NCBI GenBank assembly: GCA_023515725.1
Contig: JALDTO010000237.1
Coordinates: 506,207-570,206, forward strand
Reading direction: 5' to 3'
DNA: 64,000 bases
From: Amoeboaphelidium protococcarum X5
Taxonomy: Eukaryota > Fungi > Aphelidiomycota
This document shows positions 1 through 64,000 of the stretch, piece by piece (position 1 is the stretch's first letter; every line of letters begins with the position of its first letter). The notes below the pieces were generated by a model, which saw only the letters and a list, made by a program, of their open reading frames with translations, had not been told where the DNA came from and did no database searches. Made by a program: the position numbers and the translations under genes.

Positions 1-547
1 TAGGACTTACATAGCTTTGGTGAGAGCCCTGCCTGAGGATTTCATCGAATTCAGGGGTAACAGTAATAGGCGCCCTAACAGTGGTGGAAGCACCAGTAGT
101 AGGAATATCAATAGCGATGTGCAAGGATCCAATGACGGATTTAGTACGCCGGTGTCTGCAGCCCAAACGCAATCATCTTCTACCCTTTAATCTCCGGCCG
201 AGATTGCATCCGCGCAGTAGTTAAGAGATTACAACGCCGCTTAGAGCTAAAGCAGCAGCACCTCTCAGTAGCCTGCACAGCAGCGGTCATAGCGGCAATC
301 TCCATCGCGTGCTAATAAATTCTGGACCAAAAACGATCTGATTACCATGAAAAATGAGCTTGCAAGTGGGAGATCTTTCGCTCAAGTTGCCAGCAGTTTG
401 GAAAGAAGTCCATTCGCAGTCAAGTGCAAGTTAAAAGAGCAAGTCAATTCACTGGGTCATTTGAATAATGCTGAAATTGCTCGAGCAATGCATATGTCAA
501 TTCGTTAAGTTGAAGAGGTTAAATACATGCGCCTTCGTAGAAATTGA
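1..547 (+). CDS. Partial (5'-truncated) protein with a Gln/Ser-rich region and a C-terminal Myb/HTH-like domain
   Basis: Frame 2 is open to TGA at 545-547 with TAR=Gln. The C-terminus FWTKNDLITMKNELASGRSFAQVASSLERSPFAVKCKL resembles a Myb/SANT-like helix-turn-helix. Confidence 0.6.
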
Positions 548-854
548 TCATTTGATTTTGGTGAATATAACTTTTTGATTAGGTGATTAGATAATTGCTT
601 TCGATAATATTAAGAGCTTCATTATATCTTTACTTTTTTCTGTTCACTATCTCTGGATCTTTCAAGTCTATGTATTCAAGACGTGAAGCTATCCCAGTGT
701 CAAGCATTGTTTGATCAGTTTCGAGCTCTCCTGTATCGATTGGACCGCTTTTGAGAATTCCCATTAGAAAAACTTACATTTGCTGTGCCAAACCTCTGAA
801 TTCCATCATCTACTTTCAGTCATTATAATCTCCTAAAAACAAAGTTTCTTCGAT

Positions 855-2062
855 ATGAATTTCATTAAAGTTAGGCGCTTACTGTCCGCTGCAAGGTAAA
901 GCAATGTGGTTCGAATAGTGGAAGGTAAATTGCATATATTTAATCTAGTCATCTTTTAATCACTTAAACTTAATCTAATTTGTAGTCGGTCCTAGAGACG
1001 GTTTGTAGAATGAAAAACTAACGCTAAGCGCTGCGGAGAGAGTTCAGTTCATAAGAGATCTCTCAAAGGCTGGTCTGTCTAGAGTGGAAGCTGCTGCCTT
1101 TGTCTCTCCACAATGGGTACCATAAGTAAGACAATCCTGACTTTTATTATAGCGCGACAAGTCGCAATGTCTTTATTACATTGATGAATATGTAGATGTC
1201 AGGCGCGGCTGAGATAATGACCCAGATTAGTTAGAATCAAGTTCCTGGATAGTATTTCCCTGCCCTGGTGCCTAACATTAAAGGCTTGCAAACATTTATC
1301 GAAGCAACTGACAATGCTGCGCAGCCTCTGTAACGTGAAATTGCTATATTCACAGCAGTGTCAGACTCTTTTAATTTAAAGAATACTAATGTCAATGTTA
1401 AAGCGTCATTGAAGAAGTTTGAACAAGTTATCTCGATGGCTCAGGATAATGGTATTCGCGTTAGAGGCTATTTGAGTTGTGTATTGGGATGTCCATACGA
1501 GGGACTTAATGTGGATTTTACCAAAGTTCGTCAATTGTGTTCTTAATTGCTCGATATGGGCTGTTATGAAGTCTCGCTGGGTGATACTATAGGTACGGGC
1601 ACTGCTGTTAAAGTTGAGTAAATGATAGATTGTCTGCAATAACAATCATCCGCATCATCTTCTGATTTATCCCGCATCGCTGTTCACTTTCACGATACAT
1701 ACGGTTAGGCTCTGGCTAATATTCATCAGTCTATTAGAATGGGAATACGTACGGTAGACTCTAGTGTAAACGGTCTTGGTGGGTGCCCATACGCTTAGGG
1801 AGCTAGTGGTAATGTTGCTACCGAGGATGTCCTGTATTTGCTGCGTGATTTGACCGAATCTGACAATTTGATATTGGAGATTTTTGATGATTAGTAAGGT
1901 GAGATTGCGCACATTTAAGGCCGTGAAGCTATAGACACCATGTTGAGGGAGGTTGCTCTGGTTGGTAGTCAAATGTCGCGTCGACTTGATCGCCCCATTG
2001 GAAGTAAAGTTGCCGCTGCTGTACTGACCAAATCTAATGCTACTAAAAAGAGTAAACTATGA
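855..2062 (+). CDS. HMGCL: Hydroxymethylglutaryl-CoA lyase (3 exons; introns 925-985 and 1126-1195)
   Basis: Motifs VRIVEVGPRDGL[Q=TAG 1006]NE, SPQWVP[Q=TAA]M, GCPYEG, EVSLGDTIG, HFHDTYG[Q]ALAN and GLGGCPYA[Q]GASGNVATED. Ends SKL-TGA. Confidence 0.96.
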
Positions 2063-2251
2063 TTAATAAATTTAAAGTTGCTTTAGCCTCACACTTCACT
2101 CTGAGCTCCGTCCCTTGCTTAATCTTGTGTAACAGATCATCGAAATCATAATGTTACAGCAGCAAACACGATTGTTTAGAATTGCTTGTTGTGCAACTAA
2201 CTGTGACCTTCTTCATATTCCATTTCATCAAGAATATTATTAATATCAGAT

Positions 2252-2881
2252 ATGAATGACAAATTAAGTGACAAGCTTAGTGAGCAAAGTGAGGAAAATG
2301 AAAGACTCCTGTCAGTGATCGATGTGGGCAATGTGGTGCAGGGCTCTTACACAGCTCTTAATACATGGCTGATTGATTTCAAAAAATTTATCGCTCGCAG
2401 CTCAACAGTCAATGTCGGATTGGGTATAATAGTGGGTGGGATATTTAGTGAACTGGTTTCAAGCTTCCTAAAGGACATCTTGATGCCCCCACTTGAATTG
2501 GGATTCGGCAACTCTCTCGTCAATCTATTCATCGTGTTGAAACCTGGCAAATCTAGGCGTGATTACTACACCACTTTAGAAGAGGCTGTGGCGGATGGTG
2601 CAGTAACCGAGAATTATGGACAATTTCTGCAGATTCTCGTCTAGTTTCTAATCATTGTATTCATTCTTTACTGGCTGATAAAAGCATACACCGCATTTAC
2701 TGAGAAATTCGAGCGAGAGCTGATGTAGATGAACATCAGCAGGGGTGAAAGTGTTAGCTAATCATCAGCAATATGTCCTCATTGTCTCGAGCAAGTCAAG
2801 CTGCTAGCATCTAGATGTCCGCATTGTACCTCCTAAATTAAGTAGTAACAAATAGCTTATGACTCCACAGACAAGTCTTGA
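2252..2881 (+). CDS. mscL: Large-conductance mechanosensitive channel MscL-family protein with a C-terminal CPHC..RCPHC zinc ribbon (209 aa)
   Basis: FKKFIARSSTVNVGLGIIVGGIFSELVSSFLKDILMPPL (TM1), NYGQFLQILVQFLIIVFILYWLIK (TM2) and CPHCLEQVKLLASRCPHCTS. Intronless; TGA at 2879-2881. Confidence 0.88.
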
Positions 2882-2985
2882 AATATAATATATCTGCCTC
2901 ATCTGAATCCCGCGTTCCACAGTTTCACTTTCTTATTTGTTGTTTCAACTCCATTGTTCAAAGCGGGGGTTCTTTTAGTGTTATC
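2711..2985 (+). repeat. 275-bp diverged direct repeat, copy 1 (MscL 3' CDS plus 3' UTR)
   Basis: Colinear with 10750-11024, from gagcgagagctg to tcttttagtgttatc. Confidence 0.92.
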
Positions 2986-3089
2986 TGATGATCTGAAACC
3001 GTGTTGACGCGTTTCAGTCACTCACTCATTCTCTTTATCACACATAAGTTGAAACAACTGTAAACATACTTGTTATATCTCATATTCAC

Positions 3090-4970
3090 TTAACTCTTTT
3101 ACCTTATACTTAACAAATATCACAATCTCGTACTCTAGCTATGCTCTTTTGGTTAATGATAAAATAGTCTATTCTTGATTATGATTTAACACCATTTACA
3201 ATGTAGACAGAGTGGGTAAAGCATCTCTTGTCTGGGTTAAGAAGTCTCCAGATATCAATCAGTCTATGCTTGTACTGTTCATTAGTAATTTGACGCATTA
3301 TTTTAACTTCGGCTTGGTAGAACTTTGGCGAGATCTGCTGTCTCCGACTATGAATCTGTAAATAGATGGGTCGAGAGCACAGTCCCAGTCTCCACCAAAG
3401 ACAGTATGTACTGAGTTATCGGATTGTGCTAGAACTTCTTCTATTTCACTTGCAAATTTTTCTAATTCAGATTAGCTCTCCTTCTTGCCAGGAGAAGGTG
3501 GTAGGTAGAAGCATACTGTAAGCATGTCTTTGTCTTTACATCTAAGTTGTATACATGTAATTCTTCCTTCTAATTAAGAAACTTCCTAAATGCATCCTTA
3601 CCAGCATTTGGCGAATATAATCGCCGTGCCTTTTCCATGTTTGTCATATTTATTGAAGCCATCGTTGTGATCAGTGATTATATCATAGTATTAATTTAGG
3701 ATTCTATACTTCTTTATCCATTTACTAAACTCTTCAGCGGATGCTCAGGTCTCAGTCAACATGAGAAACTCAATTTACTTGGTGCTATCGAGGGCAGCTT
3801 CTTGAAGCATTCAGGATGGTAGATTTCTTTATAGTGCCGTCAGCTCTTCCGAAGAGACTCTACACTTTTTGATCAATGATGTGGATATGATTATAACTAT
3901 ATATATTAACTTTTGGAGGGTTTAATAAAGATCTAAAATTGATGTAGGCGTCATCCAGCTAAGATATTCTATTTAAGTTTGGCTACTTCGAATCAAAATG
4001 AACCTCAGCTTCGTTGTCTGAGCGAGGGGTGGAAGCGCGAAAATCAGACAGAGATTTGAGATCACTGATTGAAATTTGTTATTTGTTAATATCATTTTCC
4101 CTTCCGTCGTTGGAGTTATTAGCTGGAAATCCTACTTTCATACTCATCTTGCTCTTCTTTAAGCTTCTGGGTGGATACGATACAGAGCTGGTGACTTATG
4201 TTCACTGTGAGGGAAGACAAATCCTTTCGATGCAAAAAAGTCTTAAACCTGTTTCATGCTTTCCGCATTGCCAAAATCAAATTAGACCTCAATTGCATTA
4301 TCTGTCAGTTGCCAGTATTCATAGTACTTAATCTAAATTTAGTTGGCTTTGAAAAAATGATTGATGCGTTACGTGTGAAGAACTCTGGTAGCCTTGTGTA
4401 TGATGGTGCCTGCTAGACGAAGTTGTACGCTGGGTAATTGTCATCCTGGATGAATATTTTACCATTATAATCTCCAACTCTGGCATTAGCGCTTTTACAT
4501 TAATTCCCTAGATCTCTTCTGCTACATAGACCGTTATGCGTCTTACAGAATATTCATTGGATTCTCCCATGATCGTATGTGTAGCACCAGAGTTACGCGT
4601 ATTCCATTTGTTATGTTTGGATGGGGGTCTCTATGTAGAGTTTTTATCTTAGCTATAGCCAGGTCGAAAGTGATGTCATCCGGCGCCCAAACCCAGTATC
4701 TATGATGCAGATGCATTGGATTATATCTAGGAGCCTAAGATTCTTAGAAGTCGGTTGTTAGAGCTGCAGTCTCTTGTTCATGTTTCGGCAGCCATTGTGA
4801 CTCTAGATTAATGCGTAGTTTGATACTCCTCTAATTCTTGGCTATTATACATCGTCTTGTCCTCAAAGCGCTAAAAAAGCCACTTGGATCACCTGCCTAC
4901 TATTACGAATTCGTTTAATCCATCATCATTTCTACTTGCTCTTCTAGTTCTTTGTATACATCTTCAAGTT
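3090..4970 (-). mobile_element. Degenerate non-LTR retrotransposon (L1/Tx1-like): APE endonuclease relic plus possible ORF1 remnant; no RT domain in place
   Basis: Minus-strand motifs FLMLTET, GKGTAIIF, EGRITC, CFYLPP, VFGGDWD (3382-3396), LIDIWRLLNPDKRCFTH and SRIDYF (~3164-3178). Contains in-frame TGAs and a frameshift. The ORF1 part (3900-4970) is poorly supported. Confidence 0.75.
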
Positions 4971-4974
4971 CTTA

Positions 4975-5625
4975 GGAATAAGATCGCAGACATGTGCCTT
5001 CTTCAAGTAAACAGCCATATCAAGCATCGGAACGGCATCATCGGAAAACATGGCGACAAGATAATGCTAAAGAATGACCGGTGCGTGTATATAACATAAA
5101 CCGCTTAGCTGAACGCGTTCCACGTAGGCATGGGGCTTGTCCTTGAGTAACTTATGATCGCGGAAAATTACATAACTATTTTCGGGACCCCATTCCGGAT
5201 GCTTGCCAACAAAAGCATCAAACAAAGTCCCCTCATCGTCGAAGTTCTTGCCGACCTTTCCTATAACAACAATCCTTCTAAGTCGCTCACGGGCCTATTT
5301 CAATTTATTGCGCGCCTCATCAGATACCATTGCACGATCAGGATTGAGAAGATTGTCAAATTTCTTCGTTCGTACCACACTTTCCTCGTCTCGAATAATA
5401 CCCTTTGCATACAGGAAAAAAACGCAAAACATCTTTCATCTCTTCTTCTGTTAGCCCGTCCGCCTTAATCAGAGCCATGGCAGAATTTGCGTCGTCGTCC
5501 GATAATTTCCAAGAATTTCGACGCTTCTCAATAACGGCTACCTCCGTAGTCACAGCTGCACTGATCTTAGCTGCTTTCGTGGACGATGGCGAATCAGACA
5601 ATATCTTTCGTTTTCTGCTCGACAT
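4975..5625 (-). pseudogene. Truncated, frameshifted papain-like cysteine peptidase gene
   Basis: Removing one base from the A7 run at 5416-5422 joins MSSRKRK... to ...YVERVQLSGLCYIHAPVIL[Q]HYLVAM, whose Q-x4-C resembles the papain oxyanion Gln and catalytic Cys. The His-containing half is missing. Confidence 0.5.
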
Positions 5626-5897
5626 TTACAAGAGATGAAGAAATGAAAGTAAATGAAATCTATAATCACGTGTTTTGTTAGTCGTGTAAGAGAATAACCG
5701 GCAAGATCACGTGTTTACTTTAATATCTGCCTGTAAACAATATGCAGTAGGCAAAGGAAATCAGGTGAATCGAAATGAGGCAAGGAAGACGTCTGCTTGT
5801 TACACAATTGAAAACAATTCGGAGTCATCGTGACTTAGAAAGAACAATAAGAATACGTGCGGTCCGAGGCCACAAATTGAGTAAATATATTGATTTT

Positions 5898-6401
5898 TCA
5901 AATTGATTAAAAAACGAGATCGACTTAGTTCTTGATCTCTTGATTTTTCTCCACCGTCAAAACAGCCTTCTCGATGTCGAGGTCTTCCGAGTCAGTGTGT
6001 AAAGGATTGATACCACCGCAAGTGACCTTGAAGATTGTAATTGACACTAAAAAAGCCATCCCGATCAACATGAACAGAACATATGGACTCCCAAAGCTTA
6101 AGAGAGTAGCCCAAGCGCATAGTGCATGGCCGGCTCCAAGTACAAACACGTTCGAAGGGAAAAAATAGAACCAGTCCAGTAAACAAGGGATCAGCGAACA
6201 AATTGACACAAACACGGAAAGTACTGCTAGGATGGCGTACAAGACAATAACCGGCAGGATCACGGGCAATCCAATATATAGCAACGCAAAGCTTAATATA
6301 AGAACGAGAGGTGTTGAGAAAATTCCATAGATCCATCCAAGCCCATATGCGGCCAGTGAAAAGACACCATTTAAATCAGGAGTATTTTGGATCGAGTACA
6401 T
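5898..6401 (-). CDS. Small hydrophobic multi-pass membrane protein of unknown function
   Basis: Open frame from ATG 6401 with 3-4 hydrophobic segments; first TGA at 5898-5900. No family recognised. Confidence 0.45.
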
Positions 6402-8413
6402 CAGATAAAAGCTTTTGACCAAAAATACTGCGCTGTTTACCTTACTTACTTTTCAATATTGTAAATAAAATGAATGGATGTTGTTCTTCTAGAGTACTCT
6501 TAGGAATGTGGAGGTGAAATCCCCTTTTCAATAAGTTGTGGGGTAAATTGCGCCAATATCACGCGTTTACTTAAGTTTTTTGCCACTTTTTGGATAAGTT
6601 ATTGCCCTAATGTTATGGCGCAAAATCCACGCTCTTTGTATATGTTATACAGATTTGAGACCTCTATCGAAAGGTACTTATTTAATATATGTCTCATAAG
6701 TATTTTTTGAGTTATTCTTGAATTTATTAAAATATTTAAATTAACTTTTTTTGTAGTGAGTTATTCTAGCACTTAGAATAGCACTAACAAAAACTGGCAA
6801 ATCAAAAATAGGGAATCAATTAAAATGGTGTCAAAAATCAATTTAAAAGCTTCAGACGATTTCCCAGTGTAGAATATATTTACATGACCAATTTTTATTC
6901 AGTTTTATCATTAATTTGATAGTGTTTCAACACGAAATAGTTAATCACCATGCCAAAATTTTCATCAAAGTATTGTTGTGAAAATTAGCGCAAAACATAG
7001 CGACTGATTGGAACGAGCGCGCACGGAAATGCGCTCATTAATCAAATACATTATAATACGTATCGTATTGGATGTGACTTGAGGAAAAGGGATATTGCAC
7101 ATACTGCGCAAGAATATAGACGCGTATATACATCCTTCTTCATGAGATTGTTTTACCGGGCTTTCGTTACAGTCCACTTGGTGTATTCTAAAGCAATCGG
7201 CCAATGCAATTTGCACACTGGTGACACAATTTTATCAACTGAGAACGCCAGTTTATTGTTAGACAAATTTAACCAGTAAGAAAATCAGAGTAACGTATCT
7301 TTGTGCTAACTACACTCAATGTGAGTAGATTATATTCTGTTGGGACGCGTGTCAGTATTGTTGCAAGTCTTGATGATTGGATCATTGTTTACACATCATT
7401 TACTGAGTCTTGGAAGCTATTAATAATACGCGTCCATAATGAACAATAATAAACTCTTCTCTGTAGTGAAATAAATTTTCGTACTCTTGAGACGGTACCG
7501 TGCCGAACAATGAGCAATATCAATACATAACAACGTCTGCCGCGCTCCACGAGTTTCATTGCTATTGCTGATTGGTGCTGGGTGATTAGGAGGCGAACTA
7601 CACCTACTGTCCCTTTTGTGACAGCAACGCGCGTTATGAAAAGTCCCTCTATTACAGTGGGCATCTGGTTGTCGAGTGTCCTGTCGCTATGGACATGCCC
7701 GCTGATATGTTAAGGTAGTTCGTCTAGTACCTTTTGAAGAGGTAGGTTGGTCCGGCCAACCACGTCCTCCTTGTGGCAGCGTACTGTCATGTCCAAAAGA
7801 AGTACATGCTGTACACCAATGACATTAGTGCGCCTCCGCTCCTTCTCTCCCGCGAGTAGCTGCTGGAGTGTCCTCCTGCTGTGGTAAAGGCTCTGACGCG
7901 ATTATATCAAAAGTCTTATACATTGGAAGAGATGTGTCGTTCTGCGCTGGAGTAGAACTACCAACTCCATGCACGTATCCACGGCAAGCAATCAGATACG
8001 TGCTTTCTCTGCGAGCAGAAGCCTGCACCAGCCGCTAACTGCACTCTTGGAATGTCTTCTTTGCCTCTGCCCAGACTGATGGTGCCTCCCGCCCTCCTTC
8101 TTATATCACAATACCGACGCTTCCAAAGACACTTAATACTGTTTTTATGAAAATCTATCTCAAATCGCCACTCTCTTAAAATATAGATCATAGTAGCGCA
8201 GAGGGGTGAAATATTAATTTCAGCTCTGCAACTTCCAATGGGGATCGCATTGTTTCAAATTTGTCGCGTATGCCAAAGGATATGCCCCAACCTTATTTTA
8301 TGAAGTGGCACGCGGAGCTACAAACTTCAAACTAGAAAGATGAATAGTATTTAGCACAAATTTAAGCGTTAGAGAAGATAAATGTAATTTCACTGGCTAA
8401 AAATGTGCTTTAT

Positions 8414-9682
8414 TCAACGAGGCCTTTTATCAAGATCAATCAATAGCTGTTCCAAATCACGGACTTCGTCTTCCGGCATAATACGAACACGCGAATACAT
8501 AGGTGCTATATTAATAAATCCTGATAAGAATTTAGGCTAAATTAACTAGAGCTTTTAAGAACGAGCTACTTTCTGATCGTCTTCGCCATCCCTCTTTCTC
8601 TTATTGCCTATTTGCTTACCAGTAGAGATCCCAGTGGATTGAAACTCATACGACTTTAACGGCGTCTTCGTCTATGAGAGGTCATCTTCCAATGATACGT
8701 CGCGATCATCATCACCGCAAGCTAGCAAACAAATAGATATTACAGATAATATCACACCCGTCATCTGCTCAATGCAGTAAGAACGAGCCACCATTTCCTT
8801 AGAGTAAGGTTCTCTGTCGTCGGCAGAGTCGCTGCTCCCAAACGGCCAGGTGTGTATAGCTTCACGGGCATCATTTTCCACGAATACTTTAAAAGCTTGC
8901 TAAGAATAGAGAATAGTTGGGCATCCTGCCCGATACATCGTCGAAATCATCTGGATGCCACGTGAGCCATGATGCCATGGTTTATCTGTAGGAAATGCCG
9001 ATGCTTTCTTACATTCAGTTGCCAACAAAGCATTTCCAGACCAACCTCTGAACAAAGTGTCAGATCTGCCGCGAATATCGTAATGTGGTCGAGACAAGAT
9101 ACCACCAATGACAAATGATTAATTGTGGAAACCCCTGACTGTAATATCAAGACATGAACCAACTTACACCACAAGAGCATCAAACGAATCTTATATTATA
9201 CTTTCGCTTCCGGACAAATTTAAACTAACGAATTCGCGATAAAGTCGTTAAATTTTAGAATTATTCATTACTTTCTAATTTACAATATCAAGCCAATTTG
9301 ATGGTGCACCAACGATAGCGGCCAATGCGCCAAGAGAGTCTATAGGCTGCAGGCTTCTGTAAATAAAAGGATTTAAAACCAGGTGCATCATTGCGGAGGC
9401 AGTAGGCTTTTTTACAATCTAAATATCACCAAGCGAAGCATTAGGTGACTCAACGAACTGCCACACACCAGCTTCTTCATCAAGATACACGCGATTAGCT
9501 TGCAGCTTCGCACTCATTAACTAGTTTAAATTTTGCTCCACATTGATTTCCTCCGGTAATTCGAGTGACTCTACAGAGACCTAGGATTCAACATCGCTTT
9601 CACTAAAGTAGCTATCAATATCAGAGTTGACTCGGATGTTTATGATCTCTTATTCACTTTTAAACTTAGGACCATGAAGCAT
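8414..9682 (-). CDS. Uncharacterised 422-aa protein with a putative PD-(D/E)xK restriction-endonuclease-like core
   Basis: Single open frame under TAR=Gln that joins the track ORFs at 8900-9097 and 8672-8881. Motif pattern SESIIQ...RGRSDTLF...LLATECKK...GIQMISTMY, plus an NLS-like KRKR. Confidence 0.7.
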
Positions 9683-10663
9683 CTTGTTAGTGTATATACA
9701 GAGGTTATAAAATCTGTGAAAAAGAAATGAAATGTGCAAGTACAGTGGAATCTTAGTTTCAATCTCATTGGTAGAATTGGAAGGGACGGTCCTTTAAAGC
9801 CCCTCGTTTTTACACTGAAATTCAGTTCATGTGAATCGTTCTGTTTCAAGATTGAGTTACAAATAATCGATGGTTTCATAGTAGCATCAATATATATTGT
9901 TATGCCGACTTTTTGTGCTATTTATGAAAGCATCCTGTAGTATTATCTCTTTAGAAACAACTAATTACTATGTCAGATACAGGTATACGTTGAGAATTTA
10001 TTTCACCGTAAGGTACATGTAAATTCAGTTTTCTAGTTAAGTTCAATCCTTCTCAAAAATGTTGTACGCGAAATTGTAATTCAACTTCCGTCTACGAGCC
10101 TCACGACGCTCAAAATCCGAGAAATGATGCTTATTCCTTTCAGGCGCACGTAATATAACCACGAATGTTCTGGGACATCTTCGGTTGGCGTCCTGTCCGC
10201 CAAGGAAGATTTAAGACCCGGTTACCTGCAAATCAGCAAGAGCTTGCATTGTTATGTCACGGAGTTATTCGATGGAGAATTAACTTTGGTTGCAGTTGAG
10301 TTGACCTGGCGCAGTGGACTTTTTGCATGAAATACTTGATGTCTATGTGCATATCTTGCTGAAATACTATCGCGCTGTAATTAATGTTTGGTCGCTATAT
10401 CAATAAGTATTTCGTTTGCTAGTCATTGTTATTGCATCATACTGTGATTATCTTTGCGTCTGGGTAAGTTGGGTAAATTGGCACACGTGTTAAGTACTGC
10501 TACGGAGGCGCTCATTGGTGCTGCAGATGATGAAGGGCTTATGCAATGAATTTAAGCAAGGTGTCATGCTAAATTGGTCAAGGTTAAGGTGATGGTGTCC
10601 AGTGCAATGCCAGGTTGAGTTTTTGGGCTTTGTTACGTTGTTGGGACAATTCGAAGATTACAG

Positions 10664-10750
10664 TTGCTACTACGGGGATATGTGGGTACCCCGATGAAAA
10701 GATCGTCGGAGCTTTTTTGAAAGTGTACGAGTGATCGCTGAACCCGCATG
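10664..10750 (+). pseudogene. Short coding fragment (LLLRGYVGTPMKR...), inverted paralogue of 13781-13866
   Basis: The 87-nt segment matches the reverse complement of 13781-13866. Differences in the first half are mostly synonymous, and there is one 1-nt indel. Confidence 0.6.
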
Positions 10751-11024
10751 AGCGTGAGCTGAAAGAGATGAACATTAGCAAGGGTGAAAGTGTCAGCTAC
10801 TCATCAGCTGTATGTCCCCATTGTCTCGAGCAAGTCAAACTTCTAGCATCTAGATGTCCTCATTGCACCTCTTAGATTAAGTAGTGAAAAATAGCTTTTG
10901 ACTCCACTGATCAGTCTTGAAATAGAGCAGTTTCCGTCTCTTCTGATTTCGCGTTTCACAATTTCTGATTCTTCTTTGTTGTTTCAACTCCATTGTTCTG
11001 AGCGGGGGTTCTTTTAGTGTTATC
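10750..11024 (+). pseudogene. 5'-truncated MscL duplicate (direct repeat copy 2)
   Basis: Encodes ERELKEMNISKGESVSYSSAVCPHCLEQVKLLASRCPHCTSQIKQ-TGA and retains the 3' UTR. The TM region is absent. Confidence 0.9.
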
Positions 11025-11062
11025 AACACACTCAAATAACACTAAATATCACAGTAAAAGGC

Positions 11063-12271
11063 ATGGATTATTTTGTGTATGAATAGATTGAATAAATTTA
11101 GGAGAAGCGATAGTATAGATCCAGGCGAAGAGGTCATACTGCTCCGTTGAAGTTGTCTGATGAGGCTGCCGGGGCGCTCCGTAAAGGCAGTCAATTGATA
11201 TCAAATGTATTTCACGCAGTCAAGTAAGGCAGTATTGTCGGAGCTTTAGATGCAGTTACTGATACTTACAGTGCAGACGATTAAAAATCTGCTGGATATA
11301 TCTGGAGGCACCAAGAGTCAAAGTCTAATGAAGGATTTTTTAGTCAATTAAAGTCGTTATGGACTGGACCTGTCAAGAAGGAAGTAAAAGAGGACACTGG
11401 CATGAATGCTGCTGATGTAGGAAGAAGTCTGGCGCTAGTTTAGTAACAAGTAGAAAAGGATTAATTGCGATCAAGTCAAGTGAATTTACTATCACGCTGC
11501 TGGGATGAAGACGAGTAATCCACAACGCTCTTAAATGAGCAAGCTCACGAGGAATCCCAGGCGGCAGCAGATGATTCTGTAAACCAACTGATCGAATAGC
11601 TGGATTAGACGTCTCACAGCTTAAAAAAGTCTGAGAAGAGACAGGATCTAGTCAAGTAGAATCACAGCGATAATCAATTCTCTTTAATGGCGATGTTAGT
11701 ACGCAGGAATACATTCAACAATTAGAGCTCATCCAGATCGCGGGCTCTATAAATTTATAGCAAGATTGAAGACTTGAAAAAGGTAAGCCGCAACGTAGTG
11801 TATAAGGCTGAGATTATATGAATTGTGTAGGATCTCCTTGAATATGCTGGGACTTTAAACTCTGAATCCTTGGATGATGATATAATACTTGCGCCAAAAG
11901 TGGAGCCACGAATACCGCCGCCACCTCCACCTCCAAACTTTGCGTCATTATCACTCAATAAACTGAGTAGTTCAGAGAAAGTAAAAATGACTGAAGTTGG
12001 ACGCGGTTAATAATCATCATCAAATGCTGATTTACAGACCTCTATTAGCAACAGATTAAAGTCTTCGGAGCCGTACTTGAGAAAGACCAACATTTAAAGA
12101 AGCCCAGGAGGTAAGGAATTTATTAAAATGACATATTATAATTGATATTGTCTCATAGTAAAAAGTAATGTAGGCACTCCAATAAGAAAGCCGTCTGATG
12201 GTTATTAAGGCCCTGGAAAAGATTTGATACTTGGATTATAGCGAAAATTCAAGTCTATTTGCATCGATTGA
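11063..12271 (+). CDS. Proline-rich protein with a PRR11/MTFR1-like C-terminal motif (introns 11783-11830 and 12111-12173)
   Basis: PPPPPPP followed by LRKTNIQRSPGGTPIRK...LILGLQRKFKSI, similar to the PRR11 RSPGGTP...ALRRKF signature. GT-AG introns preserve the frame. Confidence 0.75.
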
Positions 12272-12346
12272 CAAATGATGATATATCTTTAAAGATTTAA
12301 GTCAAAATACATTAAATGGCTATATTCTATACAAATTCATTTATCA

Positions 12347-12739
12347 TCATGCGTTTTAGTCTGCGTGACTCTCGCTCAACTGTTGATACTAAACCGGTCG
12401 TTACTAACGCCGCAGCACCGCAATGGTCACTATCGCAGCTACGGCAACCATCACGCTTAAGCCTGAAGCAATGGCAGCAATACTCACATTCGACTACTAT
12501 TTCTAAGCCGCGGCATCCAACAATTCCTGCTGAGCCTACCAACTCTCCTAATCATAATCTGTTTCAATATTGGCCGTCTTGTCCGGCATACTTGGCGGTG
12601 TATCAGTGACTGCCATGCAGCCATTGTCCATGTCCATATCCATGTCAGTGGACATAGTGTTGTTTTAAGCATATGTCAAAGGGGCATATGGCAATAATGC
12701 CATGATAATGAACTATACGAATGTGATGCTTAAGCGCAT
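12347..12739 (-). CDS. Small type-I membrane protein (130 aa): signal peptide, Met-rich ectodomain, TM helix, YQQL tail
   Basis: MRLSITFVQFIIMALLPYAPLTYAQ...MSTDMDMDMD...IAAIASGLSVMVAVAAIVTIAVLRR...YQQL. Open ATG to TGA under TAR=Gln. Confidence 0.7.
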
Positions 12740-13090
12740 TTTTAACTGCAATCAATTGTGGTTGCAACGTTGACAACGAAGAAACTGATTGTCAAATCTT
12801 TAGTATCAGTTGAAGAGCAATCACTAGTGCAATGTCTAATTTTAGCTCGCGTTGATGTTCCGACACTACAGGTTAATTTGTGTTAACAGCCTAAACCTGA
12901 TGAATCGAGTCTAGACACGCATGAGTTAAATGTAAATTGCATTGCCGTGTGTACCACATTATCGCCGCTACCCTTTAACTTTGGAAAGATCACTCACTAT
13001 CAAAGTCATTGAAAATCTAAATTAAAAGATCGCACTATGATCAAATAGTTCATATACCATTAATTCAATACTCAAGTATTGGTAAGACGC

Positions 13091-13492
13091 TCAACTCTTC
13101 TACTCATCCAACGATGGCATTTTCAAAATCTTGCGACCTTCATTCTTAAAGTGTTTCGTCATCATTTTCAAAATCTCATTATCGCGCAAATGCTCAGGCA
13201 CCTCCTTCTATCCAGCAGTCCAGTAATACAGGTCCCAGTCATTTTCATCAAGTAATCGGTCGTACTACTGTAACTACTGATGAGATAGAGAGTGCAAATG
13301 CTTTTAGGCAAACGTAGAGCAAAGCAGATCACTCTCCAGAATCCCCCTCTTTCTTGATTAATACAGCAAACGGGCACGCATTGTGTCAATACTCTCACCA
13401 TCCCTAGCTATTCTAAGTGGTGGAAGAGGACCACTTTAAACTGACATAAATCGGGACTATCGCGTTATTAGATACACACCTTTCCTAATCAT
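13091..13492 (-). CDS. SDH5: Succinate dehydrogenase assembly factor 2 (133 aa)
   Basis: Mitochondrial presequence-like MIRKGVYLITRQSRFMS, then RARLLY[Q=TAA]SRKRGILESDLL and YDRLLDENDWDLYYW. Confidence 0.93.
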
Positions 13493-13780
13493 CTTAAATG
13501 CTTGAATACTATCGGCAGTGATCTCATCATTAACGAAAGAAGAAAAATACGTCATTCAAACATTTCGCGACTGATGATCTTCGCAAAAGTCTTTGATTCA
13601 AATAGAATGGATCTTCTTCATAAAATGATCATATCTTAAAAATGAACGTTTGATATCATTGTTTTCTACCACTGATTTAAGACACGAATTGAAAATTGTT
13701 TGATATTAGAAGCGTTCGAATCTGTTTTATTAAACGCTAAAAGTTCAACATTGACTTTAATTAGAGGATACAGAAGCCGC

Positions 13781-13866
13781 CATGTGGGTTAATCGATCAT
13801 TGGTACACTTTAAAAAAGCTCCAGCAATCTTTTCATTGGGGTCCCCACATAGCCCCTTAATAGCAG
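13781..13866 (-). pseudogene. Coding-like fragment LLLRGYVGTPMKRLLELFQSVPMIDQP, immediately downstream of the Fanzor ORF
   Basis: Inverted homologue of 10664-10750. No intact start or full-length ORF found. Confidence 0.55.
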
Positions 13867-13969
13867 AGTAACAGTATAGTACGAGCATAACGATAAGCAA
13901 TTACAAAACACTTCTATGATTTAGTGATCAGATGTTGAGCAAGGCGCAATATAGTCTCTTGCAAGACCT

Positions 13970-16201
13970 TCATATGGACATCACGAACTCCTTATATAGT
14001 GTCTAATCCGCTTAGTTCGCAGTAACCAATTTCACTTCTTCCTTAGAAAAACTTCGAGACATAACATTATATGATCCAACATTATCCCGATATGCACGAA
14101 AATCACCCAACATGAAGTACTCATCAGCACCAAGACAGTTATGTAGCACATTCTGAAACGGATGTTGTTTCGACGTAAACTCCTCCGTTGTCACGAGCAC
14201 TTACTTTCCAGATCTAAATATATTAGCTTATGCCATTGCAATAAGTTTCATACGACACTTGTAATGGCCAAACGCCAATAGAGTCTTCCGCGTATTTTTA
14301 TGGAGAATATGCCCAGAATTTTATTAACCACGCGAGTGTGTTACCAGTACATCGGCCGTATCACTTAGAACGGGAGGTAGATTCAAACGCTTTCTCCGTT
14401 TCTTCACCATCTTAATAGTCAGAAACTCGGGAAGAATGATTAGATCATAATGCCGCATCAAAAAGTTGCCAATTCGGTTATGCAAATTCGATACATATGC
14501 AGAGAATTTGGTGTAAGCACGACTAATGCCAATATCAGTGGGAACAACATTATTCTTTGATTACTTCCATGTGTGCCATAATTCTTTCTTCTACGCTTTA
14601 AACTCCTCCAGACTCAATTGTCCATTCTGTAAAGCAGCTGCGCGATTATCCATCTAATCTTTCAGAGACTATGCATTGGAAATCTATTCACTCTTATTCT
14701 TATAAAGCTACTTGAAATCAGGCGCAATCGCAATGAATGACCTGCGATCCAAATCGAAGACGGTCATGCTCACTCTAACACCTGGATCCACCGAGCAAGT
14801 GTTTCCAGTTTAACGGCAACGCGCATCACGGCGGCTTATAAATGATCTAGCACCTTCAAGATTCTCATCTGCATTATTCATATCTTGCAGTTGCTAGTAA
14901 TACCAATCAGTGAATGGACCTTATATACAGGAGGCATCATACGAAACAATCTCAAAGAACTTTTTTCTTCTTTTCACGAGCTTGAACTCTCTTCCTCTGC
15001 CATAGCCAAACTTGATGAAACGGGGCCAGTAGTCATTCTTGCCAGGCTCTTAGAATAGAGGATCTTTGGCATACAGTTTCCCAAAGCTCTTGAGGAATGA
15101 AGGCAGTAGGCGGACGCGATTGCTATCTGGATCTACACGGGCATCTTACGCTTGAAACTGGAGCATCTAAAACTAATCATCATCTCTATTTGGCATAAAG
15201 TTGTAGTCTTTGATATCACCCTTTGTATACTTCTCATGAGCCGCATAGTAATACGTGCGAGTCGCATTAATAATCTCATCTTGCACTGTAGATGGCATTC
15301 GCATCCAACGCAATCTTGGGTCGTCATCAGGCACGCGGCACTTTTTGGCTTTGACTTAACTTAGCGCAACATGGTTCCTTAGCGCTTGTATTGACACCTT
15401 TTCTCCTTAATCTCTGGAATCATTCAAAATGTTAATGATGAAATTGACCATTTGAAACTTGAGATCCAGCCATTCATTGAATTTGTGTATGAACTTCTTA
15501 TCAGGGAATATACGAATATTAATCGAGCGTATCTGATCATACTGATTCAGTTCGGCAATCTCTCGCCGATTTTTCATCTTGCCGATTTTTGGTTTCATGT
15601 TTTCCAACGCCACTAGAGATTATCCCGAAAGCTGTAGCACTTTCTTCTTCTTCTTCTTCTTCAAACTCTTAGATGACGACTATTACTGCTTAGATTTCCA
15701 TTTAGCCATTAGAGAGTCTGTATCTGATGCAATCTACTGATTCCGCATTTTGGATTCAATGATATTCTCAATTTAATGCTGCACCTGACTAAAACTTTAC
15801 TTCTCCTGGCTCTCACTTACGTTTTGTCCCATGTCTTTACGATTCAAATTAGGATTGAACTTTGCTGTTAAGGAGTGTTCTGTTTATTAAGATTACGGTA
15901 TTTGCCAGTCCTTGTCAGTGCATTTTAACAACAGTCGTTAATTGAACGCGTCTGTGTTGCCATTCCAAACATAATGTCCAAACCATTCAGATTTAGTATT
16001 ATACCAAGGGGCAAATACTGGAGCAAATGCGGCAAATGATGATGCGCCAAGTTCTTTGACTATCCGAATATCTACTTCATTGATCACCTTAGCACACACG
16101 GAGAGAAATCCGGGAATATCTTGATGATATGCTTAAGTTTTGAAATCTTCTAGTGCTGTCTTTGCAGCCGCAGATAATTCACGTTTTTGGCTTGGCTACA
16201 T
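13970..16201 (-). CDS. Fanzor2/TnpB-family RNA-guided RuvC endonuclease, ~743 aa, intact under TAR=Gln
   Basis: No in-frame TGA from ATG 16201 (alternative ATG 15832) to TGA 13970-13972. Motifs: APWYN..W, poly-Lys, IRSINIRIFP (OrfB HTH-like), RuvC-I TCSVDPGVRVSMTVFD, YDLIILPEFLTIKMVKK, TRKTLLAFGHYK, VTTEEFTSK and RuvC-III YRDNVGSYNV. Confidence 0.9.
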
Positions 16202-16919
16202 TTTCAAATGATCAGTATTGCGATGAAAGAATTAGAACACTGTCAGTAAGCATTGAATACAATGCAATGATGAGATGTGACACGACCAGTCATCATTTCA
16301 TTGTGATATCAATGAGGATGGTCGCAGCTTTAAACCACTCAGGAGTTATTGGTATTGTTAAGGTATTGAGACAAGCTCAGAAGATTGGCAATAAAGTAAA
16401 CGAGTAATTAGATTATTGACTTGTATTGAAGAGTATGTAAAAATATATAGAATCTCATTGATAATCGTATTTAAAATAAGACTAACTATCATACAAATAC
16501 TTTATGGATAAAAAATTTCAAAAGGACTTGGTGCACGAATGATTGATCCGCCCAAGTTCGGCAATCTGAAAATGGGAAATCCCGACGCTCATTTTGAAGT
16601 GTTCCGCAGTCACACGCGGGCGTGCAAAGCCTGTCTGGCAGTCCTCTGCTTAGATCTTGTAAGCATAACTAATTATTCGAACGCTTTTCAATAGGCATGC
16701 TTTCAATCTAATCTGTCAGCCTTCGAAAACGCTCTTAATATTCTTGATAACTAAATTCATCACATGGCGCTGCTGTCCCTTGGTTTCTTGTTTGTTGTCG
16801 ACGGAATGTTTTGAATTTCGCGAAACACTCAAAATCATTATTGTTTCACCTGAAACACTGTCTGTCCTGTCCGTTGTATATAATCGATAACACCCCCTTG
16901 ATCGATATCTGCACTGGAG

Positions 16920-19841
16920 ATGGGGTTCAATTGGACTTATGCTGGCTTTGTGATCGCTATAGCTATTGTCTTGCAGGTCTTTGTCTTTGAGAAGAGTGAC
17001 TGGTTCACTGACTCTCCGCTGTTGTAAAGAAAGCGCCGTTCCCCAATTCCGACTTATAAACCGCTGACTAATGGTACACTGGAAAAACGTACTTACTACT
17101 ACGGCTGCAGACCTCCTTCATACAGACCTCCATCCTACAGACCTCCTCCTCCGCCCCCTCCTAGGCCGCCACCTCCTTCTCCTTAGCCTCCTTCTCCTTA
17201 GCCACCTGCCCCTTAACCACCTACTCCTTCTACCTAATGTGATCGCTAGACGATTTTTGCTTATGGGGATACCTCTTTTATTCAGCTGAGATTGACCAAC
17301 AGTCTATGGGGCTGGTAGAGAAGTAGTTTGAGGTGCAGTGAAAACTGGGTCTCCAGTGCTCTGTATATGAACGCTGTCAACAACATCTTTAGCAGCGGTA
17401 GAGTTGTTGGTAATTTACAAGTCAAGTTCTCTTGCTCTGGTACTATTACCGCCCGTTACGTTGGCTTGAAGTAGTGTAAGAAGACGTTCCGCTCAGTCAA
17501 TTTCCATGTTGGTTATTCCAGCTGCCCCTCTGTTAATCCGAGCCTATTTACCTGCAGTCCTAATGGCAGATCTAATGATCCAGCTTGTAGAAAAGACTGT
17601 GATAGTGGTCAATGCGATGGTAAGGATATTACGTTGACGTTCACTGGTTGGGATAGCAGGCGCACTGTATACTTTGTTGCTCACGCTGTATCCAATTCAG
17701 ATCTGTGCGCTTCTGATGATTGTGGAAGTACTCCGCCATAAACTGTTACCGTCACATCGACTTTGACCAAAACTATGGTGAGTACAGTTTTTAATACGAT
17801 TATTAGGACTAGTACCATCTAGCTGCCCCCTGTCACAATAACGAGGGCCACGACTGTTACTCATATAGTTTCCACGACTTTGACAATTCGTCCTCCGCCC
17901 GTGACGTCACATATCACAAGAAGTGTGTCGTATCCCGTTACTACCACTGTAACTCTGCCACCAAGAACTGTCACAAGTCTGATCACGTTGCCGCCGGTTA
18001 CTACTACTTATACTGTAACAGTTGAAAGACCTCCAGTAACCACCACTTGGACGCTTACCAACACTTAGTATGTCACTAGTACTAATACTGAAACTACCAC
18101 TACATATCTGCCTGCATCTACCTTCACCATAACTGAGACTTCCATTCTGCCTGGTACCGTAACCACTATAACTATCACTGAAGATGGTCAAGTGATTACT
18201 AGCTACATTACAAGCACTGGAACTATTACTATAACTGGTACTTAGACAGTAACTACAACTAATATTTAGTACATTACTTTGGATCCTGTCACTGTTACTG
18301 TTAATTAGCCTGCTACCACCATTACTACTGCGTTGACTATTACTTAGACGTCTTTGGTGACTGTGACTGAAACTTCTCCTGTGTACTCTACTTTCTCTAC
18401 TACCATTTTTAGTACGACAACGTCTACTGTGCTGGTGCCAACCACTATCATTACGTTTATACCTGGTGAGACTGCTCTGACCACTGTAACCTCTTTTATG
18501 ACTTAGACAGTGATGTAGACACTGTACAGCTACATTACTACTACAGAGAGGATCACCGAAACTGTTACTGTTAGTGGAGGTGGTGGTGGTCCGCCAGTGA
18601 CTTCTTACATTACGATTACTTAAGCCCCTGTTACTGTTACTGAGACTCAGTCAATTACTCTGCCTCAGGTTACTGTGACCGTTACTGTTGCTCCGACTAC
18701 TATTATCCAAACGTCTACTGTGTTTTAGACACAAACTTATACCATGACGTAGACTATCACTGAATCTGGTACCACCATTACCACTACTATCTTCAGTACA
18801 AGCACTGTATCTGTTCTGGCAACCTCAACATCTACTATCCCATCCACTACTACCACCTATACCCCTCTGCCTACTCCTACTTGTATCGATGTTGGTGGAG
18901 CATATCCTTTTAATGCGTTCTTTAGTGGTTCCTATTCTGCTAGCTCTGATGTTCAGGGAAGACTGGCTGTTGGTGGTGATGCAGCTTTTGCTGGCGGCTT
19001 CTCTATCGCGGATCAGCTTTATGGCATCGATTAATGTAAGTCAGCTACATTAGTCATTGGCGGTAAATTGGTAAATTGGTTGACTGGTCGTAACTATTAT
19101 GGTAATATTGTTGTTGGTGATGACTCTACTGCGAAGCCTTCTGTACCCAATAACAATATCGGTTATGTTTTGGAGCCAGATTGTTCTATAAAGAAAATTC
19201 CTAATTTTATCAATTTCGATACCATTAGTCAGAAGTTGACTTAATTGTCCCAGAAGATGGCATCTTGGGTTCCTACTGCTCTGAGTGTTAATGTCAAGTA
19301 TGGTTTGATGACCATCTAGGTTGGTGGTCTGAATCGCTATGAAATTATCAATATTTAGAACGGATCCATGTTTACCTAAAGAATGATCAACGACTTTGCG
19401 ATTGAAGGTGCTACCAACAATACCATCCTCGTGTTTAACATCTTCGGGTCCTCTGGTGGATTCGTCGATATGAACATGGATGCGATGATTGACATTCCTA
19501 CTATCTTCAATTTTCCTAATGCTACTTCTCTGGATATCAATGGAGTAGCTGTTCGTGGCATGGTTTTGGCACCATTCGCTAATGTTAATGCTGGACCTGG
19601 TGTTGTTTGGGGCCCAGTGTATGCTGAAAGTGCTGCCGGACCTTTACAGATCAATCTGGTTCCAGAATTTCCATTGTGCTCTAATCCTGATTCTATTTAT
19701 GGCCTATAAACCCCAGCGATGTCATAGACGACAGATAGCAGCAGTGGATCTCTGCCAATGAGAATCAATTTTAATTTTGGATTTGAATTGATTGTCGCTT
19801 TGACTATGCTGCTCTTTGGAGTATTCTACTTAACGATGTGA
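16920..19841 (+). CDS. Surface adhesin-like protein, copy 1 (973 aa): signal/anchor, Pro-rich and Cys-rich N-domain, Thr-rich stalk, choice-of-anchor-A-like domain, C-terminal hydrophobic anchor
   Basis: Open ATG 16920 to TGA 19839. SDVQGRLAVGGDA, FNFPNATSL and GMVLAPFANV are typical of the choice-of-anchor A beta-helix domain. Confidence 0.85.
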
Positions 19842-20049
19842 GAGTGTCGTATGTATAATGTATGATTATTTGGATTAAAAATAAACTATTGATTGATTAC
19901 TGATTCAATCATAATTCTTCACTCAATAGACTGGATTACACAAAAGTTTGAGGTTAGCAATTTAAAGCTAAAATCACTGATTTTGACACCGCTTCCATTC
20001 ATGTCATCATCGTATTGAGGATGATGTAATAGTGAAACCCGAGATTTCA

Positions 20050-20400
20050 ATTCAAAAGACTTTGAACACAAATAAATTTTCGGGCAAAATTAGACTGTAG
20101 TTTGAAGATTACTGTAATTAATCGGCACTGAATAATGTTTATCTACACGTCATCTGATGTCCTAGTTCGTTTTAACAAACAGACGCGTTAGTAAGAAGCC
20201 TAACCGTTTGAATATGCCATGCCAATCTTTTGAATAATCGAGTTTACACAATAAGGCAACTTATCGTGACAGATAATCAGCGATATATTTATAGAACAAT
20301 CAAAGCCCACTGTGGCTCATCATTGTCAAAGTAGCACTCCTCGCGGTTCAACGCAGACCGATTGTCAGTCTGCTCATGACCGCTGGTCCAATTTGTTCAA
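20050..20400 (-). pseudogene. Degenerate paralogue of the last exon of the RING gene at 24288-25090
   Basis: PQWALIVLQ/SLIICHDK matches PQQALIVPQNMPLIICHDK with a frameshift. No RING exon seen; boundaries approximate. Confidence 0.55.
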
Positions 20401-21206
20401 AATCAAAGATCGCGGACAAACTGGTCCAGGAGGAACTTTAATTTAGCAATACAATCTTAGAGTTAAACACGTACATATAAAACTATGAAATATAGTCAAA
20501 TAATTGTTGCAATAAAAGGCCATCGAAAATAGCGTAAGATTGAACAAGAACTCCGTCAAATTATGATTGAAACGGGCTTTTTCAACTAGAAAAATGAGAG
20601 CAAACAGCAGAATTGTTTTAGCTTCACTCTGAGTTGGCGGTGAACTAGCCTCTCATCGAAAATTTTTATGGTTTATTTTTGGGAAGATAGGATGCTAATA
20701 TCATGATAGAAATTTTGTATTAGAATGTTACTACGCCCTGTTATTACTTCCTCGCTTAAAAATGAATGCTGCACCGCGACAAATCTTTCTTGCATGATTA
20801 GATAAAATCCATATTTAGGGAATCCCAAATTCCTTTATGAATGTGTAACAGACATGGAAATCTACATTTCGGTAGCCACCTGTATTCAAATGAAAAAAGG
20901 AGCCCATATCTTCCCTAACACTGAATGCAGACCAGGAGGCGCTCAGCAAAGCACGGAAAGATACGCAGTCTGGCCAGCTGCTCAGTGCAGCGAGGTGAAA
21001 CGTTGGTTTGTTCGCAGCCACGCGCGCGTTTGTTTCAGCTTCTGGCAATCGCCGCTCGGCCCAGCATTAAATTCGCCGGCTGCTTCGTCACCAATTTGTT
21101 TCCGCAAAGTCTCCAACTCATTGTTGTTGTTTCACCAGATTCATACTTTAAACCGTCCCCTTGTATAACAGTTTAAGCTCCGTTGTGAGATACCTGTATA
21201 CTAATC

Positions 21207-24047
21207 ATGGGTTTCAATTGGTCCTATGCTGGTTTTGTGATTGCTTTGGCTGTTGTCTTGCAGGTCTTTGTCTTTGAGAAGAGTGACTGGTTCAATGACT
21301 CTCCGCTGCTGCAGAGAAAGCGCCGTTCTCCTATCCCAACTTATAAGCCGCTGAATAATGGTACGTTGGATAAGCGTACTTTCTACTGGCCTCCTTCCTA
21401 CTCACCACCTTCCTACTCGCCTCCTTCGAGCGCTTCGTGTGATCGTTAGACGATTTTTGCTTATGGTGATACCTCTTTTATCCAGCTCAGATTGACCAAC
21501 AGTCTCTGGGGCTGGTAGAGAAGTAGTTTGAGATGCAGTGAAAGCTGGGACTCTAACATTCTGTACATGAATGCTGATAACAATGACTGCAATAGAGGTA
21601 GAGCTGTTGGCACCGTGCAAGTAAAGTTCTCTTGTACTGGCACAATCACTGTCCGTTATGTTGGCTATAAAAAGTGTAAGAAGACGTTCCGCTAGATCAA
21701 TTTCCATGTTGGATACTCTAGCTGCCCTTCTCTGAATCCTAGTTATTTTACTTGCAGCCCTAATGCAAGATCTAATGATCCAGCTTGTAGAAAGGATTGT
21801 GATGGTGGTCAGTGCGATGGTAAGGATGTGACGTTTACCTTTACTGGCTGGGACAGTAGACGTACTGTATACTTTGTTGCTCACGCTGTATCTAATGGAG
21901 AGTTGTGTGCTAGCGACGATTGTGGAAGTACGCCACCACAAACCGTCACTGTCACATCGACGATAACTAAGACTGTGGTAAGTACTTTTTTTAGTACGAT
22001 TATCAGGACTAGTACCATCTAGCTGCCCCCTGTCACAATAACGAGGACGACGACTGTTTCTCATGTTGTCACCTCGACTTTAATTATCCGTCCTCAGCCT
22101 GTGACTTCATACATTACAAGAACTGTGTCGTATCCCGTTACTACCACTGTAACTCTGCCACCAAGAACTATCACAAGTCTGATCACGTTGCCGCCGGTTA
22201 CTACTACTTATACTGTAACAGTTGATAGACCTCCAGTAACCACCACTTGGACGCTTACCAACACTTAGTATGTCACTAGTACTAATACTGAAACTACCAC
22301 TACCACTACATATCTGCCTGCATCTACCTTCACCATAACTGAGACTTCCATTCTGCCTGGTACCGTAACCACTATAACTATCACTGAAGATGGTCAAGTG
22401 ATTACTAGCTACATTACAAGCACTGGAATTATTACTATAACTGGTACTTAGACAGTAACTACAACTAATATTTAGTACATTACTTTGGATCCTGTCACTG
22501 TTACTGTTAATTAGCCTGCTACCACCATTACTACTGCGTTGACTATTACTTAGACGTCTTTGGTGACTGTGACTGAAACTTCTCCTGTGTACTCTACTTT
22601 CTCTACTACCATTTTTAGTACGACAACGTCTACTGTGCTGGTGCCAACCACTATCATTACGTTTATACCTGGTGAGACTGCTCTGACCACTGTAACCTCA
22701 TTTATGACTTAGACAGTGATGTAGACACTATACAGCTACATTACTACTACAGAGAGGATCACCGAAACTGTTACTGTTAGTGGAGGTGGTGGTGGTCCGC
22801 CAGTGACTTCTTACATTACGATTACTTAAGCCCCTGTTACTGTTACTGAGACTCAGTCAATTACTCTGCCTCAGATTACTGTGACCGTCACTGTTGCTCC
22901 GACTACTATTATCCAAACGTCTACTGTGTTTTAGACACAAACCTATACCATGACGTAGACTATCACTGAATCTGGTACCACCATTACCACTACTATCTTC
23001 AGTACAAGCACTGTATCTGTTCTGGCAACCTCAACATCTACTATCCCATCCACTACTACCACCTATACCCCTCTGCCTACTCCTACTTGTATCGATGTTG
23101 GTGGAGCATATCCTTTTAATGCCTTCTTTAGTGGTTCCTATTCTGCTAGCTCTGATGTTCAGGGAAGACTGGCTGTTGGTGGTGATGCAGCTTTTGCTGG
23201 CGGCTTCTCGATCGCGGATCAGCTTTATGGCATCGATTAATGTAAGTCAGCTACATTAGTCATTGGCGGTAAATTGGTAAATTGGTTGACTGGTCGTAAC
23301 TATTATGGTAATATTGTTGTTGGTGATGACTCTACTGCGAAGCCTTCTGTACCCAACAATAATATCGGTTATGTTTTGGAGCAGGAGTGTAGCATAAAAA
23401 AAGTTCCTAACTTTATTGATTTTACTGCTATTAGTCAAAAGTTGATCCAGTTGTCACAGAAGATGGCATCTTGGGTTCCTACTACTCTGAATGTTAATGT
23501 CAGGTATGGTTTGATGACTATCTAGGTTGGTGGTCTTAATCGCTATGAAGTGATTAATATTTAGAATGGATCCATGTTTACTGATAGAGTGGTCAATAAT
23601 TTTGCGATTAAAGGTGCTACTAACAATACCATCCTGGTGTTTAACATTTTTGGGTCCGCTGGTGGATTCGTCAATATGAACATGGAATCGCTCAAGGATA
23701 TTCCTACTATCTTCAACTTTCCTAATGCCACATCTCTACAAATCAGTGGTGTAGGTGTCCGTGGTATGGTTATGGCACCACTTGCTAACGTTAATGCTGG
23801 ACCTGGTGTAGTCTGGGGACCATTTTTTGCTGAGAGTGCAGCTGGACCCTTGCAGATTAATCTGGTTCCGAATTTTCCTCTGTGTGCAAATCCGGATTCT
23901 ATTTATGGTTTACAAACCGCAGCGATGTCTCAGTAGACTAGCAGCAGCAGTGGATCTTAGCCTTTAAGAATCAATTTTAACTTTGGATTGGAAGTGATCG
24001 TAGCTCTGACCGTGCTGCTTTTTGGAGTGTTTTATTTAACGATGTGA
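21207..24047 (+). CDS. Surface adhesin-like protein, tandem copy 2 (946 aa)
   Basis: Same architecture as 16920-19841 with a shorter Pro-rich linker. ATG 21207 to TGA 24045. Confidence 0.85.
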
Positions 24048-24287
24048 TTGTGTTGTGTTGAATAATGTTTGTGATCAAATGGATTGATTTGAAAAGTGAG
24101 ATTGAGTGAATAATAAAAAATGGGTTTAAAAATGTTGTTTTTATTGAATCATTTAAAAGTTCCAACATTGCTGGTAACTGAGTTATGTTTTCATCAAACT
24201 AATATAAACTTTCTATACACTTAAGCTGTTTGATAACAAGACATTGATCATTGAACTTCATTCACTAAACACGTAACGTAACGCTTT

Positions 24288-25090
24288 TCAATTTGACAAT
24301 GTATAACTAAAGCTATCAATCATGACCCCATTCTCAGGAATTTTACTGCCGTATTGTAGATTACCCTATAAGGAAACCGGATTACTCAATTCAATTGACA
24401 ACGAACGCGAATGATTAATCGGACGGACTTGCACTGCAGTCTGAGGATTGATAATCAGCGCCGGAGATGTTTAAATATTAGAGTCGTCTGAAGTCGCGTC
24501 TTGTTTAGTCAGAGACTTTTTTCTTCCAAAGATACGATCACATATTCTATGGAATATACCACCACTGCGCTAATTAACAGAATCAGATTCTTTTGATGAG
24601 TGTGCAAGATCAATCTCTTGTATAGTTGACTTTATACCATGAGTAAATTTATCGTGACAAATAATCAGAGGCATATTTTATGGCACTATCAAAGCTTACT
24701 GTGGAGGATAGTTCGCGATTTGATCACGTCCGAGCGTTTCAGAACTCCAACAATCACGTTTCACCATTGTTATCAACTACACAAGAAAGCCTGATGACTA
24801 GAATTCCAGTAATTTTGATGAAATACATTACTTTGGAGCATATAGCACATTTCTGCTTGGTAAAGAATATTCTTTTGAAAGGGCAAGTATCCTTGAAACA
24901 TGGTTCACAAAACTCGTGTCCACATGGATAGACTTGCACTTGAGTTTACAAAACTTTACACACAGGACAACGTTACTCCAAATATGTACTTGAGGAACTT
25001 CCAGACTCAGTCTACAATTGTACAAAAGGTTAATTAAGTAATATAGTGGTCCATTAATCGATATCTTACGCGTTATACTAGATCAAACAT
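24288..25090 (-). CDS. C3HC4 RING-finger protein (3 exons)
   Basis: CPVC...YPCGHEFCEPC...CAIC. Two GT..TGTAG introns restore the frame to TGA at 24288-24290. Confidence 0.75.
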
Positions 25091-25226
25091 GATGTTTAGG
25101 TACAAGCTGTGTTTCAAAATTGGTGATTGTCTGCTAAGCGGAAACAAAAGAGACACGACGACTTGGCTTAAGAGCGTTTATTGAAATCAAGTGGAGTTTA
25201 TATCGTCAATTTACATCCTTATATAG

Positions 25227-26267
25227 TCAGGCTTCAGCAATTACTGCTGACACTGCAGACATATCACCTGGAACCAGTACGGCTGATGGCATGCTAACTT
25301 GCTCCTACTTACTTCGATTTTGCTAGACCATCTCCATCATATGATTTCCACACACGGCAAGAAACATCACCACGCCAGACAATGAGGGAGAAATAAGCAG
25401 AATACCGTATGGACTACGCCAAAATGGACTTAATTTGGTCTAAATTTCAGTAGACATTTACTAAACTTCAACTATACTACAATACAACGCGTAACTTTTT
25501 GATGCTCCATAGGCTGTGGCTTGCATTATAGCCAGTGCAAAGAAAAGAATAGACCATATAGATATCGGAGATCGGCATCCTGTAGTAGCAAGCGCATTTA
25601 CGCGTTGTTTGAACATTATGTTTAGTACCAGAAACCCTGCCGGAATAAGAACGCCAGGCACCAGGACAGATAGAGACTGTAGGTATATCGTTAGCATTAG
25701 GAAGTAGTACACTCTGGACGTAGTTAGAATCATAGAGATTAACACAATGAATTGAACGATGGTAAACGCAATCACACCGCTAACAATTCTCCATCGATGC
25801 ACATAATATGCATTACTGACTTTAAGTGCCAACTGTGATACGACTTCATTCACTTTAGAAGTGCCGTGACTAATCGAGGCTTTAATAGCGGGGTTGCCCG
25901 GAAAATCAGTGGCAAAAAGTGCTATATTACGCATCAGCAGATCAGCGGTATAGTATGTAACAAGAATTACAGCGATACCTGATATAGCAGCTTAAGTGAG
26001 CCATAGATGGGCGTTGCTGTCGAATATAGATAGCAAAGATTGTCCCAACATTTGATACGACATGTGAGCTATTGCTATGCTTAGGAGGTGACCTGCAGAT
26101 GCAAGACATACAACTACGAGCAAAGACACTGCACTTATACTAACATTACCTTTCTTATATATTTACATACATCCCACGTAGTATATTACTACAAGTGTAG
26201 CCAAAAGACTGAAGACGTGCATCACAATCACCGCAGTGAGAAACGCCTCATCTGAAACTGAAGCCAT
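25227..26267 (-). CDS. Multi-pass (~7 TM) membrane protein, possibly GPCR-like (346 aa)
   Basis: Open ATG to TGA under TAR=Gln with about seven hydrophobic segments. No family motif recognised. Confidence 0.7.
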
Positions 26268-26569
26268 CTCCTCGAATGATATCACACAATATACAGAGCG
26301 AATAAACGAGGTAAATAATATGATGACTCACTTTAATGGCAATGCTGATGAGATTATGAAAGCATCAAAAGTAAAGAAAGCCGCGAGCTTCTAAACTTTA
26401 TGCATTTCTATTTTTAGCCAAGACGTGAGCAGTTAGCTGTTACGTTTCCAAAAACGGTACTGATCGCAACGTCAAGCCATAAAGCGAGATCTCGAGCTGA
26501 AACAACGCCTCGGCTCTAAGCCTCCAAAGTCTTCATTTTCTCTTGCTAGTAGTCCGCTCTTACACTATA

Positions 26570-28191
26570 ATGTCGCAGTTAGTCAGTCAAGTTGTCAATT
26601 ACGCTCAGTAGTCAACCACGAGCACTATTCTGACCATCGCTGTCGGGCTGGTGCTGGCTGTAGCACTGTCGCGAGTTGTAAGTCTTTTTGCAAGTTTCGT
26701 TGTATGAAGTTACACTAACTTTTGCGCGTTGTGTAGATTGCATCCGTATTGGGAACTTCTAATGGAACAAGACATCCACCCATGGTCCCTTATGTCGTTC
26801 CATTCATTGGAAGTATGATCAGCTTCGGTATGAATCCACTAAAGTTTCTGGAAGAGAATCGCTTAAAGTATGGTGACTGCTATACCTTTTTGATGTTTGG
26901 GCGTAAGATGACCTACCTGATGGGAGCTGAAGGCAATAACTTTGTCTTGAACACTTGTAAACTCAAGGAAGTGTCCGCTGAAGAGGCGTATAAGCATTTG
27001 ACCGTTCCTGTCTTTGGCGAGGGCGTCATATACGATGTTCCCAATAGTGTCATGATGGAGTAGAAGCGGTTCGTCAAGCATGGTCTTTCACCTGAGAACT
27101 TGCGTCTGTACGTTCCAATGATTGAGAAGGAAACCAGGGAGTACTTTGCCCGTTGGAAGGGAGACACTGGTCGCGCTGAGCTCTCCGAGGCGATTGCCGA
27201 GTTGACCATTCTGACTGCCTCTCGCTGCTTAATGGGCTCCTTCATTCGTGAGCAGTTGTCCGAGACTGTCGCCTAGTTGTATTGCGATTTGGACAAGGGA
27301 TTCACGCCACTAAATTTTCTGTTCAAGTGGCTCCCGCTAGAGTCATACCGTAAGCGTGATGAGGCTCATATCAAGATGAGAGAATTGTTTCTTCGCATCA
27401 TGAAAGATCGCCGCGAGAGAGGTGAGATGGACAATAGTGATATGATGTAATCTCTAATGGACTGTGAGTACCGCGATGGTAGAAAGATGAATGACAAGGA
27501 AGTTGCATGTCTGATGATTGCTCTTCTTATGGCTGGTTAACACACTTCAAGTACTACCGCAACGTGGTGTCTGTCTTATTTGGCCCAGGACAAGGAGTTG
27601 CGACAACGTCTGCTTCAAGAGCAGAAGGAAGTACTTGGCGATGATTTATCGGCCCCTCTGGACTATGAAGCACTGAAAAGCATGGAATTGCTGGATCGCT
27701 GCGTGAAGGAGACTCTTCGCCTGAAGCCTCCAATTATCACGGTATTGCGCAAAGTTATGAGCGATGTACAGTACAAGGATTACACTATTCCAGAGGGTCA
27801 TTATGTCTGTGTTGCGCCGTCTCTGGCTCAACTTGATAGCTCTCTGTGGGGTAAAGATGTGAGTAAATTCACCCCTGACCGCTTTAATGAGTGCCAGAAT
27901 CCAGGATTGTCCAAGTGCCTCGGTCATGGAGCATCATCGTCTTACTTACCGTTTGGCGCCGGTCGTCATCGTTGTATTGGAGAGGCCTTCGCGTATGTAC
28001 AACTTAAGACTATCATTGCCACATTTATCAGAATGTTCGACTTTGAATTCCCTGCTGGCGGTAAAGGATTTCCAGACACTGATTTCACCACTTTGATAGT
28101 GATGCCAGTCAAGCCTGTGGCTATTGATTATTAGCGCAGAACTTCTCTCGGAGTCAATGGTACAACTGCTGATCTACAGACGGAAGAGTGA
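26570..28191 (+). CDS. CYP51: Sterol 14-alpha-demethylase, cytochrome P450 51 (intron 26678-26736)
   Basis: AEEAYKHLTVPVFGEGVIYDVPN, ME[Q]KRF, LLMAG[Q=TAA 27538]HTS, KETLR and the heme motif PFGAGRHRCIGE. Confidence 0.97.
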
Positions 28192-28277
28192 TTTACTGCT
28201 AACGTTAAGAGTGATACGCGATAATAAGTATAAGTAACCGATATTGCATTTGTGTGTATTTACAAATTTACATTTCA

Positions 28278-29765
28278 TCATAGCTTAGTGGATAGTAGAT
28301 TTCGTGTGATGTCAAATCTATTACCATCTGGCTAAAGCTGGTATTTTTAACCAGCTGCATCTACAGCCAATAGAAAACCGTCATCTCCAATTCCCCTAAT
28401 AGTGACTTCTTTCCGTTAATCTACTTCACCATCGATTTGAACAGATACTTTCTAATTAGAATGGAGCCAATGTTTATAATACTCCTACCTGAATTGATTT
28501 TTTCCAGAGCTGAAGAAGCTACGATAGATTGCAGTATACTAATTCATAATTTCAGCACAGAGAATCTCCTTACTCAGCTCATGTGTCTGGGTGGCATCAT
28601 ACTGCTTATTAATTGAGTGAAGACTAACAGTCGGTCTATCATTGTATACGTTGAGACCGCATCCAATGACCACCTAACACGTATTCCCAAGTTGCGGAGA
28701 CACCAAAATGCCGCCGACTTTAATTTGTTAAGGATTGCCGTCTTGTTATTTCATGGCAACATAGATGTCATTAGGCCATTTGATCGCGATAGGAAATGCA
28801 TCACTGTGCGCAATCAACTTAACAGCCTTCACCACAGCTAGCGACATTATGTATTAAAGAAATACCACCTTAAGCATATCACCGAAGTCATAGTTGTGGA
28901 TGAAAGAGAATTAAAGTGCTCCCTGGTCAGAGATCCAGCTGTTCCCGCTTCTACCTCGGCCATTCGACTGATTGTCTGCAACCACCAAAGTCCCGTCAGG
29001 TATTAATGACTGAAACTTGTAATTATCAACCAGCAGCGATTAAGTTGATTTTAACTCACGCGTGGTAATAAGGGAGCTAATCATCGAATTTGGCTGCAAC
29101 TATTAAAAGAACACATCAGCGTTAAACTAGCTTGATCCTCTTTACTTTAAGTCATCTTTAATCTCAATTTGAAGCCCACCATCACCTTCATCCTAATCGC
29201 TGCCAGGCAAAGTTGATGATTAATGCAGAGAGAAATGAAAGCTCTCAGCGGAATCTGTAAACTTTTATGTGCTTTGAATTGACTGTATGAATGACTGGCG
29301 CTACTAAATATTTCTAAAATATATGGCAAGACTAGATCTTTCAGCAAAAGTGCCAACATCAATTGGAACGTCGTGCTACGAGATTAGGCCTGCTTAGATG
29401 AGACGCGTTCTAAGATAATCATTGTTGTCACCAGTCTACATATCCAATAGAAAGACTTCCGCTTCATTGTTTACAAATTAGCGCCATTGACACGACGAAG
29501 ATGCCAAGATTTTACCACCAGAAGAGACGTAATCTTGTAATCGCCGCTTGATATAAATCTATCGCATATTTGACAGCGTGTTGATTGCAGGTAGTTGGTG
29601 CATAATCATGGCAGCACAGGATCCTTCCCACGGAGATTTCCACAATAGAGATAGATCTGAGACCAGCGAAACATCATAATACCTCAACAGATTCTTTAAT
29701 TTCAGGTAAAAGTCTGAGCTCTTTCCATCTCCGCAAGACAAGAATAGAATATTAATTTTCTTCAT
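28278..29765 (-). CDS. BPL1: Biotin-protein ligase / holocarboxylase synthetase (495 aa)
   Basis: QSNGRGRSGNSW, IKWPNDIY, K.GGILV and C-terminal GIGDDGFL...LQPDGNRFDI. Confidence 0.92.
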
Positions 29766-29916
29766 TATATGTTGACACGGACGATGTGATTAATTTCAGA
29801 TAGGAACTTGAGGTTGATCAAGATGGAAATTAAGAAGCGCTCCCGTAACATGAAAGCTTAAATGGCAATCAAAGAGGCATCAAACTCGAATGATTGTTAT
29901 TTTACTTTGGCTACAA

Positions 29917-31794
29917 TCAACAAGTTATGACATTACATCTCTCTAAAATTGTTTTAACTTTAAGAGAATCTTTGTAATTGTTATGACCGTCGATGATATC
30001 CGAGCAGTCAACATTAACTATATTATTACCACGCGAAGGCTATGTGTCAACCTCTTTCAACCCAGCAATACTACCGAACGACGTGGCTCTAAACAGAAAT
30101 CCCAATATCCAATCTTTACTTGAATACGCGTTGTAAATCTTGTTTGCCACCATCATCTACACTCTACGCCACTCTTCTTGAGATGCAGCAATTGGAGCAC
30201 CAATCAACACAACATCAGATACTATACCGAACGCATCAGCATCCTGGCTACCGACAGCACGCTCATACAACTAGAGAAGTGCAAAGAATATAACTCTTGC
30301 ACCGGCGCTAGTTCCGATAAGTTTAATCGGTCTGTGACCATGAAGACGTTCAAACAAAATGTCACCCAGAATTTATCCAGCCTTGTAGGAGCGATCCATC
30401 ACGATAGACCAAGGATTATCCACTAGGGAGGCAATCTTTAACAAAGACAGTGGCCATGCAACAGCAAGCATCACATTGGCCAGTATTGTTCTCATCAAAA
30501 CTTGACGCGTTAAATATCCAACAGCTTCTGTCTTGATCAACTCTTCAACGGCATTACCCATGGCCATCAACTCCTTACTCTCAAACACTAAGGACAGGCA
30601 TTCGCCATTGAAGCATTAGTTCTACTAGTCTAATTATGTTTTAGCAAGTAAACATTACCACACACCAAGTGCATCTGTCAGCTGAGTCATCCACCCAGAT
30701 ATAACTATAGTGACAAATGGAGATTTAGTGGCGGATAAAGGATCACCTAAAGGCTCTTCTGAAGATGGCAGTTACGACTACGACGATTACTATTATTTTT
30801 TCTTTGAGAACCAGCCACCACTCTCCTGTACCATATCCTCAGGTATAGAAGTATCCACGTCGATAAACTTAAATTCTTAAATACCACGCGATTTGTATTC
30901 CATCTTCATCCCGGCAATACTCGCACCCGTGACACCAAAGACGGAGCCAATTAACGCCAGACCAGAAGTTCCCCCAAGGAAAGCTAGAGTTCCAGCACCG
31001 ATTCCAATAGAGCCCCCGAGACCGATTAAAGCACCAGCTACTAAAGGTGCAGCCAATCCTCCAGTTATACCAACTAACAGTCCTCCAGCAGCCACTCCAG
31101 CTCCAATGGTCCATAGTCTTTTATTTTTATTACGCGTCGAATGTTCGCCGATGATCTTGTCATGATTGTCTGATTGTGACGCCAGTTATTAGGCGTAAAC
31201 TTGTAACTGCACCTACCGACTCAGATTCAATTCCAAAGATATAGCATTTGAGTATGTCAGATTAGCGAGTAGCATAACTTTATGAAATAGACATTGAGAG
31301 CGAGCGTCATAGACAGCTCCATTTTATATAGATGCCATAAATATTAATTCACAAATGAGAGTAGAATCTATTGAAAACAGCCCATTAGTTAAAGTGCCTT
31401 CATCCAGTACCGAATTATCTAAATCGAGATCGTTCAAAGTCAACGGCGTGCTTCTTTTGATATCGACTACTGCGCAGATCCCCATCAACAGCGATTCTGA
31501 CCAATTCCTGTAGCTTTGCAGATATAATTGAGATTCATCTAATTTTTCGTTGTTCTTTACTTAACTCTTAGAAGGATCCTTGTTCCTGTTACTGGCAAAG
31601 GTAAAAAAGGACGATTTAGACTTGTCTGACTGTACCACTTGTTACTGATCTGCACTGACGCGTTGATTATCATCCTTGACCTCAGCTTTCAATCGCTCAG
31701 CATTGCAATAAGTGTTCCATAGAAGAATTTCAATTATACGCAGAAAGCCTTCCTTCTACACCTTACTTAACGTTTTCAATTAATCTTAATCCAT
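29917..31794 (-). CDS. DUF726/TMCO4-family alpha/beta-hydrolase-fold membrane protein (625 aa)
   Basis: YDARSQ, GGLLVGITGGLAAPLV, VDNPWS, RPIKLIGTSAGARVIF and RMMVANKIYNAYSSKDWILGFLFRA. Confidence 0.88.
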
Positions 31795-32054
31795 CCCGCT
31801 ACTATTAATAGCACTCTGGCTGAAACAATAACAATAAAGACACGCTGAAATTTCCCAAACGCAAAAGATCTCCAAAATTACCGAAATGAGAGTTTTGGTT
31901 AAAAGAAGAAAAACTTGAAAGATTTCGAGTCAGCGCCAACTGGTGATGAATACAGCTTGCTGATCATTATACTCATCAGTCATTACTTAAAGAATAAGAA
32001 ATGCGCAAATAATAATTTATTGTAACGAGAAAGTCATCAATCTAATCAACAGTA

Positions 32055-32900
32055 TCATTTACAACTTTGTACAGTAACTTGGACGTATCCAGTGAGATGA
32101 TACATAATGGCGGAAACAGTCAGTGTATAAAACGCGCCAAATACGCCCATCATCCATAGGGCAAAAGACCGAATTTCCACCGGTTCTTTAAATATGTACG
32201 TGTTCATAACTATAACGTAGTTAGTGGTGGGATTCATTCGAGCCATTGCGAGAGCATCCACGTGACTTGACACAATCATTGAGAGACACGCCACAAACAA
32301 CACCGCGATGGATATAGAGAGAATGGAGACTAGCCAGAGCATTGATTTATCTGCTCGCAGTGCTTTGAGTGGACGCATTGGTGAGAGCTGTATTTTATAA
32401 TTCTGCATACATCTAGTGCATTTCAAGAGGGTATCTAATACATATGTTTGTGGGTAAAACAATCGCTAAATGTCTTACAGTATACTATAAACTGTGCCAA
32501 TGCTTTGACACAACTACGTCATCCTTGCACCATTATAAATGTCACCATCATCCCGAGTTATTTATGTTTTATTCCATTATTATCTAAAAGACACAAAATC
32601 GGCCACTTGACAGTCCAGGATATTCCGACTACTAAATACATCATAAATCAGCATGGGAAATCCCGCTTGTGCCGCAGAGTCTTTGATGATATTGGTCACG
32701 TATAAATCTATGCAATTCTGATGGATATACTGTAAATCAGGATCTTTACATCCAGTGCATACTTATACAAGAGGATCTCTACAATTTGGGCCGCTATCAG
32801 ACTCCCAGCACGCCCAACATCTGCTGCGTTCATCACTATCACTTTAACAATTACTGACGCTATTTTGCTCACTCGATGGTTACACTTTTTAGTATTCCAT
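32055..32900 (-). CDS. MARCH-like RING-CH (RINGv) membrane E3 ligase with two TM helices (281 aa)
   Basis: CWAC...VCTGC...YIHQNC...(97 aa)...CTRC, followed by two hydrophobic helices. Confidence 0.7.
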
Positions 32901-33214
32901 TCTATTATCAAATACAATCTTGGTAAATAAATCAAATTAAGGTATAGCGAATATTAAAATGGTATATAGCCAATACTTTAATAAAGAGGATGGATATACA
33001 CTATAATAAATAACTGAGTGAAAGGCAGTGATACAAAACATGGAAAAGATCGATCACTCTCATTAAATGAGACACTTCCAGTGATGCTAAAATTATCAAC
33101 CGTGTTCGAATCAAACTCAAAGATGATAGTTTTAGAATGCCAAAATAGCAACAATATAGTATTATTATTTTATACTCAAAAATTCACAAACTCTGACACA
33201 TACGGCAAAACTGT

Positions 33215-34777
<1,563 letters not shown>

Positions 34778-35373
34778 TTACACTGAATGGTACAAACTGT
34801 ATAGAGAGTTCTTTGAGAGGAGAGGAAAGAAAACTGTTAGGCCTGGCGGGAGAGAGAGAGATCGCAATGATCAAAGTTTCACCGATCTTCGGAACTGACC
34901 GCTGATGGCCAATAGAGGGAACGCGCTTCATCTTACTTACAATGAACGGCTCACCTCACTGATAATGATTTTAGTAATGCGTATTCAATTTATTTATGCT
35001 ACATAATATTCACTTGAGGCGTTGCACATACTTACTGGGACCGAAATGGATTCAGTACTGCTTCACAATGCTGCAGACTGACAGAGATAATGTATCGAAA
35101 AGTAAAAGTAATTAAGTTATGCGTTTCATCTATCATTAAACCTTATGATAAGAAAGATTGATAGAGAAAGCCTCTCAAACTCTAAAGTACAATGCTACGA
35201 TCGATGATCAGTAATTGATCGCGTTATTAGGCAATTTCAATCGGTATGGATTCAATTGTGAAACGTTTCACAACAGCGATTTGAGAGAGAGAGATCGTTT
35301 CATTGTTTCAGCTTTGAGAGCCTTTGATCGTTTCAAAACAAAGACGACACCATCATCTGAATACACAGCTTTA

Positions 35374-35421
<48 letters not shown>
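35374..35421. repeat. (CT)n(AT)n microsatellite upstream of CDC6
   Basis: ctctctctctc tatatata... visible directly. Confidence 0.95.
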
Positions 35422-35422
<1 letters not shown>

Positions 35423-35460
35423 ACACTGCACCAAATAAACTCAGTAATATCCCACTTGCA

Positions 35461-37223
35461 ATGAAGACTCGGTAAGTATAAAGTTAAATGGTTAATTGAT
35501 TGATTTCATTTGTTAAGTGTGTAGTTCGTCTAAACGATTGAGAGAAAAGGATGCTCCACTATTGTCGGAGAATGATACCCCAACTAAAAGAGTGCGGTCT
35601 GTTCAGAAGGTTAATATCAAGGAGAAGCCACTGCCAGTATTAAAAGATGTCTCTCATTCTAAAAAGTCTTTGGTTAAGAAGAATTAGAATGTTAAATCCT
35701 CAAAGGATGATTTATCTAAACAGCAGTTGTCTGGTAAGACGTCGAATTCTGACTCAACCTCTCATCACTCTCAAGACTCTTTTATGGATGCTCTACATTA
35801 TGCTAAATCTACATTCAGAACTGGATATATGCCGAAATAGGCTGTTGGAAGAGAGTAACAAGAATAGTCAATAAATAGTTTTCTGAATGATAATATCATG
35901 GCAAAAGCTAGCAAATCTCTTTATATCAGTGGCTCTCCGGGGTGTGGTAAAACCATGTTGGTTGAAAGCATATTGAGAAGATTTGAAAATAATGCCAAGT
36001 CTGCTAAGAATAAGTAACTAAAAGTTATCAAGCTGAATTGCATGATTTGCGGTAATAACGTCAACTCTATTTGGGAGAAATTGGCATCAGTTCTTGGTTT
36101 AAACACGCGTAGTTCAGGAGATGATGCGATGTAGTTGGTGAAAACGTATCTCACAGTTCCTGGTAAAAGTAAGTAGTTTGTTATTCTCATGTTGGATGAA
36201 GTGGATCAATTAATCAACTAGAATGCTGAGATATTGTTCAATTTGTTCAGCTGGATCGGTATTCCTTTAAGTAGGTATTTGCTAATTGGTATCGCCAACT
36301 CTATCGATTTAAGTGAGCGCCTGATTGCCCGCTTGTAAGCTTTGAATTGTGCTCCCACTCAGGTTGCCTTTTCAGCTTACTCTGCATCAGATATAAAAGC
36401 AATAATCACAGGTAGACTGAATGAGATAAAATTAAAGTTTCCAAGTGCTGGAGATTTATTTCATCCGGCGGCTATTGAATTGTGTGCACGTAAAGTTGCA
36501 GTGTTTGGAGATTTTAGACGCGCGTTGGATTTGTGCAGAATGGCTCTAGAAATGCTAGAACTGGAATGCAATGATGGTGATAAAGAAAATGCTTCAACAT
36601 TTAGTCGTCAAGTCGGCATTTAACATATGGTGAAGGTTATAGATAGATCTTTTGGTTCAGTGAATGCCTCTGTTAAAAAGTTGAAAGAGTTGAGTGCTAA
36701 TGAGAAGGCTGTTCTTGCAGTGTTGGCTTCTGTTCTGTTTAGTGACTAGCCGGTTGAAACTTCGATGTTGCGCACTTATGAGATATTCAAAACTTTGTGC
36801 AATCGTTAGAAAACTCTGAACATGCTGTCAAGAAGTGAATACGTTGATATGATCATGTCACTGGAAAATGCCGGCCTTATCGAGCCTGCGAAGAAAACTG
36901 CTAATGCTTTGGGGCGATCTTTGTCCAACTCGAGCACTCCATTCAAGTAGAATAAGGTGACAATGCCAAGTATTTTCAATACTCCATCTGCAGGCTACAA
37001 GAGTAAATTAAACACTACTCCTCAGAGTGCTCGCGCTCCCAAAACTCCAAGCTCCTCCCGTAAGCGACAAGTGTCCATCCTGGATCCGTCTGTGAAAATT
37101 GCTATAACCGTCTCCGAGAAGGACCTCAGACTTGCTTTTAGAGATCAAGATCATCTACTAGCAGTTATTGATGAGGGTGTATCTAATGTGGTTAACTAAT
37201 CCGCAGAAAGTGTATTTGATTGA
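35461..37223 (+). CDS. CDC6: Replication licensing AAA+ ATPase Cdc6 (intron 35472-35524)
   Basis: Walker A YISGSPGCGKT, Walker B ILMLDEVDQL, LIGIANSIDL and AIELCARKVAVFGDFRRALDLCR. Confidence 0.94.
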
Positions 37224-37433
37224 TGTTGAATTGATGTGTTGTTATAAATAGACGCAAATGAATGTTGATTAAAGACTCTTGGCCTTTGGCTAAAAATAGT
37301 TTCCGTAGATCTTCCATTGGAATGCATAATTTAGTTGTATTTGATTCTTTGACACTTTTTCTACTATATTGCATCTTGGTTACAACCGTATATAACTTTA
37401 TCTATTGCAATCCAAGGCAATCTGTATATTCAG

Positions 37434-38207
37434 ATGCAAAAGAGACACAGCCTATCAGAGTTGAGGCATGAGCCTTATCGAAGCAGAAAATCTTCCGATT
37501 CATCGATACGAAGCAGCACATCTAGACGATCATCATATTCTAGTAGCACAAGTGGTTACTGTGATTATAATCTATTCCCCGATTAAAGTGCATTGTTTGG
37601 AGATTTGGATTTCCAGCTGGGAGAAGTATGCGCTGTAACTGAAACAGCTCCGACAAACGGTTCAAAGACGGTTCAAGATTAGCTTGCACTAGAGTAAGTT
37701 TAATGTTCTAATGGGCTATGACACATCATATAACTGAGTGCTTATTGTAGTAAGTAGATGAGACGACTAGAGTATAATAGAAATGAAAAAATATATCGCA
37801 ATGAAATAGCAACTTGTTACAAGCAACTGGCAATATTACTACCACCGACGCGTCTCCACTATCCGGTCCATGATGGCATCTCTCAGCTTCCCATTGATCT
37901 TCGACAAGGACTGGATTGGTATACAAACGACTAAGATGGTCAAATATAGCCTCAGAATATCAATGAAAGTGGAAATAAATTGACCAAAACTTAAATTCTT
38001 GCTAAAGCTGTGGAATACGTACAATGGCTGCAGTTGCAAATACAACTGTAGCAGCAAGAAGATTAGTTGACACCGGCGATTGTGTCTCAGTATCAGTTTC
38101 CATCAAATATCATAACTGATAAAAGTCCGGCGCGTTTAAAGACCATCGATAGTGAGGTGGACCCTGTGGATTACATCAAGTCTGTGGACTCACTAATATA
38201 TGAGTGA
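37434..38207 (+). CDS. bHLH transcription factor with an SREBP-type Tyr in the basic region (intron 37694-37750; 238 aa)
   Basis: RRLEYNRNEKIYRNEIATCYKQLAILLP...KLTKT[Q]ILAKAVEYVQWLQ. Confidence 0.78.
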
Positions 38208-38638
38208 ACAATAGTGAATAATAGTTAGTTCTTTAAGATCACCTTATTTCAATTGTTTACCTTTACCGCGTATGAATCATCTCAGCATACCTTGTAATTA
38301 AACCCTATTAAGCAGAATAGTATATCAGGCATACGACTCTAACAAGATATCATTATTCGAACGCGATCGTGGAGCTATCGATAATCCCCAAATAAGAAAA
38401 TGGTATTAAGCGTTTCTATATTCATTCCGAGCATAAAAATGAGTGTGCAAGTGATTGATTCGATCAAAGGGGGGCTGTTACAATGAATGAGCGAAAGCAT
38501 TTACATCAGAGGGCTAGTTCTCTCTTTCGCTCTCGTCCTGCGTGCCGATCGTTTATCTTCCACGATTACTTACTCGTCGGCCAATTGGAATATTCTAAAT
38601 CTGATTTTATTCTCACCGCTATTGGCAACTAAATAAGT

Positions 38639-39947
38639 ATGAAGACTGTAATCGTGTCATTGATTGCTTTGTTTCCAATGCTGGCACTCAGCGAAAGTGT
38701 CGTCGATCTGACACCTTCAAACTTTGACACGGTAGTTGATGGTTCAAAGAATGCACTGGTAGAATTCTATGCGCCTTGGTAGGTTTCATAGTTGTGTTTA
38801 TGTTAATTAGAAATTGTATTCTCAATCCAGGTAGGTGCGGACATTGTAAGAAGTTGAAGGACACCTGGGATTAGTTGGGCGATGCCTTCGCTGCCAGTTC
38901 CGATGTTGTCATTGCCAAAGTAGATGCCGATGCTCACCGCGATCTAGGCTCAAGATTTGGTATTCAAGGCTTCCCGACGATCAAGTGGTTCCCCAAGGGT
39001 GTAACAAGCGATCCTGAAGATTACAAGGGTGGACGTACATTGGACGATTTCGCCAAGTTTATCCAAGACAAGACTGGTAAGCATTACTATTATTATTATC
39101 TTAATCTTGAAATGAATCAATTCGCGTGATTATGATTGAGTAGGAGTTGGGGCCAAATTGCCTGAATCTTCAGTCATTGTGCTGGATGATGACAATTTCG
39201 ATAAAGTGGTCAAGAACGAGTCTGTAGCCACTTTGGTTGAGTTTTATGCTCCGTAAGTTATTTTATTATTATTATTACACAATATACTTATTCATTCAAG
39301 TTAATGTATGTAGTTGGTGCGGTCATTGTTAATAGTTGGCTCCAGTTTATGAAAAGTTGGCCAAAGCTTTCGAGAATGAACCAGGCTGTCAGGTGGCCAA
39401 GTTGGACGCTACCGTGAGCCCAAAGGTGGCAGAGTTGTATTCCATTCAAGGTTATCCCACCTTGAAGTTCTTCCCTTACGGCTAGGATAAGAGCAAGGTT
39501 GAGGAATATGAGAAGGGTCGTGATCTGACCAGTTTAATTCAATTCCTAAATGAGAAATGTTAAACTAGTAGAGATGATAATGGTGAGTTATTGATCACTG
39601 CAGGTGTCTTTGACCATATTGTTCCATTCTTTGAAAAGTTTATGGCTGCAGCAGATTAGAAATCTCGTGATGGTGTACTTGCAGACTTGAAGAAGATTAT
39701 CAAGTCAGTGACTGCTGAATACGTTGGCCATCCATACTTTAAACGGGCCTCTGAGTATTCCATCAAGTTGCTGGAGAAGGCTGGCAAAGATCTTGAGCAT
39801 CCAACAAAGGAACTGGAACGTCTAAAGAGAATTTTGACCAACAAGGACTCGCTACTACCTGCACGTAGAGATGATATGGTTCTGAGATCCAACATTATCG
39901 AATCTCTGGTTTAATACTTGAAAGCCGGTGCTCATGAAGAATTATGA
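38639..39947 (+). CDS. Protein disulfide isomerase of the ERp38/TigA type (two WCGHC thioredoxin domains plus helical C-domain; 3 introns)
   Basis: Signal peptide and two VEFYAPWCGHC motifs, each split by an intron. The C-terminal HEEL-TGA is reached only by reading TAA 39912 as Gln. Confidence 0.94.
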
Positions 39948-40055
39948 ATCTGAAATTTAAGTAATGATCATTCAATATTTAAATTGTTATTGTGAATGCA
40001 CATATTGATACTGTATGAACTATTTGCGCTTTACTATACGGGACGGTTCAATGAT

Positions 40056-41133
40056 TCAACTACTCCCAGATGGCCACCATGGTATCAGGCGAGATACTCT
40101 CTTTTAATACTTTTTGTACGCCGGATACTTGGCAGATGTTATCTCTTCAGTCAGTGTAGTGCTCCCTTGAAACAATAGCATTAGAGCCATAGCACCAGCT
40201 AACAGGACAGCTGGAGTGTACAAATCCGCTTAGGAAGGCATACCGTTCACAGTAACTCCATACACTGCCACAAGAACCCAAATGCTCTACTCGCAGATGA
40301 AGTTTGGATGTCTCGAATATGCAAAGAGACCACTCTGGACAAAACCATCATTGACCTCTTTATCCGCAGTCTTTTTACCTGAATACTTTCGCTGATGGAA
40401 GTTCCACTACTATTGATCTGCAATACTCTCAGTTACTATTAGCAATAAGACAAGAGCTACTAGAGCAAACTGCAGCCAGGACACTTTACTATTAGAGAGT
40501 GAGGCGTAGTATACAGGGAGACTAAGCATCCACAACAATACCTACTGAAAGATACAGACGAAAAACAAATGAAATACCTCCCACAGAAGAGCATAGGTGA
40601 ACGACGCGTGATAGATGGAACCATCAGACTGCATCTTTTATCCCTGGAACGTCTTCAAACGAACATACTCCCATCTATAATCTTCATAACTCAACGCGTA
40701 ACCACCTTTTCTCCAAAAATTAAAAGATAAACGCAGACCCCATATCGTGATACACGCAATTAATGGCAGTGCTGCATTACTAGTCAAGACCGTAGATTCA
40801 GTAGAAGCAGTGAAAATCCAACTAAACACCACTGGAATTACAGACCATAATCTACAATGAATGTACTAAATATAAAGTTGAACATCTTGAGACCAAAGTA
40901 GTTTAATACCTGTCAGTTGAAGATACATTGTCTGTAATTAAGCCATACAAAAGCGAACTGAATACGCAAACTTTCAATACGGCGATACTCTGAGTTAATG
41001 CTGACGTAACAGGTAATGCCAGACCAACAGCGGTCACTAGAGCTGACTCAGAGTGAACATAACAGAATAAAGCGAGAGGGAAAACGATTAATCCTGCTAT
41101 AATCTTATTCCAATTCCCAAGATTTGATGTCAT
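40056..41133 (-). CDS. DUF1295 / steroid 5-alpha-reductase-like membrane protein (1 intron, ~40853-40909)
   Basis: NVSSTDRLWS, WGLRLSFNFWRKGGY, EDYRW, GLFAYSRHPNFICE and KYPAYKKY[Q]KRVSRLIPW. Confidence 0.9.
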
Positions 41134-41534
41134 TCTCTTCCTATGACAACTATACACTGGTGGATTACTTGTCGGTTATACGAACGCGTTGTGACACTCA
41201 AACTGTGAGAGAATTTACGCGTTTTGAAACAGTTTAAAACATTCTGGATTACTCTTTCATTGTTTTGCATTAGGGATATAATTTCAAATAAGAGTAAGGA
41301 TGGCTTAATTTATTATGCAATCAGTAAATGATTAATCAACTGACAGGCGAAATGGAGATTTGACTTAAGTAAAACTGGTTAGAGTTGGTGGTGTAAGTGA
41401 TTGCATCATTGCTGCTGTAAAGTGATGTTAATTGGCGTGTTACTGCTCTTTAATAAATTGAAGAGCTGAGATTATATTTGTGAGATATAAGTGGTTAATA
41501 ACATATTGCATCTACAGTACATTCTCAGGTTTCG

Positions 41535-41670
41535 TTGGCAATGAAACGGCAACTGTGACAACAAATAGCATTGAAGGATCATGGAGTGCAATCAAAAGAA
41601 GCTTGTCGCTTTATGACACTACAATCGAGAGGTATGCTTCATACTTTGGCGAATACCTATTTAAGATGGA
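41535..41670 (+). mobile_element. Merlin/ISXO2 (IS1595-like) DDE transposase C-terminal fragment
   Basis: TVTTNSIEGSWSAIKRSL...YASYFGEYLF matches the TNxIExxWxxxK...YLxEFxxR signature. The rest of the transposase is not recognisable. Confidence 0.7.
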
Positions 41671-42381
41671 AATGGCATGCTGGAGTCCTCGATGCTAATT
41701 AAAACCCCCGGCTGTAGTAAGAAGCCATACATCTTTCTCCCATAAGATGTATCGGCGCACGATCCTACTAAGGGGGACATTATGGTGATTGCGATGACCC
41801 ATCCGCATCATTCTGGGAGCGGTAATCCTTATTATATTGCAGAATGTTTGGAGCATTTTCAGTGCTCACAGACCGGATAACATCAAATTCCTCTAAATGG
41901 TGTCTATCTAATCTGCGTAGGCTCCAAAAATGTTTGCGGGGCAGTCCAAAATGGTTTACTGGAGGTGAACGCTGGTGATCTGATGAATATTTTGCTATTG
42001 GGGAGTTCTACAGACAGCTGATTCTACCTGCAAATAGTCTCAACGATAAAACATCCTATTGCAAGAGCTTCTGTAGTAATATCTTATCCGCTTGGCGCTT
42101 TACACATTTAGTTGAAGGATTTGAGTAGCTTGAACAATAGACTTTTGTGATACGATAATATGTATAATAAAAATAGTGACTATATAATGCAGATACTGAA
42201 CTACATTTTATACACGTTTTCCCACCTTAATAATACACTGAGAATTGCTTGTTCGTGTTAAAACCGCGCATTTCATTTTGTACGCGCTCTACCATTGAAA
42301 AGCCGTCGTCAAGACCGTAAGAAAAAGCATAGAGCTACAAGCGCTTTAACTTTCTTGAGCGAGCGTGAGAAGAACACTGAA

Positions 42382-44631
42382 ATGAAACCACTGTTGCAGA
42401 ATGTGTTGGTCGCAAACCGAGGTGAGATTGCACTCAGAGTACTGAGGACTGCTCACCGACTGGGTATTAAGACTTCCACTATATACAGCGATGCCGATGT
42501 TAATGCGCGTCATGCCACTGTTCAGTCACCGCTGCATGTAGGTGCTTACAGGGTGGGACCTCCAGTGTCTGCACAGAGTTACTTGAACATCCCCGCAGTG
42601 TGTGCCGCAGTCAAGCAGTCTGGCGCAGATGCTGTACATGGAGGCTATGGGTTCTTGTCGGAGAATGCCAACTTTGTCAAGGCCTTGAATGAAATGGGTG
42701 TCAAGTTCATTGGACCGTCCTACAGTGCCATGTATCAAATGGGCGACAAGTTGACGAGCAAGAAGATTGCGCGCGAGGCCAAAGTCAATACCATTCCCGG
42801 GTACTCTGGAGCTGTGAAGGATGCCGACCATGCCATCCAGATTGCCAAGGACATCATTGGAGGGTATCCAGTGATGATTAAAGCCGCCCATGGGGGAGGT
42901 GGAATGGGAATGCGAGTTGCATATACTGATGAAGATGTTCGTGAAGGTTTCGAACTGGCCCGTAATGAGGCGATAAGCTCTTTTGGTGATCCGACTCTTT
43001 TGGTCGAGAAGTTTATTGAGCAGCCAAGGCATATTGAGATTCAATTGATGGGCGACCAGCATGGAAATGTCTTTTACTTCCCAGAGCGAGAGTGCTCCAT
43101 CCAGCGACGTAACCAGAAGGTGATCGAAGAGGCTCCCAGTCCGTTCTTGACTCAAGAGATCAGAGATGCTATGGGCAAGTAAGCTGTTGCTCTGGCGAAG
43201 AAAGTTGGCTATTTCTCTGCGGGAACTGTCGAATTCCTAGTGGATGTTAATAAGAACTTTTACTTCTTGGAGATGAATACGCGTCTGCAGGTGGAGCATC
43301 CTATTACTGAATACATTACTGGTGTGGATTTGGTCGAGCAGATGCTGAGAGTGGCGGCAGGGCATGATCTTACCAAGCGCTATGAGGGAATGATTCCAGA
43401 TCCTGAGACTGGTGGTATGAAGCCATACGTTTATGAAGCTCTGAACCAGGATCATATTAGGAAGCCTAGTGGATGGGCGGTGGAGTGTAGAGTCTATGCC
43501 GAGGATCCGACAAAGTTTCTGCCATCCATTGGTACTCTGTCCAAGTACATTGAACCAAAACCAACTGTGGGTGCAGATAGTCCAGATGCACCTCTTATCG
43601 GAGGTCAGCCGTTCCCTAATGTCCGCTGTGATTCTGGTGTTAGAGAAGGCAGTGAAATATCCATGTACTATGATCCTCTCATCTGTAAGCTAATCACTCA
43701 TGGAAACGAACGTCGCGAGGCTATTGATGGCATGGTGAAGGCTCTTGATCATTACGTGATTAAAGGTGTCACTCACAATATTCCGCTGTTGAGAGAAGTG
43801 CTTGTGCATCCGAGATTCTTGGATGGTTCAAAGATCTCCACAAAGTTCCTGCCTGAGGAATATCCTAAAGGTTTCCAAGGTCATCATCTGACAAAAGCAG
43901 AAGAGCAGTAGTTGATTGCAATTGGTGCTTGTATATTTGCTCAGAGGGACTTGAGAGATTGGTCCTTTGTGGATAGTAATCGCCCGCACTCGAAATATCC
44001 TACCAAGTGGGAGTTAAGTGTATAGGTGAATGGAGATATGGATCCAAAGCACGGGGCCAAGGACTCTTAGAAGTAATAGGCGAAGAATGTGGTGGTTCAA
44101 GTTTCCCCTGAGGCTGAATTTACTATTATCATTGATGGTGAGCAGTTCAAGGTAAAAGCTCCGTGGACGCTGGAGTATCCTATAGTTGAGGCTAAAGTTA
44201 AGGACATTGCCCAGAAGAAAGAGAGCAACGAGGTGGCCCAGTATCTGGCTTCCAATGCTCAAGGATTGCTGCTGTCATATCTCGGCACCAAGTACCATCT
44301 TAACATTCTGACCAAGAAATAGGCCGCATTGAAATAGTTTATGAAGCCAATCAAACAGCTAGATCTCTCCAAGATGGTGATGAGCCCAATGCCTGGTCAA
44401 GTTGTATCTGTGGCTGTAAAGGAAGGTGATATTGTGATTGAAGGCAGTCCGGTGGCCGTGGTGGAGGCGATGAAGATGTAGAATGTTTTGCGTACTACTG
44501 CAGCCGGAAGAGTGAAGAAGGTGCGTGTCAAGCCTGGTGGAAGTGTCAAGGCCAATGATATCCTGATTGATCTGGAGGAGGTGAATGGTTCGACTAGTGG
44601 CAATGCAGCGGGCAAGAAGGCTGATAAGTGA
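42382..44631 (+). CDS. PCCA: Propionyl-CoA carboxylase alpha subunit (biotin carboxylase plus BCCP; 749 aa)
   Basis: [57 protein letters not shown] and the biotinylation motif EAMKM[Q=TAG 44479]N. Confidence 0.95.
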
Positions 44632-44707
44632 AATTACCATCTTAATATCAGATTGTCAATGGAAATTAGTTATAATTCGCGCAAGTATTCTTATTAATCT
44701 TTCTGAA

Positions 44708-45904
44708 TCACAATTTTAAAATGTCTGCAACTACTCCATGTGCAGTCACTTGAGCCCCTGCACCTGAACCTCTAATAACTAGAGGACTATCGCCATATCG
44801 TTTAGTCCAGAAGATGATCATATTATCAGCTCCGGATAGCGAAGCCAGTGGGTGATTACTAGGAAAGTACTTCAACTCGGTACAGACTTACTTGGACTTG
44901 ACATCCACCGTACCGACGTATCTCATAACTTTCCCATCCTTGGTGGCACCTTGCCTCTTTTCAGACATTACCGAATCAAATTCCGCTCCGAGACGATCCA
45001 TGAACTCGGCGGAAGTGATTGAAGGACTTTGTAAAGATTCAGGTACTAAAGATGCAACAGATACCTAAATTACATCAGACTCCAGCTACTTATCACCATC
45101 CAATGGCAGCACCGCCTTCAATCCACACAGGCGAGCCAGTATAGTCACTTTACGCCCCACATCCATACCATTCAAATCATCTCGCGGATCAGGCTCTGTG
45201 AATCCATTAGACTTGGCATCTTTGATAATCTCAGAGAACTTTAACGTTTGTGCGGTAGTATCACAGAATTTGTTGAACACATAAGACAGCGTACCAGAAA
45301 GGACACCCTCAATCTTGATAATCTCATCTCCCGTGGCCAGTAGATCATTCAGAGTCGATATGACTGGCAGACCAGCGCCGACTGTACTCTCATGCTTGAA
45401 TGTACCACGCACCACATTTCCATCCTCAACAGATACACCATCAGCACCTTGTTTCAATAATAACACGTCACTCCATACATTCCACTTACCGCTGATTCCC
45501 TTTTTGTTAGCAGTTACCACGTGCCACCCTCTGCTCAGAAACTGACTATAGTAATTACCAAAGGAGTCGGACGCGGTGCAATCTACAATCACTCCACCGT
45601 CAGTGAACTTGCTCATGCATTATACTATGTTATCGACAGTATTTTCATACAACACATAACCATCCGCCTATCTTTAATCTAATAAATCGGACAGTGCAGA
45701 CTAGATAAATTGAGCTTGGTCAGAACTCAGACTCAGAAATGATTTACTGTTAGCCACTAGAACCAAACGCGTCTTGGAACGTGACTAAATAGCGGGCACG
45801 GTTGACTTGTTGTTACTCTGCAAATTACTTTCTTAAATGGCCAAAAGTTGATCAAATACCGCTGAGCCTACAAGCCCGCAACCAATGAGAGCAACATTTA
45901 ACAT
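44708..45904 (-). CDS. HOM6: Homoserine dehydrogenase (398 aa)
   Basis: VALIGCGLVG, VTANKK, HESTVGAGLPVI, GVLSGTLSY, TEPDPRDDLNGMDVGRK and GSGAGAQVTA. Confidence 0.95.
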
Positions 45905-46491
45905 ATTGACTGTCAGTGCTTTACAACGCGTGTATGAAGGTGTGTTATAGTGTGCGTAACTACTCCTAACGACTGATTGCCAAGACAACCTGAAAATTTG
46001 TTACAAACTAAGCGAGCCGATGTTTGCACAATATGAAATCTGCAAAGAAGAACTAAGAAGGTACTAAAAGCGCTTTTATAGACAGAAAACTATTCAGTAG
46101 TGAGATCTACCGTGTATGCATCTATGTCATCTATAATGTGAAAGAACATTGCAAGCGCGTGGGAATGAATGACGCATCAATGCCAGACATTGAAACCAAT
46201 TCATCTGTGCGACGCCAAGCCGGTGACGGCGCGACTGGCGCGTGAAGTGTCACCAAAACAAATCCTCGTCGCCTGTATTTCTCCATTCAAATTGAATAAA
46301 TTTGTTTGTGCCGAGGCGGTTACATCTCTCCCCCCGAAACATTTCCTTTTCTGGGTAAATATTAATATTACTCTATTCATCATTGACTCGCTCGTTCTTG
46401 GTTATACTCTTCTACTAATAGTATCGCTGTGTCAACTCTCTACTTCTAATCGATACTTGATACTCACTTTTTAATATATACTTACTAAACT

Positions 46492-47725
46492 ATGAAGGCT
46501 TTAATTCTTGTTGGAGGTAAGTTGTATCTATCTGTCAGCCTCAGTTTAAATCATCACCGCTATCATATTAATTCTCTCTCTTGTATGTAGGTTTCGGTAC
46601 TAGACTTCGCCCGCTGACATTGACTGTCCCCAAGCCGCTGGTGCCTTTTGCTAATGAGCCTATGATTTTGCATCAGATCACTGCCCTGGTTAAGGTATGT
46701 CTTTCTCTCTATTGATCAAGGAATTTATCATGTATTTGCATTTACCGCTTAGTTAATGTGCGTGTGTGTAGGCTGGCGTTAAGGATGTTGTTCTTGCTGT
46801 TAATTACAGACCAGAGCTGATGGTTGCTCAGATGAAGCGTTATGAAGAGGAGCTTGGTGTCAAGATCACCTTCTCTGTTGAAACTGAGCCTCTGGGTACT
46901 GCTGGTCCATTAGCGCTGGCTCGTGAGATTCTGACCAAGGATAGTGCACCGTTCTTTGTGCTGAACAGTGACATTATCTGTGACTTTCCATTTGCTGAGA
47001 TGATTAAATTCCATAAGAATCATGGTAATGAAGGTACTATCCTGGTGACCAAGGTTGAGGAGCCATCCAAGTATGGTGTCGTTGTCAATCATCAAGGTTC
47101 ATCCAATATCGAGAGATTTGTGGAGAAGCCTTAGGAGTATGTGAGCAATAAGATCAATGCCGGTATCTATATGTTCTCTCCTAAAATTTTGGACCGTGTC
47201 GAATTGCGTCCAACCTCTATTGAAAAGGAGGTGTTTCCAAAGATGGCTGCAGATGGTGAGCTTCACTCTATGGAGTTGGATGGATTTTGGATGGACGTTG
47301 GATAGCCTCGTGATTTCCTCCTTGGTACTGGTCTGTACCTGAACTCTCTATAGCAGAAGGAACCATCGCGTCTCTCCTCTCACGCATCTGTAGTTGGCCC
47401 AGTGCTGGTACATCCATCAGCTTAGATTGGAAAGGACTGTAAAATTGGACCTAATGTTGTCATTGGCCCTAACGTGAAGATTGGTGATGGTGTACGTTTG
47501 TAAAAGTGTGTCATTATGGAGAATTCCACCATAAAGTCTCACGCGTGGATCCATTCCAGTATCGTTGGGTGGGAGTCCACAGTGGGCAGATGGACTCGAG
47601 TGGAAGGTGTATCCGTGCTCGGTGATGATGTTCAAATCGCTGATGAACTCTACATTAATGGTGGATCTATCCTACCACACAAGTCCATCTCTGTCAACAT
47701 TGCTGAGCCAAAGATTGTGATGTGA
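46492..47725 (+). CDS. GMPPB: Mannose-1-phosphate guanylyltransferase (introns 46517-46590 and 46695-46771)
   Basis: [43 protein letters not shown][Q]PRDF and a hexapeptide-repeat C-terminus ending ILPHKSI. Confidence 0.97.
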
Positions 47726-48147
47726 TTTACCATTTATTCATTAGTTGCTGCCATTTACTAATAGCAATCAATTCATTTGCACTTTAATGCTTGTTTCATA
47801 TTGATTTTCAACTTTTATACGTAAACGTGTTTAAACTCTCTCAAAGCTCTGTAGTTTGTTGCTCTTATGAAGACAATTTTGAAACCAACTGATCAATGTT
47901 CTTTTAGTGTTTCTAGAAGAGGTCAACACTGCTCAGTCTCTTATTATTATGAACTTGTTATGAAACAGAGCGAAGTTATCAATTTTGAGTGAGAGACGAC
48001 CTGTGTGGGTGGCTTTCGCGATCTAAATCGATTTTACAGCCAGCCGTTCATTCCTTCGTTTCGGGTGATCGCGTCAATTTGTCCGTTAAGTCCACAGTTC
48101 ATAGTTCTACACCTCATTATTATAACCATCGAACAGGTAGCAAGTTC

Positions 48148-48172
48148 ATAATAATAATAATAATAATAATAA
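48148..48172. repeat. (ATA)n microsatellite upstream of ACLY
   Basis: ataataataata... visible directly. Confidence 0.9.
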
Positions 48173-48184
48173 CAGAAGTTTATC

Positions 48185-51100
48185 ATGTCTGCAAAAGCAA
48201 TCACAGAGTATGATGGGAAAAAGCTGTTGGCCAAGTGGTTGCAGTGTCCACCTTCAGTTGCTGGTCTGTAGTCTCAACCTCAAGAACTCAGTGCTGGTGG
48301 TGTATTCAGCGGCTCTAGTAAGTTGGCCCGCGTAGTGTTGGATGTTGGTCCCAAGACTTCTTACAAGCCATCCGCTGACTCTAAGCCTGTGTCGTAGAAG
48401 AGCTAATCAGCGTCGTCAACTTCTCAGAGTGCAAGTAGAGAGTAGGTGAAAGCTCGTTTGTAACCGTTGTTTGATCAGGTGGAGCGATAGGAACCGTGGC
48501 TACTTTAGGAGAAGTTGGTGGTTAAGCCTGATTAACTGATCAAGCGGCGTGGCAAGTTGGGCCTACTTGGTATAAATCTAGACTGGCAGGCTGTAAAGTA
48601 ATGGATTGTTGAACGTGCTGACACTAGAATCTCCGTAGACGGTATCGCGGGTACTCTGAATGCTTTCATTATTGAACCGTTTGTGCCGCACCCTCAGGAG
48701 ACTGAACACTACGTCTGCATCCAGTCTGTCAGGGATGGTGATCTCGTCTTCTTCTACGACAAGGGTGGTATCGATGTTGGTGATGTGGATAGTAAAGCTT
48801 AGAAATTGCTGATTCCTACTGGTGTTTAGCTTCAGTCGATGAAGGATCAGGTGGTGACTGATCTGTTGAAGGGTATTCCGGAGTAGGATAAGAAGAGAGC
48901 GGTGTTGTATGACTTTCTACTCAGATTGCATACCGTTTATGCTGATCTCAATTTTACCTATTTGGAGATTAATCCTCTCGTTGTCTTGCCTGCCAAGTCT
49001 ACACAAGATCCTCCTCAGGTAATCTATTTGGATCTTGCTGCCAAAATTGACTAGACTGCTGAATTTGAATCTGGCAAGTTTTGGTCGCAAGCTTTATCGC
49101 CACTTTAGTTGTAGTCCTAGCAGCCTAATAATAACAGTAATAGTGGCTTAGTATCTTTGGCCTTTCCAGCACCTTTTGGAAGAGAGTTGACGCCAGAAGA
49201 GGCTTATATTGCAGAGTTGGATTCCAAGACTGGAGCATCGTTGAAGTTGACCGTGTTGAATCCTGAAGGTAGAATATGGACAATGGTGGCTGGTGGTGGT
49301 GCGTCGGTGGTGTATAGTGATGCTATTGCTGCTCATGGATTTGCACATGAATTGGCCAATTATGGTGAGTATAGTGGTGCTCCATCAGAGACTCAGACGT
49401 ATGAGTATGCCAAGACTCTGCTTGATCTGATGACTAGGTAGAAGCATTAGAGCGAGAGTAAAGTGTTACTGATTGGTGGTGGTATTGCCAACTTTACAAA
49501 TGTCGCTGCAACTTTCAAGGGAATTGTGCGTGCTCTGCGTGAGTTTAAGCAGAGAATTTTGGATGTTGGCTGTAAGATTTGGGTTAGGAGAGGTGGTCCT
49601 AATTGGTAGGAGGGTCTGAAGTTGATCCGTGGTGTTGGGGAGGAATTGGATCTGGACCTGGCTGTTTATGGGCCAGAGACGCATATTACTGCCATTGTGG
49701 AGATGGCTCTGGGTAAGTCATCCAATTCTGGTGATGCATAGGGACCACAGAAGGGAGGTCTGGCTAATAAGTCCGGATCCTCTTATACGGAGCAGGTTTT
49801 TTATGGTCAATCTTCCACATCAACTGGTGCGGTGACGAAAAAGAATAAGAGCGTGGACCAATTGCTAGAGTTTGCACCTGCTGATAAGAATTACAGCCAG
49901 CCTATAGCATCTTTCCCATCTACACCGGTGCAGAGTCATCCGTGGTATCAGCCATTCACCAAGTAGACCAAGTCTTTTATTTATGGTATGCAACCACGAG
50001 CTGTCTAGGGAATGTTGGACTTTGACCACATGTGCAAGAGAGAGGCTCCATCCGTGGCTGCAATGATTTATCCGTTTGGTGGTTCTCATGTGTAAAAATT
50101 TTATTGGGGTGATAAGGAAATGCTTCTACCCGTTATGACCAGTGTTGAAGAGGCTGTGTAAAAGTTCCCCGATGTGGACACGGTGATCAACTTTGCTTCA
50201 TTCAGATCTGTGTATGACAGCACAATGTAGTTGCTGAAGTTTTCATCGCAGCTCAAGACTATTGCGATTATTGCTGAGGGTGTGCCGGAGAGACGTGCCA
50301 AGTAGATTTTGAAGACTGCCAGTGATCAGGGGGTCCTTATCATTGGTCCTGCGACTGTGGGTGGTATTAAACCTGGATGCTTCAAGATTGGTAATACCGG
50401 TGGTATGATTGACAATATTATTGGAAGTAAGTTGTACCGTGCTGGATCTGTGGCTTATGTGAGCAAGAGTGGTGGTATGAGTAATGAACTGAACAATTTG
50501 CTTGCTCGTTGTACCGATGGAGTTTACGAAGGTATTGCCATTGGTGGTGATCGATATCCTGGTAGTACATTCTTTGACCATCTGATCAGATTCCAGGATG
50601 ATCCAAATTGTAAGATGCTGTTACTGCTGGGTGAAGTTGGTGGTGTGGAAGAGTACAAGGTGGCTGAGGCCATCAAGAGTGGTAGAATCACAAAGCCTGT
50701 CGTGGCATGGTGCATTGGTACGTGTGCTAATATGTTCGGTGCTGAAGTATAGTTTGGACATGCTGGTGCGCTGGCTAATTCTAATCTGGAGACTGCACTA
50801 GCCAAGAATGAAGCCCTACGTCTGGCTGGTGCTATTGTGCCAAAGACATTTGAGGATCTACCTGCTGCATTAGAGGCGACTTATAAGCAACTACTTGAAA
50901 AGGGATTGGTGAAGCCTTTCACTGAGCCAGAGGTCCCTAAAGTTCCTATTGATTATGCTTGGGCTTAGGAGCTTGGCCTGGTACGTAAACCGGCCAGTTT
51001 TGTAAGTACCATCTGTGATGATCGTGGATAAGAGTTGTTATATGCAGGAATGCCTATTTCCAAGGTGTTTGAAGAAGATATCGGAGTTGGAGGTGTTTTG

Positions 51101-51856
51101 AGTTTGTTGTGGTTCAAGAGAAGATTACCGCAATACGCCACCAAGTTCATTGAGATGGTGCTGATGTTGACTGCAGATCACGGTCCGGCTGTCAGTGGAG
51201 CTCATAATACTATTGTCACTGCCAGAGCTGGTAAGGATTTGGTATCTAGTCTGGTAGCTGGCCTCTTGACTATCGGTGACAGATTTGGTGGTGCTCTGGA
51301 TGGAGCTGCAGAGTAATTTAGTGCAGCATATGATCAAGGCCTCTCACCGCAGGAGTTTGTTGATTCTCTGCGCAAGTAGCATAAACTGATCCTGGGCATT
51401 GGACACAAGGTCAAGAGTAGAACTAATCCGGACTTGCGTGTTAGTATCCTGACTGAGTATGCCAAGAGAACTTTTCCACAGACCCACCTCCTGGACTATG
51501 CTCGTAAAGTTGAGCATATCACGACCGCCAAGAAGGACAATCTGATTTTGAATGTAGATGGTGCGATTGGTGTGCTATTTGTCGATCTTCTCCGTCATTC
51601 AGGTGCTTTTAGTCGTGAGGAGGCTGAGGAGTATATCAAGATTGGCACTCTGAATGGCCTATTTGTTCTGGGTAGAAGTTTGGGTTTCATTGGACACTTT
51701 ATTGACCAGAAGCGTCTAAAGCAGGGCCTGTATAGACATCCGTGGGATGATATCAGCTATCTGGTAGGCATGGAGGGACAGGGAAGCAGCGTCCTTGTCA
51801 GCGGTGCATCTTTAGGCAATGTAGGAAATAACAACAAGGAGGGAGTGCAATAATGA
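48185..51856 (+). CDS. ACLY: ATP-citrate lyase, single fused polypeptide (1223 aa, intronless)
   Basis: [16 protein letters not shown][Q][18 protein letters not shown][Q]FGHAGA (phospho-His), [13 protein letters not shown] and [10 protein letters not shown]. Confidence 0.97.
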
Positions 51857-51920
51857 AATACTTATATCAAAAGATGATACGTGGGATGAATTTAAATGGT
51901 AATATTGTATAAGAGATCTA

Positions 51921-52610
51921 TCACAGGTACTTGGCCGTAAGCTTTATATGCTATTACAATGATCCAACTGGGTCCTTCTGGAATCTATCGTTCTGATACA
52001 CCATCTTCATCTATTCCAACTCCTTCCTTAGTGTGTTCTACCGACCTTTATGAGACTTGACGCGGTTTTTAGGAGTAGGTCGGTTCTGCTATTAGGACTA
52101 TTTCACCTTCTGTCTAGCCATTTCCACTTCCATCTATTACTGATCAAAATCCAGCAGAGCATCTTTAGTCAATTTTGTACTTCTAATATCCGTACTGAGA
52201 ATCTATGGTTCTTTGTCATGATTAGAATTTAAAAAACTACTGCTACTACCATCCTGATATAACGCGTCTTACAAAGTGTCGACATTCATCAGCGGTTAAC
52301 TCTTTGTGGCTAATCGCTTCTTTCGCTTCTACTTCTCCTATTACATTAGAGCATACTATGGCTCCAGTTCTACACAATTAACATGGATGGCGGCAGTGTT
52401 AATAATTATCAGGTGTTCAATTGAATGACCATAAATCTTACTCTGTATGAACAGGTCGCGCCTCATACGCCTTTTCTCCTTTTTACTGATGGACATTGTG
52501 GTGTTCATTGTGATATTGGTCTTGCTGTCATCGAAATCGAACCCATCATGCTGCCTAAATGTACTAGACATCTATCTGCCAGCATTTCTTTCGCGCCTAA
52601 TCGCTGGCAT
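51921..52610 (-). CDS. SLX9: Ribosome biogenesis factor SLX9/FAM207A-like (intron 52370-52441; 205 aa)
   Basis: SKKEKRRMRRDLFIQKL and the C-terminal KSHKGRQNTLRKELEQMKMVYQNDRFQKDPVGSLQQHI pattern. Confidence 0.7.
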
Positions 52611-52796
52611 ATTCTGTATGTTATAGTGATGAATGTATTTAAATCGCGTAAAATTTGACTTTCAATTGGTGCGGTGAAAGGGGAGAAGAGATGTAAAGTT
52701 TTTCGCGATTTCTCTTTTTGAGGAAACCACTGTGATTGACTTGAGAATATATTTATAGTACTGTACTTGATTCAAATTGATCAAAAATAATACTTA

Positions 52797-54356
52797 ATGG
52801 AGCAGAATTTTGATTTGGAATTAGACGATCCTTTGTATAATTATGATGGGGAAAATGTGCAAAGCGGTAGACATGCGAATGAGCCATCAGTTTCTAGACG
52901 TAAATCTCACAAGTTCAAGAACAGCCACGAGACTCTGGCAGCTAACAATGATAACATTTAATCACAGTAACAATAATTCTAATTCCATCGCCGTCCTAGT
53001 ACAAGTATGATGCTTAATTATAACAGTAACCGTTCTGAAGAGCGGCGACTTATTGAAAATAGCAGTCAAGATGAGTTCTGGCGATTAGCAGAGTAAGATG
53101 TTGGTGGGGATGACACGCTCCACGGTGGGTAATAGTATCGCCACGGTAATAATGGTGATGGTAACACGTATTTGGTAAAGAGTTCTGAAGCTGCTTATAT
53201 CAGGAACAGATACAAGCGATGGGCATATCTTGTAATGGAAGATCCGTCTTCGTCATATCTAGCTTTTACTTGGAATATCTTACTCGCCTTACTTATCCTA
53301 CTAAATGCTTTGGTAATGATCATTGAGACTATGCCGTCCATGAATAATGAAGACACGATTCCGGGGAGGTTCTTTCTATATGCCGAGATTGTGGTACTGG
53401 GCATATTCGCTGTGGAATTCGCTGTTAGACTCTATGGCCACACGTATAATCTGGAAAAGTTTCTGTCCTTCTGTAGGAGTCCGCTGTTTATAATTGATAT
53501 CCTGGCATTCTGTCCATTCTTTATTGAACTTATTGTCAGCGGTAAACCGTACATGGAGACTCAGCGATTCTCTATCCTACGTCTATTTCGCTTATTTCGA
53601 ATGTTTAGAGTGTATAAGTACCAGTCTCTGCTGCAGCTGTCTATTGAAGTTCTTCTCATTGCCGTGGCCAAGAGTGCCGAATCTCTGATTGCCTTAATGC
53701 TCTTCATTGTGACTATATGTACGTGTCTGGGCACATTAATTTACTTTGCCGAGCGTGGTACATATTCGCAGGAGTAGAAGAAGTTTTACACTTCTCTGGA
53801 GCCATTTATAGAATCCAATTTCATGTCCATTCCCTCGTCAATGTGGTTCATTGTTGAAACTCTGACCACGACTGGGTACGGTGAAGTGGTGCCTCTTACG
53901 GCATGGGGTAAAGTTGTCGCGTTCATATCAATGTCTTTCGGAATTCTCTCTATCGCGCTACCCTCCATCATTGTGGGTCGAAATTACATTGCCGTGTGGT
54001 CAGTGATGAGCAAGTATAAGACTCCAGATGGGTTGTGGATTCAACGCGACGACGATGATGAAGATGTTGTTGATGATAATAATGCTGTAAATGGTAAAGC
54101 TGGTATTGCAATGAAGAAAATTAATACTAAATCTTCGCATAATAGTCTTGTGTCTGATATTGAAAGTGCTCACGGTGCTGATGCTAATAATGATACACCA
54201 CGGTTATCTAGGAGGCCATCCTAGATCCTGTAGAAATCAGCGTTATCCTCAAAATCTAATACAACAGATGAACGATTAGCCAATATAGAGAAGCTACTGC
54301 AGAAGCTTTTACAATAACAACAATTATAATAATAGGAACCGGTATAACAAGATTGA
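52797..54356 (+). CDS. Voltage-gated 6-TM potassium channel (Kv-like, no T1 domain; 519 aa)
   Basis: EDPSSS before S1, S4 RFSILRLFRLFRMFRVYK, pore SIPSSMWFIVETLTTTGYGEVVP and S6 ALPSII. Confidence 0.93.
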
Positions 54357-54424
54357 GAAATCAAAGAATTATAAAAAATGTTAGAATTCTTCGCGAGTTG
54401 TATACTTAATATATTTTAGAGTGA

Positions 54425-54649
54425 TCATTCTTTCTAAATAGTCATAACCTGATCCTCTTCAACGTAGTCGACACCTTCCAAAGACTTGAGGGAGTCGGTC
54501 AACTGCTCAGGAATCTCACAGCTAAATCCAAGGAGCACAGAGTCGTAACGATGACCAATCTTGCCACCCTCCTTCTTCACCTGATCCACAGCCTATTCAA
54601 TGGTATCCTTAGCGGTACCCTACTTAAAAACAACAATATAAGACTTCAT
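54425..54649 (-). CDS. Standalone peptidase inhibitor I9 (subtilisin-propeptide-like, PBI2/POIA1 type; 74 aa)
   Basis: MKSYIVVFK...GGKIGHRYDSVLLGFS...VDYVEEDQVMTI. Confidence 0.88.
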
Positions 54650-54953
54650 TATTACACGGTATTTATGATAATTTGATAAAAGTATAACGATAATATTCAC
54701 TTCAAAAAATAATTAGCAAAAGAAGATTAGTGGGCGGTATTGTCACGAGATTTGAAGTAGGAGTTAGTGATCAGGGGGTCCAACGGACTGTGGTGTGCTT
54801 CCTTCTGGCGAGATGGATGATTCGGCTTGGTGAATGGTCATAGGAGGATTCACACTGCGTCAAAGGAGGGACTTTTGTTGTTGTGAGCCCCTGTTTTGCT
54901 GTTTTCAATAGAGATCTAGCATTAAATCTATAAAAAGCATGTTTAATTCAATT

Positions 54954-55692
54954 TCAATCATCTTCACATGCTAATTACTACTCGTTGTTGTTAGCATCCC
55001 ACTCCTTCTCACCAAGAAATTGTTCAACAAAGTTCATGAGCATCGGCTCTTTCAATGCACTCAGCTTGTACTCTTCCAAAGACAACTCTCCATCGCCGTT
55101 GATGTCAAGATCATCAAACAGTCGCTTCGCCATTTCCTTCACTTGAGCAGTGTGATCTTCATTGTAATACGTTGAGTAGATTTGAGCCAAAAACTTGACA
55201 ATCTCCTTTTAAGTGACGCGTCCATCTCTGTTAAGATCATACATCTTGAAAGTGAGCTCCAGTTTCTGCTATGGACTGCCTCTAATCAGAATCTACATCC
55301 CATTGATAAACTCGGCGCAGTCAATATTACGATCTCCATTGACATCAAACGCATCAAATAGTCTCTCTAAGAACATTGAACCAGCCTACCAGAATTGAAC
55401 GTGATTCTTGATCACCTACACTTGATGACATATGTATGATATATACATAACAATTATATAAAATGATTGAATAACTTACATCCATAAACTAATCCTTGGT
55501 GATAGAGTCATGCTTTTATGATATTTGTTCAAACTCCAACTTCAACTTTGCAACTTCTTTTCGGCTAACTACAAAATCACACCAACGCACGATTTAACGC
55601 GATATCAATGTTTATGCACGTATTCAAAGCAACTTACAGTTTGGACTAAAAGCCCCCTATTTACCTTCAGATTTGCTAGAAGTATGACCCAT
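54954..55692 (-). CDS. Myristoylation-type EF-hand calcium sensor (NCS-1/frequenin/KChIP/calcineurin-B-like; 2 introns)
   Basis: N-terminal MGHTSSK, FLERLFDAFDVNGDRNIDCAEF, KLELTFKMYDLNRDG and DINGDGELSLEEY. Confidence 0.9.
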
Positions 55693-56816
55693 CGTATTTT
55701 TGTATTCCAAAGTTAAATAACTGCGTGTTAAAAGAAATGAAAATTTACCATGCAAGGCTTGTTATGATTATTATGAAAATAGCCCAACTTCACTTTTTAG
55801 CAACAGTTTGTTGTGATTGGGCAGTCATTCCATCAGTGACATTCTTTAACATGCACTCCGAACGACTCTGCTATAATGAGAAACTATAGGTCACCCCTCT
55901 AGCGGTCGCGACTCTGACGCGTCAAAGCCGTGACTTGGGGCTGGCCTAAAATTTATTACTCGCGGCTATCTAGACGATGTGGTAATTAGGCGTACGTTTC
56001 GGCTTCGGGATTGATATACAGCTATAAATGTGAAGTTTTAAAGACAATTCTCATGATGTCAATGGGAGACTCAGACTTGAGTAGCTCCCTCTCCGGAATT
56101 CTTTCATCTTGTAATCGCGTTATAAATCGACAGCGACCAGGAATTCAGATAAGAGTATGATAATTATTATCAATATATGCGCAAGGCTGATCATATATTT
56201 ATAGCTTGAGTGGAAATTACCCTTAAGCAAAACCATTAGATAGCCTTATCGATTGCAAGGGGTCGCATTTCGCTCAACGCAAAATTTAGGAGCCTAGCTA
56301 GAGTAATCTCCTCACCTCATTTTCCGCACTTTGTCACTAGAATCTAATTTCGATTTAGAATATGAACTTGGCAGTTATTTTAAACGTTGGCGTTTTCTTG
56401 TATCAACAGATGAAAACAATTCGGGTAGAAAGTATTGCTCCAACAAGCACTGTATGATCAATGGCATGGGTCGCGGGTGAAGGGTGCACTCCTTTGACAG
56501 TCTTTGCATTGTGAGTCAAGATGAGCCTTTCGCAAGTGAATCGAAATCAGCTCAGTTATGGACTCTTCCACTTTAAATCTTGAGGTTTTGGCGATGAGTC
56601 AAATGAAAATATAATGAAAGCATACTGTTATCCGTTAGACAATAGTGCTGAATGAGGCCGTGTGAAATATGTTTCAGATGACAAACAGACACAGAACGAG
56701 CGGTTTAAGTTTGAGATTGATTGATCGTTTCAACTCCGCGCCGAATCTTTCTCCTCCTCGTGATAATAATTAATGATTCCGTTTGTTCTATACTTGGATA
56801 GAAGCGTCTAATAAAT

Positions 56817-59519
56817 ATGAATGTACCCACTATTTCTGTAGAAGATGTGGATGCTGGTATTATGAAGGATATAAGTAATGTCGCCGACAATTAACATTTA
56901 GTATAGGAATGGTCGCTGATACAACCTGGGCTTCTGCATAAAATCGCTTTGGGTTATTCTGTCATTGCAGAACTTCCTGTAGTGTTTAAGAACTAGTCAC
57001 TATCAGTCGTTCACTTGATGAAGCGGTATACTTCCGATAGAGTTTTAGGGATGATTAATGGTAATTTATTACGATTGCAGCACTCCTTATCAGATTTCGT
57101 CAGCGATCGAGTGTTGGGTGATGAGAATTACGTTCCATCATTTTACATTGACACTCAACACTGCGTTTTCGGTGAGACCGCCATAACAATTGATCGCTCT
57201 TATTAGAATGATGCAGTGCCGTACGCTAATATGACTCAGTAATAGTTGTTGAGTTACCGCTACAAGTTTCTTGCTTATAAAGAGAGAAAGTACTTGATTA
57301 AATAAGTTGGCCATAATTCTGATCCAAATAGCTGTAATGTTTCTAAAGACAGGGATAAGTAGCTGAAGAGTTCTATTGAGACGTTTAATCCGCCTTAATC
57401 TTGGAGTCTATCGTTTAGTATTGTGATTGCTGCCATTCGCGGACTTCTTCATCACGATGTATCACTGAATGCCGTCAGAGTGCTATCCAACTTTACATAC
57501 CCATTTGTACCTAGGAATGTGCTGATATAGAAATTAAGTCTCCCAGATGGAAAATTTGCAAAGAATCAATTATTTGACGGACATCTGTAACAGTTTGATT
57601 TATCTGGAGTGTAATCCATAAGGAGACTAGATTGGGTATCACCTCTAGCTCGTGAACAGTAGTAGTCTGACATGGACACTCATTTGGATGTATAGTATTA
57701 GTATCACATGCACCTAAGTAGGGCTGATAAGCTGAGATAGTTGACACGCGCACGCTTCAGTATTCATCCTCATGGCGAAGGACATCACAGTCACATTGGA
57801 GGGGAGTGGATATCCCATCCTGCCGTAGTAAAGCAGGCTAAACAGAGAATGATGAATAAATACGGTGATCAAGTTGTCACAGCTGCGGAGAACTTTATCG
57901 CCGGTCTGAATGCTGTCGTATTAGAGTGGCAGTCGTTGACACGGTCTACGTCTATCTTCCCTTACTCAGAACGTTCATAAAAATCCATTTTATGGTCGTC
58001 GGATCATTTTAGATGTTGGATGATAGCTTTTAACGCTGAAGATTCGGTGAAATCTCAGCCAAAGAATGGACTGGTGCCATCATTTAGCACTGAGCTAATA
58101 TCACTGAAAGACTAGAGTCTACTCAAGCACAAACGATCTTTGACTGCTGACTATAAGCTCACTAAAGCCCGAAGATAAATGCTCATGGCTTTGCGGTAGT
58201 TGTAGTCGGCATAGAAGCAATTTAAATCTGACAAACCACTTAATTATCTCACCAGACTGGCAGATTGTGAGTATAGTGAGGATAAAGTGGTGCTTTATAT
58301 TCATGGAGGAGGATATTGTATCATGTCATCGGAGACGCATAGATCTTTAACTTGGAAGATTAGTCGTGATACAGGTTGCAGAGTACTGGCTGTGGATTAT
58401 AGGAGAACACCAGAGTTTGTATTTCCCGCAGCTCTAATTGATTGTACATCTTCGTATGTTCATCTATTGCAGGGGAACTATGTCGATCAATTGTCAATGG
58501 CGTATTTCGAAATGTTTGAACTGGATCCTGATTTTCCTCATCCCGCGGTTCTAAGTGGAAAGTCTGTTGATCTGTCGTAAGATAAAAAGATCAGAGCTGA
58601 GAATATTGTGATTATGGGCGATTCAGCAGGTGGCGGATTGTCGCTATCTCTGCTTCTTCACCTTCGCGATTTGGGTGTGCCTATGCCTGCAGCAAGTGTT
58701 CTCATCAGTCCATGGGTAGAGCTGACATGTTCACTTCCATCCTGGGCCAGGAACCATGAATATGATTACATTCCTCAACTGCATATCATGGACACTGAGA
58801 ATATCATGTCACACTTTGTTGGCTGGTATCGTCATAATCATAACTATAAGCAATCGACCTCTGGTGATGATTGTGGTGGTGATGAAGATGTTGTTAAGCG
58901 AAAGCTCAAAACTGGTGAAAGTCTTTTATCTTGTGAAAGTGGATTAGTTAGTGGCGTGTATGGCGATGTCGGGCACGGACTTGGCAGAATATTGATACAG
59001 TGTGGCGAGAAGGAGTACTTGTTAGATGAAAGCTTGTTATTGTACCACAAGATTTCAGCTGGTTGTGATAGCTCGGCTGCCTCCAGCACAACAAGCACCA
59101 AGCAAGTAAGACTAGAGGTGTATCAAGATATGGTACATGTATGGCATTTCTTTGAGTGGCTTCATCAAGCTGATGTTGCTTTTAAAAGAATCGGCCAGTT
59201 TGTGCATGAATGTTTTGGCTATTAAGTGTCATCATCATAAGAATTGCAACCTGGCACTGATACTAACATTGAGGTGGAGACCCAGACTTTTGAATAGAGT
59301 GTAGATACTAGAAGAGATAGCGTATCATAGTTTGAATCCACGACTGCTGCAGAAGGAGAATAGTTCAGTCCGTCTCATTGTATCAAAGACACTACAACCA
59401 CTGCTGGAATGCTTTGTGAAAAGCTGTATGTCCGCAGCGACGGAACTGTCTGCAACATCAATGGAGATTTAAAGATTGGAAGTAAATTCTATCAAGAGAG
59501 CAACGTGTCAATGAAGTGA
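56817..59519 (+). CDS. HSL-family (GDXG) alpha/beta hydrolase with a long N-terminal extension (900 aa)
   Basis: LYIHGGGY, VDYRRTPE, MGDSAGGGL, LISPW and YQDMVHVW. The track fragments all lie in one frame under TAR=Gln. Confidence 0.9.
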
Positions 59520-59615
59520 TAGTGGTGATAAAAGTGATGATTATGTATGAGTAGAATTATTCGTAGTTATTAAACTCGGACAAAGTTACAATAGAAGTAG
59601 CGTCGCTTTATCAAA

Positions 59616-60515
59616 TCAAGTCAAGCTTGGCTCTTCATTGATTGTCCTCTTCACTCTCAGCAACACTGTGGTCTTCCATGGATCCAGCTTGGACATTCTA
59701 TCAAAATCTGCAACGTGTCCAGTGAAGGCAGGCTAATCTCCAGCCTCTAAAGCATCCAGTAGATTCAAGAGCAATTAACACTCACGACTTTGCGAGAATG
59801 TAGAATCCAGATCTTGATACTTCTCCACAGCCTTCCTGGCACCAACTGCGTCCTTACACAAGTGACAAAGTCCCGCATTTAGGAAGTAATTCTTTGCACT
59901 GTATTTAGTCAAATTATTGTCAAGCGATGTGGTGGCAACACTTTCAAACTTTTCGATAGCTTTATCGTATTACTCCAACTGCGCGGCAAATGTGGCAACT
60001 TTAAGCCAACATTAATTCGCAAGTCCAGAGGAATCTTCACCAGAGTACAAGTCTGCCGCCTCTTCATAATACTACATTGCAAGCTTTGGGTCCACTATAT
60101 CACTCTCATAAATCTCTCCAATTTGCTTCATATAGTTGGCGGCCGGATGGAATCTACCACGCTCCTTCAACATCTCCACGGCGCGGGTCAAACTCTTTAT
60201 GGCCTCCTCTGGACTAACCTTCTTGAATGACTTGCTCGCCTCCACCAGATTACTGCTGGCCACGTCCAGATCATTCATTTGCAGAGCATAATCTGCAGCT
60301 TTCTCATATGCTTCACCCGCCTGCTTCCATTTCTTTTCAATCTTATACAGATTACCAGCCTTGGCACACATGTCCGCAGCCTCCTCTAACTTGCTCTCTC
60401 TACTCCCACCCAGGCCGAAGAATCCAAAAGAGTTCACCTTCTTCTCGGCCCTTTCAAGTAGAGTCTGTGCCTCAATTTCTTTATTAGATGGGATACTATT
60501 AGGATCGATAGGCAT
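59616..60515 (-). CDS. SEC17: Alpha-soluble NSF attachment protein (299 aa)
   Basis: [36 protein letters not shown] and [13 protein letters not shown]. Confidence 0.95.
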
Positions 60516-60888
60516 ATTTAAAGATGATATTGTTATTTTATGGAGTATTATGCGTAACGTTCTTACCCAGGAAAGAAGAGAGAGGAACTAATGTTTTAGC
60601 GAACGGCCACTATGAAAACTAACACCGTTCATTATATATGATCATTGAAGAGCCCTTTTGAACCCATAACTTGTGTGTTGCTTTTAAATGCTAGGTAATG
60701 AAATCTGCCTTTAATTAATGATGCAAATAATCCATATCTAGATGGTGATGAAGGCTTACTATTCTAAAGGTCAAACTCGTTGCGTTTGGAATCACTGATC
60801 GTAATGGTATCGCTGAGTCTATATTTAACCTCTTTATATGGCTGCTTCGATATATACGTCTTTTAATCCATCATAATACATTGTAATT

Positions 60889-62676
60889 ATGGAAAAGCTT
60901 AGCAAAGATATGGAAAATGTCTATAAGGATGCCAGTGGTAACAGTAATCGTCTTAGAGTGATTTATAGAAGCGAATCCAGCGATGATCTGATCGAAGCGC
61001 GTCAATACGATAAGCCTCAGCTTCGGATTGACACGTCTATTACAAGCTCCGGCAGTCATGTCGATCATTAAAAGTAGTAGCAATAATAATTAGACAGTGC
61101 TGGTCGATAACAGATTCATAGGCCATACAAGTTTAGTGAAAAAGTTTTACAGCGAATAGCTAAACTTGTCTACTTTGTAACTGGCATTGATTTATTCACG
61201 CGTTGGCTTTCTTAACGCGATATTGATATAGTTGATGTTGATGATAATGATGAATCTGCTAACATGGTTTATTCTGTACAATATGACGATTATGGGCGTT
61301 AGTTGGTTGAAATCAATGATAAGAGTCAATAGAGGAATGTCTTATCGTAGTCTGTTGAGTTGAAACCGAGTAGAAATCGATTGTCTGACGCAGCACCTTA
61401 ATGGATTGACATTCGAGAGTTATAAGAGAATCCATCGAGATATAAATTGAAGCATTTTTTAGATCTTTAAGGTAATTAGAATACAGATGAGCTGACGTTA
61501 GTTGTGAAAGAAGTGAAGCGATTACAAAAATCTATATCTGCAAAAGAGTTAAGAAAATACCGATTAAAGTGCCTTCTCGGTTGGGGTGGGAATGGTATTG
61601 TATTAGAGGCCATCACGCGAGATACTAAGGAGCACGTTGCGATAAAATGTCTGCCAAAAGTTAATTTTATTGATCCCTCGTCTACAGTGTTTGATGAGCA
61701 TTACAATCGTCTCGTGCCTATGGAACTTCATATCTTGAGAGTTCTTCAGCCAGTATCTGGCGTTGTAAAGCTGATAGATTGGTATGAAGGACCGGATTAC
61801 TTTTTTGTGGTGATGGAAAGAGTCGCGTCTTTTGCATATTCTATATCCCAGTCCCCATTATCTCCTCAGTCTAATATGATTATGAAGAGCTCAAAGATTA
61901 GTAACAGTAATGCTCCCGCTGTTTATTATAGACCGAAAATAGTAACCCCCAACAGTAGCTCAGCTCTAAGCTCACGGTCGTCGTCCATATAATCTAATCT
62001 GTTCATCAAAAAACCTCTGCGTAACGATCAAGGCTCCTTGTATCACTTTATTTAGACTCAGAGTCACGTAGCATTTTAGCCTGCAGTCTATAAGAATATT
62101 TTTCGGTAGCTGATTGATATATTTTCCGCGATAAATCTGCTTAATATTGCTTATCTGGACTTCAAACTCGAAAACGTCCTCATCATCGAACACGCACCTG
62201 TTCATCCCAAATCTGGAAAATTGCAAACTGTTGGTAGATTGTTTGAGTGGTCAAATCGTAGAAATAACGTACAAATCACCGATACCCAAGCTAACCAGTA
62301 TGTAGTAAAATTGGTTGATTTTGGAATGGCTCGATATCTCGAACCCGGCTCCAAATTTTACCGATACGGCACGTCATTTATGGCTAGCCCAGAGGTTTTA
62401 TCTGGCAAAGGATATTATGGTCCGGAAGCGGATATATGGGCTCTCGGATTGATCTTATATTCTATGGCTACTGGAGGAAGGCATTATTAACTATCTGCCA
62501 TTCATGATAGTCGCGAGCCTGGTGTATAGTCGAGTTAATCAAATATCAATATTAGTCAAGAGTTTCGAGAATTTGATGATCACGCAACTGGACTGGTTCT
62601 TCGACGAATGCTGCACTCCGATCAAAATAAACGCGCGTAAATTAGTGAAGTTCTATCTTTGATTAAAGACTGGTGA
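60889..62676 (+). CDS. Ser/Thr protein kinase, PIM/PASK-like CAMK group (595 aa)
   Basis: LGWGGNGIV, VAIK, VPMELHIL, IAYLDFKLEN, LVDFG and ASPEVLSGKGYYGPEADIWALG. Confidence 0.9.
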
Positions 62677-62825
62677 TGGAATGGTAGCTATTGCTTAAAA
62701 CAATTCTGAAATGTATGATAGTGCTGTAATCTTTGTGACTGCTGAAATTCTCAGAAAGAAGAATGAAAAATGGCTCATGATTAAAAATTATATTGCAGAA
62801 TGAAAGATCAATGGTATGAGTTGGT

Positions 62826-63365
62826 TCAGTTACACTTTCCAAATTGCCTGTTACAACCTTGGTCACAATGAGCTGGTGAGAAGCCACAGTAACCATACGA
62901 GCTGCAGCATGCTCCAGGTGGACATACAAGTGTGGTGCCATCACCTTGTCGCCCGCAGCGACCATCAACAGATTGCTGCACATTACTCAAGCAATTGCCA
63001 TTTGAGTAAGGAGGATTGCAACCCAGTCCGCAGTATTCTACAGCTGAGCCGCAGTAGCCACTCTAGCTGCAACAGTTGCCAGAAGGACACCTGAATTCCA
63101 AACCATCAGGCAATCTCCCGCAGCGGCCATCAGTAGAAATAGGAGCAGAGGAGTTGCCAGGAAACTGACAGACATTGTTGGACCATTAGTTTTGGCACCC
63201 GGTCCCACAGTAGGCATCACCTTGCCCACAATAACCATACTAGCTGCAACACAGACCAGATGCACAAGATACTCCATTCCCACAAGCACCGGGACCTGAT
63301 GATTGAGCCTAAGTAAATGAGTAAGCGACAACAGCGAGACAGATTATAACTTTAGTAGATAACAT
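62826..63365 (-). CDS. Secreted lectin with three CBM18 (hevein) chitin-binding modules (179 aa)
   Basis: Signal peptide, then CCS[Q]YGYCG, CCS[Q]SGYCG and CCSSYGYCG. No catalytic domain. Confidence 0.93.
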
Positions 63366-63677
63366 TTCTTCGAATACGTTTAGTTTACAAATATGAAATT
63401 TAGATAGAAAGAGATCAGAACTTACAATTCAGCGATTATCGTTAATTCATATTTATTATTGTTGTTTCAACAACGGTGCGTGGTGATGGGACGCGTCAAA
63501 GTGAAACGCGCTTTGTTTTGGATGTAGATCCATCGGCCATTGTTTCACTTTTCAACCCATACAGATGTTGTGCTGAAACTGTAAAATATTTCTGTTAGCA
63601 TTGGAAAATAAAAGCCATAATACAAACAACTGATTTCTAAAATTGCATTTATAGATTCCCACTCATTCATCATTTCT

Positions 63678-64000
63678 TCACTTGCAGACGCCGAATGCCT
63701 TCTGACATCCGCTCTCAGCACAGCAGAATTCATCTGTGAAGCCACAGTAGCCGTGAGGACTACAACACGCGCCCTGCGGACAGTGCAGCTTAGAGCCGTC
63801 AGACTGAAGACCACAGCGACCATCAGTGGAGATTGGCAATTTCACGTCATTCTTGCTGCACAGACCATTAGACAGATCATTCTTACAGCCTAAGCCACAA
63901 TACTGATCACCGGTGCCACAGAATCCATAGTTGGAGCAACAAAGGCCTTGAGGACATGGCTTACCAGCGCCACACGAGCCAACAGCATCGGTGCTAGTTG
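63678..64000 (-). CDS. Partial CBM18-repeat protein (5' end lies outside the window)
   Basis: CCSNYGFCG and CCSPHGYCG modules with an ISTDGRCG linker, ending at TGA 63678-63680. Confidence 0.9.

Follow-up and report, generated by a model that had tools for sequence, protein, structure and literature searches.

A zinc-ribbon-less Fanzor2-type protein as the sole gene of a young, probably IS607-derived transposon in Amoeboaphelidium protococcarum

What is encoded by a reading frame that appears only as scraps under the standard genetic code, and how has the DNA carrying it spread? These questions are raised by a minus-strand frame of Amoeboaphelidium protococcarum X5 located in the window, namely, the whole stretch of 64,000 nucleotides that was analysed. 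An earlier note on this DNA had proposed an intact Fanzor2-type RNA-guided nuclease written in the TAR=Gln code of the host. In this study, the frame, its protein and the copies of the surrounding DNA were investigated computationally.

The frame (window:13970-16201, minus strand) comprises 744 codons, including 21 TAA, 12 TAG and one TGA, which is terminal and leaves 743 sense codons. These 33 TAR codons and the terminal TGA confirm the earlier description of about 30 TAA or TAG codons without an internal TGA, and translation with table 6 gave a single uninterrupted protein of 743 aa. The two standard-code scraps described earlier hold as ORFs with start codons, but several stop-free pieces of 60-78 aa also exist. 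None of 200 shuffles of the region contained a TGA-free frame of 743 codons (maximum 569), and 61 frames of at least 200 aa were found in the window under table 6 versus 7 under the standard code. TAR accounts for 59% of the Gln codons of the ORF and for 26-66% in long host ORFs; this host-like share, together with a paralog family saturated at synonymous sites, agrees with the proposal of long residence in the host code. The UAR=Gln code of A. protococcarum has already been published (PMC5304391).

13970..16201, minus strand: ORF of the Fanzor2-type protein, 743 aa in the TAR=Gln code, from sequence, profile and fold matches
14669..14671, minus strand: TAG codon 511, aligned with Gln in 12 of 13 standard-code homologs

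At the level of the alignment, this TAG facing a Gln column is a direct sign that TAG is read as Gln. The motifs of the predicted nuclease were assigned by alignment, and all four motifs named in the earlier note were located where it had placed them, with the D-E-D triad present and intact.

14786..14788, minus strand: Asp472 of RuvC-I, in the DPG motif (SVDPG)
14429..14431, minus strand: Pro591 of IILPEF, near-invariant in the clade, at the presumed position of the canonical TnpB Glu
14183..14185, minus strand: relocated RuvC-II Glu673 (E-alt), seven residues N-terminal of the first zinc-ribbon Cys position
14084..14086, minus strand: Asp706 of RuvC-III
15641..15661, minus strand: poly-lysine run, aa 181-187, with low pLDDT at 173-185

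E673 and R705-D706 align with the homologs and with ApmFz2, and the DPG motif and relocated Glu are published marks of Fanzors (PMC10711439). With a 78-aa piece as query, 30 relatives were retrieved, many with TnpB domains and some with an IS607 TnpA domain in front. The best PDB match of the clade profile was ApmFz2 (E 4.6e-17). The structure model was that of an NCBI copy (P0042) with 95% identity (pLDDT 82), and the window protein was searched as pieces. Foldseek placed ApmFz2 first for this model (E 1.2e-11); VIA also ranked ApmFz2 (Z 16.5, rmsd 4.3, 407 residues aligned, model 63-722) above ISDra2 TnpB (Z 14.7), with an aligned region that takes in part of the N-terminal extension. Fold matches of the model were limited to TnpB, Cas12f and Fanzor2. 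ApmFz2 is the best PDB match by both sequence and fold, and the closest fold of the 95%-identical copy makes it near certain, as modelled, that the protein is of Fanzor2 type. In the HMM and structure comparisons proposed earlier, profile and fold pointed to ApmFz2; the NCBIfam TnpB models gave no match for the family, Pfam scores remained below the cut-off and the TNB domain lacked HMM support. Pfam searches of ten stop-free pieces yielded zero matches. The protein was grouped with TnpA-linked fungal relatives in a tree that contains no characterised Fanzor2 and has long outgroup branches. The poly-lysine run is likely a nuclear localisation signal, and by analogy the protein is predicted to work like ApmFz2 or IS607 TnpB.

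The protein departs from most relatives in one segment of the nuclease domain.

14090..14164, minus strand: zinc-ribbon segment from which all four ligand cysteines are absent (KQHPF; KQCPFC in relatives), from the alignment

The zinc-less state is common to the window family (family A), a paralog family of the same genome (family C) and a Tilletia relative, and the trio groups at 93/88. The segment is still modelled at pLDDT 73-92 in the 95%-identical copy, and the E-to-D spacing is 33 aa versus 34 aa in ApmFz2. A C4 zinc ribbon between RuvC-II and RuvC-III was described as a strict motif (PMC3627910) and as present in 'many' Fanzor members (PMC10711439); the protein is classed as a Fanzor2 variant because the ribbon is missing. 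The expectation that standard-code mining would miss it was not borne out, since NCBI nr already holds the family, correctly translated with Gln at TAR, as a 31-member cluster of hypothetical proteins. A published mining pattern demands two CxxC (PMC10711439), and the family was probably overlooked through zinc-ribbon loss, a likelier cause than the genetic code. Current mining has a blind spot here, as this clade is passed over by patterns and HMMs that depend on the zinc ribbon. 'Fanzor' and 'Amoeboaphelidium' occur together in the main text of no paper found, supplements being searchable only in part; a supplementary Fanzor table includes, in its accessible part, the sister species A. occidentale (PMC10432273).

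The earlier note missed that the ORF is the sole gene of a young transposon with defined ends and a predicted RNA scaffold at its right end.

13781..16551, minus strand: whole element, 2,771 bp, one ORF, starting GCGGATC and ending CACATG, from copy comparison and the empty site

The genome search for other copies, as the earlier note had advised, recovered at least 23 full-length copies, of which 9 retain the full ORF and triad and 14 of 23 are broken; many large contigs carry element copies flanked by host genes. Identity between the window copy and 20 of the 23 full copies is 98.8-99.6%. Compared with the most distant intact copy, dN was 0.023 and dS 0.058; compared with family C, dN was 0.47 and dS was saturated; among the youngest copies, dN was about equal to dS. 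These values show purifying selection over the deeper divergences and near-neutrality among the newest copies, and the element has recently spread to about 25 genome sites. Partial-plus-full tandem copies joined at N gaps (G000:C244:154859-160459 and C154:389715-394240) may be assembly artefacts. Just upstream of the window element, two tandem paralogs of about 950-970 codons with proline-rich repeats were observed at 16920-19841 and 21189-24047.

Two further families, B and C, are present in the same genome. Family B, a deletion derivative of 1.17 kb, numbers about 13-15 copies and shares with family A little more than the left-end motif and the final 85 nt. Family C is a zinc-less 738-aa paralog with 48% identity, found here as a single copy (G000:C179:334124-336337; L063, L066) and in a second assembly (GCA_023515745.1) at two different loci, with an A-rich, GG left flank as in family A. 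One family-B relic lies within the window.

10239..10750, plus strand: family-B relic, 5'-truncated, with a scaffold copy at 10660-10750, from sequence comparison

The right flank of this relic is 85% identical to window 2712-2985, with 4 mismatches among guide bases 1-16; the latter stretch looks like an empty paralog because its upstream bases fit the family target motif. The relic insertion appears old, since a matching relic exists on the homeologous contig. Two other family-B copies are interrupted: one contains a nested 2.0-kb element (L047, G000:C214:205977-207958) that appears MULE-like by its GC-rich terminal inverted repeats and duplication of about 9 bp, and the other is split near its 3' end by a 7.5-kb insertion (G000:C207:35815-43309).

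The ends and flanks were compared among the copies to characterise the insertion sites.

16552..16560, minus strand: host target sequence to the left of the element, with the family consensus AAAAWWKNG, of which the window copy has two of the A's
16531..16547, minus strand: left subterminal inverted-repeat arm, 5 nt from the end, matching the right arm at 14 of 17 positions
13792..13808, minus strand: right subterminal inverted-repeat arm, 12 nt from the end, inside the predicted RNA scaffold

Neither perfect TIRs nor TSDs were found at the element copies, and the flanks differ at every site save one duplicated pair. Across 25 left flanks, A was counted 17, 22, 24 and 25 times at -10 to -7 (25/25 at -7, p about 5e-14 for an A background of 0.29), followed by W at -6 and -5, K at -4, and G at -2 (22/25) and -1 (23/25). 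After the right end, G occurred in 23 of 24 copies, and the next base was free (G6 T7 A7 C4). Family C has an inverted repeat of its own sequence (13/13) at unequal distances from the ends. When the element is taken to extend from the final G on the left up to the fixed G on the right, the homeologous empty site is gapless at the junction, and it is also present in another run; the empty paralog of the family-B flank obeys the same junction rule, and both empty sites fit a G-N core. The contig with the homeologous site (G000:C192, L041) carries a second copy of the region, at 84-89% identity and without the element, in which one extra base falls at guide position 8; two diverged subgenomes appear to coexist in this genome.

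IS607 elements are characterised by the absence of TSDs, a G-G crossover and offset inverted repeats (PMC6188088) and by a right-flanking base that is fixed and serves as scaffold (PMC10711439). IS607 cores may be mismatched (10.1101/2023.11.20.567912), and a one-sided strict A-tract has not been described for IS607 targets (PMC6188088). Judged by sequence, the ends are of IS607 type, with the strict GG relaxed and the A-tract as a new trait. IS200/IS605 membership was rejected: the PF01797 profile of the Y1 transposase gave no match, and the base 3' of the right end is fixed, not variable.

IS607 ancestry, as the earlier note had suggested, is upheld by relatives that carry an IS607 TnpA, and the protein itself retains a domain related to the frame that overlaps this gene.

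15833..16201, minus strand: N-terminal domain, aa 1-123, with the APVFAPWYN motif, homologous to the frame overprinting tnpA in intact IS607 relatives

The overprinted frame matched the Fanzor frame of the window at E 3e-14, and the other window frames were without TnpA signal; the homology of aa 1-123, combined with the missing TnpA signal, indicates that tnpA was lost and the overprinted domain kept. By these sequence comparisons, the N-terminal domain goes back to the frame printed over a tnpA that is now dead. Overlap of the Fanzor N-terminus and tnpA was seen at a single locus without splicing in an intact relative. When folded alone, the domain reached pLDDT 61, with generic helical bundles only as matches (best Z 6.3) and no transposase-like fold among them. 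At L058:994-1690 and L064:5001-5691, a eukaryotic IS607 tnpA has an apparent intron in the resolvase domain, and the Fanzor N-terminus overprints both sides.

The right end was analysed as a candidate omegaRNA.

13781..13857, minus strand: predicted omegaRNA 3' core, H-type pseudoknot and stem-loop
13838..13841 and 13853..13856, minus strand: arms of the predicted hairpin, of which loop 13844-13851 would pair with terminal 13781-13788
13795 to 13829, minus strand: predicted scaffold stem-loop
13761..13780, minus strand: predicted guide, formed by the host flank beyond the right end, matching the empty allele by construction and placed from TnpB and Fanzor biology

The 85-nt right-end block is predicted to fold into a GGGG/CCCC hairpin with a loop that would pair with the terminal 8 bases. 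This predicted pseudoknot was found in all ten element ends from seven families of differing sequence, at a shuffle fraction of 0.004-0.075 each. Among families A, B and C, 95% of alignment cells pair, above all 500 shuffles and all slid controls, which is no probability because the aligned sequences are related; the figure undercounts the pseudoknot, as family C is one column out of register. Rfam gave no match to the right end, and folding without the pseudoknot gave z-scores near zero, no better than shuffles. A pseudoknot beside the guide is common to TnpB and Fanzor2 (PMC10711439) and absent from Fanzor1, and by this analogy the right-end block is predicted to be an omegaRNA scaffold adjoining a variable guide. 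Read depth peaked in the right-end bin in two of four runs, a peak that carries no weight because the runs are contigs and the right end is shared by 44 loci; none of the runs on record containing the element is recorded as RNA. Neighbouring adhesin-like genes were rejected as guide targets, with 3-4 mismatches in 16, no upstream A-tract and similarity at about chance level.

IS607 TnpA was searched for exon by exon in the assembly, and none was found with seven queries (PF00239, NF033518, PF00376, P0004 1-135, P0059 and two TnpA exon profiles). A control query with 41-44% identity and four in-frame TAR codons recovered every copy, and the TnpA query retains 42-54% identity even to distant TnpAs; given these values, a cognate TnpA should have been detected unless intron-split or unassembled. 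No named A. protococcarum protein occurred among the best 120 TnpA matches, which is weak evidence. The TnpA frame of the element itself is dead, leaving no autonomous IS607 feature in cis, and the scaffold-bearing ends (at least 44 from 150 scored among 1319 candidates) all belong to family A, B or C and to TnpA-less elements. The tyrosine recombinase domain PF00589 was observed at one locus only (G000:C249:842461-842766, 30 bits, 3 TAG); family profile searches of this genome can miss divergent genes.

We consider it probable, largely by analogy, that the element is a non-autonomous IS607-derived transposon with a Fanzor2 RNA-guided nuclease, moved by a transposase in trans and aided in copy gain by guide-directed cutting. 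Following IS607 and TnpB biology, a serine transposase acting in trans would excise the element in the form of a GG-core circle, and insertion at a G-N target core would leave XGG at the left junction and GN at the right junction without duplication. A transcript running off the right end would become the omegaRNA, in which the scaffold stops at the fixed G and the guide is host flank. Once imported into the nucleus, the protein would cleave the unoccupied donor allele beside a TAM that ends in G (about KNG, with the A-tract as a possible extension), and repair from the filled sister chromatid would restore the element, turning cut-and-paste into net copy gain. Empty-donor cutting with restoring repair has been shown for bacterial IS607 TnpB (10.1101/2023.11.20.567912). 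The transposase in trans might have been recently lost, have escaped assembly or have a source beyond this genome. The A-tract reflects either what the transposase prefers or a TAM of greater length; the latter could apply because copies at cleavable sites would be those retained. Against the preferred reading count the TnpA searches without a match, the TnpA-less state of every element with a scaffold-bearing end, the loss of a zinc ribbon that belonged to the original family motif, the A-tract foreign to described IS607 targets, runs with the element of which none is recorded as RNA, and a scaffold that, pseudoknot aside, folds no better than shuffles.

It seems unlikely that the same Fanzor2 and omegaRNA are carried by another mover, such as a Crypton-like tyrosine recombinase, another enzyme, or target capture by the Fanzor N-terminus at the A-tract. 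Such a mover would suit the missing TnpA despite a very young burst, a TnpA loss that looks old (families A, B, C and the Tilletia sister are all without it), the strict A-tract, the tyrosine recombinase domain in the genome and the different termini of the Tilletia sister element. However, the junctions fit a 2-bp serine-type crossover, and the offset repeats are typical of IS607. A Tn916-like tyrosine mechanism would leave a variable coupling sequence, and none is present at the right end of any copy. RuvC cuts well downstream of the TAM; such a cut would be far from the junction, which speaks against the Fanzor as mover, as does an N-terminal domain without a transposase-like fold (best Z 6.3).

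A similarly small share of probability falls to a protein that binds guide and DNA and, through zinc loss, only nicks or no longer cuts, being an RNA-guided binder or a passenger. All four zinc ligands are gone, the TNB domain is without HMM support, and the youngest copies show dN about equal to dS with 14 of 23 broken; yet families A and C and Tilletia retain the D-E-D triad across saturated synonymous divergence, the E-D spacing of 33 aa is close to the 34 aa of ApmFz2 in a segment of pLDDT 73-92, and transposon copies normally decay neutrally once inserted. We regard as decidedly doubtful the wider proposal that the zinc-less lineage (aphelid, Tilletia) transposes without an IS607 transposase, through another recombinase acting on the ends or a Fanzor that reads the A-tract via its overprint-born domain.

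Spread by homing or gene conversion to guide-like ectopic sites without a transposase would fit a nuclease with a guide and no transposase found, but is very improbable and already largely refuted by the unrelated flanks: among 26 right flanks, no pair shares 10 of 14 matching bases, nothing is related beyond the short motif, and the junctions are base-precise. A bacterial contaminant, or a DDE transposase mistaken for RuvC (single-ORF multi-copy elements often being DDE transposons), is barely conceivable and is refuted by host-gene neighbours on many large contigs, the TAR=Gln code, ends without TIR or TSD, and fold matches to TnpB, Cas12f and Fanzor2 only.

The preferred reading, a TnpA-less IS607 derivative with a Fanzor2, provides test cases of whether a Fanzor2 can cut without a zinc ribbon, of whether a TAM can reach 6-9 bases upstream, which standard 6N libraries would miss, and of how such a derivative spreads in a nucleus. 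The TAM and omegaRNA are predictable before any experiment, because the protein, the scaffold boundary and 25 insertion sites with their guides come from one genome.

Compared with known systems, Fanzor1 (SpuFz1 type) is likewise eukaryotic with a relocated Glu. The Fanzor1 families of this genome have a zinc ribbon, a different RuvC context and a weak match to the clade profile (E 1e-5 to 1e-6); 36 zinc-ribbon TnpB-domain matches were observed in the genome, including a multi-copy Fanzor1-type family (L021-L040). Fanzor1 lacks the pseudoknot and is carried by TIR/TSD or Helitron elements, unlike the window element. Fanzor1 membership was rejected on a fold nearer ApmFz2, the pseudoknot, the absence of TIR and TSD and the weak match of the Fanzor1 families to the clade profile.

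ApmFz2, a mimivirus Fanzor2 (PDB 9B0L, PMC11832414), has in common with this protein the DPG motif, relocated Glu, N-terminal extension and basic NLS-like stretch, as well as a pseudoknotted omegaRNA beside the guide and a G-rich flank (its TAM is GGG). In contrast, ApmFz2 has 520 aa versus 743 aa here, with 17% identity, and its zinc finger is missing here; the pseudoknot range is 71 nt here versus about 200 nt; and here the element is nuclear and multi-copy, without tnpA, in the TAR=Gln code and with an A-tract in its target motif. IS607, ISXfa1 and CboIStron (PMC6188088, PMC10711439, 10.1101/2023.11.20.567912) resemble the element in having no TIR or TSD, an offset subterminal repeat, a G-G circle core, which is predicted here, a fixed right-flanking scaffold base and, in many copies, a TGGG-like left flank; the differences here are no tnpA in cis or found in trans, a G-N rather than strict GG core and the upstream A-tract.

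The fungal IS607-Fanzor2 clade (Borealophlyctis nickersoniae, Tilletia spp. and soil metagenome contigs) shows 24-30% identity over most of the protein, with the same pseudoknot and overprinted N-terminal motif, whereas most members have a zinc ribbon and several have tnpA, in two cases with an intron. The element of Tilletia, a genus of smut fungi, is zinc-less, TnpA-less, about 2.79 kb and multi-copy like the window element, but its termini differ (L059, L070, L071), and the patchy aphelid and Tilletia distribution may reflect horizontal transfer. Across these comparisons, the enzyme belongs to a known class and its proteins are publicly available; the departures are the zinc loss, the overprint-derived domain, the extended target motif and a burst for which no transposase was found with the seven queries.
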